Below, piece after piece: positions 1-64,000 of a stretch of DNA of 64,000 bases. The stretch spans positions 64,961 through 128,960 of the forward strand of contig CAZVED010000001.1 in the NCBI GenBank assembly GCA_964626205.1, read 5' to 3'. Every line of letters starts with the position of its first letter. Positions within the stretch are counted from its first letter, which is position 1. The notes beneath the pieces are model-generated. The model had not been told where the DNA came from. It ran no database searches and was given only the letters and a program-made list of their open reading frames with translations. The translations under genes were made by a program, and so were the position numbers. The stretch is from an uncultured Gammaproteobacteria bacterium (GTDB lineage Bacteria; Patescibacteriota; Patescibacteriia; SG8-24).

Positions 1-211
1 CGACAGCCGCATTCAGGCAGTAGATGGCTTTGTCGATACCGGCGCTCGCGATACCTGTCGCTTCGAAGCTCTGCTCCAGGGATTTTCCGGCCTGCCGACC
101 GCTCAGAATGGAGTCTGCCAGGATGAGCGTGAACGTGAGCGTGATGCCCAGCAGGATGGCGACGGAAACGAGAGCAAACCCGCGAGAGGGTTCCGGGAGG
201 TGTGCGGTCAT
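1..211 (-). CDS. prepilin-like (pseudopilin) protein, N-terminal ~70 codons only; gene runs off the window start
   Basis: Minus-strand ATG at 211, 3 nt after the stop of the next pilin gene. N-terminus MTAHLPEPSRGFALVSVAILLGITLTF is a charged leader plus hydrophobic helix as in class III (prepilin) signals, but it lacks Glu+5. Third pilin-like ORF in the pilB-pilC operon. Confidence 0.4.
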   Translation of the reverse strand, partial: MTAHLPEPSRGFALVSVAILLGITLTFTLILADSILSGRQAGKSLEQSFEATGIASAGIDKAIYCLNAAV

Positions 212-214
212 AGG

Positions 215-805
215 CTAGTCGTTACGGAGGGTAAGGGAGGTCCACGCAGGACTGTCGTAGGTCTGTCCGCGGACAGTGACGTCGTTGATAAGGAGCAAGG
301 AGACGCGCGATGCCTGTGTCGGATCAGGGTCATCGTAGCGGAAGACGAGCGCGGCGTTGTTCCTCGTGACGACGCGCGTTCCGGCGAATCGTGCCGACCC
401 GGGAGCGGGGTCCGTGGCGGAGATGACGACATCCGACTCTGACGGATGTCGGGCGAAAGCGATGCGGTCATAGGATGCGGGGATGAGCGCGCCATCGACG
501 TCCGCTGCCGGAAGTTCCAGCACCAGCGTCGTCGCAGAGGTCTCATAGAGCGTGCCGTCGATGGTCGCCGAAGCGAGAATGGCGTTCGCGCCGCGCGCGA
601 GGTCGGAAATGCTCCGTGCCGCGAAGACGGTGCCAGTGTCGGCTTCGATGCGCGCGACCTGCTTGGCGTAGACATCGAACGTCGAGAGGAAGATCTGCGA
701 GATGAGCAACATGATGGTCGTCATCACGGCAAGGACGACGAGCGTTTCCATGAGGGTGACGCCGCGTTCGTCGATGTGTCGTTGTGGTGCCTGGAATCCG
801 CGCAT
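215..805 (-). CDS. type IV pilin-like / pseudopilin (prepilin N-terminal cleavage-methylation motif)
   Basis: N-terminus ...ERGVTLMETLVVLAVMTTIMLL matches G|xTLxE plus a hydrophobic helix. Start codon lies 1 nt after the upstream pilin stop. Composition is normal for this genome, unlike the R-rich antisense frames. Confidence 0.7.
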   Translation of the reverse strand: MRGFQAPQRHIDERGVTLMETLVVLAVMTTIMLLISQIFLSTFDVYAKQVARIEADTGTVFAARSISDLARGANAILASATIDGTLYETSATTLVLELPAADVDGALIPASYDRIAFARHPSESDVVISATDPAPGSARFAGTRVVTRNNAALVFRYDDPDPTQASRVSLLLINDVTVRGQTYDSPAWTSLTLRND

Positions 806-806
806 A

Positions 807-1760
807 TCAGCGGGTGATGAGGGTCGATGCCGACCGCGACTTGGTGAAGAGACCGTCCCGCCAGGTCATGGTTGCGGTCACGGATTTGAGGTAGGCGTCG
901 CCCCCGACGTCCGTGATGGTGAGCGTGCCAGTACCGAGCGGGAGGTCGGCGTAGCTGCGCCGCATCCAGTCCGCCGGGACGGTCCCGACATCGTCGGTAT
1001 CGAAATTCCATACCGTCGTCACCCCGCCTTCTGTCACGACGACGTCGTCGAATGCCATGAGCGCGCCGTTCAGCGCGATGATGCCGATATCGCCGGACGC
1101 GAACGATCCGTCCGCGACCGTCGTGAGCGTGACGCCATCGCGCCGGAGCGTGAAGGAGTTGCTGGACGCGATGATTTGGAGCTCGTACCACGTGCCCGTA
1201 GAATGAGCGACGCTTTGGGACCACAACGTCGTCCGGACACCACCAAGGACGCGGTCCATCGCGATACCGCCGGACGTATACCGGAAGCGGTAGTGGTTCT
1301 CTGCATCACGATAACCGAAGACCACACCCGCACCCCATCCTGCGGGAGAAGAGGAGTCCGCGCGGATGTCTGCCGTGAAAGTGACATTCTCACGGTAATT
1401 GCCAGGGGCAATCATGAGACCTGTTTCCTCGACTGTTGCGGTTTGTGCGGTGCCGATGCGCATCGCCTGCTGTCCTGCGACATCTTGCACCGCCCACCCG
1501 CCGCGCTGGACAGGGGTTCCAAGGAACCGTCCGTCCGTGCGTACGGCTAGTGTTCCGAGCGGGAGGTTCCGTAGCGCTTCAAGTTGTTCCTGCAGAAAAG
1601 CCGCCGCTTGGACCTCATACTGCGTGCGGCGCAGGAAAATGAGACCGGAGATGACGGAGAAATACGTTGCCAAAAGCATCGCGGCGAGGCCGAGGGTAAC
1701 GAGGGTTTCGGCGAGCGTGAAACCGTCTTCGTCGTGGATGGTGCGTCGTATCTGCGGCAT
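807..1760 (-). CDS. type IV pilin-like / pseudopilin (317 aa)
   Basis: N-terminus ...DGFTLAETLVTLGLAAMLL is a prepilin-type motif. ATG at 1760 lies 1 nt after the pilC stop at 1762. Confidence 0.7.
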   Translation of the reverse strand: MPQIRRTIHDEDGFTLAETLVTLGLAAMLLATYFSVISGLIFLRRTQYEVQAAAFLQEQLEALRNLPLGTLAVRTDGRFLGTPVQRGGWAVQDVAGQQAMRIGTAQTATVEETGLMIAPGNYRENVTFTADIRADSSSPAGWGAGVVFGYRDAENHYRFRYTSGGIAMDRVLGGVRTTLWSQSVAHSTGTWYELQIIASSNSFTLRRDGVTLTTVADGSFASGDIGIIALNGALMAFDDVVVTEGGVTTVWNFDTDDVGTVPADWMRRSYADLPLGTGTLTITDVGGDAYLKSVTATMTWRDGLFTKSRSASTLITR

Positions 1761-1761
1761 A

Positions 1762-2856
1762 TTACTGGCTGGCCACGCTCTCGGTGAGCGAGTACATCGG
1801 CATCATGACGGCGAGCGCGATGCCGCCGACCATGCCGCCGAGGATGAGGATGAGGACCGGTTCGATGATGGAGGACAAGTTTGCGAGCGTCTGGTCGACC
1901 TGTTCCTCGTAGAAGCCGGCGACGTCGGCCAGAAGACCGTCGATGTTGCCGGATCGTTCGCCGACGAGCGTCATTTGTACGACGAGCGGGGGATAGAGTT
2001 TCGGATACTCCTTCAGTGTGTCGGAAATGTTGTCACCCTTCTTGATACGCTCCGATGCTTTGAGGACAGAGTCGCGGTAGTGGACGTTGCCGAGCACGGC
2101 TGCCGTGATGACGAGCGATTGCACGACCGGGACATCCGTGCGAAGCAGACTGGAGAACGTGCGCGAGAACCGCGCAAGGTTGACCTTGCGTGCGACCGGA
2201 CCAATGAGCGGACCGCGGATGATGCCGTAATGGAAGATCGCGCGGCCACGGACGGTGTTGCCGAACGCGACAAGCGCGCCGGCGAACGCGAGCGCGGCGA
2301 ACGCCACGAGCAGGCCGTTTTCTTGGACATAGTCGCTCAGGAAGATGAGGATGCGTGTGGGAAGCGGAAGCTGGATATCGCCGAACTCCTTGAAGATGCC
2401 GAGGAGCTTCGGTAGGACGAAGGTGAGGAGGCCGATCGTGATGCCGGACATCGCGACCAAGATGACGATGGGGTAGGTCATCGCACCTTTCACCTTGGAA
2501 CGAAGGTTGTGATCCTTCTTGATCTGGTTCGTGAGTTCCTGAAGGGTGTCTTCGAGCGTACCAGATACCTCGCCGACCTCGATCATCTTGATGAAGATGT
2601 CCGGAAACGCCTTCGGAAACTTCGCGAGTTCGGCGGAGAGCAGCTTGCCTTGATTCACGCCGTCGCGGACTTCGGTGAGAATAACGCGGAAGGTCTTTGA
2701 TTCGGTCTGCATGGCGAGCGTCGCGAGGCCTTCGGAGAGCGACAAGCCTGCATGCACCATGACACGGAGGTTCTCCGTGAAGAACATCTTCTCGGTCAGT
2801 GGGACGCCGGAGTTCCGGATGAGCCAGCGATCGATTTTAGCGAATACTGACGGCAT
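1762..2856 (-). CDS. pilC: type IV pilus / T2SS inner-membrane platform protein PilC/GspF family
   Basis: Polytopic membrane protein with GspF-family repeat architecture. ATG at 2856 overlaps the pilB stop (TGATG); the track's GTG at 2859 is an alternative start. Confidence 0.85.
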   Translation of the reverse strand: MPSVFAKIDRWLIRNSGVPLTEKMFFTENLRVMVHAGLSLSEGLATLAMQTESKTFRVILTEVRDGVNQGKLLSAELAKFPKAFPDIFIKMIEVGEVSGTLEDTLQELTNQIKKDHNLRSKVKGAMTYPIVILVAMSGITIGLLTFVLPKLLGIFKEFGDIQLPLPTRILIFLSDYVQENGLLVAFAALAFAGALVAFGNTVRGRAIFHYGIIRGPLIGPVARKVNLARFSRTFSSLLRTDVPVVQSLVITAAVLGNVHYRDSVLKASERIKKGDNISDTLKEYPKLYPPLVVQMTLVGERSGNIDGLLADVAGFYEEQVDQTLANLSSIIEPVLILILGGMVGGIALAVMMPMYSLTESVASQ

Positions 2857-4616
2857 CACTCTTTGGTTACGCGAAGGATTTCCTCGATGGTCGTGACCCC
2901 CTTGATTGCCTTGATGAAGCCGTCCTCGACCATGAGGAGCATGCCTTGTTCGACTGCCTTGTCTTGGATTTCCGCAGTGGTCGCCTTATGCGCGATAAGG
3001 TCGGCGATCTCCGCGGTGACCTCGAGCGCCTCATGGATGCCGGCGCGGCCTTTGTAGCCGGTGTCGCCGCACTCGTTGCAGCCGGACCCGCTCCAGAACA
3101 TCGTCTCCTCGACGGTTTGCTCTGCCTTCACGACACCTTCGCGCTTGAGGTTCTTCCAGATCCGTTCAAGGTCGACCTGTTCGCGAAGCTGCTCCAGCAC
3201 GTGCGTGGGAATCCGGAAAGAACGCAGACAGTCTTGGCAGACTTTGCGGACGAGGCGTTGGGCGACGATGACGTTGGTCGTGGCGGCGATGAGGAAAGGT
3301 GGGACGTTCATGTCCGTGAGGCGGGGGATGCTCGCAGCGGCGGTGTTGGTGTGGAGCGTGCCAAGCACGAGGTGGCCGGTCATGGCCGCCTGGACGGCGA
3401 TGCCGGCGGTCTCTTCATCGCGGATTTCACCGACCATGATGACGTTCGGGTCTTGGCGGAGGAGTGCGCGGAGGCCTGCAGCGAACGTGAGACCGATCTT
3501 CGCATTCACCTGGGTCTGGTTCACGCCAGGCATGCGGTATTCGATTGGATCTTCGACGGTCGAAAGGTTTACTCCTGGTGTGTTGAGGAGGCCAAGGACG
3601 GAATAGAGCGTCGTTGTTTTTCCGGAGCCTGTCGGACCTGTCACGAGCAGGAGGCCGTGCGGTTTTGCCGCGTTGCGTTCGAGTATCGCTTTGAGCTTCG
3701 GACGGAAGCCGAGCTGGTCGAGCGTGAGCGCCCCGCCGGATTCCTTGAGAAGACGCATGACGATTTTCTCGCCGTCGTAGACCGGAAGGATGCTGACGCG
3801 GAACGCGTACTTGTACTGTGGTGTCTCGATCTTGAAGCGGCCGTCCTGCGGAAGGCGGTGCTCGTCGAGCTTGAGGTTGGAGAGGATCTTGATACGCGCG
3901 ACGATGCCGCTCGCGACCTGTTGCGGGAATGTCATGACTGCGCGAAGCACGCCATCGATGCGGTAGCGCACCGTGATCTCTTTTTCCGCTGGTTCGATAT
4001 GGATGTCGGACGCGCCTTCGAGGATGGCGTGTTCGAGGATGGAGTCGACGACGCGCACGATGGGGATGTCCTCCGCCATCTGCGCGAGCTTCTTGCGTTC
4101 TTCGTCGGATCCGCCTTCCTTTTCCGGAGCGTGCGTGAGTGCGCCGAGTTCGGCGCTGAGACTCTTCTTGTATTGGCTGAGAGCGGTCTCGAGCGACGCG
4201 GGATTGGTGTAGTACACCTTCACCTTGGAGCTCGTCTTTCGCTTGATGAATTCGAATGTCTGGAGGTTTGTCGGGTCGAGCGTCGCGACGCGGAGTTCGT
4301 CGTCTACCTGATCGAACGCGACAATGCCGTGCGATTTCGCGATGGGCTCGGGAATGAGGAAGAGGATATCCTGGCGGATCGGCTGGTCGCGGAGGTTCAC
4401 GAACGGCAGCTTGTAGAACTGCGCCACGATGCGATAGAGCATCTCCTCGGGCATCTTCTTCTCCTTGAGGAGGAACTGTTCCAGCGTCGTATCCTTTCCT
4501 GAGGCGTCCTTTTCCGTAAGCAAATCAGCGAGGCCTTTCGGCGTGAAAGTCCCGGTCTTCCGCAGGATTTTCTTCAGGAGTTCGTCATTGAGCATAGGCG
4601 GCGAGGTTCCCTTCAT
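2856..4616 (-). CDS. pilB: type IV pilus assembly ATPase PilB/GspE family
   Basis: Walker A GPTGSGKTTTLYS. GspE N-terminal domain. C-terminal tetracysteine motif CQDC...CNECGDTGYKGR. 586 aa. Confidence 0.9.
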   Translation of the reverse strand: MKGTSPPMLNDELLKKILRKTGTFTPKGLADLLTEKDASGKDTTLEQFLLKEKKMPEEMLYRIVAQFYKLPFVNLRDQPIRQDILFLIPEPIAKSHGIVAFDQVDDELRVATLDPTNLQTFEFIKRKTSSKVKVYYTNPASLETALSQYKKSLSAELGALTHAPEKEGGSDEERKKLAQMAEDIPIVRVVDSILEHAILEGASDIHIEPAEKEITVRYRIDGVLRAVMTFPQQVASGIVARIKILSNLKLDEHRLPQDGRFKIETPQYKYAFRVSILPVYDGEKIVMRLLKESGGALTLDQLGFRPKLKAILERNAAKPHGLLLVTGPTGSGKTTTLYSVLGLLNTPGVNLSTVEDPIEYRMPGVNQTQVNAKIGLTFAAGLRALLRQDPNVIMVGEIRDEETAGIAVQAAMTGHLVLGTLHTNTAAASIPRLTDMNVPPFLIAATTNVIVAQRLVRKVCQDCLRSFRIPTHVLEQLREQVDLERIWKNLKREGVVKAEQTVEETMFWSGSGCNECGDTGYKGRAGIHEALEVTAEIADLIAHKATTAEIQDKAVEQGMLLMVEDGFIKAIKGVTTIEEILRVTKE

Positions 4617-4662
4617 TTTAGCACAGTTGAGGAAGGCTGGGTATTGGGCGTATACTTCGGGA

Positions 4663-5040
4663 ATGACTGACCTTCTTCGTTACCGCTCATTCCTGCTCGG
4701 CGCCATGGACCGTGCAGGCGTGAGTCTTGCTGTCGCCGCCTTCACGGTGCTGTTGGGGCACTGGCTTGCCGTTCTCTGGTTCGTCGTTCCCCGTTTAGGG
4801 ACGCTCGACTTCCTCCGGCTGCATTATACCGCCGGTCTTGGCATCGACCGTATCGGCGTTTGGTGGCACATCTTCCTCTATCCCGCGGCAGGATTCATCG
4901 TATTCATCGTGAACGTCCTTTTGTCGGCGGTTGCAGGGAGGAAGCATCGTCTGCTGGGGACGCTTGTGCTTTCCGCGACGGTCGTGGTACAGGTCCTTCT
5001 CGCGGCGGGTGGTATCATTGCCGTCTCATTGAACCGATGA
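4663..5040 (+). CDS. small hypothetical membrane protein (~125 aa)
   Basis: ATG at 4663 follows a TATACT -10 box (4651-4656). Three predicted transmembrane helices. The track ORF from 4465 overlaps the pilB 5' end and is probably an over-extension. Confidence 0.5.
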   Translation: MTDLLRYRSFLLGAMDRAGVSLAVAAFTVLLGHWLAVLWFVVPRLGTLDFLRLHYTAGLGIDRIGVWWHIFLYPAAGFIVFIVNVLLSAVAGRKHRLLGTLVLSATVVVQVLLAAGGIIAVSLNR

Positions 5041-5044
5041 CCGT

Positions 5045-6100
5045 ATGGACACCTTTGGCATCATCAAGATTTTCTTCCTCAGCGCGCTGTCGTTCATCGT
5101 CGCCATGATGGTGACGCCGGCGGTCACGCATTTTCTTTATAAGTACCGGATGGGCAAGCAGATCCGCGACGCGGCATCCGCGCCGATCGTGGCGAAACTC
5201 CATGCAGCGAAGGCGGGGACGCCCACCATGGGCGGCATCATCGTCTGGGGGACGGTACTGCTCGTCATGCTCGTTTTCCATTATGGTGCCGTCCTCACGG
5301 GGTGGGCGTTCTTTATGGATTTTACCTTCCTCTCGCGCCCGCAGACGCTCTTGCCGCTCGGGGCATTGGTCGCCAGCGCGCTCGTCGGTCTCGTCGATGA
5401 TTATTGGAACGTGAAGAAGATCGGTCCGTTCGGCGGTGGTCTGCGGTTCCGGCACCGGTTCATGGTCTACTTCGGCATCGCCGCAGTCGGTGCATGGTGG
5501 TTCGCCACGAAGCTGCAGTGGGATCTCTTGCATGTGCCGTTCGTCGGCGACTTCAACATCGGTGCGTGGTACATCCCGGTCTTCATCCTCGTCATCGTCG
5601 CGACGTCGTTCTCGGTGAACCAGGCCGACGGTTTGGACGGGCTTGCCGGCGGGTTGCTGCTCACCGCGTTCGCCACGTATGCCGCCATCGCGTTCGCGCA
5701 GGGCAAGACCGACCTTGCCGCATTCTGCGGAGCCATCGCAGGCGCGCTTCTCGCGTTCCTCTGGTTCAACATCACGCCCGCGCGGTTTTTCATGGGGGAT
5801 ACCGGATCCATGTCGCTCGGCGTGACGCTCGGCATCGTCGCAATGCTCACGAACACGGCACTCCTTCTGCCGATTATCGGCAGCATGTTCGTTCTGGAGG
5901 CCGTGTCGACCATCGTGCAGATTGGTTCCAAGAAGCTCCGTGGAGGGAAGAAGGTGTTCCTGTCCGCACCGATCCACCACCATTTCGAAGCCATCGGATG
6001 GCCGGAAGCGAAGGTCGTCATGCGGTTCTGGATCATCGGTGCGGTCTCCGCGGTCGTCGGACTCATTCTCGCGCTCATGGACATCGGGACCATCCGTTAA
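5045..6100 (+). CDS. mraY: phospho-N-acetylmuramoyl-pentapeptide transferase MraY
   Basis: Motifs PTMGGI, NQADGLDGLAGG and FMGDTGSMSLG. Multi-pass membrane protein, 351 aa. Confidence 0.9.
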   Translation: MDTFGIIKIFFLSALSFIVAMMVTPAVTHFLYKYRMGKQIRDAASAPIVAKLHAAKAGTPTMGGIIVWGTVLLVMLVFHYGAVLTGWAFFMDFTFLSRPQTLLPLGALVASALVGLVDDYWNVKKIGPFGGGLRFRHRFMVYFGIAAVGAWWFATKLQWDLLHVPFVGDFNIGAWYIPVFILVIVATSFSVNQADGLDGLAGGLLLTAFATYAAIAFAQGKTDLAAFCGAIAGALLAFLWFNITPARFFMGDTGSMSLGVTLGIVAMLTNTALLLPIIGSMFVLEAVSTIVQIGSKKLRGGKKVFLSAPIHHHFEAIGWPEAKVVMRFWIIGAVSAVVGLILALMDIGTIR

Positions 6101-6124
6101 GTCGCATAGCATCACAGACCTCCT

Positions 6125-8527
<2,403 letters not shown>

Positions 8528-8530
8528 CCT

Positions 8531-9655
8531 ATGCGGGGCGGGCGGCATGACCTCGTGTTCCTCGCATTGTTGGGCGCGATCATCGTGCTCGGCTTGGTGA
8601 TGCTCACGTCCGCGTCGGGTCCGGTCGCGTACCAGCGGTTCGGTGACGCGTTCTGGTTCCTGAAGCATCAGTTGTTCTTCGGCATCCTTCCCGGAGTCGT
8701 CGCGTTCGCGGTCCTGTCGCGCATCGACTATCGGTTTTGGCGCACGATGGCGTTGCAACTGCTCGTCGCTTCCGTCGTCCTGCTCTTGCTCGTATTCGTT
8801 CCCGGTCTCGGCGCGGAATGGGGAACGTCCCGCAGCTGGATCAATGTTTTCGGCTTTTCCCTGCAGCCTGCGGAAATCGTGAAGCTGACATTCCTCTTGT
8901 ACCTCGCCGCATTGCTCGAAGGGAAAGGGGAGGAGGGTGTTCGCGACCTGTCTGCCGGCCTCGCCCCATTCCTGATTGCGCTCGGCACCATAGCACTCCT
9001 CATCATCCTGCAGCCGGACCTTGGGAGCCTCATGGTCATCGCCGCAATCGCGGTATCCATGTATTTCTTGGCGGGCGCGCCGTGGGTGTACCTGCTCGGC
9101 ATGGGTGGTGCAGGCGTCGTGGCGCTGGCGCTCCTCATCAAGAGCGCACCATACCGCGCCGCGCGCCTCATGACGTTCCTGCATCCGGAGCTCGATCCGC
9201 AGGGTACCGGGTATCACATCAACCAGGCATTTCTCGCCATCGGCTCCGGCGGTCTGTTCGGTCTCGGTCTCGGGCACTCCCGGCAGAAGTATCTCTATCT
9301 TCCTGAGGTCGTCGGTGATTCCATCTTCGCGGTGATGGCCGAGGAGTTTGGTTTCATCCTGATGCTTGGCGTGCTTGCGCTCATTTTGGCGTTCCTGCTT
9401 CGCGGTCTCCGTATCGCGCAGGAAGCTCCAGACGCGTTCGGACGTTTTATCGCGTCGGGTATCGTCGCGTGGGTGTTTTTCCAGACGCTGTTCAACGTCG
9501 GGTCTATGGTCGGTGTCATGCCGATGACCGGTCTGCCGATGCCGTTCGTGAGCTATGGCGGTACGGCGATGCTGGTGATCATGGCGGCAATGGGCATCAT
9601 GGCGAATATCGCGAAGCAGTCAGGTACAAGCGCTTCGCGCACACGACGCTCCTGA
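8531..9655 (+). CDS. ftsW: SEDS-family peptidoglycan polymerase FtsW/RodA
   Basis: About 10 transmembrane helices with SEDS-family architecture. Sits between lon and murG with 1-3 nt junctions. Confidence 0.8.
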   Translation: MRGGRHDLVFLALLGAIIVLGLVMLTSASGPVAYQRFGDAFWFLKHQLFFGILPGVVAFAVLSRIDYRFWRTMALQLLVASVVLLLLVFVPGLGAEWGTSRSWINVFGFSLQPAEIVKLTFLLYLAALLEGKGEEGVRDLSAGLAPFLIALGTIALLIILQPDLGSLMVIAAIAVSMYFLAGAPWVYLLGMGGAGVVALALLIKSAPYRAARLMTFLHPELDPQGTGYHINQAFLAIGSGGLFGLGLGHSRQKYLYLPEVVGDSIFAVMAEEFGFILMLGVLALILAFLLRGLRIAQEAPDAFGRFIASGIVAWVFFQTLFNVGSMVGVMPMTGLPMPFVSYGGTAMLVIMAAMGIMANIAKQSGTSASRTRRS

Positions 9656-9656
9656 T

Positions 9657-10745
9657 ATGCGGCGCATTCTTTTCACTGGTGGAGGGACACTTGGCCCCGT
9701 GACTCCGCTGCTCGCGGTCGCGGAGGCGGTTCGTGTCCACGTTCCGGATGCGGAGCTTTCATGGATCGGCACGATGACCGGCCCGGAGCGGGCATTGGTG
9801 GAGTCTGCCGGCATTCCGTTCTTCGTCGTTCGGTCGGGGAAGCTGCGGCGGTATTTTTCGTTGCGCAACATCTCCGATATTTTCAACATCAAGATCGGAT
9901 TTTTCCAATCGCTGCGGCTCCTGCGGCGTCTGCGTCCGGATGCGGTTATCTCGGCAGGCGGATTCGTCGCGGTACCGGTCATTTGGGCGGCATGGTTCCT
10001 GAGGATTCCCGTGCACATACACGCGCAGGACATCCGCCCAGGGCTTGCTAACCTGTTATCGCTTCCAGTCGCGAGGTCGGTTTCCGTTGCGTTCGCTCCG
10101 TCGCTCAAGGATTTTGAGCGACATCGTCCGGTTTTGACGGGGAATCCGGTCCGCCGAACGGTGCTGTCCGGGTCGCGTGATACAGCCCGCGAGCTTTTCG
10201 GTCTCGAGCATGACGTCCCGACGTTGCTCGTGCTTGGTGGTGGCACAGGGGCGGCGGGCCTCAATGCGCTCGTTCGCGCCGCAACGCCAGAGCTCGGCGT
10301 GTCGATGCAAGTGCTGCATATCACCGGGAAAGGGAAGGGGGATACGACATTCTCGCATCCGCGGTACCACGCGGTCGAGTTCCTCACGGATGCCATGGCG
10401 CATGCCTATGCCGCTGCCGACCTCGTCGTGACGCGCGCGGGCATCGGGACGCTGTCCGAGCTTGCCGCGCTCGCCAAGCCTGCCGTCATCGTGCCGATGC
10501 CGCGTTCGCATCAGGAAGAGAATGCCGCACACTTTTCCGCTGCCGGAGCGGCAATCACGCTTGATGAGATCACCGTGACGCCGGCATCATTCGCGGAAAC
10601 AGTCCTTGCATTGCATGCCGACGCGGCACGTTTACAGGAACTTCGGAGCGGCATGCAGGCACTCGCTGCTCCTGCTGGTGAGCAAGCGGACGCCGCCGAG
10701 GTTGTCGCGGAGCTCGTGTTGCGGATCGCAAGCAAGGGCGGTTGA
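9657..10745 (+). CDS. murG: undecaprenyldiphospho-muramoylpentapeptide beta-N-acetylglucosaminyltransferase MurG
   Basis: N-terminal MRRILFTGGGTLGPVTP glycine loop. GT28 two-domain fold. C-terminal UDP-GlcNAc binding region. Confidence 0.85.
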   Translation: MRRILFTGGGTLGPVTPLLAVAEAVRVHVPDAELSWIGTMTGPERALVESAGIPFFVVRSGKLRRYFSLRNISDIFNIKIGFFQSLRLLRRLRPDAVISAGGFVAVPVIWAAWFLRIPVHIHAQDIRPGLANLLSLPVARSVSVAFAPSLKDFERHRPVLTGNPVRRTVLSGSRDTARELFGLEHDVPTLLVLGGGTGAAGLNALVRAATPELGVSMQVLHITGKGKGDTTFSHPRYHAVEFLTDAMAHAYAAADLVVTRAGIGTLSELAALAKPAVIVPMPRSHQEENAAHFSAAGAAITLDEITVTPASFAETVLALHADAARLQELRSGMQALAAPAGEQADAAEVVAELVLRIASKGG

Positions 10746-10801
10746 CGCCACGTCGGCACCGACGTACGGTGCATGCACGGTCATTGGAAAGGAGGTTCTT
10801 C

Positions 10802-11050
10802 ATGTCCGACCAGCTTGCGTGGGGTCTCGTCATTTTCGTATTCGGCGCCTTCGCGCTCATCATGCTGGCGTTCGCGCTCCACGAGCGGCGGCGGTCGAAG
10901 GCGTTGCGCGCATACGCCGATGCGCTGGCCGAGCAGAACGAGGAGCTCCGACGCATCATCGCGGGGCGAAGCCGTGCTGCGGACGGCACATTGGAGGACG
11001 TCCTTGAGGAGATGGCCGATCGCCCTGGACCAAGAGACACCATCCATTAG
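10802..11050 (+). CDS. small membrane protein (82 aa)
   Basis: ATG at 10802 is preceded by a GGAGG Shine-Dalgarno. One transmembrane helix plus a charged tail. Followed by an intrinsic terminator. Confidence 0.45.
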   Translation: MSDQLAWGLVIFVFGAFALIMLAFALHERRRSKALRAYADALAEQNEELRRIIAGRSRAADGTLEDVLEEMADRPGPRDTIH

Positions 11051-11057
11051 CTTCCAT

Positions 11058-11084
11058 CACCCCTCCGCAAGGGGTGTTTTTTGT
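11058..11084 (+). terminator. rho-independent terminator
   Basis: cacccctccgcaaggggtg hairpin followed by a U-run. Confidence 0.7.
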
Positions 11085-11085
11085 C

Positions 11086-11114
11086 TTGACAGAACCGTTG
11101 GGTGGCGGTAGGGT
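11086..11114 (+). promoter_or_regulatory. sigma70-like promoter TTGACA-N17-TAGGGT
   Basis: Exact -35 hexamer with 17-nt spacing, upstream of the ORF at 11144. Confidence 0.45.
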
Positions 11115-11143
11115 CACGCGTTGTCCTTTTTCGAGGAGGAAGC

Positions 11144-11632
11144 ATGGATACCGCCCCTATGGTCATGGAGCAGATTGCCTCGTTGTGGAGGTTCATCGGC
11201 CTGCTGGCGATCGCGCTCGCTGCGGCGCTCGCGGTCTGCGCGCACGTATGGTTCCGCCTCAATCGTTTCGAGCGGAGGGAATCGCGCATTATCGCGAATC
11301 TCAAGGGTGAGATCGACGCGATGTCGGATACCATCCGCAGGGCATCTGGCATTGCCAAGCCGAAAGGTGAGGCGATGTACGCCGACGATGCGGAGCCGAA
11401 CGCGGACGAGCTCGACGCCGAGGTGGATGAGTTTCTCTCGCATCCGTTGCCGGAAGGTCGGCCACGCACCATGCTGCCGCCGCCGATGGATGGCATCGCG
11501 ACGGTCACCTCCATCGAGGCCGGTCGGATAAAGCGGAGCGCCGTATCCCGGCTCGATCGCTCCGGCTTGCGACCACGTGCGCCGGGCCCGTTCTCCACGA
11601 CGACGGACGAGACCCCGTTCGATGACAGTTGA
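11144..11632 (+). CDS. hypothetical membrane-anchored protein (162 aa)
   Basis: GGAGGAAG Shine-Dalgarno then ATG. N-terminal transmembrane helix followed by an acidic, proline-rich tail. No recognisable domain. Confidence 0.45.
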   Translation: MDTAPMVMEQIASLWRFIGLLAIALAAALAVCAHVWFRLNRFERRESRIIANLKGEIDAMSDTIRRASGIAKPKGEAMYADDAEPNADELDAEVDEFLSHPLPEGRPRTMLPPPMDGIATVTSIEAGRIKRSAVSRLDRSGLRPRAPGPFSTTTDETPFDDS

Positions 11633-11635
11633 CCG

Positions 11636-11665
11636 ATGACGGCACGCTTGTGCCGTCTTTTTTCT
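11636..11665 (+). terminator. rho-independent terminator
   Basis: gacggcac-gctt-gtgccgtc stem followed by tttttt. Confidence 0.6.
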
Positions 11666-11707
11666 TTCCGTGGTATGCTGCCGGAAACAGCCACCATCAT
11701 CATTATT

Positions 11708-11932
11708 ATGGATAATCTTGCATTCACGGTCGACGATCTGTACGAGGAGGTCAAAGAGAAGGCACGCGAAGAAGGCGCGATGAGCCGCGAAGACTGGCAT
11801 GAGATGGTCGACGAGGTGCTCGACGACAAGTTCGAGTTTCAGGAGATCCATGACGACGAAGATGTCGCGCAGTTGAAGGAGGCTTTGCAGGCGCGGTACG
11901 ACGACTTCATGGTGGAGACGGAAGTGATGTAA
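11708..11932 (+). CDS. small acidic hypothetical protein (74 aa)
   Basis: ATG at 11708; the earlier Met in the track ORF lies inside the terminator. Highly acidic, helical. Candidate extended -10 TGgTATGCT at about 11672. Confidence 0.4.
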   Translation: MDNLAFTVDDLYEEVKEKAREEGAMSREDWHEMVDEVLDDKFEFQEIHDDEDVAQLKEALQARYDDFMVETEVM

Positions 11933-11967
11933 AAAGAAACGCCCTCACGTGAGTGGGGGCGTTTCTT

Positions 11968-12043
11968 TGGTGCGCCGGCCGGGGATCGAACCCGGGACCA
12001 TCAGCTTAAAAGGCTGTTGCTCTACCGGCTGAGCTACCGGCGC
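11968..12043 (-). tRNA. tRNA-Lys (anticodon UUU)
   Basis: Manual cloverleaf on the reverse complement: acceptor GCGCCGG/CCGGCGC, D-arm GCUC-AGCCGGUA-GAGC, anticodon loop CUUUUAA, T-arm CCGGG-UUCGAUC-CCCGG, encoded CCA. Confidence 0.9.
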
Positions 12044-12169
12044 GGAGTCCATTTTTGAGCAGGACAACAATAGCATGGCATGACGGTACAGGCAACGGTC
12101 GGATAGCGGTTGCGATTGAGCCTATTTTTTGCTATACTTTCCTCATACTATTCGCGTAACTGCACGGTC

Positions 12170-12481
12170 ATGACCGATCAGGAATTCGACCTTAAGGAGA
12201 ACGTCATCGCCCAGCTTGGCCTGCAGGAGCTCCCTGAGAACAAGCGGGCGGAACTGCTCGACCAGATGGCGCAGCTCGTGGAGCGACGCGTGATGTTGCG
12301 TCTTATTGATGCGTTGTCCGAAGATGATGTCATCGCGATTGCCGAGCTCGAAGAGAAGCCGGAGGAATTGTTGGCGTACATGGCAACGAAGGTCCCGGAC
12401 ATCACCGCGATCATCGCCGAGGAGACAGAGAAAGTGAAAGCCGAATTGGCCGACGCAGCGAAGGATGAAGACGTGCTTTGA
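12170..12481 (+). CDS. small acidic hypothetical protein (103 aa)
   Basis: TTGCGA-N17-TATACT promoter (extended -10 TGCTATACT at 12130-12138), then ATG at 12170. Helical, glutamate-rich. Confidence 0.45.
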   Translation: MTDQEFDLKENVIAQLGLQELPENKRAELLDQMAQLVERRVMLRLIDALSEDDVIAIAELEEKPEELLAYMATKVPDITAIIAEETEKVKAELADAAKDEDVL

Positions 12482-12487
12482 CGCGCT

Positions 12488-12658
12488 ATGGCGGATGCAG
12501 TGCCGAAAGCAACATTGATTCAGCGGCTGAGCGATGCGCACGTGGTCGTTATGGAGGCTTTGCGGAAGCGGCAAGATGCGTTGCTGGTGCGTGTTATCGG
12601 TCGTATGGATCGTGAACGGGCGGAACGGATTGCAGACGATATCAAGAAAACGATGTAA
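12488..12658 (+). CDS. possible small protein (56 aa), unannotated in the ORF track
   Basis: ATG lies 7 nt after the preceding stop and the ORF ends 12 nt before the next ATG. Sequence MADAVPKATLIQRLSDAHVVVMEALRKRQDALLVRVIGRMDRERAERIADDIKKTM. Fits the tight packing of the locus. Confidence 0.25.
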   Translation: MADAVPKATLIQRLSDAHVVVMEALRKRQDALLVRVIGRMDRERAERIADDIKKTM

Positions 12659-12669
12659 GGTGAACGCCT

Positions 12670-15009
12670 ATGAAAGCACCTGAACGATCGGGAGCGCCGC
12701 AGTCACCGGAGCTTTCCGGTGACGAGACACCGTCGGAAAAATTGCAAAATGAGCAGGATACCGCACAGGGGAGCGGTCTTGAATTGGCGTTGACGCCGGA
12801 GCAGATTGCCGCGGAGAAGAAGGAACGGGCTGCGAAGGCTGCGCGGGCGGTCGAGTTTTCGCTGGCTGACAATAAGGGACGCGAGCGGATGTCTGCTGAC
12901 GCTGCGCGAGAGCGTGAAGATCGTGCCGAGCAGGAGGCGAAAGAAGCGGCGTTCGCCTTGGCGCGAAAATGGCAGGAGCGTGTTCATGCAGGAAAGAAGC
13001 GTATCGAAGAGAAGGCTGCGGAGGACGGGGGGTCGCTGGCACCAGATGAGCAGAAGGAGAACGATGCGATCGTTACGGAAGCAGAACGAGAGTTTGATGC
13101 GTTCAAGGATTCCATGGACGAGTTTGTCATCACCGACAAGGCTGGTATGGAAGAGGCGTTGGTTGCAGATTCCGGAAAGTGGGCGCGTCCTGCAGAGGGG
13201 GAAGGTATTGCTGCTACGGCGTCTGCTGGAGAGGCCGAAGTTGTGCATTCCGCGACACGCATCGAGGACCTCCGTACCTACGCCAAGGAGATGCGCACAA
13301 AACGTGAGACAGTCGCGACGTTGCGCGCCAAACTGACGAAGTACGACGGCATTGGCGGTATCCGTGCATTGCTGCCTGGCGGCGCTTCCGAGAAGTCCAT
13401 GCTTGCCGCAGAGCTCGTGGAAGCCGAGAAGGACTACGAGGCCATGCGTGCGGAGTACGTCGGTGAGAAGGCCTACCGCAAGAACAAGGAAGAAATGCTC
13501 CTCGCGGATGCTGCAGGTGCCGCTTTGACGAAGGAAAAAGGCGTGAGCGGAAAAGTCTACGACGCATACAAGTGGCTCGGCGATCAGAACCTCACCAAGC
13601 TCGGTTGGAAGCCGACGGGCAAGATCGGTGGTATGGTCGCGCGCGGTGTGAGCTTGCGTTCCGGCGTGAACATCGCCTTGATGGGCGGAGGTTTCGCGCT
13701 CGGTGGCGCTGTTGGGGTGGCCGCGACCATTCCCGCAAGGCGCGTCCTCGGAGGCATTTTCGGATCGGCAAGTTCCTTCGATGGCATGCGGCATTTCTTC
13801 GATCGGCAGAAGAGTCTGTCCCAGGCGGAAGTGAAGAAAATGGATTACGCGGAGCTGCTGTCACGCATGGATGCATTGCGTGCACAGGCGGCGACTGGAG
13901 GCCGTGCGGTTTCCAAGGATGCGGAATTTTTGCGCCTTAAGGCCGAGCTCGGCACGCGCGAGAAGTCGGCGCTGGAGCGCGGACTTCTCACGACGGAGTA
14001 TCTCGGAGAGGCAATGGATGCCGCGAATGATCGTCTCAAGAAGGTCGCGAAAAAGCGGGGTATTCGTGATGCTGCGCTTAAGGGAGTCGCGGTAGGGGTC
14101 GGAACCCTCGTCGGAACCGGAGTGCTCGCGGAGGCTGTCGGCGGCGTGGCGAAAGCCGCGACGAAGGTTGGAGCGGAGGCTGGTAAAATCGGGCTCGAGA
14201 TGGCGGACAGCTTTTTCGGTACGAACACGACACCTGTCTTTACGGAGCCTGTCATCACGGAAGCTGTAACGCTACCATCTGCGGCGGAAGGCGTTGTCGA
14301 TGCTCCGCCAGACATCATTCATGAAGCGCCTTCCGATGCGGTGTCGTCAGACATCCTTCCTGATGCGCCGCCTGAGGAGATTGCTGAGCCTGCATCGTCG
14401 GAGGTACCTAATGGAGACACGGAGCCTGCTGCTGAGGGTCCAGTATCGTTGGATGACGCGCTGCTGAAGCCGGGTGAAGAGGTCGGTGTGTCCGACGAGG
14501 CGCGCGATGCGGTTATTGCGAAGATCAAGGCCACACAGGGCGGCTTGCGTACGGGCGGCGATGTCGTTTCAGAGGTGCCGGTTCAGGATATCGCAGAGAC
14601 AGCGAAGACGACGCTTGAGAGCGGACGGTTTACGTTCGATGGGGGTCGTGCGATGTTCGAGACGGACGATGGTGGGCGTGTCATCAGCGTTGCTGTCGAG
14701 GGTAGGGCCTCTGGAATCCCGGGCGTACTGCGGAACGGATATGAGTTCGATATCGGGAAGCAATCAGACTATTACGGCATGGATGAGTCGTTTGCCGTGA
14801 ACATTGGGGAAGGAGAGGCGAGAGACCTGACATTGCAGATGAATGCCTACAAAGCGATGCTGGATGCGGGAAAGCAGGATACGCCGGAAGGGCGCTTCCT
14901 GGTACAGACCATCCGCGCAGGCGCCAATGATCTTCGGAGGAATTTCGGTGCGAAGATGCTGAAGCCGGGCGTCTTCACGACTATCGCGAAATGGACCGGC
15001 GGCGCATAG
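12670..15009 (+). CDS. large hypothetical protein (779 aa): charged coiled-coil N-terminal region, two glycine-zipper hydrophobic segments, acidic P/E linker, C-terminal globular domain
   Basis: Long ORF with normal codon usage for this genome. No signal peptide. Segments GVAVGVGTLVGTGVLAEAVGGVAKAATKVGAEAG and IALMGGGFALGGAVGVAATIPA. No recognisable catalytic motif. Confidence 0.6.
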   Translation: MKAPERSGAPQSPELSGDETPSEKLQNEQDTAQGSGLELALTPEQIAAEKKERAAKAARAVEFSLADNKGRERMSADAAREREDRAEQEAKEAAFALARKWQERVHAGKKRIEEKAAEDGGSLAPDEQKENDAIVTEAEREFDAFKDSMDEFVITDKAGMEEALVADSGKWARPAEGEGIAATASAGEAEVVHSATRIEDLRTYAKEMRTKRETVATLRAKLTKYDGIGGIRALLPGGASEKSMLAAELVEAEKDYEAMRAEYVGEKAYRKNKEEMLLADAAGAALTKEKGVSGKVYDAYKWLGDQNLTKLGWKPTGKIGGMVARGVSLRSGVNIALMGGGFALGGAVGVAATIPARRVLGGIFGSASSFDGMRHFFDRQKSLSQAEVKKMDYAELLSRMDALRAQAATGGRAVSKDAEFLRLKAELGTREKSALERGLLTTEYLGEAMDAANDRLKKVAKKRGIRDAALKGVAVGVGTLVGTGVLAEAVGGVAKAATKVGAEAGKIGLEMADSFFGTNTTPVFTEPVITEAVTLPSAAEGVVDAPPDIIHEAPSDAVSSDILPDAPPEEIAEPASSEVPNGDTEPAAEGPVSLDDALLKPGEEVGVSDEARDAVIAKIKATQGGLRTGGDVVSEVPVQDIAETAKTTLESGRFTFDGGRAMFETDDGGRVISVAVEGRASGIPGVLRNGYEFDIGKQSDYYGMDESFAVNIGEGEARDLTLQMNAYKAMLDAGKQDTPEGRFLVQTIRAGANDLRRNFGAKMLKPGVFTTIAKWTGGA

Positions 15010-15019
15010 GTCCTGATGA

Positions 15020-15053
15020 AAAAACACCCCCGGTCAGCCGGGGGTGTTTTGTT
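15020..15053. terminator. bidirectional intrinsic terminator shared by convergent genes
   Basis: aaaaaa-cacccccggtcagccgggggtg-ttttgtt. The minus-strand stop codon at 15034 lies in the loop. Confidence 0.8.
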
Positions 15054-16116
15054 GTAGGAAGCGGTACACGGCGCGAAACGTCTGGACGTAATGGACGGTG
15101 GGCTTGAGCAGGCCTGGACGCTTGCGGTCGATGCGCCAGGAGTGTTCTTGCGCCCACGTGTCACCATGACGGAGGAGTGCGCGATGCGAGTATTTCGGAC
15201 CGCCGTTGTAGGTAGCCGCGATGAATGCGCCGAGTTCTTCGTCGCCTGCCGCGATGAAGCGCGTGAGGCGCTTCTTCGGGAGGTCGGCGAGGATAGCGTC
15301 CGCGAGGCAGGTCTCCGCCATAGCGGCGTTCTCGTGATCGCGCATACCGCGGATGAAGTTCGGGTCGAGTCGCGCGCGACGGTAGGTCTGACGCATGCCA
15401 CGATACGTCTTCGGCATGAACTGGTATGCGCCACGCGCGCCGACCGGGGAGACGGCGTAGTCGAACGCGTCCCCGCGGTTCACGGCGAATCCGGTGAACG
15501 CACGGCGTATTGCCGTTTCTGGCGCAATGCCGGCAGCGATCTCTGGCGCTACGCGCTCCACGATGGGGAGCGCCATGAGCGTCAGGTTAGACACGAGCGT
15601 TCCGACCGTTTCTTTCGCATGGCCTGGGATCGTCGAGCGGACGCGGCGCTGGGCGAGTATGCTTCGTGCGGAGGACGTTACGTCTGCGAGGTAGGCGATG
15701 CCATCCTCGACGCGGACGTCGTCCGCGAGCTCGTCCGTTGCCGTGATGGTCGTCACGGCCTTGAACCATGGGCGCCCGGAATGATCGCGGACGTTCATGC
15801 GGAAGGCGAGCGTGACGTAGCCAGGCGGGTCGGTGACCTCGTAGACGGTTCCGACGCCGCCACCGCGCGCGGCACGGAGCGAGAACGCTGGGTCCGTGGA
15901 TGCGCCCTTCCAGACATTGATTGCTCGGACTGGTTCATTGGAACCGAGGAGCCATACCGCAACGACTCCGTGGGTCGCGCCGATGTATCGCGTACCGATG
16001 GGTGCACCATCGAGTAGGGTCACCGCTTCGGTCACCCGCGCGCCCGGAATGGACTGTGCCGTGGCTGGCAAGGTAGCGAGGAGGAGCAAGGCGCAGGACA
16101 GAATCAGGTGGCGCAT
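15034..16116 (-). CDS. secreted lytic transglycosylase-like protein (MltB/SLT_2-like C-terminal domain)
   Basis: Signal peptide MRHLILSCALLLLATLPATA. C-terminal GARGAYQFMPKTY resembles the MltB motif G..GQ.QFMPST. Confidence 0.55.
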   Translation of the reverse strand: MRHLILSCALLLLATLPATAQSIPGARVTEAVTLLDGAPIGTRYIGATHGVVAVWLLGSNEPVRAINVWKGASTDPAFSLRAARGGGVGTVYEVTDPPGYVTLAFRMNVRDHSGRPWFKAVTTITATDELADDVRVEDGIAYLADVTSSARSILAQRRVRSTIPGHAKETVGTLVSNLTLMALPIVERVAPEIAAGIAPETAIRRAFTGFAVNRGDAFDYAVSPVGARGAYQFMPKTYRGMRQTYRRARLDPNFIRGMRDHENAAMAETCLADAILADLPKKRLTRFIAAGDEELGAFIAATYNGGPKYSHRALLRHGDTWAQEHSWRIDRKRPGLLKPTVHYVQTFRAVYRFLQQNTPG

Positions 16117-16214
16117 GAGGCTCTCCGTATGATGGGAAATGAGCGGAATCGCAGGATATCCCTATCAAGGAAACGCCAACATGTCAATCCGTCTCCATGC
16201 TATACTTTTCTCAT

Positions 16215-17330
16215 ATGCGCATCGTCATGATCGGACAAAAAGGCCTTCCGGTGCGGAAGGATGCTGGGGGCGTTGAGCGACACGTCGAGGAACTCTCGAC
16301 GCGTCTTGCTGCGCGCGGCCATGAGGTTATCCTGTATGTTCGTGAGCGGTACGCGCCCGTTCCCGGCGCCATGACGCCGGACCGCGTAGAGATCCGCGTG
16401 GCGCCATCCATCCCCACGAAACACCTCGATGCCGTCACGTATTCCTTTACCGCAACGGTGCTTGCGCTGTTCGCTGGCGCGGACGTTTTTCATTATCACG
16501 GCATAGGACCGGCGACGCTCGCATGGATTCCCCGCATCTTCGCTCCGTTCGCGCGTGTGGTCGTGACGTTCCACAGCGTCGATCGGCGGCACGGGAAGTG
16601 GGGAGCGTTCGCCCGTGCGTACCTTGCGTATGCGGAATGGGCGGCACTCGTGTTTCCGCACGCGACCATCGCGGTTTCCAAGACCATTCAGGAGTATTGC
16701 AAACGTGTGCATCGAAAGGATGCCATCTATATTCCGAACGGCGCGAACATTGTCGCGTCGCGCGGAAACGACCGTCTCGCTCGATGGGGACTTACGCCGG
16801 AGCGGTACATTCTGACGGTCGCGCGACTCGTGCCGCAGAAAGGCATCCACCACCTCATCGCCGCATATGGCGGCCTTGAGACCGACATGCCGCTCGTCGT
16901 GGTCGGGGACGGGGGCGGAACGGAACCCTATGTCGCTGGGCTGCAGGATCAGGCGTCCGGATCAAGCTCGGTCATCTTCACCGGCTTCCAGTCCGGTGAG
17001 GCGTTGCGGCAGCTGTACGCGAACGCGTATCTCTATGTGCATCCGTCCGAAGCGGAGGGGTTGTCCATCTCCATTCTGGAAGCCATGGGCGCGGGCAGGT
17101 GTGTTCTTGTGTCCGATATTCCGGAGAACGTGGAGTCCATCGACCATAGCGGGCTCTCTTTTGCCAATGCGAACGTGGATGATCTCCGTGAGGCCATGGG
17201 GGAATTACTGCACCATCCGGAGATCGTCCGGGAGCGCGGTGAGCGTGCTCAGAGGTGGGTGCGCGAGGAGTACGACTGGGGCGTCATCACGACGCGCGTC
17301 CTTGCCGTCTATGGTCTCCGGCAGGCTTGA
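16215..17330 (+). CDS. glycosyltransferase family 4 (GT-B, retaining)
   Basis: N-terminal MRIVMIGQKGLP...GGVERHVEEL. C-terminal E...EGFG-like nucleotide-sugar binding half. Extended -10 TGCTATACT at 16198-16206. Confidence 0.7.
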   Translation: MRIVMIGQKGLPVRKDAGGVERHVEELSTRLAARGHEVILYVRERYAPVPGAMTPDRVEIRVAPSIPTKHLDAVTYSFTATVLALFAGADVFHYHGIGPATLAWIPRIFAPFARVVVTFHSVDRRHGKWGAFARAYLAYAEWAALVFPHATIAVSKTIQEYCKRVHRKDAIYIPNGANIVASRGNDRLARWGLTPERYILTVARLVPQKGIHHLIAAYGGLETDMPLVVVGDGGGTEPYVAGLQDQASGSSSVIFTGFQSGEALRQLYANAYLYVHPSEAEGLSISILEAMGAGRCVLVSDIPENVESIDHSGLSFANANVDDLREAMGELLHHPEIVRERGERAQRWVREEYDWGVITTRVLAVYGLRQA

Positions 17331-17390
17331 CCGGAGGCGCATCGTATGATAGGAGGAAGTGGGGGAAACCCCGTACATGAAGGAGGTCGT

Positions 17391-18974
17391 ATGGAAGATC
17401 TCACGGTCACCGGACTGCGCCGAAAAGCGCGCTATGTCTCGGTGAGTGACCAGCATCTCTCCGAGGGCGCCTTCATCATGGAGGAGGAGCGCCTGTCGTC
17501 GTGGGAGCGTCTTCGTCGCCGGATGCGCGGCGAAGAGATTCCCGTCGCCCGCGTGGCGAATCCGTTGGAGGACTTCCCGCACGACGAGGAGTTTTCCGCG
17601 TTCATGGACCGTCTCTGCGAAGAGGCGTCCGGGTACGATCGGACCACGCTCGTTCTGAATGGTGACAACTACGATTTCCTCGCGGTCCGCTGGAACGGTC
17701 GTTTCAAGGCGTCGGAGATCGAGTACGAGTACGAAGGTGTCGAGAAGATGCGTGTCATCATCGAGGGGCACCCCGTCTACTTCGACGCGCTGGCGCGGTT
17801 TCTCGCACGGCCGGACACGGAAATCGTGTTCCTGCCGGGCAACCACGATCAGCAGCTCATCTGGCCGGAAGTGCAACGGCTTATCGCTTGGCGCATCGGG
17901 GGTATCGACCCTGGTCGTCGCGCGCGCGTCGTCTTCGTGGATGAGGACGAGCGCGAGCATGGAGTGTTCCGGTTCGAGCGTGACGGCTTGCTCTTCGAGC
18001 ATGGTAACAACGCCGACCCGATCAACTCCACGCCGCCCAAATGCATCCGGCATCCGCGCTTCGGGCGCGGCAAGGGGCTTCCGTACATGGAGATGAACTT
18101 CGGCGCCCGCTGGTCCGAAGCCGTCAACCAGATGAAGCTCCGTAACGAGAAGATCGGACGGAACCACTACGCGGAAGGGTCGCACGTCTGGATCCACGCG
18201 TTGCTGTACTCGTGGGGCTGGTGCCGTACTGCGGCATACTGGTTCCTCGTGACAGTGTTCCGGCTCATCCTTCCGTTCTGGACCGAAGGTTGGCTGCGCC
18301 GCATGGGTCTCGTCTCGGCCGTGCTCGTAAGCACGATCTGGGAGGACAAGGGCGCGATGGACCGGTGGTTGGAGCGTATCCGACGTGCGAAGCCGGGCGT
18401 GAAAGTCATTGTCCATGGGCATACGCATGCCGCAGGGCGCAGGACGGAGGTGGTCGACGACGGATCCAAGCGGACCGTCACGGACATCAACACGGGCACG
18501 TGGATCAGCATGATCCGAGTGACCTGGCCGTCGTTCCCGCTCATGTGGGCGCGCTTCCGGTGGCTGGAGTTCCTGTTACGCGCCTTCGGTCGCTTCCTGC
18601 GGACCGGCAAGATCAGCAACGCAAGCAAGATCATCCGGATCGCATGGATGGTCACGGTCGCTGCCGCGCTCGTCCTGTTCCTGCTTGCGAACTTTCCGGA
18701 GGCAGGGAACGACCTGTTCTGGAATATCAGCCCGAACGACATTCGATGGCCTATCGGCATCGTGCTGACGTTCGTCCTGTTCGCCGCCGGCATCCGCATC
18801 TTCGCGGAGCGTCCGGACGAGCAGGTGTTCCGCAAGCTGACGTTCGCGGACATCTCCTACGGTGTCACTGAGACACCGGGGGAGGACGGAAAGACGCTCC
18901 GGACGTTTGATAGCCTCCGCGCGGATTGCATGGAGTGGATCCCGCAGGAATCGGCGACGCGGGAATGCGTCTGA
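17391..18974 (+). CDS. calcineurin-like metallophosphoesterase with C-terminal multi-pass membrane domain
   Basis: AAGGAGG Shine-Dalgarno then ATG at 17391. Phosphoesterase motifs LNGDNYDF (GDxxD), LPGNHDQ (GNHD) and VIVHGHTHAAG (GHxH). Four C-terminal transmembrane helices. Confidence 0.7.
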   Translation: MEDLTVTGLRRKARYVSVSDQHLSEGAFIMEEERLSSWERLRRRMRGEEIPVARVANPLEDFPHDEEFSAFMDRLCEEASGYDRTTLVLNGDNYDFLAVRWNGRFKASEIEYEYEGVEKMRVIIEGHPVYFDALARFLARPDTEIVFLPGNHDQQLIWPEVQRLIAWRIGGIDPGRRARVVFVDEDEREHGVFRFERDGLLFEHGNNADPINSTPPKCIRHPRFGRGKGLPYMEMNFGARWSEAVNQMKLRNEKIGRNHYAEGSHVWIHALLYSWGWCRTAAYWFLVTVFRLILPFWTEGWLRRMGLVSAVLVSTIWEDKGAMDRWLERIRRAKPGVKVIVHGHTHAAGRRTEVVDDGSKRTVTDINTGTWISMIRVTWPSFPLMWARFRWLEFLLRAFGRFLRTGKISNASKIIRIAWMVTVAAALVLFLLANFPEAGNDLFWNISPNDIRWPIGIVLTFVLFAAGIRIFAERPDEQVFRKLTFADISYGVTETPGEDGKTLRTFDSLRADCMEWIPQESATRECV

Positions 18975-18978
18975 TGTT

Positions 18979-19010
18979 GCCCGCACTCATCTTGAGTGCG
19001 GGCTTTTTTG
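18979..19010 (+). terminator. rho-independent terminator
   Basis: gcccgcactc-atcttg-agtgcgggc followed by tttttt. Confidence 0.8.
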
Positions 19011-19076
19011 TTGCCGATGGCACCTTGCCAATCGGGGAGGAAGAGGGGATACTGGGTGCACACTAACCACCACCTT

Positions 19077-19235
19077 ATGTCCAAGAAACCGTCGTTCTCG
19101 AAGTCCGTCCGCAAGCATATTCGCGTCCAGAAGGGCCTTATCCGTTCGACCGGAACGTCTGCCGAGCAGGCAAAGCGTATCACGGACCTCTACGCGAAGT
19201 TCGCACCGGCCGGTACGCCGCCGTATGCTCGATAA
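19077..19235 (+). CDS. possible small basic protein (52 aa), uncertain
   Basis: ATG-initiated ORF MSKKPSFSKSVRKHIRVQKGLIRSTGTSAEQAKRITDLYAKFAPAGTPPYAR. Its stop overlaps the translin-like start. No strong Shine-Dalgarno. Confidence 0.2.
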   Translation: MSKKPSFSKSVRKHIRVQKGLIRSTGTSAEQAKRITDLYAKFAPAGTPPYAR

Positions 19236-19800
19236 GGCGTACCTTGCCAGCATCCGCGAGCGCAAGGCTGCGACGTCTGAAGGGCGTCGGGAGATTATTA
19301 AATGCTCCGGCGACGCACTCAATGCCTCCAAGCGCGCGATTTTTTCGTTGCACCGTGGTGATACAGAGGGAGCTGATACGTTGCTCAAAGAGGCGGATAC
19401 GCTTTTTGCGCAGGCGCGCGAGCGCATTAAGGACATTCCGTCGCTCGACGGCGTCGGTGCCTATCGTGCTGGGTTGGAAGAATTTGTGGAAGCCACGCTG
19501 TACCGTCAGTTTGCCAAGGATGGTTCGGTCGGTACGGTGGAGTATCCGGATGTCGACGACGATATCTATCTTTCCGGACTCTGCGATCTGGTCGGCGAAT
19601 TGCAGCGGCGTCAGGTGAAGGCGGCAACGGACGGCGACATGGATGCGGTGGTGAAGATCAAGGACGTCATGGACGATATCATCGCATCGCTGCTTGCCAT
19701 CGACCTCGAAGGTACCCTTCGCACCAAGTTCGACCAGGCAAAGAACGCGATGCGTCGCGCGGAAGACGTCCTCTACGACGTGAAACTGCGGACGATGTGA
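19225..19800 (+). CDS. translin-family protein (191 aa)
   Basis: Alignable with archaeal and eukaryotic translin: ...AIFSLHRGD...EADTLF... and YLSGLCDLVGELQRRQ match the translin IRALHRGD / YLLGLADVVGELRR blocks. Stop overlaps the murD GTG start. Confidence 0.6.
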   Translation: MLDKAYLASIRERKAATSEGRREIIKCSGDALNASKRAIFSLHRGDTEGADTLLKEADTLFAQARERIKDIPSLDGVGAYRAGLEEFVEATLYRQFAKDGSVGTVEYPDVDDDIYLSGLCDLVGELQRRQVKAATDGDMDAVVKIKDVMDDIIASLLAIDLEGTLRTKFDQAKNAMRRAEDVLYDVKLRTM

Positions 19801-21287
19801 AGAAGGAGGCTGTCGCCACCACATCGGACTGGTTCCGAAACAAGCGTGTCACCGTCATGGGGCTGGGGCTCAACGGCGGCGGTTCCGGTATGGCACTGTG
19901 GCTCCTGCGTCACGGCGCAAAGGTGACGGTCACGGATCTTAAGGATCAGCATGCGTTGGCGTCATCGATCGCGACGCTCGAACGGGCATTCATCCGCGCG
20001 ACCCATCGCGGGGACAAGCGCCTGTTCCATCGTTTCACCTACGTCCTTGGCAGGCATCGCGAGGAGGATTTCCGCGATGCGGACATCGTCATCAAGGGGC
20101 CAGGCGTACCGAACGGCAATCCGTTCATTGTCGTTGCGGAAAAAGCCGGAGTTCCCGTCGAGACCGACGTGAGCTTGTTCTTCCTGCTCTGCCCGTTTCC
20201 GGTCATCGGTATCACGGGGACGCGCGGAAAATCCACCACGACCTCGCTTGTGGCGGACATGTGTCGCCGTCACGATCGCCGTGCCGTCGTGGGCGGCAAC
20301 ATCCGTATTTCGGTCATGGATGGTTTGGACAAGCTTCTCGCCATCTCGAAGCGTCGTGGCGCCAAGGCGCCGCCTATCGCGTTCGAACTGTCATCATGGA
20401 TGCTCGAGGGTCTGGAACCGCATCATCGTAGTCCGCATATCGCGGCGATTACGAACATCCTTCCGGATCATCTCAATCGGTATCGGAACATGGCGCACTA
20501 TGCGACGACCAAGGTCGGCATCATCCGGTATCAAGACAAGGGTGATGTCGCGGTGCTCAACGCCGATGATGCGCGCGTCGTCGCTGCGGCAAAACGCACG
20601 AAGGCGCAGGTGCGCTGGTGCTCCGCCAAGCCGCTCGCGAAGGGTCGCGACGGGGGATTCCTCAAGAACGGCAACCTGATGCTCCGCGACGACGGTCGCG
20701 ACATCCTGCTCGTTCCACGGAACGCCTTGCGCGTTCCAGGCAGCCACAATGCGATGAACGCCGTCATGGCCGCGGTCATCGCGCATGCCGCAGGGGTTCC
20801 GTTGCAGCACATCCGTGGCGCCATTCGCGCGTTCAAGGGTATTCCCGGACGCATTGAGACGGTCGCAATCAAGGGTGGGGTTACGTTCGTGAACGACACG
20901 ACCGCCACGTCGCCGGATGGCGTCATCGCGGCACTCGACGCGCTCGCTGAGGGCGGAAATAGGGGTCGCATCATCCTTATCGGTGGCGGCACAGACAAGA
21001 ACCTCGTATTCGGGGAGTGGGCAAAGGAGGTTCGTAAACGCGTTGCGCATCTCGTACTTTTCGATGGTACGGCGACGGTCAAGATGGAAGCCGCACTTCG
21101 TAAGGCTGGAGGATTCGCGGCTACAGTCGGCGCTCGCGACATGGGCGAGGCTGTGCGTATCGCGGCAGGACTTGCGCAGAAAGGCGATACTGTTCTTCTT
21201 TCGCCGGGCTGTGCGAGCTTCGGACTGTTCATCAACGAGTTCGATCGCGGTGACCGGTTCGTGCGGGCTGTCCGGCGGATGCGGTGA
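19797..21287 (+). CDS. murD: UDP-N-acetylmuramoylalanine--D-glutamate ligase MurD
   Basis: N-terminal Rossmann region VTVMGLGLNGGGSGMALWLLRHGAKVTVTD. Mur ligase P-loop GITGTRGKSTTTS. GTG start overlaps the translin stop (GTGA). Confidence 0.85.
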   Translation: MKKEAVATTSDWFRNKRVTVMGLGLNGGGSGMALWLLRHGAKVTVTDLKDQHALASSIATLERAFIRATHRGDKRLFHRFTYVLGRHREEDFRDADIVIKGPGVPNGNPFIVVAEKAGVPVETDVSLFFLLCPFPVIGITGTRGKSTTTSLVADMCRRHDRRAVVGGNIRISVMDGLDKLLAISKRRGAKAPPIAFELSSWMLEGLEPHHRSPHIAAITNILPDHLNRYRNMAHYATTKVGIIRYQDKGDVAVLNADDARVVAAAKRTKAQVRWCSAKPLAKGRDGGFLKNGNLMLRDDGRDILLVPRNALRVPGSHNAMNAVMAAVIAHAAGVPLQHIRGAIRAFKGIPGRIETVAIKGGVTFVNDTTATSPDGVIAALDALAEGGNRGRIILIGGGTDKNLVFGEWAKEVRKRVAHLVLFDGTATVKMEAALRKAGGFAATVGARDMGEAVRIAAGLAQKGDTVLLSPGCASFGLFINEFDRGDRFVRAVRRMR

Positions 21288-21302
21288 GGGTCCTAGAAAA
21301 GA

Positions 21303-21340
21303 AAAACGCCCCGCACCAGTGATGGTGCGGGGCTTTCGTT
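21303..21340. terminator. bidirectional intrinsic terminator (murD on plus, helicase on minus)
   Basis: gaaaaac-gccccgcacc-agtgat-ggtgcggggc-tttcgtt. Confidence 0.75.
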
Positions 21341-21341
21341 G

Positions 21342-23288
21342 TCAGTGAGTACGCTTGCGACGGTCGCCGTACGGGCGTTCCGAACGGCGTCGTTCGCGCT
21401 TTTGTTGCGACCGCTTCGTCGTCCGCTTGAGGAAGCGGAACGAGGGGACTGTGCGGAGGATCTCGTCGCAGGGGACGATATCCGGGAGCCACGCGGCGGG
21501 AACCGCGTGCAGGCCGCGCGCGTACGTTTCCGATGACTCGATGACGCCGGACGCCACGAGGTACTCCGGTGAGACGCGTCCGCGCAGCGACGATCCGCGG
21601 AACATCTTGATGCCCTTGAGGCGGCGTCCACGGTACGTCTTGCCGGTCTCGTCCTTCATGAGCAGGTTCGCGATGAGCCCCTTGGCGATGGCTTTGCCCA
21701 CCGCTTCGGCACCGTGCGTGTGCGTCACTGGCACGCCGTCCTCTTCGAGGATGGCGATAATCTGCGCTTCCACGTCGAGGATCTCCTCGAGCGCGGTCTG
21801 GTGCAGGTAGTTCGCCTTGGCGAACGCCATGCGGTCGCGGCTGAGCCGCCATGCGGTGACGGCCTTGAGCGTCGTGAGGAAGTCGGAGAAGTCGACGCGG
21901 AACCGCTCGTGAGCGGCGTCTGCGTCTTCCTCCTCGCCCTGCGGACGCACGAAGACCGGTCGCGTGGCGAACGTCGCGGCGATGGTGGCGACCGAACGGA
22001 CGCATCGGAGGTCGGTCGCGGCGAGCACCATCCGTGTCACCGCTGGTGGCAACGGGATGTCGCTCATGCGTTCGCCGTCCTTGGTAAGGTGTCCGTCCGG
22101 CGTGAGGCCGCGGAGCAGGATGAGGCGGTCGCGAGCGTCGTCCCAGAGCGCCGCCGAAGGCGGGTTCAGGAACGGCAGCTCGCGGAGCTCGTCACTGTCC
22201 AGGCCGATGCCTTTCAGCGCAAGCAGGACGGGTTCGAGCGACGAACGCAGGATCTCTGGGACGGTGTACGCCGGACGCTGGCGGAACTCGGCCTCGCTAT
22301 ACAAGCGATAGCAGATTCCCGGTTGCGTGCGGCCCGCGCGTCCGGCTCGCTGGTCGCAGCCGGCCCGCGCGTGCGGCACGACGCGGAACGTCGATGCCGC
22401 CCATGCGGGGTCGTACGACATCTCCTTGATGAGTCCCGAGTCCACGACCGCCGTGAGGCCGTCGAGGGTCAGGGACGTCTCGGCGATGTTCGTCGCGACG
22501 ATGACTGAGCGCCTAGTACGGTCCAGCACCGCTCGTTGTTCATCGGGCGACTGGTTGCCGTAGAGCGCGTAGATGCCGATGTCCGCATGTCGCTGCTCCA
22601 GGAGCGAGACGGTCAGGCGGATGTGCCGTTCGTCCGGCATGAACACCAGGACGTCGCCGTGGGTCTTCTTGAGCGCGCGCGCGGTGAAGTCCGCCGCGTG
22701 GCGGATGACGTCGGGCGAGCTGCCGACATATTCGATGTGCACCGGATGTGTACGTCCTTTGACGTGGATCACCGGGGCATCGAACGCCTGCGCAAAACGC
22801 TGTTCGTCGAGTGTCGCGCTCATGAGCACGAGCTTCAGCTCCGGACGCGCCGCGAGGACGGCCGGCATCAGCGCCATGAGGACGTCCTGGTTGATGCCGC
22901 GCTCATGCACCTCGTCCAAGATGATCACGGCGTATTTGCTGAGCAGCGGATCCGAACGCATTTCCCGGAGGAGGATGCCCTCGGTCGCGTACTTCACGCG
23001 CGTGGTCGAGTCCGTCACGTTCTTGTGGCGGATCTGGTAGCCGATCTCGGTGCCGAGTTCGGTACCATGGAGCGAGGACGCATACGCGCTCACTGCCATG
23101 GCGGCGATGCGGCGCGGTTGCGTGCAGACGATCTGGCCGGCGTTGCCGGACCAATCGTCCAGGAGCATAAGCGGGACCCGCGAGGTCTTTCCGCAACCGG
23201 TCTCGCCGGCGATGACCGTGACCTGATGGCGTCGGACGGTATCCGTGATTTCGGCAACGTGAGCATCGATGGGCAGGCGTGCTTGCAC
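21342..23288 (-). CDS. ATP-dependent DEAH-box helicase, HrpA/HrpB-like (649 aa from GTG)
   Basis: Motifs GETGCGKTS and DEVHER, helicase C-domain and HA2-like region, basic C-terminal tail. Start reassigned to GTG at 23288 with a perfect AAGGAG Shine-Dalgarno 6 nt upstream; the track's TTG at 23339 is less likely. Confidence 0.85.
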   Translation of the reverse strand: MQARLPIDAHVAEITDTVRRHQVTVIAGETGCGKTSRVPLMLLDDWSGNAGQIVCTQPRRIAAMAVSAYASSLHGTELGTEIGYQIRHKNVTDSTTRVKYATEGILLREMRSDPLLSKYAVIILDEVHERGINQDVLMALMPAVLAARPELKLVLMSATLDEQRFAQAFDAPVIHVKGRTHPVHIEYVGSSPDVIRHAADFTARALKKTHGDVLVFMPDERHIRLTVSLLEQRHADIGIYALYGNQSPDEQRAVLDRTRRSVIVATNIAETSLTLDGLTAVVDSGLIKEMSYDPAWAASTFRVVPHARAGCDQRAGRAGRTQPGICYRLYSEAEFRQRPAYTVPEILRSSLEPVLLALKGIGLDSDELRELPFLNPPSAALWDDARDRLILLRGLTPDGHLTKDGERMSDIPLPPAVTRMVLAATDLRCVRSVATIAATFATRPVFVRPQGEEEDADAAHERFRVDFSDFLTTLKAVTAWRLSRDRMAFAKANYLHQTALEEILDVEAQIIAILEEDGVPVTHTHGAEAVGKAIAKGLIANLLMKDETGKTYRGRRLKGIKMFRGSSLRGRVSPEYLVASGVIESSETYARGLHAVPAAWLPDIVPCDEILRTVPSFRFLKRTTKRSQQKRERRRSERPYGDRRKRTH

Positions 23289-23342
23289 GGGTAGCTCCTT
23301 GGTAAAAGGACCACGCTCCGGGGACGACCCGCGGAACAAGCG

Positions 23343-23371
23343 ACCATAGCGGAGAAACGCCTTTTCGTCAA
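23343..23371 (-). promoter_or_regulatory. sigma70-like promoter TTGACG-N17-TATGGT for the helicase gene
   Basis: Read on the minus strand, about 48 nt upstream of the GTG start. Confidence 0.45.
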
Positions 23372-23399
23372 TCAGAAAACCCGCTTATCTTCACGACGG

Positions 23400-23640
23400 T
23401 TTTTTGCTCGCAATATCCTATTTTAGGCGGCCCGTCCGACAGCCCGTCCTGACGCACGATTGCCCGGGCGGGTCTAAAGAAATACCCGCCCTTTGCTCGG
23501 TGATCTTCGTGCGTCAGGCCGTCCTGCCGGACGGGCCGCCAGAGCACCCGCGTGGAATGTGTCATTGCGAGCGGGCTGTACTCAGCCCCGAAGGCCGGGC
23601 TATCATCCTGATTCAATGTAGCCCGGCATCCCGCCCTTAG
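23400..23640. repeat. compound palindromic intergenic element(s), TGTCATTGCGAG family
   Basis: Nested inverted repeats: ggcggcccgtccg...cggacgggccgcc (13 bp), cctgacgcacga...tcgtgcgtcagg (12 bp), inner gggcgggt...acccgccc. Contains tgtgtcattgcgag and gtactcagccccgaag, which recur in the element at 30356-30461. Confidence 0.5.
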
Positions 23641-23719
23641 GTGGGTCAATCCCGAGCAGGAATAGGAGTGCGTCATGGCGCGTTCAGGGTTTGTCGTTCC
23701 GCGACCCACCCGCTCCGCG

Positions 23720-24325
23720 TCAGCCGTTGGAGGCAGGGGAGAGCGTGTTCGTGAAGCTCTGCAGGCGGCCGTCCGAAGAGAGGCTGATGCGTACGTGCGG
23801 TGGTTCGTCATCGTCCGCGCTTGGCGACGCGTAGTCGTCCCAGCGGAAATGATAGAGTTCGCCGCCCTCGTTTCCTTCGAACGGGTGCAGGCGGGTATAG
23901 CGATCCTCGAAATCCGGGACAAGGCGCCTCAGAAGAGAAACGGCCTTTTCTCGGATCGGTGCGACGCTCGTCCGTTCTTTTCGAGCGCGAGCCGTCCGTG
24001 TTGCCGGATAGTGATCCTTCGTTGGAAAAGACTGCAGGACGGAGAGGGAGCGGGGTTCGATCCAGTAGTGGAAACCGTTTTCGTCGACATAGACGTCTAT
24101 GAAAGTGTCGTTATGGGGGAGCGGATGGCGTCGGGAGGCGCTGTACCAGACACGCAAGTCGGGTTGTTCACGGAGCTCGCGAATGAGGTCTACCGCGGCT
24201 CGGTGGGCGGCATACGTCGCGCGAGCATCGAGACGGAGGTCCTGACGGATATCGTGATCGGTGCATCCGTACAGGAGCTCGCGTTCCAACGCGCGTTCGA
24301 TGTGGGCGAGATAGTCGTCATGCAT
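23720..24325 (-). CDS. hypothetical protein (~200 aa)
   Basis: Genome-typical codon usage. Internal ATG at 24325 chosen; the track starts at TTG 24367. The antisense plus-strand ORF 23675-24349 is R/A/V-rich and judged spurious. Confidence 0.5.
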   Translation of the reverse strand: MHDDYLAHIERALERELLYGCTDHDIRQDLRLDARATYAAHRAAVDLIRELREQPDLRVWYSASRRHPLPHNDTFIDVYVDENGFHYWIEPRSLSVLQSFPTKDHYPATRTARARKERTSVAPIREKAVSLLRRLVPDFEDRYTRLHPFEGNEGGELYHFRWDDYASPSADDDEPPHVRISLSSDGRLQSFTNTLSPASNG

Positions 24326-24369
24326 GGCATTCGAGCGACAGGTGAATGAGTTTTCCCCAGGGCTCAAGG

Positions 24370-24413
24370 ACCGTATGCAAAAGGAATAAAAGTGTCAAGA
24401 AGCTGACACTTTT
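24370..24413 (-). promoter_or_regulatory. promoter TTGACA-N17-TACGGT with a perfect palindrome overlapping the -35 (possible operator)
   Basis: aaaagtgtcaagaagctgacactttt (24388-24413) is a 7-bp perfect inverted repeat with A/T flanks; it contains the -35 TTGACA of the minus-strand gene at 23720-24325. Confidence 0.4.
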
Positions 24414-24462
24414 ACACCATTGAGCTTATTTTAAACTGAAAAGGGAGCTTGTGGATAACTTC

Positions 24463-24505
24463 AGAAAAGAAAATCCCGACCGTGCATGACATGCAGGTCG
24501 GGATC
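24463..24505 (-). terminator. intrinsic terminator for gene 24540-25202 (minus strand)
   Basis: ggatcccgac...gtcgggat 9-bp stem with palindromic loop tgcatgacatgca, followed on the minus strand by ttttcttttct. Confidence 0.6.
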
Positions 24506-24539
24506 GGATGTCATCGCGCTACGGCGATGATACGGATGT

Positions 24540-25202
24540 TCAGGCGTGCTTGGTTGAGCGGCTGATGACGCCGTCGCGGAGACGGCGGGCGCGGTGCGGG
24601 AGCGGATCGGGCTTCACGTCGAGCGCGGTCGCGCTGCCACTCTTCGCGATGCTCGCGAGGAGCTTGCTACCGAGTGTGTTGGTCACGGCATCGCGACGGT
24701 CGGTCCGAATGTCGATCGTCACGCGACGTGTGCCCGTCACCTTGCGACCTTTGCGGCTGGTGGGGCAGCTGCCATCGGCGCGGAAGACGTCGATGGGGAA
24801 CGGTGCGCCGTTCTGCTCCAGGTATTCCTCGAGCTCAGCGGCGTGAGATTCGAGATCTTGCTCGAGCGTGTGGATGCGGTGATCGAGCACCGATTCCAGG
24901 AACCGCTCCTCGGCGTCGAACGGGCTGCACGAACCGGGCTCGTACGCGCTGCCGTCATCATCACCGTCGGCATCGAGCAGGCGGAAGCCGTCGATCAGCG
25001 CGCCGGCGCAGTAGCGAGTGCAGCCGGCGAGCTCGGTCGCGGCGTCCACATGACTGCTGCCGCGAGTGGTGCTTGCACGCAATGCGTCGAACACGCGCTG
25101 CGACGTATCGAAAGCTTCTTCCCGACGGTCCAGATCCTTGCGGAGCGGGGTCGTGTTGGCGGGGCGAGCGGTTTTCCGGCCAGCGGCGTGGAAACGTGCC
25201 AT
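24540..25202 (-). CDS. hypothetical protein (220 aa), acidic centre, basic C-terminus
   Basis: GGAGGT Shine-Dalgarno 5 nt before ATG 25202. Own promoter and terminator. No recognisable domain. Confidence 0.5.
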   Translation of the reverse strand: MARFHAAGRKTARPANTTPLRKDLDRREEAFDTSQRVFDALRASTTRGSSHVDAATELAGCTRYCAGALIDGFRLLDADGDDDGSAYEPGSCSPFDAEERFLESVLDHRIHTLEQDLESHAAELEEYLEQNGAPFPIDVFRADGSCPTSRKGRKVTGTRRVTIDIRTDRRDAVTNTLGSKLLASIAKSGSATALDVKPDPLPHRARRLRDGVISRSTKHA

Positions 25203-25266
25203 GAGAACCTCCAAATGTAGAGAACGGGTTGGACAAGGGAAAATCCCTCATCTATCGACAACGATG

Positions 25267-25295
25267 AGCATAGCATAAATACGTCTTTTTGTCAA
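25267..25295 (-). promoter_or_regulatory. promoter TTGACA-N17-TATGCT (extended TGCTATGCT)
   Basis: Consensus -35 and spacing, upstream of the 25202 start. Confidence 0.5.
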
Positions 25296-25304
25296 TAATA
25301 GCTG

Positions 25305-25337
25305 ACAAAAAAGCCCGTACACGCATGGTGTACGGGC
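25305..25337 (-). terminator. intrinsic terminator for the small acidic gene
   Basis: gcccgtacac-gcatg-gtgtacgggc followed by tttttt on the minus strand. Confidence 0.65.
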
Positions 25338-25348
25338 CGGAGAAGCCG

Positions 25349-25516
25349 TCAGCTGGAGAGGGAGGCGATGTCCTCGATGTCCTCGCGGTCGAAGCGCCGA
25401 AGGGGATCGCGCTCCGCAGGCTCCTCTTCGCCGCGCATGTGGCGGTACAGCGCCTCGCTCTCTTCGCCATCGACTTCGTCGAACAAGATACCTTCGCTAC
25501 CACGACGCTTGGCCAT
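25349..25516 (-). CDS. small acidic protein (55 aa)
   Basis: TGGAGG Shine-Dalgarno then ATG. Sequence MAKRRGSEGILFDEVDGEESEALYRHMRGEEEPAERDPLRRFDREDIEDIASLSS. Own promoter and terminator. Confidence 0.4.
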   Translation of the reverse strand: MAKRRGSEGILFDEVDGEESEALYRHMRGEEEPAERDPLRRFDREDIEDIASLSS

Positions 25517-25551
25517 GAAAACCTCCACAAAGGACGAAAGTGTCCGACCGG

Positions 25552-25625
25552 AACGTAGCATGGTTCTGCACTTTTGTCAATGCGTCGAGGACGCCACTCC
25601 CGCTTTCCCGGACGCTTGCTATACT
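25552..25625. promoter_or_regulatory. divergent promoter region: minus TTGACA-N17-TACGTT; plus extended -10 TGCTATACT for holB
   Basis: Hexamers at 25575-25580 and 25552-25557 on the minus strand; plus-strand TGCTATACT at 25617-25625, 10 nt before the holB ATG. Confidence 0.45.
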
Positions 25626-25635
25626 TCGCTCACCT

Positions 25636-26628
25636 ATGAAGATCGACGCCACACAATGCATCGTTACAGAGCACCCAATCATCGGCCATGGTGCCGCGGT
25701 CGGTCTGCTGTCGCGTGCTTTTGAGAGCGGCCGATTGGCGCATGGCTACCTTTTCGTCGGGCCGGCGCATGTCGGGAAAGGCGTCGTCGCCCGTGCGCTT
25801 GCGGAGGCGCTCCTCGAGACGCATCAGCTTTCCGCGCACCCGGATTTTTTCCACGTGGAACGCGGCGTGGACGAGAAGACTGGCGCTGTGGCAAGCGGTA
25901 TCGGCATCGAGCAGATTCGTGACGTGCGCAGCAGGCTTTCGCTCGGCGCGATGATGCGTGGCTGGAAAGTTGTACTGATTGAGGATGCGCATCTGTTGAG
26001 CGAAGATGCGGCTTCCGCGCTGCTGAAGCATTTGGAAGAACCGCACCCGAAGACCGTCCTTATCCTGCTCGCGGACGATGCGGAGAATGTCTTGCCGACC
26101 ATTCGATCGCGTTGCCAGATGCTGAGGTTCCCGCGTGTCGCGATCGAGGACGTCCGTGATGGGCTGGTGGCGCGAGGTGTCGCGCAGGGCGATGCCGACC
26201 TGTATGCGCGATTGTCTGCAGGGAGACCCGGTCTGGCGTTGCGGTTCGCGGAGCGACCGGAAGAGCTCGACGCCGTGCGGACCATGCGTGACGCCATTAT
26301 CGACTTGCCCGTATTGTCGGTCGCGGAACGATGGAAGGCACTTGGTGCGTTTTTCCCGGCAAAGGCGACATTCATCGAACTCGGCATCGTCGCTGACGCG
26401 TTTCTTGACCTCGCAGCCGAGTTGTTGCGGGATGTCTTGTTGCTCCAACATGACGCCGATGCCGCGCTGACGCACGCCGACGAGCGCGCACGACTCGTGC
26501 AATGGGCTGCCACTATGCGTCAAGGTGGCGCGGAGGCGGCGCTTCATGAGCTTGAGGATGCTCGTGAGCGTGTCGCACGGAACGTCAATCCGCGCTCCGC
26601 GCTGGAGCATTTTGTCCTCGCGCTTTGA
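25636..26628 (+). CDS. holB: DNA polymerase III delta-prime subunit HolB
   Basis: AAA+ clamp-loader core GYLFVGPAHVGKG, LKHLEEP, sensor PTIRSRCQ. 330 aa. Confidence 0.8.
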   Translation: MKIDATQCIVTEHPIIGHGAAVGLLSRAFESGRLAHGYLFVGPAHVGKGVVARALAEALLETHQLSAHPDFFHVERGVDEKTGAVASGIGIEQIRDVRSRLSLGAMMRGWKVVLIEDAHLLSEDAASALLKHLEEPHPKTVLILLADDAENVLPTIRSRCQMLRFPRVAIEDVRDGLVARGVAQGDADLYARLSAGRPGLALRFAERPEELDAVRTMRDAIIDLPVLSVAERWKALGAFFPAKATFIELGIVADAFLDLAAELLRDVLLLQHDADAALTHADERARLVQWAATMRQGGAEAALHELEDARERVARNVNPRSALEHFVLAL

Positions 26629-26675
26629 GGCGGCGGCGTGCTATGCTTGTCCGTGAAGCCTTACCATCATCACGT

Positions 26676-27734
26676 ATGTCATCACGCAGCATGTTTTCCT
26701 TGCTCCTCGCCGCCATCGTCTTCGTTGGCGCGGGATGCATCACCATCGAGACCGGAGAGGGCGGTGCCGGAAACGGTGGTATCTTCAAGACCGTGGATAA
26801 GGGCGATGCTTGGACGCAGCGGGTCGCGATTCCGACGACGGACGGCTCGGCGCGCGGTATCGGCGCGTATTCCGTCGTGACCATCGCGCAGGACCCGCAA
26901 GATCCGAACGCTATCTATGTCGGCACATCCGAGAACGGTATGTGGTTTTCCTATGACGGTGGAATTGCCTGGTACCAACCGGCGCAACTTCGTCGCGGCC
27001 GCATCAACGCCATCGCCGTAGATCCGAAGAACAAGTGCGTCGTGTACGTCACATCCGAGAACCGCATCCTCAAGTCCACCGACTGTTCCCGAACGTACGA
27101 AGCGACGTATCTCGACACCCGCACGGCTCGTGTCATGACGGCAATCGTGGTCGATGCGTTCAATCCAAACATTGTCTGGATCGGAAACGATGGCGGCGAC
27201 GTGCTCAAGTCCGAAGACAGTGGCGTGTCATGGAAGCCGGTCACCTCCTTCCGGAGCGGGGTGAAGCGCATGGTTGCTTCCGCGGACGATAGCCGTCGTG
27301 TCTATGCGGGTACGGAGAAGAACGGTATTTGGCGCACGGACGATGCTGGCGCGAACTGGCTCGATCTACGCGAGAACTACAAGGAGATTCGTGACACCGC
27401 AGACCTGTACGACATGGCGCTCGGAGTGAGCGATCCGCAGGTAGTCGTCGCGGCGGTCAAGCAAGGGCTCATCGTGTCGAGGGATCGCGGCACGACGTGG
27501 ACTGCGATGGAGTTGCTCACGCCGGCATCGAGCGCGGTCATCCATGCTGTGGCCGTGGATCCGAAGGATGCGAACAGCATCTACTACGGCACGTCAACGA
27601 CGTTCTATCGCAGCCCGAACGGAGGCGTAAACTGGGTGCCAAAGAAACTCCCGACGACTCGTGCCGCGACAGCGCTCCTCGTTGACAGGTCGAATCCGAG
27701 CGTGTTGTATATGGGCGTCACGCAATTCAAGTAA
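26676..27734 (+). CDS. BNR/Asp-box repeat (Ycf48/sialidase-like beta-propeller) lipoprotein
   Basis: Signal peptide with lipobox FVGAGC. Repeated S-x-D-x-G-x-(T/S)-W motifs (SYDGGIAW, SEDSGVSW, SRDRGTTW, SPNGGVNW). Confidence 0.6.
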   Translation: MSSRSMFSLLLAAIVFVGAGCITIETGEGGAGNGGIFKTVDKGDAWTQRVAIPTTDGSARGIGAYSVVTIAQDPQDPNAIYVGTSENGMWFSYDGGIAWYQPAQLRRGRINAIAVDPKNKCVVYVTSENRILKSTDCSRTYEATYLDTRTARVMTAIVVDAFNPNIVWIGNDGGDVLKSEDSGVSWKPVTSFRSGVKRMVASADDSRRVYAGTEKNGIWRTDDAGANWLDLRENYKEIRDTADLYDMALGVSDPQVVVAAVKQGLIVSRDRGTTWTAMELLTPASSAVIHAVAVDPKDANSIYYGTSTTFYRSPNGGVNWVPKKLPTTRAATALLVDRSNPSVLYMGVTQFK

Positions 27735-27740
27735 TCATGT

Positions 27741-28295
27741 ATGAAACAGGAGATCGCGCAGTACAAGGACCTTTTCGAAAAACCCATCGCCTTCCTTCAT
27801 TCCGAGCTGTCCGTGCTTCGTACGGGTCGTGCCACGCCGGCGCTCGTGGAGCATATCCATGTTGAAGCGTACGGGACGCGCCAGGAACTGATGACGCTCG
27901 CGTCCATTTCCACCCCGGATTCTCGTACCATCGTTATCGAGCCGTGGGACAAATCCGTGACGAAAGACATCGAGCGCGGCATCACGGAAGCCGGAATTGG
28001 TCTGAATCCTACCGTGCAGGGAACCGTCATTCGCATCGTATTGCCTATTCTCACGGAAGAGACGCGCAAGAATCTTATCAAGGTCATGCACGAGAAGGTC
28101 GAAGAAGCCCGTGTGGGCGTCCGCGGTGCGCGCGACGAGGTGAAGGCGGTCATCGTGAAGGCGGAGAAAGACAAGGAAATTCCTGAGGACGACAAGTACA
28201 AGTTCCTCGAGGAGCTCGACAAGTTCGCCGCGATGTACAACGAGAAGATCAAAAAGATCGCGGAGGACAAGGAAACGGAGATTATGACGATGTAG
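27741..28295 (+). CDS. frr: ribosome recycling factor
   Basis: Full-length RRF (184 aa) with the characteristic ...LRTGRA.P.LV..I.V.YYG..TPL.Q.A.IS... region. Confidence 0.92.
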   Translation: MKQEIAQYKDLFEKPIAFLHSELSVLRTGRATPALVEHIHVEAYGTRQELMTLASISTPDSRTIVIEPWDKSVTKDIERGITEAGIGLNPTVQGTVIRIVLPILTEETRKNLIKVMHEKVEEARVGVRGARDEVKAVIVKAEKDKEIPEDDKYKFLEELDKFAAMYNEKIKKIAEDKETEIMTM

Positions 28296-28296
28296 T

Positions 28297-29214
28297 ATGA
28301 CGAACGACGACCACGCCCTGCGCCGTGCTCACGAGCAGGCGTCTGGGCGTGTCTGGGCGTCGTGCGTCGACATGAAAGACGTCGGCAGCTTCGAGGAGTT
28401 CATGGAAACATGGCCGATGTACTGGATGCCACGGAAGGTCGAGGTTGCGCGCATCCTTGCGATCGGGAAACAGATGCAGGCCGCCCGGGGAACGGGCGGT
28501 CCTTTGCGTATTCTCGAGGTCGGCGGAGCGAACGCGGCCCTTGCGGACCTGCTTGTCGGTCTTGCCGAGGAGAACGGTCTCGATGTCGCGTACACCATCG
28601 TTGATCCAGAGGCGGAGACCATGACAGAAGCCGCTATGGCGCATGTCGGCGACCGTCGTTTTTCATTCCATGCTGAAACCGTGGAGCACTTCGTGGCGAA
28701 GCGAGGCCGTGGCGATAGCGAGGATGTGCTTATGGAGGAGTCGCCGGCGTACGACCTCGTCATCAATGCTTGGATGCCGCCGGAGATGGATTTCACCAAG
28801 GATGTCCGTGCTGCGAACGGTGCGGCGATCGTTTATGTCATCGAGACGTGGGGTGGCACCGGAAGCAAAGAGAGCTACGACGGCGGACGGATGTATCGGA
28901 CCGTGGCAGGGTGGGTCGGTCATTCGTTGCCGGAATTGCAACGACAGGACGGTCGAGTAATCGAAGGGGAGCGCAGAGCAGAGTTTTGTAACGCGGTTCT
29001 CATACAGTATCGTCGTGATATCGATGGGGGCGGGCTTCTACCGGACCTGGAGCGCGCGGGCATCGACATGGGGGAGCCGTATCCGTGGGAGGCGGAGCTC
29101 ACGAAGCGACAAGGGGATGTTGCACCAGTGATTCCGCTTGGGGATCGGGAGTATCATGACGACCTGATGGATCTCGTGGAGAGAATGCTCGAACAGCGGA
29201 AAGAAAAGAGGTGA
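28297..29214 (+). CDS. hypothetical protein, possible Rossmann/SAM-MTase-like fold
   Basis: ATG 1 nt after the frr stop. LRILEVGGANAALADLL resembles methyltransferase motif I. Otherwise no diagnostic motifs. Confidence 0.4.
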   Translation: MTNDDHALRRAHEQASGRVWASCVDMKDVGSFEEFMETWPMYWMPRKVEVARILAIGKQMQAARGTGGPLRILEVGGANAALADLLVGLAEENGLDVAYTIVDPEAETMTEAAMAHVGDRRFSFHAETVEHFVAKRGRGDSEDVLMEESPAYDLVINAWMPPEMDFTKDVRAANGAAIVYVIETWGGTGSKESYDGGRMYRTVAGWVGHSLPELQRQDGRVIEGERRAEFCNAVLIQYRRDIDGGGLLPDLERAGIDMGEPYPWEAELTKRQGDVAPVIPLGDREYHDDLMDLVERMLEQRKEKR

Positions 29215-29221
29215 TGTAGAT

Positions 29222-29256
29222 AAAAAGAAAAGCGGCTCATGCAGAGCCGCTTTTTG
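29222..29256. terminator. bidirectional intrinsic terminator
   Basis: aaaaagaaa-agcggctc-atgca-gagccgct-ttttg. Confidence 0.8.
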
Positions 29257-29273
29257 CGAAGTCGGTTTGACCT

Positions 29274-29396
29274 CTACTCCCACGGATAGCTTTGGAGAGC
29301 TTCGGGGACATTCGGTAAGTCGCGGACGATGATTTCTTGCTGGAACATCATGCCCGCGACCATACCGAGGAGGAAGACGACGGTGACGGTGCGCAT
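29274..29396 (-). CDS. small hydrophobic peptide (40 aa), translationally coupled to the upstream peptide
   Basis: ATG overlaps the upstream stop (TGATG). Sequence MRTVTVVFLLGMVAGMMFQQEIIVRDLPNVPEALQSYPWE, with one transmembrane helix. Confidence 0.35.
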   Translation of the reverse strand: MRTVTVVFLLGMVAGMMFQQEIIVRDLPNVPEALQSYPWE

Positions 29397-29533
29397 CAGA
29401 ACAGGACTCGCATCACCACGAAGATGGTGGGGATGGAGCAACTGCCGAGCAGGAGGAAGGTCTTCCAGTCGCTGACCGGTTGATAGTCGGCGCGGGTGGT
29501 GCCTTCTTCGAACACGTTCGTGAGATCTGCCAT
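29396..29533 (-). CDS. small membrane peptide (45 aa)
   Basis: Strong AAGGAG Shine-Dalgarno 8 nt before ATG 29533. Sequence MADLTNVFEEGTTRADYQPVSDWKTFLLLGSCSIPTIFVVMRVLF. Below the ORF track's length cutoff. The track's 104-aa ORF is a frame fusion of this and the next peptide. Confidence 0.45.
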   Translation of the reverse strand: MADLTNVFEEGTTRADYQPVSDWKTFLLLGSCSIPTIFVVMRVLF

Positions 29534-29578
29534 TGAATGAGCTCCTTCTGGTGGAAAATCCACCGGGGTACAACGATG

Positions 29579-29607
29579 AATGTATCACATTTTGATGCTT
29601 TTGTCAA
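29579..29607 (-). promoter_or_regulatory. promoter TTGACA-N17-TACATT (extended TGaTACATT) for the two-peptide operon
   Basis: Consensus -35 with exact 17-nt spacer on the minus strand. Confidence 0.5.
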
Positions 29608-29702
29608 TACTGACGAGCAAGCTTATGAAAGGCGAATTTGCCTCATTTAAGGCTGGTATGGCAGGGGATACCCTGAAGTTTCGTGAGTAGTGCCAGAGAC
29701 TC

Positions 29703-29731
29703 TTGACAGATTCTCCAATTCGTGCTATAGT
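29703..29731 (+). promoter_or_regulatory. near-consensus sigma70 promoter TTGACA-N17-TGCTATAGT
   Basis: TTGACA at 29703-29708, 17-nt spacer, TATAGT at 29726-29731 with a TGC extension. Confidence 0.6.
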
Positions 29732-29737
29732 CCTTTG

Positions 29738-30178
29738 TCAGGCTCGGAACGCACCTTTGACGAAAGACTCCTCCTGGGAAACGTTATGGAGGGGGACCCC
29801 ATCGGACGCATCGCTTCGGCGAAATGTCCATGGTGATGTGGAACGAGGAAGAGCCCGGTTTCGACTGGGGTCTTCCACGAAGAAGCATCGTTGACCAGAG
29901 CAGCGCTTCGGCGCCCACCTCCGGTTTCCGTCTCCATAACGTTCCTCATGAGTTCGGGCCACGAAAGCCTGTCGGTTGATGTCTGCCATTTGGCCGCCGT
30001 CATTTGGACTTATGAGGATTATTTTTCCACCGCGCCCTGCCACCCACCCCGCTCCCTCATCCTCTCGAAGGCTCTCATGATGGCGGTGCTGACCCCACCG
30101 CGTACCGTGAGATCCTCATCGCTTAGCTGCCGGCCAGGTAGCATCCCCTCCGTTGTCTAGACGGGGGGTGATTTTTTA
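29738..30178 (+). ncRNA. candidate structured non-coding RNA (~440 nt), identity unassigned
   Basis: Promoter-to-terminator unit without a credible ORF. UUCG tetraloop hairpins (catcgc-UUCG-gcgaaa, gcgc-UUCG-gcgc). Terminator stem ccccuccgu/acgggggg at 30145-30168 followed by U6. Confidence 0.45.
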
Positions 30179-30203
30179 TATGGTGTTTTTTGCTCTCGTC
30201 AGC

Positions 30204-30274
30204 GGTCTGTCAGAGAGGGCTTTCGGCAAGGCGGCTCCAACTTTAGCCTCGCCGAAAGCCCTCTCCGACAGACC
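30204..30274. repeat. long palindromic element (24-bp arms, 23/24 matched)
   Basis: ggtctgtcagagagggctttcggc ... gccgaaagccctctccgacagacc with a 23-nt loop. Confidence 0.6.
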
Positions 30275-30355
30275 ACACGAGGCCGCGTCAACTTGATGTC
30301 TCATCCCGTTCCGGTCAGATACAGAGCGAGGATTTTTGCGGACTGCCGTCCCTAC

Positions 30356-30461
30356 TGTGTCATTGCGAGGGTCGACGTACTCGTCGGCCCGAAGCAATCC
30401 CGTTTCGAGATTGCTCGGGATTGCTTCGGGGTCTGAGTACAGACCCACTCGCAATGACACA
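30356..30461. repeat. compound palindromic element with TGTGTCATTGCGAG core
   Basis: Outer 14-bp perfect IR tgtgtcattgcgag/ctcgcaatgacaca. Inner IR gcccgaagcaatcccg/cgggattgcttcgggg (16 bp) and gtactc/gagtac. Shares core and sub-arms with 23560-23600. Confidence 0.6.
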
Positions 30462-30472
30462 ATAAAATAGGC

Positions 30473-30501
30473 TTGAAGGTATCTTTTAAGCGTGTTACTG
30501 T
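30473..30501 (+). promoter_or_regulatory. putative promoter TTGAAG-N17-TACTGT for glyQS, giving a near-leaderless mRNA
   Basis: -10 box ends 10 nt before ATG 30511. No Shine-Dalgarno. Confidence 0.35.
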
Positions 30502-30510
30502 TCGTGAACT

Positions 30511-31893
30511 ATGCCAGCCTCCTCAATGGATCAGATTATCACTTTGTCGAAGCGCCGCGGCTTCGTTTTCCCTGGCTCCGACATCTACGGTGGCCTTGCG
30601 AACTCGTGGGACTACGGCCCACTCGGTGTCGAGCTCAAGAACAATCTCCGCGACTGGTGGTGGAAGCGGTTCGTGCACGGACGCCGCGACATGGTCGGTA
30701 TCGATGCCGCGGTCATCATGAACCCCAAGGTTTGGGAAGCGTCCGGTCACGTCGCTGGCTTTAACGATCCGCTCGTCGAGGACTTGAAGACCCACAAACG
30801 CTACCGCGCCGACCATCTTCTGGAGCAGGCGCTCAACCGATCCGTGGACGGCTTGTCGACCGCGGACCTCGCGAAGCTTATCGTCGACAACGACGTGAAG
30901 TCGCCGGACGGCAATCCGCTTTCCGAGCCGAAGGTGTTCAACCTGCTCATGCAGACCGAGCTCGGCAAGATCGAGGGCGAAAAGACGGCGGTGTACCTCC
31001 GCGGCGAAATCGCGCAGGCCATGTTCGTGAACTTCAAGAACATCACGGACACGCAGCGCGTGAAGCTGCCGTTCGGCATCGCGTCGGTCGGCAAGGCCTT
31101 CCGCAACGAGATCACGCCCGGTAACTTCATCTTCCGCACACTCGAGTTCGATTTGATGGAGTTCGAGTATTTCATCCGCGAGAAGGACTGGCAGGAACAG
31201 TTCGAGTTCTGGCTCGGCGAGATGCGTTCCTGGCTCAAAGAGATGGGTTTCAAAGACGAGAGCACGCGCGTGCGCGAGCATGAACAGGACGAGCTTTCCC
31301 ACTACAGCAGGCGCACGGTCGACATCGAGTACAAGACGCCGTTCGGTTGGAAGGAGATGTTCGGACTGGCCTACCGTACGGATTTCGACCTCAAGGCGCA
31401 CATGGAGCATTCCGGACAGGACATGCGGTATTTCGACCAGGAAGCCAACGAGCGCTTCATCCCGCATGTCATCGAGCCGACGTTCGGCTTGTCCCGCCTC
31501 GTGCTCATGACTATGATCGAGGCATACGATGAGGAAGAGGTAAGGGATACCGAAGGAAACGTCGAGACGCGCACGGTGATGCGCTTCCATCCGCGCATCG
31601 CGCCGTACAAGGCCGCGGTGCTGCCGCTTTTCAAGAAGGAAGGCCAGCCGGAGCGCGCAAAGGAAATCTGGGAGAAGCTCTCGCGCCGTTGGAACGTGGA
31701 ATACGACGAGACGCAGTCCATTGGCAAGCGCTACCGCCGTCAGGACGAGATCGGCACGCCGTTCTGCATCACGGTCGATTTCGACACGGCGAATGACGAC
31801 GCGGTCACTGTGCGCCATCGCGACGCCATGACGCAGGAACGCGTGAAGATCACGGAGCTTGAGGCGTACCTCGCTGAACGCATCGAGGCATGA
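30511..31893 (+). CDS. glyQS: glycyl-tRNA synthetase, dimeric (alpha2) class II type
   Basis: N-terminus QIITLSKRRGFVFPGSDIYGGLANSWDYGPLGVELKNN. 460 aa with class II motifs. Eukaryotic/archaeal-type GlyRS as found in many bacteria. Confidence 0.9.
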   Translation: MPASSMDQIITLSKRRGFVFPGSDIYGGLANSWDYGPLGVELKNNLRDWWWKRFVHGRRDMVGIDAAVIMNPKVWEASGHVAGFNDPLVEDLKTHKRYRADHLLEQALNRSVDGLSTADLAKLIVDNDVKSPDGNPLSEPKVFNLLMQTELGKIEGEKTAVYLRGEIAQAMFVNFKNITDTQRVKLPFGIASVGKAFRNEITPGNFIFRTLEFDLMEFEYFIREKDWQEQFEFWLGEMRSWLKEMGFKDESTRVREHEQDELSHYSRRTVDIEYKTPFGWKEMFGLAYRTDFDLKAHMEHSGQDMRYFDQEANERFIPHVIEPTFGLSRLVLMTMIEAYDEEEVRDTEGNVETRTVMRFHPRIAPYKAAVLPLFKKEGQPERAKEIWEKLSRRWNVEYDETQSIGKRYRRQDEIGTPFCITVDFDTANDDAVTVRHRDAMTQERVKITELEAYLAERIEA

Positions 31894-33182
31894 ACGCGCC
31901 GAAGCAACTCACGCTCGCGAACGGTACGAGGGTCGTTCTCGTCCGCAACGACGAGGCCACGGCAGTGACTCTGCTCGTGATGTTCGCCGTCGGTTCCCGG
32001 TATGAGACGCGTGCCGTGAACGGCGCCGCGCATTTCATCGAACACCTGATGTTCAAAGGCACCAAGAAGCGCCCCAACACCATGACGATCTCGCGTGAGC
32101 TCGACGGTGTCGGCGCGGACTACAATGCTTTTACGAGCAAGGACTATACCGGCTACTACATCCGTCTCCAGGCCGAAAAATTACCGCTCGCCGCGGACAT
32201 GCTCTCCGACATGCTGTACGGCTCGTTGTTCCGCGAGAAGGACGTCGATGCCGAACGTCAGGTCATCAACGAGGAGATCCGCATGTACGAGGACAATCCA
32301 TCCTCCGCAACAGAGGAACGCATGGAAGAGGACCTGTTCCGCACGTCGCCGCTCGGGTGGCGCATCGCCGGCTCCGAGAAGTCGCTCGCCGGCATCACGC
32401 GCAAAGAGCTCATGGCGTTCCGTGACCGGTACTATGTTCCGTCGCGCACGGTCATCTCCGTCGCCGGAAGGTTCGACGAGGAACACGTGCTGCGTGTGCT
32501 CAATGCCACGTTTGGCGCGCGGAAGAACGGCGCGCATGGCCGCGAAGCCGTGCAGTTCAGCGCGGCGAAGGAGAAATGGGTCGCGCCGCGCATCAGCGTG
32601 GTGCATCGCTCAATCGAGCAGGCGAGCCTCGCCATCGGCTTCCCCGCATACGGCTACACCGACCCGCGCCTCCCGGCGCTCAAGGTACTCTCGACGATTC
32701 TCGGCGGGACGATGTCGTCGCGGCTCTTCATGTCCGTCCGTGAGAAACACGGGTTGTGTTATTCCATCAGCTCTGGCGTGAGCCCGTTCCACGAGACGGG
32801 GTTCTTTTCTGTGCAGTCCGGACTCGCCAAGGATCGCGTGCACAAGGCGCTGACGCTCATCATGAAGGAACTCAAGCGCATCAGGGACGCAAAGGTCACG
32901 GTCGAGGAATTGGCGCGTGCACAGGAGAATCTCAAAGGACGCCTCATGCTCTCCATGGAAAGCTCCAACGCCATGGCCGACTGGTACGCTCGGCAGGAGC
33001 TGCTCACCGGACGCGTGGAATCCCCGGAGGCGCGCATTGCCAGGTATGCCAAGGTCACGCGTGAGGACATTCAACGCGTAGCCAAGGACGTCCTTCGTCC
33101 GTCGAGAATGACGATGACTGTTCTTGGGGCGTATGCTGAGACGGATCACGAAACGTTCAAACGTCATATTACCGCGCTCTAA
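31890..33182 (+). CDS. M16 family zinc peptidase (pitrilysin/insulinase-like)
   Basis: Inverted zincin motif HFIEHLMFKGT (HxxEH) plus downstream Glu region. ATGA overlap with glyQS. 430 aa. Confidence 0.8.
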   Translation: MNAPKQLTLANGTRVVLVRNDEATAVTLLVMFAVGSRYETRAVNGAAHFIEHLMFKGTKKRPNTMTISRELDGVGADYNAFTSKDYTGYYIRLQAEKLPLAADMLSDMLYGSLFREKDVDAERQVINEEIRMYEDNPSSATEERMEEDLFRTSPLGWRIAGSEKSLAGITRKELMAFRDRYYVPSRTVISVAGRFDEEHVLRVLNATFGARKNGAHGREAVQFSAAKEKWVAPRISVVHRSIEQASLAIGFPAYGYTDPRLPALKVLSTILGGTMSSRLFMSVREKHGLCYSISSGVSPFHETGFFSVQSGLAKDRVHKALTLIMKELKRIRDAKVTVEELARAQENLKGRLMLSMESSNAMADWYARQELLTGRVESPEARIARYAKVTREDIQRVAKDVLRPSRMTMTVLGAYAETDHETFKRHITAL

Positions 33183-33185
33183 CCT

Positions 33186-33962
33186 ATGCAGTACCTTATC
33201 GCCAACTGGAAGATGCAGTTCAACGAAGCCGAGTCCGAGGCTGCCGCACGAGAGACCGTACGCCTGTGGTCTGCGCAAGCCGATCGTTCTCGTTCGGTTG
33301 CCGTGGTCCTCTGCCCAGGTGCCGAAGCTTTAGATGAGGTTGCTGCCGTGACACGCGGAACGAACGTCGCGTTGGGAGGACAGGATGCGTTCTGGGAAGA
33401 AAAGGGAGCCTACACCGGAGAGATTTCCCCGGTTTCCCTGAAGCAGGTCGGGTGCGAGTACTGCATCGTCGGGCATTCCGAGCGACGGGAGCATCTTGGT
33501 GAGACCGACGCGATGGTCGCCAAGAAGGTTGCGGCGCTTTTACGGCACGGCATCGTGCCGGTCGTTTGCGTCGGTGAAACGCGTGAAGACCGCGATGCCG
33601 GACGGCACACGTCGACGGTCATTGCGCAGGTCCGCGCGGCGCTTGCAGGGAACGTTCCCGTGGGCGCACAACGGGTCATTGTCGCTTACGAGCCACGGTG
33701 GGCAATCGGCACCGGCAAGGCCTGTTCGCCGGATGTTGCTGCAGAGATGACGCACCTCATCCGCGAAACATTGAGCGAGCTCTATTCCGCGGACGTCGTC
33801 CAGAACCAGTGTGCTGTCCTGTATGGCGGCTCCACGGATGCCGACAATATCGGCGCCTATGCCGACGTGCATGCCATTGATGGCGCGCTCGTGGGCGGCG
33901 CGTCCTTGAAGCCTGCGACGTTCGTGCGGATGGCGGAAGTGCTCGCAGACAAGGCGGTCTGA
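33186..33962 (+). CDS. tpiA: triosephosphate isomerase
   Basis: N-terminus IANWKMQ, catalytic region IVGHSERR, YGGS near the C-terminus. 258 aa. Confidence 0.9.
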   Translation: MQYLIANWKMQFNEAESEAAARETVRLWSAQADRSRSVAVVLCPGAEALDEVAAVTRGTNVALGGQDAFWEEKGAYTGEISPVSLKQVGCEYCIVGHSERREHLGETDAMVAKKVAALLRHGIVPVVCVGETREDRDAGRHTSTVIAQVRAALAGNVPVGAQRVIVAYEPRWAIGTGKACSPDVAAEMTHLIRETLSELYSADVVQNQCAVLYGGSTDADNIGAYADVHAIDGALVGGASLKPATFVRMAEVLADKAV

Positions 33963-33964
33963 GT

Positions 33965-34768
33965 ATGTGGTTCTACGTCGTCATCTTCGGCGTCATTGTC
34001 GCAGCTGCCGCCTACGCCGCGTTCATTGTCGTGCGGAAGTTTCCGCAGCTTTCGCTTATCGACACAGCATCGCTTCCGCAGGAACGTGAGACGAAGAAAA
34101 AGAAGGATATTATCCGTGAGCGCGTCCGGACGGGAATGCTCGCATGGTGGAAGCGTGTCGTAGTGCGTGTCTCGCCGGTTGTGTGGGATATCCGGACGCG
34201 GTACCGCAAGGCGTTCGCGCGCGTGCTGCGGCTCGATTACAAGTACCGCCGCCAGCGGCCAAAGCGGCTCGCGCCGGAGAAGGTTATAAAGAAGGTCGCC
34301 GCGCTCATGCGGGAAGCGCAGGAGCATGCGGATGCTGAAGACTACCATGAGGCAGAGCGGTCGTTGCTCCACGTGATACGGCTGGACCCAAGGAACGCCG
34401 AGGCGTACGGTCTGTTGGGCGATACGTACATGAAGGACCGGCAGTTCGCCCACGCGAAGGAGACCTTCGGATTCCTCGTGACGATGCGGGAAAAAGGCGA
34501 GGATATCGCGGACCTTGGGCAGGAGTACGTCCGGTACGGCCTTGCCTGCGAGGAGCTGGGGGAGCTAGCCGGGGCCCTCGAAGCCTATGAGATGGCGGTC
34601 TCCCTCGAGCCTTTGAACCCCAGGTACCTTGATTTGTTGTTGGAGGCGTGTATACTGGAAGGCGACCAAATCCGCGCCCGGGAAACCCTGGAGAAGCTCC
34701 GTGAGGTGAATCCGTTGAATCAGAAGCTCGATCAGCTTGAGCGGAAGGTCGACGAGATGCGTCCGTGA
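33965..34768 (+). CDS. membrane-anchored TPR-repeat protein
   Basis: N-terminal transmembrane helix, basic linker, then TPR-like repeats (AEAYGLLGDTYMKDRQFAHAKETF..., LGELAGALEAYEMAVSLEPLNP). Confidence 0.6.
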   Translation: MWFYVVIFGVIVAAAAYAAFIVVRKFPQLSLIDTASLPQERETKKKKDIIRERVRTGMLAWWKRVVVRVSPVVWDIRTRYRKAFARVLRLDYKYRRQRPKRLAPEKVIKKVAALMREAQEHADAEDYHEAERSLLHVIRLDPRNAEAYGLLGDTYMKDRQFAHAKETFGFLVTMREKGEDIADLGQEYVRYGLACEELGELAGALEAYEMAVSLEPLNPRYLDLLLEACILEGDQIRARETLEKLREVNPLNQKLDQLERKVDEMRP

Positions 34769-34776
34769 CCCGTCAC

Positions 34777-34852
34777 GCCACCTTAGCTCAGCTGGTAGAG
34801 CAACACTTTTGTAAAGTGAAGGTCCCGGGTTCGATCCCCGGAGGTGGCTCCA
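34777..34852 (+). tRNA. tRNA-Thr (anticodon UGU)
   Basis: Cloverleaf: acceptor GCCACCU/AGGUGGC, anticodon loop UUUGUAA, T-arm CCGGG-UUCGAUC-CCCGG, CCA encoded. Confidence 0.88.
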
Positions 34853-34902
34853 CTCACGTCCGCGATAAGGTCGACGACAATCGAAAACGGCATTTTTCAC
34901 GT

Positions 34903-34987
34903 GGGCCGGTACCCAAGCGGTCAAAGGGGGCGGACTGTAAATCCGCTGGCATCGCCTTCGAAGGTTCGAATCCTTCCCGTCCCACCA
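34903..34987 (+). tRNA. tRNA-Tyr (anticodon GUA), class II with long variable arm
   Basis: Anticodon stem-loop GCGGA-CUGUAAA-UCCGC, long variable arm, T-arm GAAGG-UUCGAAU-CCUUC, CCA encoded. One C:U mismatch in the acceptor stem. Confidence 0.85.
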
Positions 34988-34990
34988 CAT

Positions 34991-35066
34991 GCCGACGTAG
35001 CTCAGTTGGTAGAGCATCTCCATGGTAAGGAGAAGGTCACCGGTTCGATTCCGGTCGTCGGCTCCA
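34991..35066 (+). tRNA. tRNA-Thr (anticodon GGU)
   Basis: Acceptor GCCGACG/CGUCGGC, anticodon stem-loop UCUCC-AUGGUAA-GGAGA, T-arm ACCGG-UUCGAUU-CCGGU, CCA encoded. Confidence 0.88.
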
Positions 35067-35136
35067 CCCCGTTTCCCGGGGCTGGACACCGTTTTCCGTC
35101 TCTGCTAGGCTGCATCCAATCCAACGAACCACCCCT

Positions 35137-35292
35137 ATGTCACAGGACAACCTGATCAAGCTCGAATGCACCAGCTGCAAGCGGGTGAACTACTTCTCCA
35201 ACAAGAACAAGAAGAAGCTCAAGGAGCGCATGGAGCTGGCGAAGTTCTGCAAGCACTGCAAGAAGCACGAGAACCACAAGGAAACGAAGTAA
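35137..35292 (+). CDS. rpmG: 50S ribosomal protein L33
   Basis: 51 aa: MSQDNLIKLECTSCKRVNYFSNKNKKKLKERMELAKFCKHCKKHENHKETK. CxxC...CxxC zinc ribbon. Classic position after the thr-tyr-thr tRNA cluster. Below the ORF track cutoff. Confidence 0.85.
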   Translation: MSQDNLIKLECTSCKRVNYFSNKNKKKLKERMELAKFCKHCKKHENHKETK

Positions 35293-35295
35293 GCC

Positions 35296-35330
35296 ATCGG
35301 ACGGGCCTCGCAAGGGTCCGTTTTCGGTAT
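35296..35330 (+). terminator. probable intrinsic terminator after rpmG
   Basis: cggacgggcc-tcgcaa-gggtccg followed by ttttcgg. Confidence 0.5.
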
Positions 35331-35409
35331 CCATAAGGTGGGGGATTGAACGTTTTCCGGGCGCATGCTAAGCCTGAAGGGTCATCGCTCTTTCGCGACG
35401 AGGTGCACC

Positions 35410-36114
35410 ATGATCGTCTTCCGACGTCTGTTCTCGTTCACCATCATCGTCTTCGCCGCACTGGGGTGCGGGCCCGGTCAAGATGCCTCCTGGGAGGATC
35501 CGCCATCGTACCGGTACGTTCCGGACGGTGCTGCCTGCACGGTGCTTGGCGTCTGGCTGCAGGACGACCCCGACCTCTCTGTCTCGCTCGCCATCGATGG
35601 CTGCGACATGTGGGAGGACGTCGGTATCTGCTGCATGAGCGCTGAGCGCGACGATGCGCATATCCGCATCTACGGGAATCCGCAGCCGTGCCCGCCGTCG
35701 CCGGATGACCCCGAGTCGGTCGTTCTCGCGACCGCATACTCCGGACAGGGGACGGTCGTGGTGAACACGATGTGTCTCGGGCGTCCGTTCGGCCTCGTCG
35801 GCGAGCCGGATCCCGCGCAGTATCGCGTCATGATTGCGCACGAGATCGGGCACGTGCTCGGGGTATGGGACCATGTGCCGGCGACGTGCACGGAGCCGGG
35901 GATACCACTCCATCCCTCCGGCGCACCGGTCTGCGGACCGGCCGTCATGAATCCCATGAATACCCCGTCGCTTCGCGGCCTCACCGGACCGGACATCCTG
36001 CAGTACGATCGCAGGAGCTCGTATGACTCCGTCATTCCGGTGCCACCGGCATCATCCGTGATGCCGACCGGAGCGTCGTCCTGCGACCTGCTCGGTCCAC
36101 CACCTGAGGAATGA
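35410..36114 (+). CDS. metzincin/snapalysin-like zinc metalloprotease lipoprotein
   Basis: Lipobox FAALGC. HEIGHVLGVWDH (HExxHxxGxxD/H), downstream VMNPMN as a possible Met-turn. Many Cys. Confidence 0.6.
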   Translation: MIVFRRLFSFTIIVFAALGCGPGQDASWEDPPSYRYVPDGAACTVLGVWLQDDPDLSVSLAIDGCDMWEDVGICCMSAERDDAHIRIYGNPQPCPPSPDDPESVVLATAYSGQGTVVVNTMCLGRPFGLVGEPDPAQYRVMIAHEIGHVLGVWDHVPATCTEPGIPLHPSGAPVCGPAVMNPMNTPSLRGLTGPDILQYDRRSSYDSVIPVPPASSVMPTGASSCDLLGPPPEE

Positions 36115-36128
36115 CGCACATAAGAAAA

Positions 36129-36163
36129 GACCCGTCTCACATCGTGAGACGGGTCGTTTTTTT
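36129..36163. terminator. bidirectional intrinsic terminator
   Basis: gacccgtctcac-atcg-tgagacgggtc followed by ttttttt. Overlaps the minus-strand stop at 36163. Confidence 0.8.
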
Positions 36164-36696
36164 CAGTGTGGGGCGTCTTTGCGGACTTCCGGGGGAGGAA
36201 GGTCGTAGAGGCGGTAACGGTCGGTGGGGTTGTGGAGTGTCCCTCCGCCACCTCCGCGCCGAGCACGTCGTTTCGTGCGTTCCAAGACGACAGGGTGGCC
36301 TTTCTTGACCCGCTCCATGCCTTCCTGGACGAGCTTGTGCAGCTCGCGGGAATAGGGGAGCACGTAGGCGCGTGGTGTCCCGCGCGGGTAGTCGCGGTCC
36401 GCATCCTTGCCGAGCGGAACGAGCCAGAGATGGATGCGTCCAGGGTCGCCTTTTCCGGCATCTCCGGGTTCGTGGATGACCGCCCATTGCAGGAGTGATT
36501 TCCCCGGCACATCGGCAGAGGTCGGCCAGCCCATGAGGCTGTCCATGGATCCCCAGACCGCGATGCCGAAGCTCGGGATGACGACGATGAGCGCGAGTTT
36601 CACTTTCCATGAGCCGCGCGCACCGATGAGAATCCAGAGGAGCAATCCCGCGATGGCGATGAATGCCGCTGCGAAGACGAACGTGGAGAGGGTCAT
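36163..36696 (-). CDS. hypothetical membrane protein (177 aa), last gene of the ExbB-ExbD operon
   Basis: ATGA overlap with the exbD-like stop. Two N-terminal transmembrane helices, periplasmic/extracellular tail with a G5 run. No TonB proline-rich region. Confidence 0.5.
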   Translation of the reverse strand: MTLSTFVFAAAFIAIAGLLLWILIGARGSWKVKLALIVVIPSFGIAVWGSMDSLMGWPTSADVPGKSLLQWAVIHEPGDAGKGDPGRIHLWLVPLGKDADRDYPRGTPRAYVLPYSRELHKLVQEGMERVKKGHPVVLERTKRRARRGGGGGTLHNPTDRYRLYDLPPPEVRKDAPH

Positions 36697-37310
36697 GGCG
36701 TCGCTCCTTGGCCGCCGATGAGGCGGCGCGGCAGGTCGTTCACGTCGGTGACTTGCTCATGCTCGTCGATGGTCATGCGGAACGCGGTGCGTTCTTCTCC
36801 GGGATCGGTGAGAACGAGCTCGCGATGCACAACGGCGTCGTGCGTGCCGTCCATACGGTAGAGCGCGACGATGACCGGTGTTGGCTTGCTGCCGTCGCGC
36901 TTGGCGAAGACATGGACATTGACGACGTATTCACCGGGGATGATACCACGCATGATGACGCGTTCTTCGTTCTTTTCGGCAACGATGGTTGCGCCGGACG
37001 AAGTGCGTGCGGTGTCTGCGCTCCTGCCGAGGTCGTCGCGCTCCAGGTGGAGTAGCGCGGTCTTCGGCTTGGAGAAGTAGACGATACTTCGTTCCGGATC
37101 CATGACGTAGAGATCGATGTCGTCGTCCGAGTCCGCGGGCCACTCCAGTACGATGGCGAAGATACCGTCGGTTTCGATGGTCGGTTTCTTCGGCGGCGTT
37201 TCCGGGCGCACTTCCGCGAGCGCGGCGACGAAGAGGACGAAGACGGTGATCAGCGTGCAGGTCATGAGGTCGACCATGGGCACGTAGATGTTCACTTCAC
37301 GACGACGCAT
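36693..37310 (-). CDS. ExbD/TolR-family biopolymer transport protein (extended C-terminus)
   Basis: AGGAGG Shine-Dalgarno then ATG 37310. N-terminus MRRREVNIYVPMVDLMTCTLITVFVLFVAA is the typical ExbD/TolR anchor. The track's 53-codon N-terminal extension is rejected. Confidence 0.65.
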   Translation of the reverse strand: MRRREVNIYVPMVDLMTCTLITVFVLFVAALAEVRPETPPKKPTIETDGIFAIVLEWPADSDDDIDLYVMDPERSIVYFSKPKTALLHLERDDLGRSADTARTSSGATIVAEKNEERVIMRGIIPGEYVVNVHVFAKRDGSKPTPVIVALYRMDGTHDAVVHRELVLTDPGEERTAFRMTIDEHEQVTDVNDLPRRLIGGQGATP

Positions 37311-37836
37311 CGGAGCCTCCTGCATCGAGCTTGGCCTTGGTGATGGCGTGGTCCAGCATGTGGTACTGCAGCAGCACGATGGCTCCACAGACGAGACCGA
37401 CGGCTGTCGTGAGGAACGCCGGCCAGAGACCGGTGAGCAGGGCTCGCATGAGTGCCATGAAGGTACCATGTCCGCCGCCGACGCTGGACATGAGTCCTTT
37501 TTCCGCGGAGAGGAACATGATGATCATGCCCAGGATCGTTCCGAGGAAGCCGATGAGCGTACAGAGGTTCACTGCAAGGTAGCCATGCGAGGCGTCGTTG
37601 CGGAGATACTCGAACCTGTCGTCGAGTCCCGAACGCAGGTCGTCCTGCAGCTTCCACGTGAGCCGTCCGCACCAGGCGGTCGCGGCAATCATCATCACGA
37701 AGATGATGAAGCTGATGTTGGTAGGATCGTACCGCGCGATGAAGGAGAAGCCTCCAAGGATCGCCGCGGCGACGGCTCCCACCGTCATGAGGCTCGCAAA
37801 GAGCGCCCAGCGCAGGAAGAGGGCTTGTTGAGCCAT
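37297..37836 (-). CDS. MotA/TolQ/ExbB-family proton-channel protein
   Basis: Three transmembrane helices with the conserved C-terminal segment LGTILGMIIMF...LLTGLWPAF. 179 aa. Overlaps the exbD-like start by 14 nt. Confidence 0.7.
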   Translation of the reverse strand: MAQQALFLRWALFASLMTVGAVAAAILGGFSFIARYDPTNISFIIFVMMIAATAWCGRLTWKLQDDLRSGLDDRFEYLRNDASHGYLAVNLCTLIGFLGTILGMIIMFLSAEKGLMSSVGGGHGTFMALMRALLTGLWPAFLTTAVGLVCGAIVLLQYHMLDHAITKAKLDAGGSDASS

Positions 37837-37912
37837 GTCGTACCTCGTTTCTCGGTGAAAAGACCGACGAGTCCATCCTACCCACCGGTTCTTGAAAAGG
37901 CAACGACCTTTT

Positions 37913-38176
37913 TTAAGCTCGAATAAGGTCGAGTTTCTCCGCGCGTCTCAGATTTTTGATCTTGCGTTCAAGCTTGAGTGCAGCACTTTTGGTCTTGCAG
38001 CGTTTCTTCCAGAGCAGGCAGACTGGACCGCGACCACGCGTGTACTTCGCCCCGGTACCAGCATCGTGCTTCGCGAGGCGTTTGGTGACGTCTGTGGTGA
38101 TGCCGGTGTAGAGCGATCCGTCACCGCAACGGATGATGTAGACGTGCCAAGAGGGCATATGTGGGAAGTATAGCAT
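37913..38176 (-). CDS. GIY-YIG nuclease-domain protein (UPF0213/YhbQ-like, 87 aa)
   Basis: HVYIIRCGDGSLYTGITTDVTKRLAKHDAG...GAKYTRGRGP matches the GIY-...-YIG...R...E core. Confidence 0.7.
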   Translation of the reverse strand: MLYFPHMPSWHVYIIRCGDGSLYTGITTDVTKRLAKHDAGTGAKYTRGRGPVCLLWKKRCKTKSAALKLERKIKNLRRAEKLDLIRA

Positions 38177-38181
38177 GGTGC

Positions 38182-38372
38182 GGCAGGCTGGCGCTGGGTT
38201 GGCCGGACACGAAGGCTCACACGGGAAGCATTATCAGGACGTCGGATCTTACGCATGTCTCCTTGCATTGACCCCGTCGCGCAGGGCCCGACGACGGGGT
38301 CAGTACCCGTTGCTCAACCATGAGCCATTTCCCGGCTCACCCAGTGTCCGGCCAACCCAGCGCCAGCCTGCC
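38182..38372. repeat. perfect 29-bp inverted repeat flanking a 133-bp core (MITE-like element)
   Basis: ggcaggctggcgctgggttggccggacac (38182-38210) is the exact reverse complement of 38344-38372. The core contains an 11-bp hairpin tgaccccgtcg/cgacggggtca. Begins 6 nt from the GIY-YIG start codon. Confidence 0.7.
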
Positions 38373-38381
38373 GGCTCATGC

Positions 38382-38410
38382 TTGACACCTCCGCTTAATA
38401 TGGCTATAGT
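38382..38410 (+). promoter_or_regulatory. consensus sigma70 promoter TTGACA-N17-TATAGT for typA
   Basis: Exact hexamers with 17-nt spacer, 40 nt upstream of ATG 38450. Abuts the right IR arm. Confidence 0.6.
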
Positions 38411-38449
38411 ACGCCGGTAGCTAAACCGCCGCTTAAGCGGCATTTTTAT

Positions 38450-40243
<1,794 letters not shown>

Positions 40244-40257
40244 GAAGGACCGACCGG

Positions 40258-40290
40258 GGAGAGAGGCTGGACAAGGCCTCTCTTTTCTGT
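40258..40290 (+). terminator. rho-independent terminator after typA
   Basis: agagaggc-tggacaa-gcctctct followed by tttctgtt. Confidence 0.6.
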
Positions 40291-40332
40291 TAGCCTCCGA
40301 AAGACAGCGTATCGCAAGAGAAGGATGGCACC

Positions 40333-40638
40333 ATGGCGCGAAACGACCCGTTCCGCCCTCGATGTCCGGGTGGGGAACATGCCGGCCTTGTTCCGGGAAA
40401 GCTCTTTTGTACGGCTTGCGGCAGGCAGCGTGATGAGACTGATGGCGAGTATGCGGCTGCCGAAGTCGCCAAGTTCGACGAAGATCGTCTCCACGAGCTC
40501 GAAGCGAAGGTGGTCGCTCTTGGCGGTTCCCTTCGCTCGGGTGAACGGAACCTCCCGTTCTTGGAGGCGTATCACCGTATTCTCGTGCGTGCTTCGCGTG
40601 ATGTGGACGAACCCGAGCTTGACCCTTCCCTTAATTGA
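40333..40638 (+). CDS. small zinc-ribbon-containing hypothetical protein (101 aa)
   Basis: N-terminal CPGGEH...CTAC (C-x4-H...C-x2-C), then an acidic helical region. Confidence 0.45.
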   Translation: MARNDPFRPRCPGGEHAGLVPGKLFCTACGRQRDETDGEYAAAEVAKFDEDRLHELEAKVVALGGSLRSGERNLPFLEAYHRILVRASRDVDEPELDPSLN

Positions 40639-40676
40639 AACGACCCGGCCGCGCATGGCGCATCGGGTCGTTTTTA
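40639..40676. terminator. bidirectional intrinsic terminator
   Basis: acgacccg-gccgcgcatggcgcat-cgggtcgt followed by ttttta. The minus-strand stop at 40674 lies inside it. Confidence 0.65.
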
Positions 40677-41198
40677 TATGCGATACTTGTAGAGCTTCAG
40701 GCGATCGGGGGCGGCATCTGTTGCAACGGGCGTCCAGCCGTCGAGCGGCCAGACATAGGTGATGACGATGGTGTCGGACGCGAGCTCGGCTTCGAACTTC
40801 TTGCGCTGGCGTTCCTTATGTTCCGGCATGAGGAACGTATAGAGTACGTCCGTGCCACGGAGGTCGACGTTCCAAAAATCGCGATAGCGGATGACTGCGC
40901 GGCGGCGAACGTCGGCGGGGAGCATGGCGCGCCGCGTGAGTGCGAGGATGTAGGGGAGGAGGGAGATCTCGTACCCCACAGCGTCGGCGCCGGCCTTTGC
41001 CGCGGCAAACACGAGGCGTCCATCACCACATCCCAAGTCGACGAACCGTTTACCCGGCGCGAGCTCGGAAAGCACGAGGAAGCGGTCGACATCGGTCTTC
41101 CAGGTGGGTACCCACGGTGCGGCACGTAGCCCGGCGTAGCCGGCGGTCAGGAGAACTGCGGCTGCGAGGATGATGACGAGGAGGATGGAGATGGGCAT
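40674..41198 (-). CDS. membrane-anchored class I SAM-dependent methyltransferase (174 aa)
   Basis: ATG 41198 lies 1 nt after the upstream stop. N-terminal transmembrane helix, motif I VDLGCGDGRL, acidic motif II region. Confidence 0.6.
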   Translation of the reverse strand: MPISILLVIILAAAVLLTAGYAGLRAAPWVPTWKTDVDRFLVLSELAPGKRFVDLGCGDGRLVFAAAKAGADAVGYEISLLPYILALTRRAMLPADVRRRAVIRYRDFWNVDLRGTDVLYTFLMPEHKERQRKKFEAELASDTIVITYVWPLDGWTPVATDAAPDRLKLYKYRI

Positions 41199-41199
41199 G

Positions 41200-42015
41200 C
41201 TACTTGATGAGGACCTTTGTCCCGTACTGCGCGAACCAGTAGAGATGCTCCATGTCTGCAAGGCGTACGTTCACGCAGCCACCGGAGACCGGTGATGTGC
41301 CGAACTTGTCGTGCCAGTACGCACTATGGATGTAGTAGCGCCAACCGCGCCAGGTGGTGAACTGGAGGTTGTACTTCGTGTTCGGGTAGTCGTAGCCCGG
41401 ACCGACGTAGCGCTTCACGGGCACTTTCGCCATGACCTCGAACTCGCCATGCGGCGTGGGAGTGGACCTTTTTCCGGTAGAGACAGGAAGGACGCCGAGC
41501 ACGACATCACCGAAGGAGTAGGTGAGCGTGAGTCCTTTGTCGTCGATAACGATGAGTTTTTCACGTATCGATAAACCGTCGGAGAGCGGGTCGTAGCTCG
41601 CGGCGACCTCCGTGCCATCGAGGTAGAGGTCGTTATCGGTGTCGGGATTCATCAGGTTGGTACCAATCTTCAGCTCCCAGGCATCGACGAGGTAATCCTT
41701 GTCGGAATCGACGTCCATGAGGGTCTTGTTGTCGCCGAAGCGGGGAGAGAAGCCTCTGGCGACCTCGTCGCCATCGCTGAATCCGTCACCGTCAGTATCG
41801 GCATTGTACGGGTCCGTAAAATGGACGCAGGCTTCCGTGGCGTCATCGAGGCCATCGCCATCGCTGTCGAGAGCAGCGCGGGCCGCCCAGGTATCCGCGA
41901 CGCATTCCACAGGCATGGTGTAGGCGAGGACTACACCTACCGAACAAACAAAAAACCAAGCGGTTACAGCGCTGGTCGCAGCAAGAAGCTTCATTTTGTT
42001 TGTTTTTGTTTGCAT
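41200..42015 (-). CDS. L,D-transpeptidase (YkuD domain) with N-terminal thrombospondin-type-3-like Ca-binding repeats
   Basis: Signal peptide. Four D-x-D-x-D-G-x-x-D-x-x-E repeats (DSDGDGLDDATE, DTDGDGFSDGDE, DVDSDKDYLVDAWE, DTDNDLYLDGTE). Catalytic HSAYWHDKFGTSPVSGGCVNV. Confidence 0.75.
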   Translation of the reverse strand: MQTKTNKMKLLAATSAVTAWFFVCSVGVVLAYTMPVECVADTWAARAALDSDGDGLDDATEACVHFTDPYNADTDGDGFSDGDEVARGFSPRFGDNKTLMDVDSDKDYLVDAWELKIGTNLMNPDTDNDLYLDGTEVAASYDPLSDGLSIREKLIVIDDKGLTLTYSFGDVVLGVLPVSTGKRSTPTPHGEFEVMAKVPVKRYVGPGYDYPNTKYNLQFTTWRGWRYYIHSAYWHDKFGTSPVSGGCVNVRLADMEHLYWFAQYGTKVLIK

Positions 42016-42038
42016 TTTGGAAGAACGGCTACAGGCTC

Positions 42039-42067
42039 AGTGTAGCATATTTTCCGACGCTTGTTAA
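42039..42067 (-). promoter_or_regulatory. promoter TTAACA-N17-TACACT (extended TGCTACACT)
   Basis: Minus strand, upstream of the L,D-transpeptidase gene. The -35 sits inside the hairpin ttaaggc-gta-gccttaa, which also holds the ABC permease stop codon. Confidence 0.4.
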
Positions 42068-42076
42068 GGCGTAGCC

Positions 42077-42850
42077 TTAATTCTTCATTCCCACGCCCGT
42101 ACGCAGCAGGTAGAGGTTCGTCCAGACGAGCGCAACGATGACGGCAGTGATGAGCGCGATGCTTTGAGCGACCGGGATGCCAGCCGAGCCGAAGAAGCCG
42201 TAGCGGAAGCCGTCGACCATGTAGAGGATGGGGTTGGCTTTGGAGACGTTCTGCCACAGCGGCGGGAGCTGGCTCACGGAATAGAACACGCCGCCGAGGT
42301 AGGTGAGCGGAATGAGGACGAACGTGGAGAAGATGCTCGTATCATCGAACTTCTTCGCGAAGACGGCGTTGAGGAAGCCGGCAAGCGAGAAGAGGACACT
42401 CGTGAGCACGAGGAAGAGCAGGACGATCCACGGGTGTTGTACGACCGGTTGCGCGAAGACGGCGGAGACGGCATAGACGATGCCGCCGGTCACTGTGCCA
42501 CGCACGACGCCGCCGGAGACGTAGCCTGCGAGCATGACCCAGATGGGTGTCGGTGAGACGAGGATCTCGTCGATGTTCCGCATGAACTTCGCGCCGAAGA
42601 ACGAGCTCACGACGTTCATGAAGCTCGACTGGATGACGGCCATCATGACGAGGCCGGGGATGATGAACGTCATGTACGGGACGCCGTCCACGATGCCGAC
42701 GCGGGAGCCGATGAACGCGCCGAAGATGAGGAAGTAGAGCGACTGCGTGATGACCGGCGGCAAGAGCGTCTGCGTCCAGATACGGAAGATGCGATACGTC
42801 TCCTTGCGGAGGATGGTTAGGTACGCGTTTCGGGCGATGGTCCAGCGCAT
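42077..42850 (-). CDS. ABC-2 family transporter permease
   Basis: Six transmembrane helices with ABC-2 (DrrB/NodJ-like) architecture. ATG 42850 lies 1 nt after the ATPase stop. Confidence 0.75.
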   Translation of the reverse strand: MRWTIARNAYLTILRKETYRIFRIWTQTLLPPVITQSLYFLIFGAFIGSRVGIVDGVPYMTFIIPGLVMMAVIQSSFMNVVSSFFGAKFMRNIDEILVSPTPIWVMLAGYVSGGVVRGTVTGGIVYAVSAVFAQPVVQHPWIVLLFLVLTSVLFSLAGFLNAVFAKKFDDTSIFSTFVLIPLTYLGGVFYSVSQLPPLWQNVSKANPILYMVDGFRYGFFGSAGIPVAQSIALITAVIVALVWTNLYLLRTGVGMKN

Positions 42851-42851
42851 A

Positions 42852-43757
42852 CTATTTGGCGATGGTGGAAAGGTAGAGCTCTTCGAGGCGGTTCTGCGCA
42901 TGCGCGATGTCGACGATTGTGAGGTCTGCCGCGTGGATCTTCGTGAAGATGGCGTCGAGCGTTTCGCCGGAGGTAAGGTCCATGCGGATGACGGTGTCCG
43001 TGATGCGTTCCGCGCCGAGCGCGCGAAGCTGGTCGTCGGTCGGCGTCGTGGAGAGGGTCACCCGATACCCTCGTCCGTCGGCAGCAGAGACGAGGTTGGA
43101 GACCGGTCCTTGGCGCACGACAGAACCGGCCTGGATGATGGTCATTTCTTTGCAGAGTTGCTCCACTTCTTCTAAATAGTGCGTGGTGAGAAGAATGGTG
43201 GTCCCTGCGGCGTTAAGTTTGCGGAGGTAGTCCCACATGCCGCGACGCAGCTCTACGTCAACGCCGGCGGTCGGCTCGTCGAGGATGAGGAGCTTCGGCC
43301 GGTGCACGAGCGCGCGAGCGATCATGAGACGCCGCTTCATGCCGCCAGAGAGCGTCATGGATTTCATGTCGCGCTTGTCCCAAAGGCCGAGGTCGCGAAG
43401 TACCTCGTCGGCACGTGACTCCGCATCGCGGCGCGTCATGCCGTAGTAGCCGCCTTGCGTAATGACGATGTCGCGGACAGTCTCGAAGATGTTGAAGTTG
43501 AATTCTTGCGGGACGATGCCAATCATGGCGCGTGTGGCGTCCGGATCCTCATCTTGATTGATGCCGAACACGGAAACGCTGCCGGCGCTTTTCGTGACAA
43601 GACCGACGGTGATATTGATGAGCGTCGTCTTCCCTGCGCCATTCGCACCAAGGAGCGCGGTGAACGCGCCTTCTTTAACGGTAAGGTCGACGCCCTTGAG
43701 CGCCTCCGTCCCGCCGGCATAGGTTTTTTTGAGTCCTTTGATATCGAGTGCGTGCAT
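42852..43757 (-). CDS. ABC transporter ATP-binding protein (DrrA/CcmA-like, 301 aa)
   Basis: Walker A GANGAGKTT, signature LSGGMKRR, Walker B LILDEPT. Start set at ATG 43757; the track's upstream extension is rejected. Confidence 0.85.
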   Translation of the reverse strand: MHALDIKGLKKTYAGGTEALKGVDLTVKEGAFTALLGANGAGKTTLINITVGLVTKSAGSVSVFGINQDEDPDATRAMIGIVPQEFNFNIFETVRDIVITQGGYYGMTRRDAESRADEVLRDLGLWDKRDMKSMTLSGGMKRRLMIARALVHRPKLLILDEPTAGVDVELRRGMWDYLRKLNAAGTTILLTTHYLEEVEQLCKEMTIIQAGSVVRQGPVSNLVSAADGRGYRVTLSTTPTDDQLRALGAERITDTVIRMDLTSGETLDAIFTKIHAADLTIVDIAHAQNRLEELYLSTIAK

Positions 43758-43772
43758 ACAGAGTTGGGGAGA

Positions 43773-43806
43773 TGGCAAACCTCCGCAGAATGGCGGAGGT
43801 TTGCCA
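43773..43806. promoter_or_regulatory. perfect 14-bp hairpin in the 5' leader of the ABC exporter operon
   Basis: tggcaaacctccgc-agaatg-gcggaggtttgcca, 16 nt upstream of the ATPase ATG on the minus strand. No U-tract, so not a terminator. A further perfect hairpin cgtgccgtcg-aagattc-gacggcacg lies at 43931-43956. Confidence 0.35.
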
Positions 43807-43959
43807 GGAATCGGGTCGGAAGAACCGATAGAGGTTTCGAATCTTGGCAGAGCACGGGTGACGCTGCGAGAGGTCTCCACAAGCCGCGCGCCATGCGCGC
43901 GGAGCAGTGGAGATACGCAGCGGCAGGACCCGTGCCGTCGAAGATTCGACGGCACGAGG

Positions 43960-44532
43960 TTATTCCACGATCAACTGACCGACCATGCCGTTGGCGCGGT
44001 GGGCGCCGACGCTGCAGTAGTACTCGAATGAGCCCTTCTTGTCTGCCACGAACGTCACCTCGGTCACGCCTCCGGTCTGCACCTGTGCGGTAGCGGCGGA
44101 GAACTCATCGACGACCCAGTCATGGAAGCCGCTCTCGCTCGTGAAGACGACGCGGACCGTCTGCCCCTCCTTTACGCGGATGACTTCCTTGTCAAAAGCG
44201 AAGTTCGTGCCAGAAACCTCGATGGTCACGAGATCTGGATCGATGTCCGCTTCCATGGAAGTGTCGACGTCGGCAGCGGCGCCAGCAGCGTCCGTCGTGA
44301 CGGATCCCTCCAGCATGATTCCGCCGGCAGCAGCAGCGTCATCCGTGGCATCGGTTTCTTCCATCGAGCCATCGGTAGCATCTTCGGTGGGCATCATCGC
44401 GTCGTCGCCTTCTTCGGTAACGACAACGTCGTCAGCCGGAGCTGTGACAGGAGCCTTGCGCGTGACGGCGTAGCCGATGGCACCGATGACGATGACGGCA
44501 CCGACGAGGAACAGAATAGACGTATTCTTCAT
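43960..44532 (-). CDS. membrane-anchored cupredoxin (type-1 blue copper) domain protein
   Basis: N-terminal transmembrane helix, acidic linker, C-terminal ...FHDW...YYCSVGAHRANGMVGQLIVE giving His, Cys-x4-His-x4-Met ligands. Confidence 0.65.
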   Translation of the reverse strand: MKNTSILFLVGAVIVIGAIGYAVTRKAPVTAPADDVVVTEEGDDAMMPTEDATDGSMEETDATDDAAAAGGIMLEGSVTTDAAGAAADVDTSMEADIDPDLVTIEVSGTNFAFDKEVIRVKEGQTVRVVFTSESGFHDWVVDEFSAATAQVQTGGVTEVTFVADKKGSFEYYCSVGAHRANGMVGQLIVE

Positions 44533-44612
44533 AGCGTTTGATGAAGGTGAATAATGTAACAGTGAAATCACTACATATGGTAGTGTACCGTGCCGTCTCC
44601 GTCAAAAGATGC

Positions 44613-45434
44613 TCAGCCCCTAGCCCTTACGTCCTCTTCGCGAAGGTCCTGATAAAGGCCACTCATCTTGCCGAGCGTGCCGAAGGAGAGGAAGAGCGTT
44701 GACGCCGCGGCGTAGAAGGCGTAGTGGCTGAGGTACACGGCCTGGTGTGCTGCGAGGCCGGGGAAGAGTCCGAGCTCGAAGGCCATGTTCGGTAGCGCGG
44801 AGACGATAATGAAGAATGATGCGAGGATGAGATAGTTCTGCATCTTGGCGATGGCCGGGAGGATCTTGCGGATTTTGAAGAAGCCGATGATTTGGAACGC
44901 CGTAATGAGGACGAGCGAGATGCCGAAGAGCGACAAAGCAACGCTCGGAGCGCTCGCGGAACCATAGTGGGAGTCCGGCTTCACCATGACGTAGACGATG
45001 GAGGTAATGAGGCAGGTGAGCAGTACCACGAGGACCCAGGAGTACGGCGAGGACTGATGGCGCGTCTTGCGGAGGACGAATTGCACTCCAAGGATGAGGA
45101 AAAGGATGCTCACGACGTAGACGGCGAACACGTTCACGAGCGCGACTTGCGGCGGGAGCTTGAGTACCGCGATGGCGATGAATTCGATGACGTGCGACGC
45201 GGAGAAGAAGAGTAGCGAGATGAGTGCGGCGTTGACGAAGCGCTTGAGGAAGGGGTCGTACAGGTGGTAGTTCTGGAAGATACGGGTGAGCGAAAGGGCG
45301 ATGAAGAGAATCGCGATAATGTGGATGAGGCCAGTATCGTGGAAGAAGTGCCCGGTCAGTTCTGCTGCGGCGATGATGACGATATTGAGCGCGATGAGCG
45401 CTTTCGGAGTGAATAGGCGATCGAGGTCAACCAT
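44613..45434 (-). CDS. polytopic hypothetical membrane protein (~8 transmembrane helices)
   Basis: Hydrophobic throughout with normal codon usage. No motif recognised. Confidence 0.5.
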   Translation of the reverse strand: MVDLDRLFTPKALIALNIVIIAAAELTGHFFHDTGLIHIIAILFIALSLTRIFQNYHLYDPFLKRFVNAALISLLFFSASHVIEFIAIAVLKLPPQVALVNVFAVYVVSILFLILGVQFVLRKTRHQSSPYSWVLVVLLTCLITSIVYVMVKPDSHYGSASAPSVALSLFGISLVLITAFQIIGFFKIRKILPAIAKMQNYLILASFFIIVSALPNMAFELGLFPGLAAHQAVYLSHYAFYAAASTLFLSFGTLGKMSGLYQDLREEDVRARG

Positions 45435-45505
45435 AGGGGAGGTCGGGGAAGTGGATGAGGCTGTCGGTTGTCATGATAGCATATCGCGGCTAAGATAGGG
45501 CATAT

Positions 45506-46654
45506 ATGCGCAAGCTTTCCGTCATCATGCTCCTTCTCGCCGCGACCATTTTTCCGGGTGGCGTCTTGGCACAGGAGGCGGGGGAGGCGCGTCCCCCGGA
45601 TGTCCGATATTATCGCGCGGTCGTAACCGAAGTCGTCGAAACCGTCGTCGAGACCGACGAGTTCGTTCCCGGCGGGACGGCGTTCTCGCAGACGGTGCGC
45701 GTCCGGTTCACGGAAGGTCCACACAAAGGGAACAGCAAGGAGATCCAGTTCGTTCCGGGGTCCGAGGAGCAGGAGCTCCAGAAGGCTGAGCGGGTCGTGG
45801 TCGTGGAGACGGATGTCGTGGGTGGCATCGCTTGGTATGTCGTGGATCGCGATCGGCGCGGTGCCGTGCTGTGGCTTGCCGTCACGTTCCTCGCCTTGGT
45901 CACGGCCACGGCAGGCTGGAAGGGTCTCCGGTCGCTGTTCGGCCTCGCCTTCACGATACTCGTCATCGTGTTCGCCGTCGTCCCGAACGTTGTCGCGGGT
46001 GGGAATCCGTTCGTCACGTTCCTTGTGGGAGGTCTCGTCATTTCGGTTGTCTCCATCTATCTCGGACATGGCTTTACGCGCAGGACCACCGTTGCGGTCG
46101 TCGCGACACTCCTGACGCTCGGCGCGTCGGTGGCGGTGGCTGCCGCGAGCATCCGATGGACGAAACTGTTCGGTTTGGGTTCCGAGGAGGCGTTTTTCCT
46201 CCAGTCGGGAAATCTCGCAGGCATCGACTTGCGTGGTCTGCTCTTGGGCGGCGTCATCATCGGTATCCTCGGCGTTCTAGACGATATCACGACCGCGCAG
46301 GCCGCGACGGTGGAGGAGATCCATAAGGCCAATCCGGCGCTTTCGTTCCGCGAACTCGCCCGTCGCGGCCTCTCCGTCGGACACGAGCACATCATCTCTC
46401 TGGTGAACACGCTCGCGCTGGCGTACGTCGGCGCGTCGCTGCCGCTCCTCCTGCTCTTCACGCAAGCGGAGACACCGCTTTGGGTGACGCTCAACTCCGA
46501 GCTCATCACCGAGGAGATCGTGCGGACATTGGTCGGCAGTGCGGCGCTCGTCATCGCTGTCCCGGTTACCACGTACCTCGCGGCATGGTTCTTCGCCCGG
46601 TACGGGTCAGGGAAGGATGACGTAGAGCATGTCATGCATGCGCATCGTCATTAA
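45506..46654 (+). CDS. YibE/F-family membrane protein
   Basis: Signal peptide, soluble N-terminal domain, then six transmembrane helices with the YibE/F-like G-rich segments (LLLGGVIIGILGVLDDITTAQ). Confidence 0.55.
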   Translation: MRKLSVIMLLLAATIFPGGVLAQEAGEARPPDVRYYRAVVTEVVETVVETDEFVPGGTAFSQTVRVRFTEGPHKGNSKEIQFVPGSEEQELQKAERVVVVETDVVGGIAWYVVDRDRRGAVLWLAVTFLALVTATAGWKGLRSLFGLAFTILVIVFAVVPNVVAGGNPFVTFLVGGLVISVVSIYLGHGFTRRTTVAVVATLLTLGASVAVAAASIRWTKLFGLGSEEAFFLQSGNLAGIDLRGLLLGGVIIGILGVLDDITTAQAATVEEIHKANPALSFRELARRGLSVGHEHIISLVNTLALAYVGASLPLLLLFTQAETPLWVTLNSELITEEIVRTLVGSAALVIAVPVTTYLAAWFFARYGSGKDDVEHVMHAHRH

Positions 46655-46656
46655 GA

Positions 46657-46688
46657 AACACCCCTCCGCGCGGAGGGGTGTTTCGTTC
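46657..46688. terminator. bidirectional intrinsic terminator
   Basis: aaaca-cccctccgcgcggagggg-tgtttcgtt. Overlaps the RluA-family stop at 46687. Confidence 0.8.
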
Positions 46689-47358
46689 AGGATGGAAGCG
46701 GGAAGAAACTCCAATCCGGTCGAGAGCGGATGGTCGTCGGCTTGTCGCCGACTGGCGTGAAAAAGGTGAGGCTGACAGCATGAAGCGCAATGGTAGTCCC
46801 GTCGCCGAGCGGCTTCTTGGCGCCATACTTCACGTCGCCGACGATGGGCGTGCCGAGTGAGCGCATGGCGAGGCGGATCTGATGCGAACGGCCGGTTTTC
46901 GGCGTCACTTCGACGAGCGACATGCCGTCATGCTCGGCGAGCACGCGGTAGGTGAGTTCGGCATGTTTCGCGCCGGGAACCTCATGGTCGTATGCTTCCG
47001 CAACGTTGGTGTTGCGGTCCTTGAGGATCCATTGGGTGACAGAACCTTCGGTGGCTTTCGGTACCCCTTCGACCACGGCCCAATACGTCTTGGTCACGCG
47101 ATGTGTGCGGAACTGCTCCGAAAGGCGCGACGCACCTTTGCTGGTTTTTCCAAAAACGACAACACCACCGACTGGGCGGTCGAGGCGATGAATGAGGCCG
47201 ATGAATGCCTCACCGGGTTTGTTGTGACGGACCTTGAGGTCGGCTTGGACGAGCTCGAGGAGTGACGTGTCGCCGGACGCGTCGCCCTGTACAGGCATGC
47301 CGGCAGGCTTCACGACCGCGATACAGTGATTGTCCTCGAAGAGGACCTCGGGGGTCAT
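46687..47358 (-). CDS. RluA-family pseudouridine synthase
   Basis: Catalytic HRLDRPVGG motif, GKT...YWA.V.G. 223 aa. Confidence 0.8.
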   Translation of the reverse strand: MTPEVLFEDNHCIAVVKPAGMPVQGDASGDTSLLELVQADLKVRHNKPGEAFIGLIHRLDRPVGGVVVFGKTSKGASRLSEQFRTHRVTKTYWAVVEGVPKATEGSVTQWILKDRNTNVAEAYDHEVPGAKHAELTYRVLAEHDGMSLVEVTPKTGRSHQIRLAMRSLGTPIVGDVKYGAKKPLGDGTTIALHAVSLTFFTPVGDKPTTIRSRPDWSFFPLPS

Positions 47359-48206
47359 ACGACAGCGCGGATGGTGATGCCGGCGGGAAGGAGGAATCCG
47401 CGTTCGTTGGATTCCTTGAGTGCGAGCTCGATGTTCTCGGTCTTTGCTTCCGGGAAGACATCGCGGAGCGTCTGCTCGATGACGAGCGCGGGGAATCCCA
47501 TGGAGTAGGCGTTCACGAGGATGCGCGCGCCAGGGTTCACGATCTCCTTGCAGGCGCGGAACAGCGGAAGCAGGTCGCTCTCGAAGCGCCAGACCTCTTT
47601 ATCTGGACCACGTCCGAACGCGGGCGGGTCCATGACGATGACGTCGTATTTGTTGCCGCGACGCACTTCGCGCGCAACGAACTTCGTGACGTCGTCCTCA
47701 ATCCAACGGACCGGCTTCTCGGCGAGTCCGGAAAGCGCAGCGTTGTTCTTGGCGGAGGTGATGGCCGGACGGGAGGCGTCGACGTGCACGACGTCGGCGC
47801 CAGCGGAGAGCATGGCGAGCGTCGCGCCGCCGGTGTAGCCGAAGAGGTTGAGGCCTTTCATGCCCGGCTTCACGTTCGCGCGGAGGAATGCCCAGTTGGC
47901 AGCCTGTTCCGGAAAGAGGCCGGTGTGCTTGAAAGAGAAAAGACGCAGGCCGAAGCGGAGATCCTCCCAACCGACGGTCCAGTCGCCGGAGGGTTCGGCG
48001 CCTTCGACCTTCCAGCCGCCATCGTCGCCGTCCTGCTCGAAGAGCGCGCTCACACGCTTCCATGCCGCGTCAGAAGACGGGGACCACAAGGCTTGCGGTT
48101 CCGGTCGGGAGACGACCACGGAGCCGAAGCGTTCGCATTTCATTTGGTCGCCGGAGTCCAGAAGTTCGTAGTCCTTCCAGACGGCGATGTCGCGGCGGAG
48201 TTCCAT
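47355..48206 (-). CDS. class I SAM-dependent rRNA methyltransferase, RlmI/YccW-like
   Basis: Motif I LNLFGYTGGATLA, DPPAF (DPPxF) catalytic motif, PUA-like N-terminus. ATGA overlap with the RluA-family gene. Confidence 0.7.
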   Translation of the reverse strand: MELRRDIAVWKDYELLDSGDQMKCERFGSVVVSRPEPQALWSPSSDAAWKRVSALFEQDGDDGGWKVEGAEPSGDWTVGWEDLRFGLRLFSFKHTGLFPEQAANWAFLRANVKPGMKGLNLFGYTGGATLAMLSAGADVVHVDASRPAITSAKNNAALSGLAEKPVRWIEDDVTKFVAREVRRGNKYDVIVMDPPAFGRGPDKEVWRFESDLLPLFRACKEIVNPGARILVNAYSMGFPALVIEQTLRDVFPEAKTENIELALKESNERGFLLPAGITIRAVV

Positions 48207-48263
48207 AGGGTGGTGAGCTTAATGACAGCTTAGCATACACGGAACCCCGCCCCTTGTCTAGGC

Positions 48264-48350
48264 GGGAAATAAGCTGGATGCGGGTACCAAATTAAGGCGA
48301 AAGTGGGAAATAAGCGAGAGAGAATAGGCTGGACACTGGTACCAGCTTAA
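48264..48350 (+). repeat. imperfect tandem direct repeat upstream of the GH31 gene
   Basis: gggaaataagc-tggatgcgggtaccaaattaa / gggaaataagc-[gagagagaatagg]-ctggacactggtaccagcttaa. Confidence 0.4.
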
Positions 48351-48431
48351 ATCTTTACAAACCCGCTTATCCGTGCTCAGATTCGCCTGAGCCGAAGGGC
48401 TCAACGGACCTTCCAACGAGGATACGAGACA

Positions 48432-50969
48432 ATGGGAACCAAAGCCTTGCGTAGTCTCTCCGCAGTGGCGCTCATCTGCATGCTTTCCGCATGCAAGAAG
48501 GACCGCGATCCGCCTCCGGATGTTCCGGATGCCGGATCGGTCGAGGAAGTGACGGTGTCCGACGGCGACGTCGGTGCGCGTGTCACGCTCGACCCGTTCA
48601 CGGTGACCGTGTTCGGTCCGGATGGTGACGTGCTCACGACGGCGCCGCAGACCATCGGTCTGGTCGAGCGCGAGACGAAGATCGTCCCGCCGCTCCTGCC
48701 TGGCTTCGAAGGGTTCGATCATGCGGATCGTACGGACCGTTCGCGTCTCGGTACGGGAACGGTGGCACTCATCTCGCATGATGCGGCATCCGTCCGTCTT
48801 CTGACAGCGACCGCTGTCGATACCGATGTGGTTACGATGATAATGGTAATGATCTCCGCGGATGATGGCGTCGTGCGCATCGAAGCGGCGGCCGCAACGT
48901 CTCCGGAGTTTTCACGCTACACCGCCGCGGACATCGCGTTCTCCATCGCGGAGGACGAGAAGTTCGTCGGCATGGGGGAGCGCGAATCGTCCGTGGATCA
49001 TCGCGGTAAGACGCTCTACAACTGGACGGAGGAAGGCGGTATCGGCGGCGGCGAAAGCGCCGTGCCGGGGCCGACGAACCCGTTCCCGAACGGCGAGGGG
49101 ATGACGCACCTTCCGGTGCCGTTCTTCATCTCGTCGGGCGGCTACGGCGCCTGGCTCGACACGACATACCGTTCCGAGTTTGCGTTCGGTTCCGATGTTG
49201 CGGACGAGCTCCGTATCACCACAGACGAACCGCGCATCGCGCTCACGATCGCTCCCGGAACGCCGTCGGAGATCATCCAGCGGTACACCGACGAGGTCGG
49301 ACGTGCGACGTTGCCTGCTCCGTGGGTGTTCGGTCCGCGCAAGCGCATCAATGCCGACAGCATGGTGGACGGCGTTCCGGTTATCGAGGCGCTGCGCGAG
49401 CGGCGCATCCCGATGACGGGCGCGTTCGATGCCATGCATGTTCTTCCGCACGGAGCGCACATCGGCCGTGAGGAGGAGTTGCGCGCATGGAATGTACGCT
49501 TGGAGCAGCTCGGCTACAAAGGCATCGCGTACCTGAACGCGCATGTCTCGACCGAGCGGCCTGGCGGCGCGGGATACCTGGAACACGGTCGCAGTCACGA
49601 CATCTTCGTGAAGAACGCTGACGGCTCCGAGTTTCGGACAGGCATCATCTCCGGGGGGCAGCAGGATGTGGTGACCATCGATCTTTCAAGCCCCAGCGGT
49701 GTCCACTTCTTCGAGGAGGTCATGGCGGAGACGCTCGACCTCGGCTACGACGGATGGATGCTCGACTTCGGCGAATATCTCGCCTACGAGACCGTGCTTG
49801 CTGACGGGCGGACAGGTTGGGAAGCGCATAACGCGTTCCCGCTGCTCATGCAATCCGTCACGAAGCGATACCTGGACGACGTGCGTCCCAACGACCACTT
49901 CTTCTACGTCCGTAGCGGCTACGCGGGAACGCAAGCGTTGGTGCCTATGGTCTGGTCGGGTGACCCGTCTGCGAGCTTCGAGCCCGCGCGCGGCCTCCCG
50001 GCGCAGGTCCGAGCCGGCATCAGCGCTGGCCTCTCCGGTATTCCGTTCTGGGGCTCTGACGGGACAGGGTTCACCTGCCTCTTCGATGGACCGGCGGGCA
50101 AGGATGTTTCCTTGCGGTGGGTCGCCTTCGCGGCGCTTTCACCGGACATGCACGAGCAAGATGCCTGTGCGCGACGCCCGGAAGGCACGCGGAAGTGGAC
50201 CATGTGGGACGACGAGGAATCGACGACGGTCTACGCCGGCTACACCGGTCTTCACACGCGGCTCTTTCCATACATCTACGCCCACGCAAAAGAAGCGACG
50301 AGAAACGGCATGCCGATCATGCGGCACGCGCTGCTCATGCACTCGTCGCTTCCCGATGCCTGGAAGAAACCGCAGGAGGAGTACTACTTCGGCTCGTCGC
50401 TCTATGTCGCCCCAGTGGTGACGCGCGATGCTACGGACCGCACGTTCTGGCTCCCGCCGGGCGAGTGGTTCGACTGGTGGACGCGCGAAGCCGTGAGCGG
50501 AGGACGTATGGTCACTCGCGCGGTGCCGTGGGACGAGATTCCGCTCTATCAGAAGGCGGGCACCATGGTGCCGCTCCTCGACGAAGACGTGCAGACGCTT
50601 GCGACGACGGACAATCCGTCGGTGGTCGACATGGCGGACCGCGCAGACGTCATCGACATGCGTGTCGCGTTGACCGCCGAACGGCCCCTCGCCGGATGGA
50701 CGGACGATGTATCTGCGTTTGATGCGGGCTTCCTCGCTTCGTACCGATCCGACACCGGTCCGCTCACCATCCCGGACGGATTCGCGGAAGTGGACGACGA
50801 GTCCCTGCTCCGTACCTGCGACCGTTGTGCGATGATGGTGACGCTTCCTGACGGGACAGTGCGGTTCCGCGCCAGCTCGTCGGACGGCATCGCGACCGAC
50901 GGCCTCTCGCTGTTGCCTCCGGGCAACGACAAGCCGGCCATCGTGCGCTGGGACGTCCTGGTCCGTTGA
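48432..50969 (+). CDS. glycoside hydrolase family 31 (alpha-glucosidase/alpha-xylosidase-like) lipoprotein
   Basis: Lipobox LSAC. Catalytic nucleophile region YDGWMLDFGEY (WiDMnE-like). YVRSGYAGTQALVPMVWSGDPSAS matches the GH31 block tRS.faGsqRy...W.GD. 845 aa. Confidence 0.75.
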   Translation: MGTKALRSLSAVALICMLSACKKDRDPPPDVPDAGSVEEVTVSDGDVGARVTLDPFTVTVFGPDGDVLTTAPQTIGLVERETKIVPPLLPGFEGFDHADRTDRSRLGTGTVALISHDAASVRLLTATAVDTDVVTMIMVMISADDGVVRIEAAAATSPEFSRYTAADIAFSIAEDEKFVGMGERESSVDHRGKTLYNWTEEGGIGGGESAVPGPTNPFPNGEGMTHLPVPFFISSGGYGAWLDTTYRSEFAFGSDVADELRITTDEPRIALTIAPGTPSEIIQRYTDEVGRATLPAPWVFGPRKRINADSMVDGVPVIEALRERRIPMTGAFDAMHVLPHGAHIGREEELRAWNVRLEQLGYKGIAYLNAHVSTERPGGAGYLEHGRSHDIFVKNADGSEFRTGIISGGQQDVVTIDLSSPSGVHFFEEVMAETLDLGYDGWMLDFGEYLAYETVLADGRTGWEAHNAFPLLMQSVTKRYLDDVRPNDHFFYVRSGYAGTQALVPMVWSGDPSASFEPARGLPAQVRAGISAGLSGIPFWGSDGTGFTCLFDGPAGKDVSLRWVAFAALSPDMHEQDACARRPEGTRKWTMWDDEESTTVYAGYTGLHTRLFPYIYAHAKEATRNGMPIMRHALLMHSSLPDAWKKPQEEYYFGSSLYVAPVVTRDATDRTFWLPPGEWFDWWTREAVSGGRMVTRAVPWDEIPLYQKAGTMVPLLDEDVQTLATTDNPSVVDMADRADVIDMRVALTAERPLAGWTDDVSAFDAGFLASYRSDTGPLTIPDGFAEVDDESLLRTCDRCAMMVTLPDGTVRFRASSSDGIATDGLSLLPPGNDKPAIVRWDVLVR

Positions 50970-50981
50970 TCTTGCTTGATG

Positions 50982-51010
50982 GCCGCCGTGGAAACACGGC
51001 GGCTTTTTGT
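50982..51010 (+). terminator. intrinsic terminator for the GH31 gene
   Basis: ggccgccgtg-gaaaca-cggcggc followed by tttttg. Confidence 0.75.
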
Positions 51011-51019
51011 ATCGATAGA

Positions 51020-51053
51020 AAAACCCCGCCGTTTCTTACGAAGGGCGGGGTTA
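51020..51053 (-). terminator. intrinsic terminator for the HD-domain gene
   Basis: On the minus strand: ccccgcc-cttcgtaagaaac-ggcgggg followed by ttttt. Confidence 0.7.
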
Positions 51054-51056
51054 GAG

Positions 51057-52553
51057 TCAGGCAGAGGTCTTCGCATCGAGCGTCTTCGCCGCGGCGAGGA
51101 TTTCCTTGCGGAAGCTCGCGGCGTCGCAGTGCTTGCTGAGCGGCTTTTCCACGAAGAGGCGCACGGTTGCGAGCTCGTCGTTGCGGAGCGTGCGGATGAT
51201 CGGGGAGGCCTCGATCCAGGACTCGGCGTTGGGTTCGCGCGAGTACTTCCGGTTGGTGTCTACGACCAGCAGCAGTGCGCCGCGGTCGAGGTCCTTTGTC
51301 GCCTTGAGTGGCAGGCGGTCCACGATGAACCGTTTGTCCGGATGCAGGACGGCGAGGGCGTCGCGCAGACGTTCGGCGAATTCGCCGGCTTCCTCGCCTT
51401 CGAATTCGTACACACGCTTCCAGAGGTTCCGGTCGATGATGCGCTGCGCGATGTAGCGCACGCGCTCGTCTTTCGGAAATCCCGGTCGGAGGTGGCCGGC
51501 GAGCAGGCGGAGGAACACATCGTCCGAGAGGCTGATGAATCCCGCGCGAAACGCGTCGAGGTTCTTGGCGTCGAAGAGCGTGATGTCCGCGATGCTTGCG
51601 GCAACCGACATGTCTGCGAACATGAGCTCGGAGGCGCGCAGCGTCTTGTGGTAGTACACCTGCGCGAACATCGTGAAGCGCGAATGGACCGCGTTCTCGA
51701 TAGCGCGCAGGCCGCTTTTACGCCAGCCGAGGCGGTACCGTGCGGCGTCGTCCTCGTCGGTTCGGACGCAGAGGATGGACTTGAGGATCCGGTCCGTATC
51801 CAGGTTGCCGTACGGTTTGCCGAGCGTGTAGCTGTCGCGCACGAGGTAGTCGAGTCGGTCCGCGTCGAGCGGTGCCGACGAGACGATATCTCGGATGAAC
51901 GGGATCCACGGCGCGAGGTGCTTCGGCACGTCCGCTGACGGTTCCGCGTTGAGCAGCACCGACGTAACGACTGCGGGGACCATCGGCTCGTTGCCGAGGT
52001 CGTTCCACAGTGCCGCGAAGAGAATGCACGAGACGGCCTCGTGGCTGATACGTCCGGTTTTGGATTTGAGCAACGCATCGCGGTACGGCGCGATGGCCGC
52101 AAGTCGCGGGTCGTCCAGGAACGCGGCGACGTCCGCGCACGGAGGCGCGAACACCTCGAAGGCGTGCGAGAACGGACCATGACCGAGGTCGTGAACCAAA
52201 GCGCACATGCGTACCAGACGTTGCAGTGGAACACGGATGCGCTGAGGCACCTCGTGGAACCGAACTGCCTGACCGGAGGCGGCCTTACGTGGCTCGTAGA
52301 GCTTGTCCGCGTCGGCACGGGATGCCGTTTCGATGGCGTCGAGCATTCGCTGGGCGGATTCGACGACACCGATGCTGTGCTCCAGGCGGGTGTGGTTCGC
52401 CGAGGGCCAGACGTACATGAGGAGGCCCGTCTGACGGATCCAGCGGAGCCGTTGGAAGTCGGGACTGTCGATGACATCGACTTCCTCGCTCGTGAGCTGG
52501 ATCATGCCATAGAGCTTGTCGTGGACCGAGCGGGGGAATTCGAGGGGGTGCAT
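51057..52553 (-). CDS. HD-domain dNTP triphosphohydrolase (dGTPase/Dgt/SAMHD1-like), 498 aa
   Basis: HD motif MCALVHDLGHGPFSHAFE, N-terminal ...RTRLEHSIGV. Start reassigned to ATG 52553. Confidence 0.75.
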   Translation of the reverse strand: MHPLEFPRSVHDKLYGMIQLTSEEVDVIDSPDFQRLRWIRQTGLLMYVWPSANHTRLEHSIGVVESAQRMLDAIETASRADADKLYEPRKAASGQAVRFHEVPQRIRVPLQRLVRMCALVHDLGHGPFSHAFEVFAPPCADVAAFLDDPRLAAIAPYRDALLKSKTGRISHEAVSCILFAALWNDLGNEPMVPAVVTSVLLNAEPSADVPKHLAPWIPFIRDIVSSAPLDADRLDYLVRDSYTLGKPYGNLDTDRILKSILCVRTDEDDAARYRLGWRKSGLRAIENAVHSRFTMFAQVYYHKTLRASELMFADMSVAASIADITLFDAKNLDAFRAGFISLSDDVFLRLLAGHLRPGFPKDERVRYIAQRIIDRNLWKRVYEFEGEEAGEFAERLRDALAVLHPDKRFIVDRLPLKATKDLDRGALLLVVDTNRKYSREPNAESWIEASPIIRTLRNDELATVRLFVEKPLSKHCDAASFRKEILAAAKTLDAKTSA

Positions 52554-52661
52554 GGTCACCTTGCCTTCTGTGTAGCGAAAGAGCGCAGTCCGAGTATGCT
52601 GCCGTGGTCGTTGAAAGTCAAAAAGACCGCCCATGTCCGAGCGGACAGGGCGGTCTTACGT

Positions 52662-53411
52662 TCAGCCGAGGATGTGGGAGGTGGCGTTGAGGTAGTCGTT
52701 CATGGCAGGGATATCGAGCCGGTCGTCGTCCGTACGGAGGCGACCTTCGGCATCGATGTTGATGAATGGGCAGCATTCCGCGACGGGACGCACGAGCTCG
52801 GATGTCGGTCCAGAGAGTCCACCAGCGACACCGATGCCGAGACGTGGAAAGGTGTGTGCGATGGCACCGGCGAAGTGGAGGGCGAGGTCAGGGTCCATAG
52901 GGACGCCCGTGCCGCCGCTCGCGTCGATGAGGACATCGGTCACGATGCCGTCGTATGTGGCGAGACCATCGATGACGGTACTGATGTCGCCGTTTGTTGC
53001 ATCGGCGAGCGTCTTGCGGCCGAGCTGGAGCACGACGCGCATGCCACGGAGACATACGATGTCTTCGACGGGCGGCCACGCGACGTTCAGCTGCACGCCG
53101 TGCAGGTGCGGACCGCCGAGAGCGACGATGCGCTCGAGCTGCGCACTGAGCGTGCTTGGCTCGTCCGTCGCGTAGTGGATGAGGTTCAGCGCGAAGGGGT
53201 GGTCGTAGAACAGGTTGGCGATGGTGTCGACGTCCGGATACCGATTGGGATACCGATTCTTCTGCCCGGCGAGCGTCTTGGAGCTCGCAAGTACACCGAT
53301 CATGAGCCTTCGTCGCCGTGCCGAGCACGTGCCGCCGAAGGCAATGAGTGCGGACCGTACTTCCGCGACGTTCATGAATCCCGAAACACCGATGTAAGGA
53401 ACGGGTCGCAT
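52662..53411 (-). CDS. hypothetical (beta/alpha)8-barrel-like protein, weak PRAI (TrpF)-like similarity
   Basis: AAGAGGTG Shine-Dalgarno then ATG 53411. VLIDASGGTGVPMDPDLAL resembles the TrpF LLDs..GGtG..fDW block. Identity uncertain. Confidence 0.35.
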   Translation of the reverse strand: MRPVPYIGVSGFMNVAEVRSALIAFGGTCSARRRRLMIGVLASSKTLAGQKNRYPNRYPDVDTIANLFYDHPFALNLIHYATDEPSTLSAQLERIVALGGPHLHGVQLNVAWPPVEDIVCLRGMRVVLQLGRKTLADATNGDISTVIDGLATYDGIVTDVLIDASGGTGVPMDPDLALHFAGAIAHTFPRLGIGVAGGLSGPTSELVRPVAECCPFINIDAEGRLRTDDDRLDIPAMNDYLNATSHILG

Positions 53412-53483
53412 GCACACCTCTTTTCGTGGTTCTCCCGATAGGGAGGCGATGACCGTAGCAGGGCTGTATGGCGCGGTCAATCA

Positions 53484-53519
53484 TAAAAAAGACCCCGGCA
53501 CGTACAGTGCACGGGGTCG
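53484..53519 (-). terminator. intrinsic terminator
   Basis: On the minus strand: gaccccgtgcac-tgtac-gtgccggggtc followed by tttttt. Confidence 0.7.
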
Positions 53520-53524
53520 TGGCA

Positions 53525-53932
53525 TCAGGTGGGTGCGTAGCGAGCGCGCATATCCGCGAGCTCTGCGCGTGCCGCCGTGACACCGGCTTCGCAGCGTTCG
53601 CGGAGATCCTGCGAAAGCGTCTCGTCCGCGAGGAGCTTTTCATACTCCGTCACGACCGACGTGGCGCGGCCGAGGCGGTGCCAGGTACGGACATCCTCCA
53701 TGCTCGCGAACGGCTTCGCGGGGATCTCGCCGAAGCCGAGACCGTCCGCGTGGCCGGAGAAGTAGCCCAGCACGCTGCGGTAGTTGGTCTCCGCGAAGTC
53801 CTGTTTCTTCAGGCCGTTGGTGTCGTACAGATAGAACCGGCACTCGAGGTCTTCGGGGTCAGGAACCTCTTTTTCCGTCTCGCAAACGACCACCATGGAG
53901 TAGTCGCTGGCCACACGAAGCACATGGAACAT
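53525..53932 (-). CDS. hypothetical protein (135 aa)
   Basis: GGAGGAGG Shine-Dalgarno then ATG 53932. Mixed alpha/beta protein with an acidic patch. No motif. Confidence 0.4.
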   Translation of the reverse strand: MFHVLRVASDYSMVVVCETEKEVPDPEDLECRFYLYDTNGLKKQDFAETNYRSVLGYFSGHADGLGFGEIPAKPFASMEDVRTWHRLGRATSVVTEYEKLLADETLSQDLRERCEAGVTAARAELADMRARYAPT

Positions 53933-53993
53933 GAGTCCTCCTCCGTTTTCACGTGCACGGACGCTACCACGAAAAGGCCTTCTTGTCAATGCA

Positions 53994-54030
53994 AAACGCC
54001 CACCCGCGCTATGGCGGATGGGCGTTTTCG
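53994..54030. terminator. bidirectional intrinsic terminator
   Basis: aaaacgcccacccgc-gctatg-gcggatgggcgtttt. Confidence 0.75.
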
Positions 54031-54043
54031 TGGAGTGGGAGCC

Positions 54044-54325
54044 TTAGAGCAAGGCGTCCTTGACCGGCTTCGTGACGCGGAACTTTACGACGGTCTTCGC
54101 GGCGATCTTGATGGTCGCGCCCGTTGCCGGGTTGCGGCCCATGCGCGCCTTGCGGTGGACCTTCACGAGCTTGCCGAGGTCGGCGACCGTGAACTGGCCG
54201 TTCTTCTTGACCTCCTTGACCGCGAGGTCATGGAGTGCCTCGAGGACCGCAGTGACATCCTTTTTGGTGAGCTTGGTCTTATCGGCGAGCGTGGCGATGG
54301 TCTGGGACTTGGACATTTTTGCCAT
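54044..54325 (-). CDS. hup: DNA-binding protein HU (93 aa)
   Basis: MAKMSKSQTIATLADKTKLTKKDVTAVLEAL...GRNPATGATIKIAAKTVVKFRVTK is a canonical HU/IHF fold sequence. Confidence 0.88.
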   Translation of the reverse strand: MAKMSKSQTIATLADKTKLTKKDVTAVLEALHDLAVKEVKKNGQFTVADLGKLVKVHRKARMGRNPATGATIKIAAKTVVKFRVTKPVKDALL

Positions 54326-54407
54326 ACGCGAAGTTAGATGAATGACTACGGGAGGCAGTATAGCGTCAATAGAATAAGAATACGACCTGTGTTTTCCACA
54401 GGTCGTC

Positions 54408-54977
54408 TCAGCGGTTCCGGATGGCGGCGACAATGGCCTCCCGGACCGCTCCCAAGCCGCCTTTTTCGACCGTGGAGCAGGGGAGAACAGTGAGGTGCGG
54501 GTACTCTTTCGTCAGGTCGCGCTGGAGCAGGAGGAGCTCGGACTTGGAGAGCTTGTCTGCCTTATTCGCAACGACAACGAACGGAATCCGAGACTCCAAG
54601 AGGTGGAAGAACATGTCCTTGTCGAGGTCGGTCGGTCCGTGACGCGCATCGATCATCGCAAGGACGAGCGTGAGTGCGTCGGCATTCGCGAGGTAGTCCA
54701 TGACGAGGTCGGTGAGTGCGCCGCGCTTTGCTTTCGGAACTTTCGCGAACCCGTACCCCGGAAGGTCGACAAGGACGTAGCGCTTGTCTACGTCGAAGAG
54801 GTTGATGAGCTGCGTACGGCCCGGCGTCGCGGAAACGTGCGCGAGCTTCTGTCCGCCAGTGAGCGCGTTCACGAGCGAGGACTTACCGACGTTGGAGCGA
54901 CCCACGATGGCGACGTGCGGCTTGTTCTCGGGGAGTTCAGTGACGTCCGTGACGCTTTTGAGGAAGGTGGAGGCCAT
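54408..54977 (-). CDS. engB: ribosome biogenesis GTPase EngB/YsxC
   Basis: G1 GRSNVGKSSL, G3 DLPGYG, G4 NKADK. 189 aa. Confidence 0.85.
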   Translation of the reverse strand: MASTFLKSVTDVTELPENKPHVAIVGRSNVGKSSLVNALTGGQKLAHVSATPGRTQLINLFDVDKRYVLVDLPGYGFAKVPKAKRGALTDLVMDYLANADALTLVLAMIDARHGPTDLDKDMFFHLLESRIPFVVVANKADKLSKSELLLLQRDLTKEYPHLTVLPCSTVEKGGLGAVREAIVAAIRNR

Positions 54978-54978
54978 G

Positions 54979-56505
54979 TCAGCGGATGAGGTTAGTGAGC
55001 GTTTTCTCGTACCAGGTTTTTTTCGCGATGAGGTCTTCCTGTTGTGTGAACCAGTCCTCCCACAGCGGATGTGTCGTGCCAGAAATGTTATTCGTTGGCG
55101 TCACGCCACCGGTGGCATCGTCGTGGATGTACCACGAGAACGGTTTAGTCTCTGCGAGGCGACCTTGTTCCGCGTACCGTTTCGCTGTCATGAGCACGTC
55201 CGGTGAGAGCATGGTCATCTCGTAGAGGCTGATGCGTGATCCTTCCCGTTGTGCGAGTGCGATGTTTGTGCGGAAGATGAGTTGTTCCGTCGGCAGAACG
55301 GCGAGTATGCCGAACATCCAGAGGAAGAGGAGGAACGCGAAGCGGAGCACGTCGGCGCGGACGTGCTTGGTCATGTGAGCAAGGAGCCAGACGAAGAGGA
55401 TGGCGCAATAGAGCACGGCGTACGATGCGAAGAGTTTCTCATAGCTGAGTCCGTACGTCGTCACATAGAGCGCCATGCGGTGACCGGCAGAGACAAGCAG
55501 GAGAAGTGAAGCTGCGGAGAAGGCGAGCAGGATGCGCTGCACTGGAGCAGTCGTGCGACGATAGGTAAGAAACGTGATGACGATGTTGAAAGCAGTTAGG
55601 AAGAGCAGCTGCCAGAAGCCGGATTTCACCACGTGCTCCGTCGTTGCGAAGTCGAAAGGAAGGCTTCCGACCCACAGATGCTGTACCTGGATGCCGAGGA
55701 AAAGGAGGTAGAGGGCAAGCGTTCCGCCAAGCACGATACCGGCGACGATGGAGTCGACAGGTGCATGCGCGTCGTCGCGTTCCGTATAGGAAGACGGCTT
55801 ACACCATTCGACAACGCCGGCGATGGTGACGACGGAGAGGAATAGAGCGACGAGAATCTTCATGACGAGCGTCGTGGAAACGAAGGTGCGGACGAGGTCG
55901 AGGATAGTGTCCACGTGCGCGCCGAACGTCGCATCGGCAGAGGCGAGGAGCGGGATGACGACAGTCGCGGCAATCATGAGGAAGAGCACGGTGCCGAGCA
56001 CGATACGGCGGATGACGGCATGCTCTTTGCGTTCTGCGCGCTCGAGGACGCGGACGTGCAGGGCAGCGGCATTCCACAAGCCGGCGAACATGCCGAGAAC
56101 GCGACTGATAATCGTGAAGACAAGCCGCGCAGTCCAAAGATGCTTGCTGTTCTCAGCGATGAAGGCGTGGACGAGGAAGCCCGCGAAGAGCGGCGGGAGG
56201 ATGAGCAGACTCACCATCTTGAGGAACGGGTTGTCGTAGAGTCCGAAGCCCGCGATGATGAGACCCATCGGGATGATCCAATGGAGTTCTTTGCGGAGGT
56301 TCAAGCCTTTCCCGCGGGCGGACCAGAGGAAGAGCGCGGCGAGACCGCCAAGGTAGAGGAAGGCGTTCAGGCCGAGCGCGTACGGGCCACGGTCCCAGAA
56401 CCCCCAGCACAACAGCACCCAGCCCGTTGAAAGGGCGAGGCTCCAGGCGATGGCAATACGTGTCGTTGGCGGGATGCGGTACTGCGTGTCGGCGTGCGGT
56501 GTCAT
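54979..56505 (-). CDS. large polytopic hypothetical membrane protein (508 aa, ~12 transmembrane helices)
   Basis: Stop lies 1 nt from the engB ATG (translationally coupled). No motif recognised. Confidence 0.5.
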   Translation of the reverse strand: MTPHADTQYRIPPTTRIAIAWSLALSTGWVLLCWGFWDRGPYALGLNAFLYLGGLAALFLWSARGKGLNLRKELHWIIPMGLIIAGFGLYDNPFLKMVSLLILPPLFAGFLVHAFIAENSKHLWTARLVFTIISRVLGMFAGLWNAAALHVRVLERAERKEHAVIRRIVLGTVLFLMIAATVVIPLLASADATFGAHVDTILDLVRTFVSTTLVMKILVALFLSVVTIAGVVEWCKPSSYTERDDAHAPVDSIVAGIVLGGTLALYLLFLGIQVQHLWVGSLPFDFATTEHVVKSGFWQLLFLTAFNIVITFLTYRRTTAPVQRILLAFSAASLLLLVSAGHRMALYVTTYGLSYEKLFASYAVLYCAILFVWLLAHMTKHVRADVLRFAFLLFLWMFGILAVLPTEQLIFRTNIALAQREGSRISLYEMTMLSPDVLMTAKRYAEQGRLAETKPFSWYIHDDATGGVTPTNNISGTTHPLWEDWFTQQEDLIAKKTWYEKTLTNLIR

Positions 56506-56592
56506 GACGGCGTGCGGTCAAAGGTATGCGCGTAGCATAGGCGGAAAACGGTCGCAAGGCAACCTTGTAGGGGTTGAACAGGAAACGTTCTC

Positions 56593-57459
56593 ATGTTACC
56601 CTCGGGATACTCTTATAGTATGAAGCCGCACCCGAAAAAACGCCCGCCGATCTGGGAGAAACGTCGTCGCAAAGCCGATATCGCTTCGGGTAAGATCGCA
56701 GCGCCAAAACCGAAGACGACCTCTTGGGGAAGCGTCGCCGAATGGTACGACAAGATGCTCAAGGAAGATACTGGCACCTTCCAGAAGGAGCTTATCTTGC
56801 CGAATCTCAAGCGCCTCATGGCCATTGTGCCAGGGGACCGTGTCGCCGACCTCGCCTGCGGGCAGGGGTTCTTCGCGGCAGCATTCGCCGAAGACGGCGC
56901 CGAGGTCGTCGGTGCCGACCTTGCTCCGGAGCTCATCGAGCGGGCGCGTGTCAACGCGCCGAGCGCGACGTTTCATGTCGCCCCCGCGCACCACGTCCCC
57001 AGCATCCCGTCGGCGTGGGCGTCGCAGGTGACGGTTATCCTTGCCATCCAGAATATCGAGGATGTCCGCGCGACGTTCGCCGAGTGCGCGCGCATCCTGC
57101 GCCCGGGCGGACGGTTGCATGTCGTCATGAATCACCCCGCGTTCCGCATCCCGAAGCGATCGTCATGGGGATGGGACGAGAAGGAGCGGACGCAGTACCG
57201 CCGTACGGACGGCTACCTCACGGAATCCAAGGTGCCCATCGAGATGCATCCCGGCTCCGACCCGACCGTGCGCACCTGGACACTGCACCGCCCGTTGCAG
57301 TTCTACGTGAAAGCTTTCGCACGGAGTGGGTTCGCGGTTACGAACCTGGAAGAGTGGGTCTCTCACAAGAAGAGCGATTCCGGGCCGCGCGCGCCGGAAG
57401 AGAACCGTACGCGCGCAGAGTTCCCGATGTTTCTCTACCTGGAGGCGAAAAAAGCGTGA
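56593..57459 (+). CDS. class I SAM-dependent methyltransferase
   Basis: Motif I VADLACGQGFFAAAF, motif II region, C-terminal substrate domain. Start ambiguous between ATG 56593 and ATG 56620. Confidence 0.65.
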   Translation: MLPSGYSYSMKPHPKKRPPIWEKRRRKADIASGKIAAPKPKTTSWGSVAEWYDKMLKEDTGTFQKELILPNLKRLMAIVPGDRVADLACGQGFFAAAFAEDGAEVVGADLAPELIERARVNAPSATFHVAPAHHVPSIPSAWASQVTVILAIQNIEDVRATFAECARILRPGGRLHVVMNHPAFRIPKRSSWGWDEKERTQYRRTDGYLTESKVPIEMHPGSDPTVRTWTLHRPLQFYVKAFARSGFAVTNLEEWVSHKKSDSGPRAPEENRTRAEFPMFLYLEAKKA

Positions 57460-57482
57460 CCAATCGGTCACGCTTTTTTTGT
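57446..57482. terminator. bidirectional intrinsic terminator containing both convergent stop codons
   Basis: aaaaaa-gcgtgacc-aatc-ggtcacgc-ttttttt. TGA 57457-57459 (plus gene) and TGA 57468-57470 (minus gene) sit in opposite stem arms. Confidence 0.8.
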
Positions 57483-58980
57483 TAGTGGTAACTCAATCGA
57501 GAAGGTCGAACCTGCCCCTTCCTTCGATACGAAACTGAGCGTGCCGCCGTGGGCTTCGATATAGTACTTGGCGACATAGAGACCGAGACCGGAGGCATCC
57601 GGTTCCATGATGGAGGCGTTCGATCCACGGAAGAAACGCAGGAAGACCCTTTTCTGTTCCAACATCGGGATTCCGACACCGGTATCAGCGACCTCGATAC
57701 GGACCTTGTCGTCGTTCTTTTTCATCTGCACCGTGATCGTTCCGCCGGAATGGGAATATCGCATGGCATTCTCGATGAGCTTGGCGAGCGCGGCACGGAA
57801 CTTCGCGGCGTCCACCATCACGGTCGGGAGATCGATCTCTTTCCAGATGGCTTGGCACGTCAGGGAGTTGTTCTCGCAACGTTTCGCGAATTCCCCGATA
57901 ACCCCAAGGACGAGGCTTTCCAGATCGACCTCTTCCTTTTCGAGGGTGATTCGGCCTTCTTCGATATCGATGGCGGTCAGGAGGTCGCTGAGGCGGCGTA
58001 GGATCTCGGTCGTCGCCTCATAGCTTACGCGGACAAGCGATTCGTTTTCCTTGTTGATCTTGGCAAATTCGCTCGAGAGGAGCATTTCGAGGTTCCAGCG
58101 CACGGCATTGAGCGGTGTGCGGAATTGGTGGGAGACGATCTGGATGAACTTGCTTTTGAGGACATCGAGTTCCTTGATGCGCAATTCGTCCGCGTGGTGT
58201 TTCTCCAAGGATTCCTTCTCGAGCGTGATATCCTCGGTGAAACCGGCAGCGCGGTATGGTTCGTTTTTCTCGTTCAAGACAGGGTAGGAACGGAATCGTA
58301 TCCACCGTAAGGTCCCATCGGGTCGACGAATCCTAACCTCCTCGGAGGACGGCTTGCCGGCAATGCCGTTCTGTGTGGCGCGGAGCATGAGCGGTTGATC
58401 CTCCTCCACGATCGCCGCGAACCATTTTTCCGGATTCGCGTACGCCTCGGCGATGGGGAAGCCGAAGATCGTCTCGAATGACGGACTGAGATAGAGGAGC
58501 TTGCCGGTATGCGGATCAACCAAGAAGAACAGCTCTTTGAGATTTTCGGTTATCTGTTGAAGTTGCTGCTCGCTCTCCCTGATGTCGCTGAGCAGCTTTT
58601 TTTTGGTCGCTGACATCCATTTCGACGCCGACGAAACCAGAAAGTTCTTCGCCGTCGATAATGACAGGTGTCATCCAGATTTCCGCGGTGTACGTTTCTC
58701 CGCTCATGCGCGTCTGCTGGAGTTCGCCATGGAACGGTTGTTTTTCGACCTTGATTGCCTGCCACATGCGGTCGTAGAACTCCGCCGGCATCTTTCCGCC
58801 CCAAAGGCTCAGTGGCTTACCGATCATCTCTTTCCGATCATATCCGGTGATCCTTTGTGCGGCCGGGTTGGCGTAGACGATGATACCGTCCGCATCGGCG
58901 AAGATCATGTGAACGGGGGAGAATTCCGCGGCAATGCGGAACTTGTCCGCGTCGAACGTGACGTCGTTGTTGTTGGTCAT
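57468..58980 (-). pseudogene. PAS-PAS sensor histidine kinase interrupted by a frameshift at an A8 homopolymer (sequencing error, phase variation or pseudogene)
   Basis: ORF 58980-58516 (PAS domain, ends ...VEMDVSDQKKAAQ...) and ORF 58616-57468 (MSATKKKLLSDIRE..., second PAS, H-box SHQFRTPLN, HATPase GGTLSFVSKEGAGSTF) overlap in different frames. Removing one A from the run at 58597-58604 (minus-strand A8) fuses them as ...DVSDQKK-LLSDIRESEQQ... Confidence 0.6.
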
Positions 58981-59795
58981 GGAGATGGCGATAGGGTTTC
59001 TGAATCGAGGAGAGAAGGGGTGGCCGCTTCCACGACCTCGTCGGCGAAGACCACCAATCGTTCCGTGTACTGTCGCTCACTCTGGTCCCACGTTCCGGAG
59101 CAGGTGACGAGATTGAGGTGGGCTTTTCCATCCGTCGAAAAGAAGACCTCGGTCGCGTCCGCTGCGGCGTCGTATTCGCGGATTCCGCGTACGACGAACG
59201 AAGTGCTTTTACCGTCGCCTGCTTGTACGGTGATAATGTCGCCGGGCTTGAGCGTGTGCAGCTTGGCAAAGACCGCATGCGCGCTGTACATCCAACTGAC
59301 GTGTCCGGCGATGACTGCGCTCCCGACCTCTCCCGGGCGTGGGCCGAGCGCGTACCAAGCGGTGTCTGCAGGGCGTTTGGGAACGTCCATGGAGCCGTCG
59401 GCAGCCAAGCCGACCGCTCCGATCGGCGCGTTGACGCCGATTGCGGGAATGAGGAGGCGGGATGGCGCGGAGGTGTCAGCGGTTGCGGTGGTTGGTGGAG
59501 GAACAGGTGAAGAGGTAGGTGAGACAGCGCGTGCCGTGACGACGGCTTGTGGAGTCGGAACGGTTTCTGGTACGGAAGGGAGCGGAACGTCATGCGTGTC
59601 GAGGTCTTCCAGTACAAGCGGGGCGGGTAGGGAGACGGGCATCGTGAGGAGCTCACGATGGTCTTCGAGTGCGACGGGTTGCAGTATCGTATCCAAGAGA
59701 AAAGTCGGCCAGATGAGCGCATTGAGCACGACCAAAAAGATCGCGGAGGCTTCCAGAACCCGATACGTCTTTTGATGCGGTCCTTTTCTATGCAT
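58977..59795 (-). CDS. sortase (class E/C-like transpeptidase)
   Basis: N-terminal transmembrane helix, proline-rich linker. Catalytic His in VIAGHV, Cys in LNLVTCSG (TLxTC motif), Arg downstream. Stop overlaps the PAS ATG (ATGA). Confidence 0.75.
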   Translation of the reverse strand: MHRKGPHQKTYRVLEASAIFLVVLNALIWPTFLLDTILQPVALEDHRELLTMPVSLPAPLVLEDLDTHDVPLPSVPETVPTPQAVVTARAVSPTSSPVPPPTTATADTSAPSRLLIPAIGVNAPIGAVGLAADGSMDVPKRPADTAWYALGPRPGEVGSAVIAGHVSWMYSAHAVFAKLHTLKPGDIITVQAGDGKSTSFVVRGIREYDAAADATEVFFSTDGKAHLNLVTCSGTWDQSERQYTERLVVFADEVVEAATPSLLDSETLSPSP

Positions 59796-59805
59796 ACCTT
59801 TTTGA

Positions 59806-59840
59806 AAGAGAGGTCGGACGAACGACGTCCGACCTCTCTT
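59806..59840 (-). promoter_or_regulatory. perfect 14-bp hairpin between the LPXTG-protein and sortase genes (possible attenuator/processing site)
   Basis: agagaggtcggacg-aacg-cgtccgacctctct, 10 nt upstream of the sortase ATG. No clean U-tract on the minus strand. Confidence 0.4.
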
Positions 59841-59862
59841 TGCCGTTTCTTCTCCTGATGAC

Positions 59863-61653
59863 TTACGCCGTCCGCTTCTTGCGCAATGCTGCGAAGAGGA
59901 GCGAGGCGACGACGATTCCTGCGAGGAGGCTCCAAGCGAGCATGTTCCCCGGAGAGAGGGAGCCCGTGTTCGGGAGCGTCGGGACGACGACCGGAGCGAC
60001 GGCGACGACGACTGTCGCGATCGCGAAGTCGCGGGCGGTCAGGCCATTGGCATCACCGGCCGCAACGACGGTGTTCACTGTCGTCTGCGTGAGGTTCGTG
60101 CTGCAGGTGTAGACCCAGGACTCCGTCGGCTCCAACAGCGCGTTGCCGTTGGCATCGCCAGAGACGTAGCTCACCGGGCCGCACTTGTCGTCCGTGAGGC
60201 GGACGTTCTGCAGCGGCACGGTACCCGGGTTGGTGACCCTATTGGTGTACGTGACCATTCCACCGCCAGCGAGGAGTGTCAGCGGGTTCGGGACCTTGGT
60301 CACGTTAATCAGCGGAGGAACAATCGGTGCGCCGACGACGACTGTGGCGCTCGCGATGTCGGTCGCAGAAAGGCCATTCGCCCAACCCTTCGCGACGATG
60401 GTGTTGGTGTGCGTTTCTGTGAGCTGGGTGAAGCAGTGATACACCCACGTCTCATTCACGTCGAGCTGATTGTCGTTGTCGGTGTCACCGGAGGTCCGGT
60501 TGATAGGGCTGCAAGTGTCTCCGATCATTGAGATGTCGGTCACTGGGACGGTTCCGATGTTGCGGAGCGTGTAGGTGTAGTCCACGAGACCTGGACCGCC
60601 AGGCAAGGAGAGCGGGCTCGGCACCTTCACGACATCAATCAACGGCGGGACAGGGGGAGCCACTGGTGCTACTGGCTCGGCGATGTCGTTGTTCGTGATA
60701 ATGCAGAACTTGTGCTCATTAGCACCGAGGCTGATACCGCCGGTTGCGTTGCAATCACCGGAGAACGACTGTGTGTACCCGGCAGTGTTCGTTTCTGTGG
60801 CGTAGTAGAGGGATGCCGATGCAGGGAATACCGTTGCGCTGCCGGATACGACGGATACGCCGGATACGGACAAGGGGAAGTCGACGACGTGCTTGGTACC
60901 GCCGCCATCGTTGATGACGTGCTTAACGACGGTGATGCTCGACTGTTGCGAACCGCCGCCCGGCGCTTGTGCGCACGTCGGCTCGGTAATCTGCGAGTTG
61001 ATCATCGTCACCTGGGCGATGTGCGACAAGGCGCGTCCTTTCAAGGTCGCGGAATCCCCAAGGGAGATGAGCGAGGTGTTGGTGATGATGGTTCCTTCCA
61101 TGTGCGACCCGGCGCCGATGGTCATGGAATCCGCAACTGCCCAGAATACGTCGCTCGCGCAGGCACCGTTCGTCAGGACCATCTGTCCAGTGACCGGAGT
61201 CGTGGAGGAGCCGAGGAAGACGTAGACACCAGCACCGTCGAGCGTAAGGGTGCCGTTCAGTGAGGTTGCAGCAACATTATAGGTGCCCGGTCCAATCGTG
61301 TTGACCCCAGCAAGATCGAGAATGACGCCAGGACCTTGGGCTGTGAGTGCACCATAGGCGTTGCTGATGTCAGTCTGGAGCGCGGCCGGAGTCGGGGCGA
61401 TGATCGATCCATCGACCTGTGTCACGTCGTCGAGGTTCGTGATGCTTGGCAAGGAATCAGCACCGACGTTGCCCCAGTGATGCGTCGTTCCGACGTTGGA
61501 ATTATTCGTTACCCCTGCCTTACCCCAAGCCGAGAAAGGAGCGGCGGTACCAAGGTTTGGTGCCGTTGCCGCAGAAACAGAAATCGGCGTGACAACGCCG
61601 AAGAAGAACGAGAGCACCGCAGTTGCTAGCGAGAGCTTATTGAGTATTTTCAC
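59863..61653 (-). CDS. LPXTG-anchored surface protein: DUF3494/ice-binding-like N-domain plus two ~100-aa DUF11/CARDB-like repeats
   Basis: Signal peptide. C-terminal LPNTG, hydrophobic helix, RKKR. Tandem repeats (I/V)(D/N)V(V/T)KVP(S/N)PL(S/T)L...(Y/V)TYT..N.GTVP...W.VY.C.T.LT. GTG start. Confidence 0.75.
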   Translation of the reverse strand: MKILNKLSLATAVLSFFFGVVTPISVSAATAPNLGTAAPFSAWGKAGVTNNSNVGTTHHWGNVGADSLPSITNLDDVTQVDGSIIAPTPAALQTDISNAYGALTAQGPGVILDLAGVNTIGPGTYNVAATSLNGTLTLDGAGVYVFLGSSTTPVTGQMVLTNGACASDVFWAVADSMTIGAGSHMEGTIITNTSLISLGDSATLKGRALSHIAQVTMINSQITEPTCAQAPGGGSQQSSITVVKHVINDGGGTKHVVDFPLSVSGVSVVSGSATVFPASASLYYATETNTAGYTQSFSGDCNATGGISLGANEHKFCIITNNDIAEPVAPVAPPVPPLIDVVKVPSPLSLPGGPGLVDYTYTLRNIGTVPVTDISMIGDTCSPINRTSGDTDNDNQLDVNETWVYHCFTQLTETHTNTIVAKGWANGLSATDIASATVVVGAPIVPPLINVTKVPNPLTLLAGGGMVTYTNRVTNPGTVPLQNVRLTDDKCGPVSYVSGDANGNALLEPTESWVYTCSTNLTQTTVNTVVAAGDANGLTARDFAIATVVVAVAPVVVPTLPNTGSLSPGNMLAWSLLAGIVVASLLFAALRKKRTA

Positions 61654-61782
61654 ACGTATCGTTGTGAACCAATCTGGAGCATGACCGTGGAGTCAAGTGC
61701 TACAGCAATGAGTTATTTACTTGTGTAGGTTAGCACATTTTTCATGGGGGGTGTGGAAAAAAAGTGGATAACTTTTTGTCAG

Positions 61783-62496
61783 TTAAGCTCGTTCGGCATC
61801 TTCCTTTTCCTTGCGGAGCTGGTCATCCTCTCTCTTCATGGCGCGTTCCGCGACAGATTGTTTGGTGTAGAGACGCATCAGCGAGAAGATGACGGATCCT
61901 GCGAAAATGATGCAACCGGCATTCAAAAGGAAGATAACGAACGCATGCGCGATCATGTCGCCGTCGAAGCGGGCGATGCCGAGGCCGGTGACCGCCAGCG
62001 GGGGAATGAGCGACGCGGCAACGGCGACGCCTGGTAGTGCTGCGCTGAGGTGCGGTTTGATGAGCGCGTACGCTGCTGCGGAACCGGCAACGACCGCAAT
62101 GAGTGCGGAGAAGATGTTGGGCTCAAGGCGCGCGGCAATCTGCGCGTTCAGCTCTGGGCCGAGTCCTGCGACAGGGGCGAAGAGGAGTGATACGGCTGCG
62201 GCAGTCGGGATAGCGAAGAGTATCGAGCGACCGACGGTCATGAAAGATCGCGAGATAAGCGCGCGGTCGGCCATGACAACGCCCATGGCAACGCCGAGGA
62301 TGGGGGAGAGCAGCGGCGCGATGAGCATGCTGCCGATGATGACACCGGCGTCGTCGATGAGCAGACCGAACGTCGCCATCGTGACCGAAAGGACGATGAG
62401 AAGGAAGAAGTCGTCATGCGGCGTGCTATCGGCGATGAGGCGTTCGACGGCTTCCGATTTGTTCTTTTCGACGAGGCTGCTGAAGAGAGTTGTCAT
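61783..62496 (-). CDS. DUF389-family membrane protein
   Basis: Four to six transmembrane helices with G/A-rich repeats typical of the DUF389/TIGR00341 family. Charged C-terminal coil. Confidence 0.5.
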   Translation of the reverse strand: MTTLFSSLVEKNKSEAVERLIADSTPHDDFFLLIVLSVTMATFGLLIDDAGVIIGSMLIAPLLSPILGVAMGVVMADRALISRSFMTVGRSILFAIPTAAAVSLLFAPVAGLGPELNAQIAARLEPNIFSALIAVVAGSAAAYALIKPHLSAALPGVAVAASLIPPLAVTGLGIARFDGDMIAHAFVIFLLNAGCIIFAGSVIFSLMRLYTKQSVAERAMKREDDQLRKEKEDAERA

Positions 62497-62654
62497 ACGA
62501 TGGGTTTATGTTCGAACTGATACGGAAACGTCGACGAGATGCATCTTTTTCAGCATATGCTGAAAGGATACCGTATCGGTTAGCGCATAACAAAGCATAC
62601 AAAAAGCCGCCCTTCATGATGAGGGGCGGCTTACGTGTGGGTCGAGCAGGTCCG

Positions 62655-63248
62655 TTAGGAGCAGGACAGGGTCTGCTGGCTCGCGATCGCCAGCATGCGT
62701 GCTTCGCGCTCCGCGTCCGTCGTGTTCATCGGCCAGACAGCCGTGAAAACGATGACGTGGCCGCTTGCGGGGTTTTGGTGCAGGTGGGTGACGCCGCGCG
62801 TGACAGGTCCTTGTTCGTGGCCGTCCTTGCGCACACCGAAGCCGAACGAAACGGCCTCAGGTGCTCGCTTTGTCGCACCGATGGGCCAAGCGTAGAAGGG
62901 TGCGGGTACGGAGTTCACGACGTGCTTGTAGACCGCGTCGGTGACACCTTCGAAGTCCGCAGCGGCGCGGGTGAGCTGCACGGTGATGATGAGGTCACCG
63001 TCTTGCATCACGATCATGCCCTTCTGCGCGTGCACGTCGGCGACATCCGTCCAGCCGGGAAGGCTGATGCCGTACTCGCATGACCCGAGAGCGGCGGTTT
63101 CCGTGGCCGGTGCGACCTCGGTATACCCTTCGCCATAGAAGACGTCGTTCGTCGTGCGTGCCGGAGTCGTGGAAACGGTGTCAGGCGTTGTCGTCGCGCA
63201 GCCACCGCAGATGGCGGTGAGGAGAATGAGCAAAAGGATGCTGTGCAT
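62655..63248 (-). CDS. hypothetical lipoprotein (197 aa)
   Basis: Lipobox LTAICGGC then a T/P-rich linker. GGGAGG Shine-Dalgarno then ATG. Confidence 0.5.
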   Translation of the reverse strand: MHSILLLILLTAICGGCATTTPDTVSTTPARTTNDVFYGEGYTEVAPATETAALGSCEYGISLPGWTDVADVHAQKGMIVMQDGDLIITVQLTRAAADFEGVTDAVYKHVVNSVPAPFYAWPIGATKRAPEAVSFGFGVRKDGHEQGPVTRGVTHLHQNPASGHVIVFTAVWPMNTTDAEREARMLAIASQQTLSCS

Positions 63249-63307
63249 GGAAACCTCCCGAAACGGAAGCGGCTGACCCTGCCGAAGGGGTTCATGATGA
63301 ACGAGGG

Positions 63308-63336
63308 AGCATAGCAGAAAAACAGCCCTTTGTCAA
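63308..63336 (-). promoter_or_regulatory. promoter TTGACA-N17-TATGCT (extended TGCTATGCT)
   Basis: Consensus -35 and 17-nt spacer on the minus strand, upstream of the lipoprotein gene. Confidence 0.5.
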
Positions 63337-63357
63337 CGGTGGCCGGCCTTATTGAGC

Positions 63358-63388
63358 TTAAAAAAGACCACCACAGGAGGTGGTGGCC
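63358..63388 (-). terminator. intrinsic terminator for the SGNH-like gene
   Basis: On the minus strand: ggccaccacc-tcct-gtggtggtc followed by ttttttaag. Confidence 0.65.
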
Positions 63389-63392
63389 GGTG

Positions 63393-63896
63393 TCAGCGGA
63401 AGGTCGAATCCGCGATGGAGCGGAGGTAGGCGGCGTCCCTTTCGGAGAGCCCGGCGGTGAAACCGGATGGACTGATGGGGGCATCGATAATCGTTCGGAG
63501 GAGCGTTGCGGCGGCAAGGTAGGAGCCAAGCTTGCTCGGATGACTGCCGTCGTTCACCCACAGTGCGCGAGCATCGAACGGTCGTTGCGAGGCGTCATCA
63601 CGAACGATCTGCGCCCAACGTGTCCCAACCGGAGCGACATCCGCGTTCGTCGCTTGCCGGTAGAGGCGGTAGCCGTGCTGGAGCGCGGAGGTGTGACTGT
63701 CGAATGTGCAGGTCGCAGGTTGCGCGGTGCAGGTATGGTCATCGGTCTCACGTCGCCCCCATGTTTCGTAGAAGACGATCCGAGTATCCGAACGGTTCGC
63801 GCGGATGCGTCGCGCGAGCGCGCGGACATCCGGTAAGCTGTGGCGCCGGACGTCGTCAGTGCAACGACTCGGTACGAGGCTGTGGTCTTGGAGCAC
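63393..63896 (-). CDS. SGNH/GDSL-hydrolase-like protein (C-terminal part; N-terminus may extend past the track start)
   Basis: Block V ...WVNDGSHPSKLG (DGxHP). May continue upstream toward the window end in the same frame. Confidence 0.45.
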   Translation of the reverse strand: MLQDHSLVPSRCTDDVRRHSLPDVRALARRIRANRSDTRIVFYETWGRRETDDHTCTAQPATCTFDSHTSALQHGYRLYRQATNADVAPVGTRWAQIVRDDASQRPFDARALWVNDGSHPSKLGSYLAAATLLRTIIDAPISPSGFTAGLSERDAAYLRSIADSTFR

Positions 63897-64000
63897 GACG
63901 ACGTCCCACGGTTGGGACGCAATCGCCGCAAGCGTCTTCGCGCTGCGTCGATGGTAGGAGAGGGACTTGCCGCCGACGGCCGCGACGTCGACACTGATGT

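What the first reader, a model, noticed from the sequence alone, without database searches (positions are those of the whole stretch)
29274..29607. Unannotated two-peptide operon: 45-aa and 40-aa hydrophobic peptides with TGATG coupling, own consensus promoter and terminator
- **Two peptides hidden by the track.** Both fall below the 60-aa ORF cutoff, and the track fused them into a 104-aa frame-mixed ORF.
  - Peptide 1 (29533-29396): MADLTNVFEEGTTRADYQPVSDWKTFLLLGSCSIPTIFVVMRVLF, with a strong AAGGAG Shine-Dalgarno at -8.
  - Peptide 2 (29396-29274): MRTVTVVFLLGMVAGMMFQQEIIVRDLPNVPEALQSYPWE. Its ATG overlaps the upstream stop (TGATG).
- **Own expression signals.** The pair is driven by TTGACA-N17-TGaTACATT (29579-29607) and ends at the bidirectional terminator 29222-29256.
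- **Possible roles.** Paired single-helix peptides of this kind can be membrane toxins, two-peptide bacteriocin-like or holin-like systems, or small regulatory subunits of transporters/ATPases (KdpF/AcrZ-type). Their function here is unknown.
Basis: seen in the sequence. Interest (0 to 1): 0.55.

Follow-up and report, generated by a model that had tools for sequence, protein, structure and literature searches.

The report
Conserved orphan small membrane-protein operon
The two tiny overlapping genes are real and kept by selection: they encode single-helix membrane proteins found so far in only three related uncultured ultra-small (Patescibacteria/CPR) bacteria, they are the remnant of a three-gene operon, and their function is still unknown.

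Summary
Both ORFs, the TGATG overlap, the AAGGAG ribosome-binding site, the TTGACA-17-TGnTACATT promoter and the terminator sit at the stated coordinates.

- **Real genes.** Two syntenic relatives, L081 and L085, keep both reading frames, the overlap, the promoter and a 5'UTR hairpin. pN/pS is 0.16-0.32 for pep2 (0.07-0.12 in its tail) and 0.21-0.31 for the N-terminal half of pep1. Off-frame controls give about 1 or more. Codon usage matches the window's genes.
- **Remnant of a larger operon.** The relatives carry a third coupled gene, pep3 (67 aa, two membrane helices). In the window it is deleted down to its last codons.
- **Orphan family.** Three occurrences among about 15 billion proteins, and no Pfam, NCBIfam, PADLOC, PHROG or PDB match.
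- **Clade-specific insert.** The operon lies in a 2.2-kb insert between frr and glyS, next to a SAM-methyltransferase-fold gene.
- **Neighbouring RNA.** It is transcribed divergently from a structured RNA with covariation support and no Rfam match, which looks like a glyS leader.

Best reading: membrane-anchored small proteins that act together, probably on a larger membrane partner. Bacteriocin, holin and type I toxin memberships fail the tests I could run. Interest is modest.

The parts
29579..29607 (-). Promoter of the peptide operon. The -35 is TTGACA (29607-29602), the spacer is 17 nt, and the extended -10 is TGaTACATT (29587-29579).
   Evidence: scores it 10 of 12 with TG. The same site is found in L081 (10 of 12) and L085 (11 of 12). 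The -35 and most of the spacer are invariant in the alignment.
29550..29564 (-). 5'UTR hairpin GGUGG-AUUUU-CCACC, just upstream of the exposed Shine-Dalgarno.
   Evidence: It is predicted in all three loci. L081 has AGUGG/CCACU, a change on both sides that keeps the pairing. The z-scores are unremarkable, so this is weak evidence.
29542..29547 (-). Shine-Dalgarno AAGGAG, 8 nt before the pep1 ATG.
   Evidence: AAGGAGCTCATT is invariant in the three loci. Several neighbouring genes (frr, glyS, tpiA) lack any Shine-Dalgarno.
29396..29533 (-). pep1, 45 aa. It has a conserved acidic N-terminal segment (DLTNxFEEGTTxADYxPxSDWK) followed by a poorly conserved C-terminal hydrophobic helix that contains a conserved proline.
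   Evidence: Searches give the sequence. Homologues are in L081 (3729-3592) and L085 (669-812). pN/pS is 0.21-0.31 for codons 1-26 and 1.2-2.8 for codons 27-45. Hydropathy is and the codon score of 0.49.
29274..29396 (-). pep2, 40 aa. It consists of MRT, a hydrophobic helix with invariant G11xxxG15, and a strongly conserved tail QQEIIVRDLPNVPxxxQxYPWE. Its start overlaps the pep1 stop (TGATG) and it has no Shine-Dalgarno of its own.
   Evidence: Sequence and alignments are. pN/pS is 0.16-0.32 overall and 0.07-0.12 in the tail, with binomial P of 4e-5 to 1e-4. AlphaFold2 gives a helix over residues 2-26 and an extended tail. The codon score is 0.53.
29235..29272 (-). Remnant of the 3' end of the lost third gene, pep3. 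It runs into the terminator stem.
   Evidence: The window's CGACTTCGCAAAAAGCGGCTCTG aligns with the last codons of L081 pep3, CGACACGAAAAAGACGGCTCTG. No pep3 is found elsewhere in the window.
29218..29254 (-). Intrinsic terminator: an 11-bp stem, a 5-nt loop and a T-run. An A-run on the other side allows it to serve the convergent gene that ends at 29214.
   Evidence: It is homologous to the terminator after pep3 in L081.
28297..29214 (+). Convergent neighbour P0003, 305 aa, a divergent class I SAM-methyltransferase-fold protein. Its start lies one base after the frr stop. It is part of the same clade-specific insert but is not shown to work with the peptides.
   Evidence: AlphaFold2 mean pLDDT is 77. 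Foldseek top hits are SAM-methyltransferase and spermidine-synthase folds at E about 1e-6. Other family members have no peptide operon nearby.
29703..30175 (+). Divergently transcribed structured RNA: promoter 29703-29731, four-way-junction core 29765-29956, conserved 3' hairpin and terminator 30146-30175. It is probably a glyS leader. It is a neighbour, and a link to the peptides is not shown.

Best explanation
**What it is.** This is a genuine small-protein operon confined to one lineage of a Patescibacteria (CPR) bacterium.

**Expression (inferred from sequence signals).**
- A strong sigma-70-type promoter with an extended -10 makes a short mRNA.
- Ribosomes load at the exposed AAGGAG site and translate pep1.
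- pep2 has no Shine-Dalgarno. It is translated mainly by re-initiation at the TGATG overlap, so the two proteins are made together.
- In relatives a third coupled gene, pep3 (two membrane helices), follows. The window lineage has deleted it.

**The proteins (inferred from sequence and selection pattern).**
- pep1 is a tail-anchored protein. Its selected part is a 25-residue acidic N-terminal segment.
- pep2 is anchored by an N-terminal helix carrying a GxxxG motif. Its selected part is a 22-residue tail rich in proline and aromatic residues.

**Most likely function (inferred).** The two membrane-tethered short segments act together as a small hetero-oligomer that binds or modulates a larger membrane protein or envelope machine. 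This is how most characterised bacterial proteins under 50 aa work.

**What is shown and what is not.**
- Shown: the signals, the conservation, the purifying selection, the hydrophobic helices and the loss of pep3.
- Inferred: membrane insertion, assembly, and the existence and identity of a partner.
For: **The genes are real.**
- Both frames, the TGATG overlap, the promoter, the Shine-Dalgarno and the 5'UTR are conserved in L081 and L085. The sequence between the two divergent promoters diverges much more than the promoters and the 5'UTR.
- The synonymous excess appears only in the stated frames. For pep2, pN/pS is 0.16-0.32 with P down to 3.6e-5, and 0.07-0.12 in the tail. For the pep1 N-terminal half it is 0.21-0.31. 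Off-frame controls give 1.0-2.4.
- Differences between the loci fall mostly at third codon positions.
- Codon-usage score and GC3 resemble those of bona fide genes.
- Gene callers called all of them independently in three assemblies.

**They are membrane proteins.**
- Hydrophobic stretches of about 15-17 residues score 2.0-2.6 on the Kyte-Doolittle scale.
- pep2 is modelled as a long helix with an extended tail.
- G11xxxG15 is invariant in pep2.

**They are made together.** TGATG (pep1/pep2) and ATGA (pep2/pep3) overlaps are conserved, and pep2 has no Shine-Dalgarno of its own.

**Modulator or complex role.** From established knowledge of bacterial small membrane proteins such as AcrZ, KdpF, CydX, MgtS and MgrB: most act by binding larger membrane proteins.
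Against: - No partner gene is encoded next to the operon. The neighbours are frr, a methyltransferase-like gene, glyS, an M16 peptidase and tpiA.
- There is no homology to any known small-subunit family.
- Only three closely related loci exist. Co-occurrence is therefore not independent evidence, and the selection tests rest on few substitutions.
- pep3 is lost in the window, so the complex, if any, tolerates losing a member. Alternatively the operon may be decaying in this lineage.
- The hydrophobic half of pep1 evolves at pN/pS of 1 or more. That argues against tight helix packing for that helix.
- Topology and expression are untested.
Confidence: 0.5

Rival explanations
1. Membrane-damaging toxin peptides. 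Either a type I toxin-antitoxin-like module or an addiction module, in which pep1 and/or pep2 depolarise the membrane and are held in check by an RNA or by the partner peptide.
For: - The peptides are short and hydrophobic, under 50 aa.
- The locus sits in a clade-specific insert.
- A structured RNA is transcribed divergently about 165 nt away.
- Distribution is extremely narrow.
Against: - No promoter-like site would give an antisense RNA overlapping the operon. The divergent RNA does not overlap it.
- The Shine-Dalgarno is strong and predicted unpaired rather than sequestered.
- The promoter is near-consensus.
- The operon holds three unrelated coupled peptides rather than one.
- The strongest selection is on the non-hydrophobic tails, not on the helices.
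- There is no PADLOC hit.
Confidence: 0.12
2. Secreted antimicrobial or RiPP-like peptides. pep1 would be a precursor with a conserved leader (residues 1-24) and a fast-evolving hydrophobic core. pep2 and pep3 would be partner or immunity peptides, as in a two-peptide or leaderless bacteriocin system.
For: - pep1 has a conserved N-terminal half and a C-terminal half at pN/pS 1.2-2.8.
- pep2 carries a GxxxG motif.
- The small two-helix pep3 resembles immunity proteins in size.
- A methyltransferase-fold gene is adjacent.
Against: - Neither peptide has a double-glycine leader.
- The peptides are net anionic, -2 each in the window.
- The putative core has no charge at all in L081, so it would be insoluble.
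- The sampled flanking genes (holB to tpiA, 25540-33962) include no ABC transporter or C39 peptidase.
- The M16 peptidase downstream of glyS is also syntenic in relatives that lack the peptides.
- The methyltransferase family occurs elsewhere without peptides.
- The excess of non-synonymous changes in the helix is not significant. It fits a helix selected only for hydrophobicity.
Confidence: 0.05
3. Non-functional or decaying ORFs. Their conservation would be a by-product of selection on the DNA or RNA, for example a structured transcript, or of recent common ancestry.
For: - Only three related loci exist.
- pep3 has been deleted in the window.
- The hydrophobic half of pep1 evolves neutrally.
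Against: - The synonymous excess is frame-specific, with off-frame controls near or above 1.
- Differences fall mostly at third codon positions.
- Codon usage is in frame.
- Start, stop and overlap positions are maintained in three loci whose synonymous divergence is about 0.6-1.1.
- By contrast, the neighbouring RNA core shows no frame-specific signal under the same test.
Confidence: 0.05
4. pep2 is a regulatory nascent peptide, a ribosome-arrest or termination-stalling leader. Its conserved Pro/Trp-rich C-terminus would control translation of the overlapping downstream gene pep3.
For: - The most constrained part of the operon is the last 22 codons of pep2, ending YPWE just before the pep3 start.
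- Known arrest peptides such as SecM, MifM and TnaC depend on Pro and Trp residues near the stall site (established knowledge).
Against: - pep2 stays intact and constrained in the window, where pep3 is gone.
- Only about 22 residues separate the helix from the stop codon. The helix would still be inside the ribosome tunnel at termination, so a force-sensing mechanism of the MifM or SecM type is geometrically implausible.
- Residues after YPWE vary: none in the window, KQG in L085, KGNTP in L081.
Confidence: 0.03

Closest known systems
Bacterial small membrane-protein modulators and subunits (AcrZ, KdpF, CydX, MgtS, MgrB type)
   Same: - Under 50 aa, with a single hydrophobic helix plus a short functional tail.
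- A real Shine-Dalgarno and their own expression signals.
- Conserved only over short evolutionary distances.
   Different: - No sequence homology.
- Not encoded beside any membrane complex.
- Here two or three unrelated small proteins are translationally coupled to one another rather than to a large partner.
Class IIb two-peptide bacteriocins (lactococcin G, plantaricin EF/JK)
   Same: Two adjacent small genes, made in equal amounts, with a GxxxG motif in a helix (pep2).
   Different: - No double-glycine leader.
- Anionic rather than cationic.
- No transporter, C39 peptidase or dedicated immunity gene nearby.
- Membrane-spanning hydrophobic stretches rather than amphipathic helices.
Type I toxin-antitoxin toxins (Hok, TisB, Ldr, Fst)
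   Same: Short hydrophobic peptides encoded in a non-core insert.
   Different: - No overlapping antisense RNA promoter.
- Strong and accessible translation signals.
- Several coupled peptides.
- Selection concentrated on the hydrophilic tails.
OLE RNA with its membrane-protein partner OapA
   Same: A large structured non-coding RNA gene lies next to genes for small membrane proteins in one lineage.
   Different: - No Rfam OLE match.
- The RNA here is about 440 nt, sits directly upstream of glyS and ends in a terminator.
- The peptides are much smaller than OapA and are not basic.
- The link is adjacency only, in three related genomes.
T-box leader of glyS/glyQS (for the neighbouring RNA, not the peptides)
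   Same: A structured leader ending in an intrinsic terminator immediately upstream of the glycyl-tRNA synthetase gene. In L081 about 40 nt separate it from the ATG.
   Different: - No match to Rfam T-box or any other family even at E <= 10.
- The core is a four-way junction closed by a 23-bp helix.
- It is duplicated in tandem in L081.

Membership tests
Class IIb two-peptide bacteriocin | N-terminal double-glycine leader on both peptides | tested here: not met
   No GG, GA or GS cleavage motif at about residues 15-30 in pep1 or pep2 in any of the three loci.
Class IIb two-peptide bacteriocin | Cationic, amphipathic mature peptides with GxxxG motifs | tested here: not met
   Net charge is -2 for both window peptides. 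Both have membrane-spanning hydrophobic stretches. Only pep2 has an invariant GxxxG.
Class IIb two-peptide bacteriocin | Linked immunity gene and ABC transporter with a C39 peptidase domain | tested here: not met
   Of the ORFs from 25540 to 33962, the seven scanned against Pfam are holB, a BNR protein, the methyltransferase-fold P0003, an M16 peptidase, tpiA and the two peptides. frr and glyS were identified by homology. None is a transporter or a C39 peptidase. More distant genes in the window were not examined.
Type I toxin-antitoxin system | Small hydrophobic toxin peptide under 60 aa | tested here: met
   pep1 is 45 aa and pep2 is 40 aa, each with a hydrophobic helix.
Type I toxin-antitoxin system | Antisense or overlapping antitoxin RNA | tested here: not met
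   Consensus scans find no plus-strand promoter inside or overlapping the operon in the three loci. The divergent RNA starts about 165 nt upstream of the operon's transcription start and runs away from it. Weak non-consensus promoters cannot be excluded.
Type I toxin-antitoxin system | Toxicity on over-expression | not testable with these tools
   Needs an induction experiment.
Holin | Phage or prophage context with an adjacent endolysin | tested here: not met
   The neighbours are housekeeping genes. There is no significant PHROG hit and no match in the phage, plasmid or viral-contig collections.
Known small subunits KdpF / AcrZ / CydX | Sequence membership in the Pfam or NCBIfam family | tested here: not met
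   No family at E <= 0.1 for the window's pep1 and pep2, or at E <= 10 for the L081 and L085 homologues. The only exception is a sub-threshold DUF3679 hit for P0010.
Known small subunits KdpF / AcrZ / CydX | Physical association with a large membrane partner, often encoded in the same operon | not testable with these tools
   No candidate partner is encoded adjacent to the operon. Binding needs co-purification.
T-box riboswitch (for the neighbouring RNA) | Match to the T-box covariance model: Stem I specifier loop and T-box antiterminator sequence | tested here: not met
   No RF00230 hit at the gathering threshold or at E <= 10 over 29150-30600.

The most novel reading that the evidence does not exclude
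The peptide operon and the divergently transcribed 440-nt structured RNA could be one functional module that this Patescibacteria clade acquired between frr and glyS. It would be a membrane-anchored ribonucleoprotein or an RNA-linked membrane sensor, analogous in logic to OLE RNA with OapA. It would tie envelope state to expression of the only glycyl-tRNA synthetase gene through a new class of leader RNA. The evidence does not exclude this, but it rests only on conserved adjacency in three related genomes.
Probability: 0.07. Interest if true: 0.75.

Novelty: new member of a known kind. Interest (0 to 1): 0.3.

Why it matters
- **A clean example for small-protein discovery.** Small proteins are systematically missed, and almost nothing is known about them in the uncultured ultra-small Patescibacteria. 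These genomes are so reduced that retained genes are likely to matter. Here two sub-50-aa genes are validated by comparative evidence alone.
- **Which residues carry the function.** Selection points to the two short tails, not the membrane helices. That gives a concrete handle for tagging and pull-down experiments.
- **Recent gene loss.** The deletion of pep3 documents recent loss inside a micro-operon.
- **Limits.** The family's extreme rarity (three loci in public data) and the absence of any functional clue limit its immediate impact.
- **The neighbouring RNA.** The unclassified structured RNA upstream of glyS may be the more consequential object in this region.

Tried and rejected
**Searches that found nothing further**
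- Homologue searches with pep1 and a pep2 profile, plus an exhaustive hmmsearch of 1.84 billion representative proteins. They returned only the three loci. Two repetitive proteins, P0012 and P0013, are spurious hits.
- Metagenome scans with pep2 motifs and with the RNA closing helix: empty.
- Viral-contig scans and phage and plasmid BLAST: empty.
- Pfam, NCBIfam, PADLOC, PHROG and PDB sequence searches of pep1, pep2 and, except for PDB, pep3. They gave only compositional noise such as PsbF, light-harvesting gamma and DUF3679.
- Exact look-ups of window proteins on contigs. The window's contig is not in that index.

**Readings considered and rejected**
- *A single frameshifted two-helix gene.* The TGATG frame change is conserved in all three loci.
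- *The 104-aa ORF as the real gene.* Its N-terminal extension is closed by a stop in L085 and scores poorly on codon usage.
- *A small protein encoded in the RNA core.* The frame that reads NEEExGxDW...TSGFRLHNV is open in all copies. It is rejected because no frame shows a synonymous excess, while seven base pairs show compensatory changes.
- *YPWE shared by pep2 and the methyltransferase family.* 12% of shuffled pep2 sequences share a 4-mer with P0003, so this is treated as chance.
- *Linkage of the peptides to the methyltransferase family.* Other family members have no such neighbours.
Full report
**1. The observation.**

- pep1 (MADLTNVFEEGTTRADYQPVSDWKTFLLLGSCSIPTIFVVMRVLF) runs from ATG 29533 to TGA 29396.
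- pep2 (MRTVTVVFLLGMVAGMMFQQEIIVRDLPNVPEALQSYPWE) runs from ATG 29396 to TAG 29274.
- The two share the sequence TGATG.
- AAGGAG lies 8 nt before the pep1 start.
- The consensus scan finds TTGACA-17-TACATT with an upstream TG at 29607-29579, matching 10 of 12 positions.
- It also finds a terminator with an 11-bp stem at 29254-29228.
- The 104-aa ORF is the pep2 frame staying open upstream.

**2. Are they genes?**

*Prior calls.* Both peptides already exist, unnamed, in the public protein collection, from an NCBI contig of 143 kb. Each is a singleton at 90% identity. They match nothing in Pfam.

*Relatives.* The decisive evidence came through the neighbouring 305-aa protein, P0003.
- Its 66%-identical homologue P0005 lies on a 4.8-kb JGI contig, L081, with the same gene order: holB, a BNR protein, frr, the P0003 homologue, then small genes on the opposite strand.
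- L081 encodes a pep1 homologue, MIDLTNAFEEGTTAADYMPFSDWKAFGIIGIWTIPTILLVLAVVL.
- It also encodes a pep2 homologue, MRTMLAIFLIGVVVGMQLQQEIIVRDLPNVPKGPQHYPWEKGNTP, again joined by TGATG.
- A pep2 profile search found a third locus, L085, a 1-kb Logan contig with the same arrangement.

*Selection.*
- pN/pS is 0.16-0.32 for pep2, with binomial P down to 3.6e-5, and 0.07-0.12 for its last 22 codons.
- It is 0.21-0.31 for the first 26 codons of pep1.
- The same DNA read in the other two frames gives 1.0-2.4.
- Differences between the loci fall mostly at third codon positions.

*Codon usage.*
- Scores are 0.49 for pep1 and 0.53 for pep2.
- Forty-codon windows of the window's long genes score 0.38 +/- 0.26 in frame and -0.42 +/- 0.44 off frame.
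- GC3 is 0.82 and 0.78, against 0.75 for the genes.

*Alternatives excluded.*
- The long-ORF reading fails because L085 has a stop in the upstream extension.
- A single frameshifted gene is excluded because the frame change is conserved.

I regard the reality of both genes as about 90% secure.

**3. Expression signals.**
- In all three loci the scan recovers the same promoter: TTGACA, a 17-nt spacer and an extended -10, matching 10-11 of 12 positions.
- The -35, most of the spacer, the 5'UTR and AAGGAGCTCATT are nearly invariant. The sequence between the two divergent promoters is much less conserved.
- A short 5'UTR hairpin is predicted in all three loci with the Shine-Dalgarno left unpaired. 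L081 carries a change on both sides of the stem that keeps the pairing. Its folding energy is not exceptional, so this is weak evidence.
- pep2 has no Shine-Dalgarno, so re-initiation at TGATG is the likely route. This is an inference.
- Several neighbouring genes (frr, glyS, tpiA) have no Shine-Dalgarno at all, which makes the pep1 site stand out.

**4. The operon was larger.**
- In L081 a third gene overlaps the pep2 stop (ATGA). It encodes a 67-aa protein with two hydrophobic helices, MKRRFWKWTMTIVAGVWFGGLGLLALDLVPALWVAFITLPGMFSGSIVPALWAGDDLDNNDTKKTAL.
- L085 has the start of a homologue before the contig ends.
- The window has no pep3 anywhere.
- The sequence between the pep2 stop and the terminator aligns with the last codons of L081 pep3 and with its terminator.
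- Because the window is closest to L085 (pep2 85% identical), the simplest history is a deletion of about 175 nt in the window lineage.

**5. What the proteins look like.**
- *pep1.* A conserved acidic N-terminal segment of about 25 residues is followed by a hydrophobic C-terminal helix. The helix stays hydrophobic and keeps one proline, but otherwise evolves at pN/pS of 1 or more. This suggests a generic anchor.
- *pep2.* MRT is followed by a helix with invariant G11xxxG15 and then a highly constrained 22-residue tail. AlphaFold2 models a helix over residues 2-26 and an extended tail, with mean pLDDT 76.
- *Where selection acts.* It acts on the short non-hydrophobic segments, with the helices serving as tethers.

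**6. Distribution and context.**
- *Rarity.* The family has three members among about 15 billion proteins, all singletons. Nothing turned up in the metagenome, viral, phage or plasmid collections.
- *Taxon.* The GlyRS of the window is at most 66% identical to any species representative. Most of its closest relatives are Patescibacteria/CPR assemblies.
- *The insert.*
  - In several of those relatives (for example L001, L036, L051, L052, L073) frr ends immediately before glyS.
  - The window and L081 instead carry an insert between them, about 2.2 kb long in the window.
  - The insert holds P0003, the peptide operon and a divergent RNA gene.
- *P0003.* It has a class I SAM-methyltransferase fold. 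Its more distant relatives sit in other contexts without small peptide genes. A functional link to the peptides is therefore not supported. The shared YPWE motif is within chance, P about 0.12.

**7. Mechanism.**

The best-supported reading is a co-produced pair, ancestrally a trio, of membrane-tethered small proteins acting as a hetero-oligomer, probably on a larger membrane partner. I put this at about 0.5.

The rivals:
- *Type I-like toxin, 0.12.* Weakened by the absence of an overlapping antisense promoter, the exposed strong Shine-Dalgarno, the presence of several coupled peptides, and selection that falls on the tails.
- *Secreted bacteriocin or RiPP, 0.05.* There is no leader motif, the peptides are anionic, and no transporter is nearby.
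- *By-product ORFs, 0.05.* Contradicted by the frame-specific selection.
- *pep2 as an arrest peptide controlling pep3, 0.03.* pep2 stays constrained in the window, where pep3 is gone, and the geometry is unfavourable.

**8. The neighbouring RNA (outside the finding).**

*Transcript signals.* A second near-consensus promoter (29703-29731, 11 of 12 with TG) fires away from the peptide operon. A strong terminator lies at 30146-30175.

*Evidence that it is a structured RNA.*
- The 29765-29956 core folds as a four-way junction with 60 base pairs. Across four copies 98% of cells are paired.
- Seven pairs show compensatory changes, against 0-2 in slid controls.
- No reading frame shows a coding signature.
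- The minimum free energy z-score is -3.1.

*Distribution.*
- No Rfam family matches, even at E <= 10.
- A covariance model finds no other copy in the window or in the other 82 loci searched.
- The core is tandemly duplicated in L081.

*Relation to glyS.*
- In L081 the terminator ends about 40 nt before the glyS ATG, with no other promoter-like site in between.
- The RNA is therefore most simply a glyS leader or attenuator of an undescribed type.
- In the window and L085, long palindromic elements have been inserted between the terminator and glyS.

**9. Verdict.**

It is a new, very narrowly distributed family within a known kind of gene, the small membrane protein. There is no functional assignment, and the interest is modest.

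Noticed in passing
window 29703-30175 (+); L081 3901-4565 (+); L085 498-60 (-): An unclassified structured RNA of about 440 nt.
- It has its own near-consensus promoter and terminator.
- The core (29765-29956) is a four-way junction with 60 base pairs and 7 covarying pairs. It has no coding signal and no Rfam match.
- It is tandemly duplicated in L081.
- In L081 its terminator ends about 40 nt before the glyS start, so it is likely a new kind of glyS leader.
   Followed up: partly
window 30185-30285 and 30353-30461; partial copy 23558-23593: Two long, near-perfect hairpin elements lie between the RNA terminator and glyS. They score only as microRNA-like noise in Rfam. The first is also present in L085, and part of the second is repeated 7 kb away. 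They look like small palindromic repeat (MITE/REP-like) insertions.
   Followed up: partly
window 28297-29214 (+): P0003 is a 305-aa protein with no Pfam family, and its start lies one base after the frr stop.
- The AlphaFold2 model has mean pLDDT 77.
- Foldseek places it among class I SAM-methyltransferase and spermidine-synthase folds.
- The family's conserved motifs are DxGGxNG, VVDP, INxWMP and YPWE.
- Its known relatives, all from uncultured-organism assemblies, are about 460-520 aa long, with an N-terminal extension and a large internal insertion.
   Followed up: partly
window 28296-30510: The whole 2.2-kb block (methyltransferase-like gene, peptide operon, RNA, hairpins) is an insert specific to this small clade. 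In several of the closest Patescibacteria relatives, frr is followed directly by glyS.
   Followed up: yes
window 29277-29288 (pep2 YPWE) and P0003 residues 262-265: The motif YPWE is invariant both at the C-terminus of pep2 and in the P0003 family. However, 12% of shuffled pep2 sequences share some 4-mer with P0003, so it may be chance.
   Followed up: yes
window 27715-27740, 30485-30510 and 33160-33185 (start regions of frr, glyS and tpiA): Several housekeeping genes near the finding have no recognisable Shine-Dalgarno, whereas pep1 has a perfect AAGGAG. The first 24 nt of glyS (ATGCCAGCCTCCTCAATGGATCAG) are identical in the window and L081, and contain CCTCCTC.
   Followed up: no
L086 1905-5254: A distant P0003-family member, P0009, also lies near a class II aminoacyl-tRNA synthetase gene (tRNA-synt_2b plus HGTP_anticodon). 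The two are on opposite strands. This may be coincidence.
   Followed up: no
window 34777-35066 (+) and 11968-12043 (-): An ordinary tRNA cluster (Thr-TGT, Tyr-GTA, Thr-GGT) and a single tRNA-Lys-TTT.
   Followed up: no

What the first reader, a model, noticed from the sequence alone, without database searches (positions are those of the whole stretch)
29703..30178. Promoter-to-terminator unit of ~440 nt with no ORF: candidate unassigned structured RNA
- **Transcription unit.** A near-consensus promoter (TTGACA 29703-29708, exact 17-nt spacer, TGCTATAGT ending at 29731) drives about 440 nt. The unit ends at a textbook intrinsic terminator: a GC stem at 30145-30168 followed by U6 at 30172-30177.
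- **No coding potential.** No frame holds a believable ORF; candidates are only TTG-initiated and R/P/S-rich.
- **Folded-RNA signatures.** The interval is rich in stable local hairpins, including two C(UUCG)G tetraloops (catcgc-UUCG-gcgaaa near 29825 and gcgc-UUCG-gcgc near 29905). These suggest a folded RNA rather than an untranslated leader.
- **Known RNAs checked.** By eye I looked for the RNase P P4 strands (GGAAAGUCCGG and ACAGAACCCGGCUUA), the tmRNA 5' GGGGnnGAUUCnGGAUUCGACG with its 3' tRNA-like arm and an ...AA-stop tag frame, the SRP domain IV GUCAGGUCCGGAAGGAAGCAGC, and the T-box AAnnnGGGUGGnACCGCG. Only partial resemblances occur (GGUUUCGACUGGGG; GUCAGGCUCGGAAC), so it cannot be assigned to a known family.
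- **Context.** It is flanked by a divergent promoter for two tiny membrane peptides and by two long palindromic elements, 330 nt before glyQS.
Basis: seen in the sequence. Interest (0 to 1): 0.7.

Follow-up and report, generated by a model that had tools for sequence, protein, structure and literature searches.

The report
New structured RNA in CPR bacteria
The flagged stretch is a real, strongly promoted gene for a previously undescribed folded RNA (a ~195-nt four-helix junction) found in a few lineages of ultra-small Patescibacteria, always next to the glycyl-tRNA synthetase gene; its function is still unknown.

Summary
A near-consensus extended -10 promoter (29703-29731) and an intrinsic terminator (30146-30177) bracket about 440 nt with no conserved ORF and no Rfam, tRNA or tmRNA match.

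Only the 5' part is the functional unit. A 195-nt core (29759-29955) recurs in 10 distinct copies from three deep Patescibacteria lineages. It folds into a 24-bp closing helix P1 and a four-way junction (P2, P3, P4). The fold is well supported: 92% of cells are paired, 35 of 59 pairs show double compensatory changes, and no shuffled or slid control comes near. The 3' 190 nt are as different from the closest relative as shuffled sequence.

All copies lie between frr and glyQS on the glyQS strand. Terminators and unrelated ORFs separate them from glyQS. T-box features are absent.

Best reading: an independently transcribed, compactly folded small RNA of a new family. It probably acts through a protein or RNA partner that recognises the invariant top of P1 and the invariant P3 apex. 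A cis-acting leader role for the downstream cargo cannot be excluded. The result is a new RNA family of unknown function.

The parts
29703..29731 (+). Promoter: -35 TTGACA, 17-nt spacer, extended -10 TGcTATAGT
   Evidence: 11/12, TG. One of the two best sites in the window. The same TTGAC(A/G)-17-TGnTAnnnT design precedes the RNA in L081, L082, L159, L162, L163, L165 and L170.
29738..29769 (+). 5' leader from the inferred transcription start (~29738) to the base of P1; weakly conserved
   Evidence: The start site is inferred from the promoter position only. Alignments.
29759..29955 (+). Conserved RNA core: a four-way junction closed by a long helix P1. This is the family-defining unit.
   Evidence: Covariance-model match of 162.9 bits, E about 1e-41. 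Covariation. Identity to L081 is 81%, and 93% for 29840-29947, against 77% for frr and 76% for the M16 peptidase gene.
29770..29795 (+). P1 5' strand. Lower part 29770-29784 covaries. Top part 29787-29795 is UGGAGGGGG, invariant in 9 of the 10 copies (GGAGGAGG in the 10th, L163 copy A). It includes the AUG at 29786-29788.
29799..29833 (+). P2 hairpin (UUCG loop at 29815-29818)
29835..29889 (+). P3, a long arm with an internal loop. The apex 29854-29869 contains the invariant CGGU-UNCG-ACUG.
   Evidence: Arm length is constant at 24-26 nt per strand in all 10 copies.
29893..29926 (+). P4 hairpin with an internal loop (UUCG loop at 29907-29910)
29928..29953 (+). P1 3' strand. The top, CCGUCUCCA (29928-29936), is invariant. 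The lower part (29939-29953) covaries.
29956..30145 (+). Non-conserved 3' tail of the transcript. It is replaced by unrelated sequence or by ORFs in other members.
   Evidence: 50.5% identity to L081, the same as shuffled sequence. No relic of ORF-X or the L082 ORF.
30146..30177 (+). Intrinsic terminator (9-bp stem, U run)
   Evidence: Counterpart in L081 at 4754-4777.

Best explanation
29703-30177 is an independent transcription unit for a new family of structured non-coding RNA in Patescibacteria (CPR).

What is shown:
- A strong sigma-70-type promoter drives a transcript whose first ~215 nt contain a 195-nt core.
- The core has a 24-bp closing helix P1. Its top nine positions (UGGAGG.G.GG / CC.G.UCUCCA, with a G.G mismatch) are invariant in 9 of 10 copies; the 10th has a paired G-to-A change at the mismatch.
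- P1 closes a tight four-way junction with three arms: P2, P3 and P4.
- Arm lengths are fixed to within 1-2 nt while the sequences covary.
- The 3' tail is dispensable and ends at an intrinsic terminator.

What is inferred:
- The RNA works as a self-contained, compactly folded molecule rather than as a switch.
- P3 (24-26 nt per strand) is as long as P1 is from the junction to its invariant U-A/C-G pairs (24 nt). The invariant P3 apex could therefore pack against the base of P1.
- The invariant top of P1 and the P3 apex are the likely recognition surfaces for a partner, either a protein forming an RNP or another RNA.
- The long P1 could also serve as a processing stem that frees the core from its variable 3' sequence.

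Its fixed place between frr and glyQS suggests a link to translation or tRNA-Gly biology. It is not the attenuator of glyQS.
For: Real RNA on the + strand:
- Promoter and terminator are present.
- Fold z = -3.1 on the + strand, -0.7 on the - strand.
- Model scores are 160-188 bits on the + strand and 32-53 bits on the reverse strand.
- Two G.U pairs are invariant.

Conserved structure:
- 10 distinct copies, 92.4% of cells paired, 35/59 pairs with double changes.
- 0/500 shuffles reach this. Slid controls give 39-52% paired.
- Copies not used for the model, and not found by the motif pattern, were recovered: L163 copy A, L168 and L170.
- 651 kb of control loci gave no false hit.

Core versus tail:
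- Core 81-93% identical to L081. Tail at shuffled level.

Not a glyQS leader:
- A terminator follows the RNA or its cargo in the window, L081 and L165. In L163, L162 and L168 a terminator-like hairpin was seen by eye only; the scan of L163 did not flag it.
- Different, unrelated ORFs sit between the RNA and glyQS in L082 and in the L162/L165 clade.
- A TTGAA(G/C)-17-TA.... site lies just upstream of glyQS in the window and L081, and also in the RNA-less L084.

Not a switch:
- P1 is 24 bp and does not overlap any terminator.

Rigid architecture:
- P1 is 24/24 nt and P3 is 24-26 nt in all copies.

Not housekeeping:
- Absent from 86 other glyQS loci, including closer relatives.
Against: - No transcript data and no partner are known. 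'Protein- or RNA-binding scaffold' is inference from the conservation pattern only.
- In 7 of 10 copies the RNA lies in the 5' UTR of an ORF. One locus has two abutting copies under one promoter. Both are typical of cis-regulators.
- In L165 the P1 3' strand GUCUCCAG has a perfect alternative partner, CUGGAGAC, next to the ORF-X ribosome-binding site (seen by eye).
- Four members were found with a pattern that required the three motifs, so part of the 'invariance' is ascertainment. The window and five members found independently do keep them.
- The alignment used for pair counts was fitted to the model, which favours the structure.
Confidence: 0.5

Rival explanations
1. Cis-acting 5' leader (a riboswitch-like or protein-responsive element). 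It would control the genes that follow it: ORF-X in one clade, another ORF in L082, and read-through into glyQS where only a terminator follows.
For: - Always upstream of, and co-oriented with, downstream genes and glyQS. This holds in the three lineages found by a scan that did not use context.
- Tandem copies abut under a single promoter in L163.
- A terminator lies downstream in the window and L081, with a by-eye candidate in L163.
- The terminator 5' strand in the window (CCCCUCCGU) could pair with the P1 5' strand AUGGAGGGGG. L165 has an alternative GUCUCCAG/CUGGAGAC pairing beside a ribosome-binding site (both seen by eye).
Against: - P1 is 24 bp, far too stable for a ligand-tipped switch.
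- No conserved expression platform. The sequence after P1 is unrelated between clades, and even between the window and L081.
- The terminator-like hairpin in L163 does not overlap P1.
- Junction linkers are short and variable, so there is no obvious ligand pocket.
- The core is under purifying selection in lineages with no downstream ORF.
- The downstream ORFs are unrelated to each other.
Confidence: 0.28
2. tRNA-Gly-related RNA. It would be either a T-box analogue or decoy that pairs with the tRNA-Gly 3' end through UGGA, or a tRNA-like cloverleaf bound by GlyRS for feedback.
For: - Fixed neighbourhood of glyQS.
- Junction linker lengths of about 2-3, 1, 3 and 1 resemble a cloverleaf.
- The top of P1 pairs UGGA with UCCA. 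The 3' strand CCGUCUCCA resembles a bacterial tRNA-Gly 3' end. That resemblance comes from memory and was not tested.
- CPR glyQS loci otherwise lack T-boxes.
Against: - No T-box sequence on the + strand. No RF00230 or tRNA hit at E<=10.
- The only invariant GGN triplet is base-paired at the base of P2, so it is not a displayed specifier.
- The P2 and P4 loops are mostly UUCG caps, so no D/T-loop elbow. There is no anticodon-like NCC loop.
- The alternative tRNA-Ala/tmRNA-like acceptor pairing GGGGAY/GUCUCC is broken in L163 copy A.
- glyQS is separated from the RNA by terminators.
- No CPR tRNA-Gly was available for comparison.
Confidence: 0.1
3. RNA component of an accessory or mobile module inserted at the frr-glyQS spacer. 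Examples would be an RNA antitoxin or a scaffold RNA working with the variable downstream cargo.
For: - Patchy distribution: three lineages with GlyRS only 53-60% identical to each other, while closer relatives lack it.
- It has its own strong promoter.
- Variable cargo lies directly downstream (ORF-X, the L082 ORF, or none).
- The spacer also carries other lineage-specific insertions: a 305-aa ORF, tiny ORFs and palindromic repeats.
Against: - No transposase, integrase, reverse transcriptase or nuclease is nearby.
- No flanking direct repeats were noticed.
- No hits in viral contigs.
- The RNA persists without any cargo in the window, L081 and L163.
Confidence: 0.08
4. A very divergent copy of a known housekeeping RNA (6S, SRP, RNase P, tmRNA or Y RNA). 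Alternatively, not an RNA at all, but a small protein gene or a DNA palindrome.
For: - Its size (~195 nt), strong promoter and long closing stem recall 6S and Y RNAs.
- An invariant AUG sits at 29786.
Against: - No Rfam hit in any of 7 loci at E<=10. ARAGORN is negative.
- A tight four-way junction is incompatible with the 6S rod-plus-bubble.
- The patchy distribution argues against a housekeeping RNA.
- ORFs from the AUG run 10-55 codons and are unrelated after residue 5.
- Strand asymmetry from G.U pairs, and reverse-strand scores more than 100 bits lower, argue against a DNA palindrome.
Confidence: 0.04

Closest known systems
Orphan structured bacterial ncRNAs such as the raiA motif RNA (also OLE, ROOL, GOLLD)
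   Same: Promoter-to-terminator unit, multi-helix junction with strong covariation, conserved arm lengths and a few invariant segments. Recurrent placement beside translation-related genes without being their obvious attenuator. Function unknown.
   Different: No sequence or structure match to any of them in Rfam 15. Restricted to a few Patescibacteria lineages. Different architecture: a 24-bp P1 plus a four-way junction, with no supported pseudoknot.
T-box riboswitch (glyQS T-box of Firmicutes)
   Same: Lies upstream of, and co-oriented with, a glycyl-tRNA synthetase gene. Tandem copies occur. It contains UGGA, the motif that pairs with the UCCA end of tRNA-Gly in glyQS T-boxes (from established knowledge).
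   Different: No T-box sequence, no specifier loop, no antiterminator/terminator alternative and no Rfam hit. Terminators and unrelated ORFs separate it from glyQS.
Y RNA / YrlA-type RNAs (Ro/Rsr-bound)
   Same: A long stem formed by the 5' and 3' parts, with an invariant helical segment carrying a mismatch next to a multi-helix module. This is a plausible protein-binding design.
   Different: No rsr/TROVE gene is adjacent. No T-loop/D-loop tRNA-like module. No Rfam Y RNA hit.
Tandem riboswitches (glycine, tandem T-boxes)
   Same: Two complete, diverged copies abut head-to-tail in one transcript in L163.
   Different: Single copy in every other member. No conserved ligand-pocket nucleotides in the junction. 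No expression platform.

Membership tests
T-box riboswitch (RF00230) | Conserved T-box sequence (..GGGUGGNACCGCG..) forming the antiterminator bulge | tested here: not met
   No match with <=3 mismatches on the + strand within 29738-30178. No RF00230 hit at E<=10 in the window or in 6 homologous loci.
T-box riboswitch (RF00230) | Stem I with a specifier loop displaying the cognate codon (GGN for Gly) | tested here: not met
   The only invariant GGN (window 29832-29834) is base-paired at the base of P2. The P3 internal loop has no conserved GGN.
T-box riboswitch (RF00230) | Mutually exclusive terminator (or sequestrator) and antiterminator directly upstream of the regulated gene | tested here: not met
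   Terminators do not overlap the conserved core. A 190-nt unrelated tail or an ORF intervenes.
tmRNA | tRNA-like domain (acceptor stem with G3.U70, T arm adjacent to the 3' strand, CCA) plus a tag reading frame | tested here: not met
   ARAGORN is negative and there is no Rfam hit. No T arm precedes CCGUCUCCA. The GGGGAY/GUCUCC pairing is broken in L163 copy A.
RNase P RNA | P4 helix from CR-I (GGAAAGUCC) and CR-V (ACAGAA..GGCUUA); length above about 300 nt | tested here: not met
   No Rfam hit at E<=10. The core is 195 nt. GAGGAAGAGCCCGG occurs only in the window clade. The patchy distribution is incompatible with an essential RNA.
6S RNA | Rod-like helix with a large central bubble, with no multi-way junction | tested here: not met
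   Covariation supports a four-way junction with linkers of 1-3 nt. No RF00013 hit.
Metabolite riboswitch (generic) | Conserved unpaired nucleotides forming a pocket, and a short P1 coupled to an expression platform | tested here: inconclusive
   Invariant nucleotides sit in helical segments (top of P1, P3 apex). The linkers vary, P1 is 24 bp, and no conserved platform exists. Ligand binding itself is not testable with these tools.
tRNA / tRNA-like cloverleaf | 7-bp acceptor stem, D and T loops forming the elbow, anticodon loop | tested here: not met
   No RF00005 hit and no ARAGORN hit. The P2 and P4 loops are mostly UUCG caps. Only the junction linker lengths resemble a cloverleaf.
Y RNA (Ro/Rsr-associated) | Adjacent rsr (TROVE) gene and a Ro-binding stem | tested here: inconclusive
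   The adjacent genes are frr, a 305-aa ORF without Pfam match, two tiny ORFs and glyQS. The rest of the genome could not be searched.
New family defined here (model R2) | 24-bp P1 with top UGGAGG.G.GG/CC.G.UCUCCA, a four-way junction, P3 apex CGGU-UNCG-ACUG, located between frr and glyQS | tested here: met
   Window 29759-29955 scores 162.6 bits with R2. All features are present.

The most novel reading that the evidence does not exclude
The core is a new class of functional RNA specific to a subset of CPR bacteria, with a compact four-helix fold and a dedicated activity. It could be the RNA subunit of an unknown ribonucleoprotein, or a new sensor of the tRNA-Gly 3' end or of a metabolite. 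That activity would explain why it is kept beside glyQS in lineages whose GlyRS proteins are only 53-60% identical.
Probability: 0.3. Interest if true: 0.8.

Novelty: new variant of a known kind. Interest (0 to 1): 0.62.

Why it matters
Patescibacteria (CPR) are a large, mostly uncultured part of bacterial diversity. My literature searches found no description of structured regulatory or catalytic RNAs in them. This is a well-supported new RNA family: strong covariation, fixed helix lengths and invariant segments, driven by one of the strongest promoters in the window. It is tied by position to the translation genes frr and glyQS.

If it proves to be an RNP subunit, a tRNA-related regulator or a riboswitch, it would add a new class of functional RNA. 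It would also give a handle on gene control in organisms with minimal regulatory repertoires. Even as an orphan it is ready for deposition as a new RNA family and for metatranscriptome checks.

Tried and rejected
- **Known families.** Rfam at gathering scores and at E<=10 on the window and on six homologous loci gave only spurious miRNA hits on neighbouring palindromes.
- **tmRNA or tRNA.** ARAGORN is negative. The acceptor-like pairing GGGGAY/GUCUCC was rejected because L163 copy A breaks it while keeping P1.
- **T-box.** No T-box motif. The invariant GGN is paired. Sixteen other CPR glyQS loci have no T-box either.
- **Simple glyQS leader.** Rejected because terminators, unrelated ORFs and a separate promoter-like site lie between the RNA and glyQS.
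- **Tail as a decayed ORF-X.** tblastn found nothing. The L082 ORF and ORF-X are unrelated.
- **Direct sequence search.** nhmmer against 80 genome loci found nothing.
- **Viral contigs.** A 17-base pattern gave 70 chance hits, all rejected by the covariance model. A stricter pattern gave none.
- **Pseudoknots.** A mutual-information scan for extra pairs gave only phylogenetic noise.
- **Conserved small ORF.** Rejected.
- **Literature.** Four look-ups found no description of this element.

Full report
**1. The observation**

- The promoter scan finds TTGACA-17-TATAGT at 29703-29731, scoring 11/12 with a TG extension.
- The terminator is a 9-bp stem at 30146-30168 followed by a T run.
- My own scan of the whole 64-kb window finds only five sites with >=10/12 matches on either strand. 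This site is one of the two best.
- ORFs in the interval are short, mostly GTG/TTG-initiated and compositionally odd.
- Rfam 15 has no match at gathering scores or at E<=10. ARAGORN sees no tRNA or tmRNA.
- The + strand folds better than dinucleotide shuffles (z = -3.1). The - strand does not (z = -0.7).

**2. Source organism**

The flanking GlyRS places the window in Patescibacteria/CPR. Its best relatives among species-representative genomes are Patescibacteria MAGs with at most 66% amino-acid identity. The window has 57-64% G+C.

**3. Relatives found through synteny**

GlyRS homologues led to two contigs with the same gene order.
- L081 has GlyRS 91% identical to the window's. L082 has 77%.
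- In L081 the promoter and the first ~215 transcribed nucleotides align well, and the stretch matching window 29840-29947 is almost invariant. The following ~190 nt do not align, yet a terminator is again present.
- Quantitatively, the core is 81% identical (93% in its 3' half). For comparison, frr is 77%, the M16 peptidase gene 76% and glyQS 87%. The tail is 50.5% identical, and shuffled sequence gives 49.8%.
- L082 has the same promoter design and the same three motifs, with compensatory changes in the hairpins.
- More distant relatives (GlyRS 68-73%: L084-L088) have frr directly abutting glyQS.

**4. Enlarging the family**

- One metagenome scan used a three-motif pattern and returned nine contigs. 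By reading the sequences, five are true homologues: L159, L162, L163, L165 and L167, where L167 duplicates L163. A covariance model confirmed this.
- The model also found a second, diverged copy directly abutting the first in L163 (129 bits). It found nothing in 80 CPR/Fibrobacter glyQS loci or in L084-L088.
- Homologues of the ORF that follows the RNA in L162 led to two further members, L168 and L170.
- A second model built from all ten distinct copies again found only the window copy among 86 other glyQS loci.
- Neither model hit 651 kb of unrelated control loci. A motif scan of viral contigs was empty.
- Caveat: four members were found by a pattern that required the motifs, so their invariance is partly ascertainment. 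L081, L082, L163 copy A, L168 and L170 were found independently. All keep the motifs except copy A, which has GGAGGAGG / CCAUCUCC.

**5. Structure**

On the ten-sequence alignment the consensus has 59 pairs in seven helices.
- 92.4% of cells form standard pairs, and 35 pairs show changes on both sides. 0/500 column shuffles reach any measure.
- Sliding the 3' partners by 1-3 columns drops pairing to 39-52% and double changes to 6-16 pairs.
- The alignment was fitted to the model, which favours the structure. However, RNAalifold on plain MAFFT alignments predicted the same helices.

In window coordinates:

| Element | Coordinates |
|---|---|
| P1 | 29770-29795 paired with 29928-29953 |
| P2 | 29799-29833 |
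| P3 | 29835-29889 |
| P4 | 29893-29926 |

- Linkers in the window are 3, 1, 3 and 1 nt (2-3, 1, 3 and 1 across the family).
- The top of P1 is invariant: UGGAGG.G.GG pairs with CC.G.UCUCCA around a G.G mismatch. In L163 copy A the mismatch becomes A.A on both strands.
- The P3 apex CGGU-UNCG-ACUG is invariant, apart from the variable loop position N.
- Two pairs at the base of P1 (U-A and C-G) are invariant or nearly so.
- Lengths are rigid. P1 is 24 nt on each strand from the junction to that U-A pair in all ten copies. P3 is 24-25 and 25-26 nt. From this I infer, but cannot show, that P3 lies alongside P1 and its apex contacts the base of P1.
- Invariant G.U pairs and reverse-strand scores more than 100 bits lower fix the strand. 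They also argue against a DNA-level palindrome.
- No ORF is conserved. The invariant AUG at 29786 opens frames of 10-55 codons that are unrelated after five residues.

**6. Context**

Every copy lies upstream of glyQS on its strand, between frr and glyQS wherever the upstream gene is held in the contig. This includes the three lineages found by the context-blind scan. Those lineages are deep: their GlyRS proteins are 53-60% identical between clades.

The RNA is nevertheless not a plain glyQS leader. What follows the core differs between members:
- **Window and L081:** a non-homologous ~190-nt tail, then a terminator.
- **L163:** two abutting copies, then a terminator-like hairpin immediately after. 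I saw this by eye; the scan did not flag it.
- **L162/L159/L168/L170/L165 clade:** a 124-160-aa hypothetical protein (ORF-X). It is followed by a terminator in L165 and by a by-eye terminator-like hairpin in L162 and L168.
- **L082:** an unrelated 139-aa ORF.

A TTGAA(G/C)-17-TA.... site sits just upstream of glyQS in the window (30473-30501), in L081 and in the RNA-less L084 (by eye). This suggests that glyQS keeps its own promoter.

ORF-X gave no functional clue.
- It has no Pfam match and only 12 homologues.
- The AlphaFold model has pLDDT 76.

**7. Known families**

T-box features were tested and not met.
- No T-box sequence.
- No displayed Gly codon: the invariant GGN is paired.
- No overlapping terminator/antiterminator.

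Sixteen other CPR glyQS loci have no T-box either. tmRNA, RNase P RNA, 6S RNA and tRNA also fail their defining features (see the membership table). Searches of the held literature found no description of this element.

**8. Interpretation**

Shown: this is a genuine new family of structured RNA, independently transcribed from a strong promoter. It has a rigid four-helix core under purifying selection and a dispensable 3' region.

Inferred: it acts as a folded, self-contained molecule. The invariant helical segment at the top of P1 and the P3 apex are recognition sites for a partner. The long P1 may double as a processing stem.

The cis-regulatory alternative keeps real weight, about 0.3. The points in its favour are the 5'-UTR position in 7 of 10 copies, the tandem copies, and some possible alternative pairings. 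Against it stand the 24-bp P1, the lack of any conserved expression platform, and conservation of the core where nothing but a terminator follows.

A tRNA-Gly-related role is an attractive lead. The UGGA/UCCA pairing, the cloverleaf-like linkers and the glyQS neighbourhood point that way. It rests partly on memory and could not be tested, because no CPR tRNA-Gly was available.

**9. Verdict**

Novelty: a new RNA family with no detectable relative, belonging to the known broad category of orphan structured bacterial ncRNAs. The mechanism is unresolved. Interest is moderate to high.

Noticed in passing
window 30199-30280 and about 30340-30460; also L163 4450-4505, 5040-5170, 5725-5840, 7953-8032: Long, near-perfect palindromic elements sit between the RNA terminator and glyQS. 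One has 29-nt arms, 93% complementary, at 30204-30274. Similar long hairpins litter the related contig L163 and appear as spurious miRNA hits in Rfam. They are probably a REP/MITE-like repeat family of these genomes. L081 lacks them at this site.
   Followed up: partly
window 29579-29607 (-), 29396-29533 (-), 29274-29396 (-): A divergent promoter-like site (10/12, TG) faces away from the RNA promoter. It is followed by two tiny hydrophobic ORFs (about 45 and 40 aa). Both the promoter and two small called genes are conserved in L081 (3845-4182). No Pfam match.
   Followed up: partly
window 28297-29214 (+): A 305-aa ORF starts 2 nt after the frr stop codon. It has no Pfam match and is absent from the closest relative L081. 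It is a lineage-specific insertion in the same frr-glyQS spacer.
   Followed up: partly
[not shown]
   Followed up: yes
L162 1634-1651 and the identical stretch in L168: A hairpin plus U run ends only about 8 nt before the glyQS start codon. It could be an attenuator or part of the glyQS promoter region in that clade.
   Followed up: no
window 29786-29788: An invariant AUG is embedded in the top of P1. It opens ORFs of 10-55 codons whose sequence and length are not conserved beyond ME(G/E)(D/A/E). There is no consistent ribosome-binding site upstream.
   Followed up: yes
window 38382-38410 (+): The only other 11/12 promoter-like site in the 64-kb window (TTGACA-17-TATAGT). What it drives was not examined.
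   Followed up: no
window 23426-23540: Another inverted repeat with 34-nt arms, 88% complementary, 47 nt apart.
   Followed up: no
window 34777-35066; L001, L037, L085, L165, L168 and others: A tRNA cluster Thr(UGU)-Tyr(GUA)-Thr(GGU) lies about 3 kb downstream of glyQS. It is conserved in position across many CPR loci. No tRNA-Gly is found in any held locus.
   Followed up: partly

What the first reader, a model, noticed from the sequence alone, without database searches (positions are those of the whole stretch)
38176..38410. Perfect 29-bp inverted repeat flanking a 133-bp core, wedged between a GIY-YIG nuclease gene and the typA promoter
- **Exact repeat.** ggcaggctggcgctgggttggccggacac (38182-38210) is the exact reverse complement of 38344-38372. 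The 133-bp core has its own 11-bp hairpin.
- **Placement.** The left arm starts 6 nt from the ATG of a small GIY-YIG nuclease gene (minus strand). The right arm ends 9 nt before the -35 of a consensus TTGACA-N17-TATAGT promoter for typA.
- **Interpretation.** Exact long inverted repeats of this kind are typical of MITEs or IS-derived elements. GIY-YIG nucleases are frequently mobile (homing) endonucleases, so this could be a nuclease-associated mobile or regulatory element. Alternatively it is a large operator that couples nuclease and typA expression.
Basis: partly seen in the sequence, partly recalled or inferred. Interest (0 to 1): 0.6.

Follow-up and report, generated by a model that had tools for sequence, protein, structure and literature searches.

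The report
Lineage-specific palindromic insert between two promoters
A 205-base non-coding stretch with perfect 30-base inverted ends lies between the promoters of a small nuclease gene and typA in an uncultured Patescibacteria genome; sister species lack it, so it is most likely a one-off mobile-element-like insertion rather than a conserved RNA or regulatory device.

Summary
A perfect 30-bp inverted repeat (38181-38210 / 38344-38373) flanks a 133-nt core that has its own 11-bp hairpin. No shuffle of the window reproduces the arm sequence twice.

The genome is a Patescibacteria (CPR) MAG. In its closest available relatives (L012/L014, L013) homology stops at window 38176 and resumes at 38382. 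Position 38176 is the end of a conserved extended -10 (TGCTATACT) for the GIY-YIG gene. Position 38382 is the first T of the conserved typA -35. In between, the relatives carry a different insert: a promoter, a 94-aa gene, with or without a 109-aa gene, and a terminator.

So the element is lineage-specific. It occupies a hypervariable slot between two intact divergent core promoters and lies upstream of both transcription starts.

- It matches no Rfam family.
- No second copy was found in the window, GTDB representatives, IMG/VR, JGI contigs, plasmids or phages.
- No transposase or recombinase lies in the 64 kb.
- The GIY-YIG gene is syntenic in relatives that lack the element, and its homologues show no general link to inverted repeats.

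Best reading, about 0.45: a MITE-like or IS-remnant insertion. Copy number in the source genome could not be tested. Rivals are a local quasipalindrome scar, an inverton, an operator, an RNA or an assembly artefact. Interest is modest.

The parts
37913..38158 (-). GIY-YIG domain protein, likely true coding region of 81 aa. The mechanical ORF extends to the ATG at 38176.
   Evidence: PF01541, E = 2e-19. Homologues start at M(A/S)SWHVY, which corresponds to the Met at 38158. The gene is syntenic with MotA/ExbB in L012 and L013.
38167..38175 (-). Extended -10 promoter element TGCTATACT of the GIY-YIG gene, 8 nt upstream of the ATG at 38158. A near-leaderless mRNA is inferred.
   Evidence: The element is identical in the window, L012, L014 and L013, while the sequence beyond it diverges completely. 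Its function is inferred from the consensus and this conservation.
38177..38381 (.). The lineage-specific 205-nt segment, i.e. the whole inverted-repeat element. It is bounded by the two homology breakpoints with relatives.
   Evidence: blastn and alignments against L012, L014, L013 and L001 show homology ending at 38176 and resuming at 38382.
38172..38177 (.). Outer 6-bp stem, left half (AGCATG). It overlaps the conserved flank and contains the left CATG (38174-38177).
38181..38210 (.). Left arm of the perfect 30-bp inverted repeat.
38211..38343 (.). 133-nt core. It is non-coding, has no sigma-70-like promoter at 9 of 12 or better, and is only modestly structured on its own (z about -2.5).
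38269..38302 (.). Perfect 11-bp hairpin with a 12-nt loop inside the core. No T-run follows it on either strand.
38344..38373 (.). Right arm of the perfect 30-bp inverted repeat.
38377..38382 (.). Outer 6-bp stem, right half (CATGCT). It contains the right CATG (38377-38380), and its last base is the first T of the typA -35.
38382..38410 (+). typA promoter, TTGACA-N17-TATAGT.
   Evidence: It scores 11 of 12 in the consensus scan. It is conserved in L001 (TTGACA-N17-TACAGT) and in L012/L014 (TTGACA-N17-TAAAGT), and homology begins exactly at the -35.
38428..38446 (+). Terminator-like hairpin GCCGCTTAAGCGGC plus a T-run in the typA 5' UTR, directly before the ATG.
   Evidence: The stem is conserved; the loop differs in L001.
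38450..40243 (+). typA (translational GTPase TypA/BipA).
   Evidence: TIGR01394, 899 bits against a cutoff of 757. Pfam domains.

Best explanation
The element is a lineage-specific, non-coding, foldback-type DNA insertion. It is most likely a MITE-like non-autonomous transposable element, or the internally deleted remnant of an insertion sequence whose 30-bp terminal inverted repeats survive.

It sits in a hypervariable slot between the divergent core promoters of the GIY-YIG gene and typA. It landed, or was retained, precisely where it disrupts neither promoter. Its left end abuts the TG of the GIY-YIG extended -10, and its right end abuts the typA -35.

Because it lies upstream of both inferred transcription starts, it is probably not transcribed as a complete hairpin. 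It probably has little function beyond spacing the two promoters about 200 bp further apart.

**Shown:** the repeat itself; its uniqueness in the window; its absence from the orthologous site in relatives; the exact breakpoints; the intact conserved promoters; the lack of coding capacity or a known RNA family.

**Inferred:** mobilisation in trans by a transposase encoded elsewhere; a CATG (3-4 bp) target duplication; near-neutrality.
For: - The 30-bp inverted repeat is perfect and far beyond chance.
- The element is small and has no credible ORF. The ORFs through it overlap the GIY-YIG gene or the typA promoter. A six-frame translation found nothing among 5.8 billion proteins at E <= 10.
- It is absent from the same slot in L012/L014 and L013. 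Homology breaks at 38176/38177 and 38381/38382, i.e. at the outer ends of the repeat.
- L001, a third lineage, has yet another sequence upstream of the typA -35. The slot therefore turns over quickly.
- CATG occurs on both sides (38174-38177 and 38377-38380). Removing 38178-38380 leaves TATAGCATGCTTGACA. L012 has TATAGCATCTTGACA at the GIY-YIG side.
- Both flanking promoters are conserved and intact.
- There is no Rfam match, even at E <= 10.
Against: - Only one copy was seen. No other copy exists in the 64-kb window.
- Only chance single-arm hits in unrelated phyla were found in GTDB representative genomes.
- No copy was found in IMG/VR, JGI metagenome contigs, plasmids or phages.
- These negatives are weak. 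The source genome is absent from the genome collection, and the metagenome collection does not even hold the samples of the nearest relatives (control).
- No transposase or recombinase was found in any ORF of 80 aa or more in the window.
- The CATG repeats are separated from the perfect arms by 3 unpaired nt, so the ends do not look like a textbook TIR plus TSD.
- The relatives do not show an empty site but a different 0.8-kb insert, so more than one event is needed.
- The three lineages are about equidistant, so the ancestral state is unresolved.
- Perfect arm identity could also come from quasipalindrome correction.
Confidence: 0.45

Rival explanations
1. Local rearrangement scar. The palindrome arose in place, with no transposase involved. 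The small gene cassette seen in relatives was deleted, and template switching or quasipalindrome correction then made the two arms identical.
For: - The slot holds a 776-nt cassette in L012/L014 and a related one in L013. That cassette is a promoter, a 94-aa gene, with or without a 109-aa gene, and a terminator. The p94 and p109 genes are not encoded anywhere in the window.
- The element is single-copy wherever it could be searched.
- The same genome carries several other long, unrelated intergenic hairpins: 23426-23540, 30204-30274 and 30353-30464. Palindrome formation therefore seems common here.
- The ends lack a clean TIR/TSD junction.
Against: - No residual similarity exists between the element and the relatives' cassette or any other part of the window. 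Matches are at most 17 nt, at chance level.
- A 30-bp perfect repeat separated by 133 nt of unique sequence is not the usual product of snap-back repair.
Confidence: 0.2
2. Inverton. The 133-bp core is flipped by a site-specific recombinase acting on the 30-bp repeats, switching expression between the two divergent genes.
For: - The architecture fits known DNA switches. Perfect inverted repeats flank a 100-300-bp segment in a divergent promoter region. The comparison with the C. difficile flgB and cwpV switches and with fimS is from memory.
- Recombination between the arms would keep them identical.
- In some known systems the recombinase is encoded far from its switch.
Against: - No tyrosine or serine recombinase was found in the 64-kb window.
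- No promoter at 9 of 12 or better lies inside the core. By eye there is only a weak -10-like GATAAT with no -35.
- Both flanking genes have their own conserved promoters outside the repeat, and the element lies upstream of both, so a flip has no obvious payload.
- The element is not present in relatives.
Confidence: 0.08
3. Protein-binding architecture, a large operator or looping site, that co-regulates the GIY-YIG gene and typA.
For: The element lies exactly between the two divergent core promoters. It contains two identical 30-bp sites and an inner 11-bp palindrome, which could bind dimeric regulators.
Against: - Relatives keep the same two promoters without it, so it is not part of the conserved regulation.
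- No regulator gene is adjacent.
- Thirty-bp perfect sites 163 bp apart, start to start, are unusual for operators.
Confidence: 0.07
4. Structured non-coding RNA gene, or a cis-regulatory RNA.
For: The predicted fold is very stable on both strands, z = -12.7 and -11.0. The core forms a multi-branch structure.
Against: - It is not conserved in the closest relatives.
- The stem has no G-U pairs or mismatches, as expected of DNA-level symmetry.
- The core alone is only modestly structured, z about -2.5.
- It has no promoter or terminator of its own and lies upstream of both neighbouring promoters.
- It has no Rfam match.
Confidence: 0.05
5. Assembly artefact in the metagenome-assembled genome.
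For: The source is a MAG (NCBI contig of 143,069 bp). The closest relative's contig, L001, breaks 35 nt upstream of the typA -35.
Against: - The join of the GIY-YIG gene to typA in divergent orientation is confirmed on single contigs of relatives (L012, L014).
- Each arm has two different neighbours on each side, so both copies must exist in the reads.
- The element is in the middle of the contig and not at a contig end.
Confidence: 0.04

Closest known systems
Bacterial MITEs such as Neisseria Correia elements (CREE/NEMIS) and Tn3-derived TIMEs (comparison from memory)
   Same: Both are short (about 100-300 bp) and non-coding, with long terminal inverted repeats (26-39 bp). Both sit in intergenic regions next to promoters and are present or absent at orthologous sites.
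   Different: Known MITEs occur in tens to hundreds of copies, with a defined target duplication directly abutting the repeats. Here only one copy is seen. The candidate CATG duplication is 3 nt away from the perfect arms. No parent IS is known, and the arms do not resemble any TIR I can name.
Invertible promoter switches (E. coli fimS, C. difficile flgB and cwpV switches, Bacteroides invertons) (comparison from memory)
   Same: Inverted repeats flank a 100-300-bp segment beside gene starts, and the arms are identical.
   Different: No recombinase gene is in the window and no promoter or terminator payload was detected in the core. The element lies upstream of both conserved promoters rather than between a promoter and its gene.
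Intergenic imperfect palindromes (ERIC/IRU, REP/BIME, RUP, BOX) (comparison from memory)
   Same: Both are intergenic, palindromic and non-coding, and vary between strains.
   Different: Those families are multi-copy, imperfect, and usually lie in transcribed regions. This element is perfect, apparently single-copy and probably untranscribed.

Membership tests
MITE / non-autonomous IS derivative | Terminal inverted repeats | tested here: met
   A perfect 30-bp inverted repeat, or 39 nt at 92%.
MITE / non-autonomous IS derivative | Small size and no transposase or other coding capacity | tested here: met
   The element is 205 nt. Only spurious overlapping ORFs cross it, and the six-frame protein search was empty.
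MITE / non-autonomous IS derivative | Multiple copies in the host genome | tested here: inconclusive
   There is one copy in the 64-kb window. The rest of the source genome is not in any searchable collection. No copies were found in GTDB representatives, IMG/VR, JGI contigs, plasmids or phages, but the JGI collection failed a positive control.
MITE / non-autonomous IS derivative | Target-site duplication directly flanking the repeats | tested here: inconclusive
   CATG occurs at 38174-38177 and 38377-38380, but 3 unpaired nt separate it from the perfect arms. CATG is itself palindromic, so it also counts as part of the outer stem.
MITE / non-autonomous IS derivative | Presence/absence polymorphism at orthologous sites (empty site) | tested here: inconclusive
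   The element is absent in L012/L014 and L013, with breakpoints at the element's ends. The site there is filled by a different 0.8-kb cassette, not empty.
MITE / non-autonomous IS derivative | A related autonomous element with the same ends | tested here: not met
   No transposase is in the window. No arm matches with a partner arm were found in any collection.
Inverton (invertible DNA switch) | Inverted repeats flanking a short segment near gene starts | tested here: met
Inverton (invertible DNA switch) | A cognate site-specific recombinase | tested here: not met
   A Pfam scan of all ORFs of 80 aa or more in the 64 kb found none.
Inverton (invertible DNA switch) | Both orientations present in the population | not testable with these tools
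   This needs the raw reads of the source sample. No second assembly of this species was found.
Inverton (invertible DNA switch) | An orientation-dependent promoter or terminator inside the invertible segment | tested here: not met
   No promoter-like or terminator-like site lies inside 38211-38343. The inner hairpin lacks a T-run.
Structured RNA family (Rfam or novel) | Match to a curated covariance model | tested here: not met
   There were no matches at gathering thresholds. Only chance microRNA-type hairpin hits appeared at E <= 10.
Structured RNA family (Rfam or novel) | Conservation with covariation in relatives | tested here: not met
   The element is absent from all related loci retrieved.
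GIY-YIG homing-endonuclease mobile unit | The nuclease gene moves together with the element, or occupies variable contexts | tested here: not met
   The GIY-YIG gene is syntenic with MotA/ExbB in relatives that lack the element. The identical homologue P0240 has one context in the 24 contigs read. Across 57 homologue loci the scan found at most one IR within 300 nt upstream, in what looks like coding sequence.

The most novel reading that the evidence does not exclude
The element is a working DNA switch or a founding member of a new foldback-type mobile element family in Patescibacteria. One version is an inverton whose recombinase is encoded elsewhere in the genome and which redirects transcription between a GIY-YIG nuclease and the stress GTPase TypA. 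Neither MITEs nor invertons in CPR bacteria turned up in the literature searches.
Probability: 0.1. Interest if true: 0.55.

Novelty: new member of a known kind. Interest (0 to 1): 0.27.

Why it matters
If the element proves to be mobile or invertible, it would be one of the few examples of such DNA in the reduced genomes of the candidate phyla radiation. It would also mark a slot that turns over quickly next to a core translation gene.

As it stands, it mainly shows three things. This intergenic slot is hypervariable among sister species. The two core promoters are tightly preserved around it. A very stable predicted hairpin need not be an RNA.

Tried and rejected
- **Rfam** on the whole window, and permissively on 37900-38600, gave nothing relevant.
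- **blastn** of the element against plasmids and phages gave no match.
- **Exact-arm scans.** The GTDB representatives gave 8 single-arm hits in unrelated phyla with unrelated flanks, which are chance. IMG/VR gave 0. JGI metagenome contigs gave 0.
- **Clade-specific control.** A degenerate pattern for the typA start was meant to fetch all close relatives from JGI contigs. It found nothing, not even L001 or L012, so that collection lacks those samples and its negatives are weak.
- **Exact-protein look-ups** of the window's TypA and GIY-YIG found no record, so the source contig could not be fetched.
- **Six-frame translation** of the element, used as a protein query to catch spurious ORFs on other copies, scored nothing at E <= 10.
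- **Low-stringency blastn** against the rest of the window and all fetched loci gave only chance matches of 17 nt or less.
- **Recombinase and transposase search** by Pfam over all ORFs of 80 aa or more found none.
- **General GIY-YIG/IR association** was rejected after inspecting P0240 loci and 57 IMG/VR homologue loci.
- **More distant TypA relatives** (L002/L003, L015, L016) have different upstream genes and no long inverted repeat. They are uninformative for an empty-site test.
- **Literature searches** on MITEs or invertons in CPR and on GIY-YIG-linked repeats returned nothing relevant.
- **Small ORFs inside the core** were considered and dismissed. I saw no ribosome-binding site at usable spacing, and they overlap other features.

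Full report
**1. The observation**

The sequence is as described. GGCAGGCTGGCGCTGGGTTGGCCGGACAC at 38182-38210 is the exact reverse complement of 38344-38372.

- The perfect pairing is one base longer, 38181-38210 / 38344-38373, i.e. 30 bp.
- After a 3-nt mismatch it continues as a 6-bp outer stem, 38172-38177 AGCATG / 38377-38382 CATGCT.
- The 133-nt spacer contains a perfect 11-bp hairpin, 38269-38279 / 38292-38302.
- With up to 3 mismatches the arm occurs nowhere else in the 64-kb window. None of 100 dinucleotide-preserving shuffles gave a match.
- As a single strand the element folds at -137.7 kcal/mol, z = -12.7. The other strand and DNA parameters give similar values.
- The core alone is only modestly better than shuffles, z about -2.5 on either strand. 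Most of that comes from the 11-bp hairpin.

**2. Context**

The window is about 60% G+C throughout. Its TypA is closest to proteins of Patescibacteria and Uhrbacteria-like MAGs. The identical protein comes from one NCBI contig of 143,069 bp.

- *Left gene.* It is a small GIY-YIG domain protein on the minus strand (PF01541), followed by a MotA/ExbB-family gene.
- *Right gene.* It is typA (TIGR01394 above cutoff).
- *typA promoter.* TTGACA-N17-TATAGT at 38382-38410 is the only sigma-70-like site in the region. It is conserved in three related lineages.
- *GIY-YIG start.* Homologues start at the second Met (38158).
- *GIY-YIG promoter.* The sequence TGCTATACT (38167-38175, minus strand) lies 8 nt upstream of that ATG. 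It is identical in the window, L012, L014 and L013. I read it as an extended -10 promoter giving a near-leaderless mRNA. This is an inference from the consensus and the conservation.

The element therefore lies upstream of both inferred transcription starts.

**3. Relatives**

The closest loci that could be retrieved are these.

| Locus | Source | Similarity to the window |
|---|---|---|
| L012 | JGI | TypA 92.8% aa, 86.5% nt; GIY-YIG 83% |
| L014 | Logan | same species as L012 |
| L013 | Logan | GIY-YIG 80%, MotA 69% |
| L001 | JGI | TypA 92%; contig ends 35 nt upstream of the -35 |

- Homology between the window and L012 runs through the GIY-YIG gene up to window 38176. It resumes at window 38382, the first T of the typA -35.
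- Between these points the window has 205 nt, which is the element.
- L012/L014 have 776 nt there: a TTGACA promoter, a 94-aa membrane protein gene, a 109-aa lipoprotein-like gene and an intrinsic terminator.
- L013 has the 94-aa gene in the same place.
- A fourth contig, for which no DNA was available, has a 108-aa gene there.
- L001 has a third, unrelated sequence upstream of the -35.
- The element shares no similarity with those cassettes. The two small proteins are not encoded anywhere in the window.
- More distant TypA relatives have other genes upstream and no long repeat.

The element is therefore not vertically conserved. It is one of several alternative fillings of a hypervariable slot whose two bounding core promoters are kept intact. 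The three lineages are about equidistant, so I cannot say which filling is ancestral.

**4. What it is not**

- *Known RNA.* It matches no RNA family.
- *Conserved RNA.* Its absence from relatives, its mismatch-free stem and its position outside the transcribed regions all argue against a conserved structured RNA.
- *Recombinase or transposase.* No such domain was found in any ORF of 80 aa or more across the whole window.
- *Internal signals.* No promoter or terminator was detected inside the core.
- *GIY-YIG mobile unit.* The nuclease gene keeps its MotA/ExbB neighbour in relatives that lack the element. One identical homologue read on 24 contigs always has a single context. Across 57 homologue loci the scan found at most one IR within 300 nt upstream, in sequence that looks coding. 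One homologue locus, L017, does have a 40-nt-arm hairpin just upstream, but this looks like an isolated case.

**5. Copy number**

This is the key test for a MITE, and it could not be done properly.

- The source genome is not in the GTDB-representative collection. The 21-mer scan gave only eight single-arm hits in unrelated phyla with unrelated flanks.
- Exact look-ups of its proteins found no contig record.
- Scans of IMG/VR, JGI contigs, plasmids and phages, and a six-frame protein search were all empty.
- A positive-control pattern showed that the JGI collection lacks even the samples of the nearest relatives. These negatives carry little weight.

**6. Ends**

CATG occurs on each side, at 38174-38177 and 38377-38380. 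Deleting 38178-38380 would leave TATAGCATGCTTGACA. L012 reads TATAGCATCTTGACA at the GIY-YIG side, although that TTGACA belongs to the 94-aa gene's promoter.

This is compatible with a 3-4-bp target duplication. However, 3 unpaired bases lie between CATG and the perfect arms, and CATG is itself a palindrome. The evidence is suggestive only.

**7. Most likely explanation**

I favour a MITE-like or IS-remnant insertion, at about 0.45. It persists because it spares both promoters, and it is probably close to neutral. The alternatives are:

- a locally generated palindrome at a deletion site, with arms homogenised by quasipalindrome correction (about 0.2). The same genome has several other long unrelated intergenic hairpins;
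- an inverton whose recombinase lies elsewhere (about 0.08);
- a protein-binding architecture (about 0.07);
- an RNA (about 0.05);
- an assembly artefact (about 0.04). This is unlikely because the gene join is confirmed in relatives and both arms have distinct neighbours.

**8. Novelty and interest**

This is an unexceptional kind of object: a palindromic, insertion-like intergenic element in a poorly studied phylum. I found no literature on MITEs or invertons in CPR bacteria. It would become interesting only if reads showed inversion, or if the full genome showed a family of copies.

Noticed in passing
window 29705-30180 (+): A consensus promoter (TTGACA-N17-TATAGT, about 29705-29733) is followed by about 440 nt with no convincing ORF, ending in an intrinsic terminator (about 30146-30178). 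The predicted fold has long-range pairing (z = -3.2). There is no Rfam match at E <= 1 and no tmRNA call. This is a candidate unannotated large non-coding RNA.
   Followed up: partly
window 30204-30274, 30353-30464, 23426-23540 and 23560-23571: Several other long intergenic hairpins are present, with arms of 29-34 nt at 77-93% complementarity. Two of them carry the motif TGTCATTGCGAG...AAGCAATC. From memory only, I recall this as a widespread intergenic repeat in CPR and Bacteroidota. None resembles the element studied.
   Followed up: partly
window 38428-38446: A terminator-like hairpin (GCCGCTTAAGCGGC plus a T-run) lies in the typA 5' UTR immediately before the ATG, and I saw no Shine-Dalgarno sequence. 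The stem is conserved in L001, L012 and L014, and the loop differs in L001. It may be an attenuator or a translation-initiation structure.
   Followed up: partly
window 38156-38176 (-): The first ATG of the mechanical GIY-YIG ORF (38176) lies inside a conserved extended -10 (TGCTATACT). The real start is probably the Met at 38158, giving a near-leaderless mRNA.
   Followed up: yes
L012 1620-2395, L014 and L013 (orthologous slot): Sister species carry a small cassette between the GIY-YIG gene and typA: a 94-aa membrane protein with or without a 109-aa lipoprotein-like protein, with its own promoter and terminator. The window lacks it. The slot differs in every lineage sampled.
   Followed up: partly
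L017 1367-1485: A 40-nt-arm inverted repeat built from GTTGACA-type heptamers lies directly upstream of a GIY-YIG homologue, in a NAPRTase / 152-aa / GIY-YIG / FeoA / FeoB locus seen on many contigs.
   Followed up: no
L001 1-35: The contig of the closest TypA relative ends 35 nt upstream of the typA -35, in the same variable slot. This could reflect a repeat or strain heterogeneity there.
   Followed up: no
window 34777-35066: A tRNA cluster, Thr(TGT)-Tyr(GTA)-Thr(GGT), lies here. A further tRNA-Lys(TTT) is at 11968-12043.
   Followed up: no
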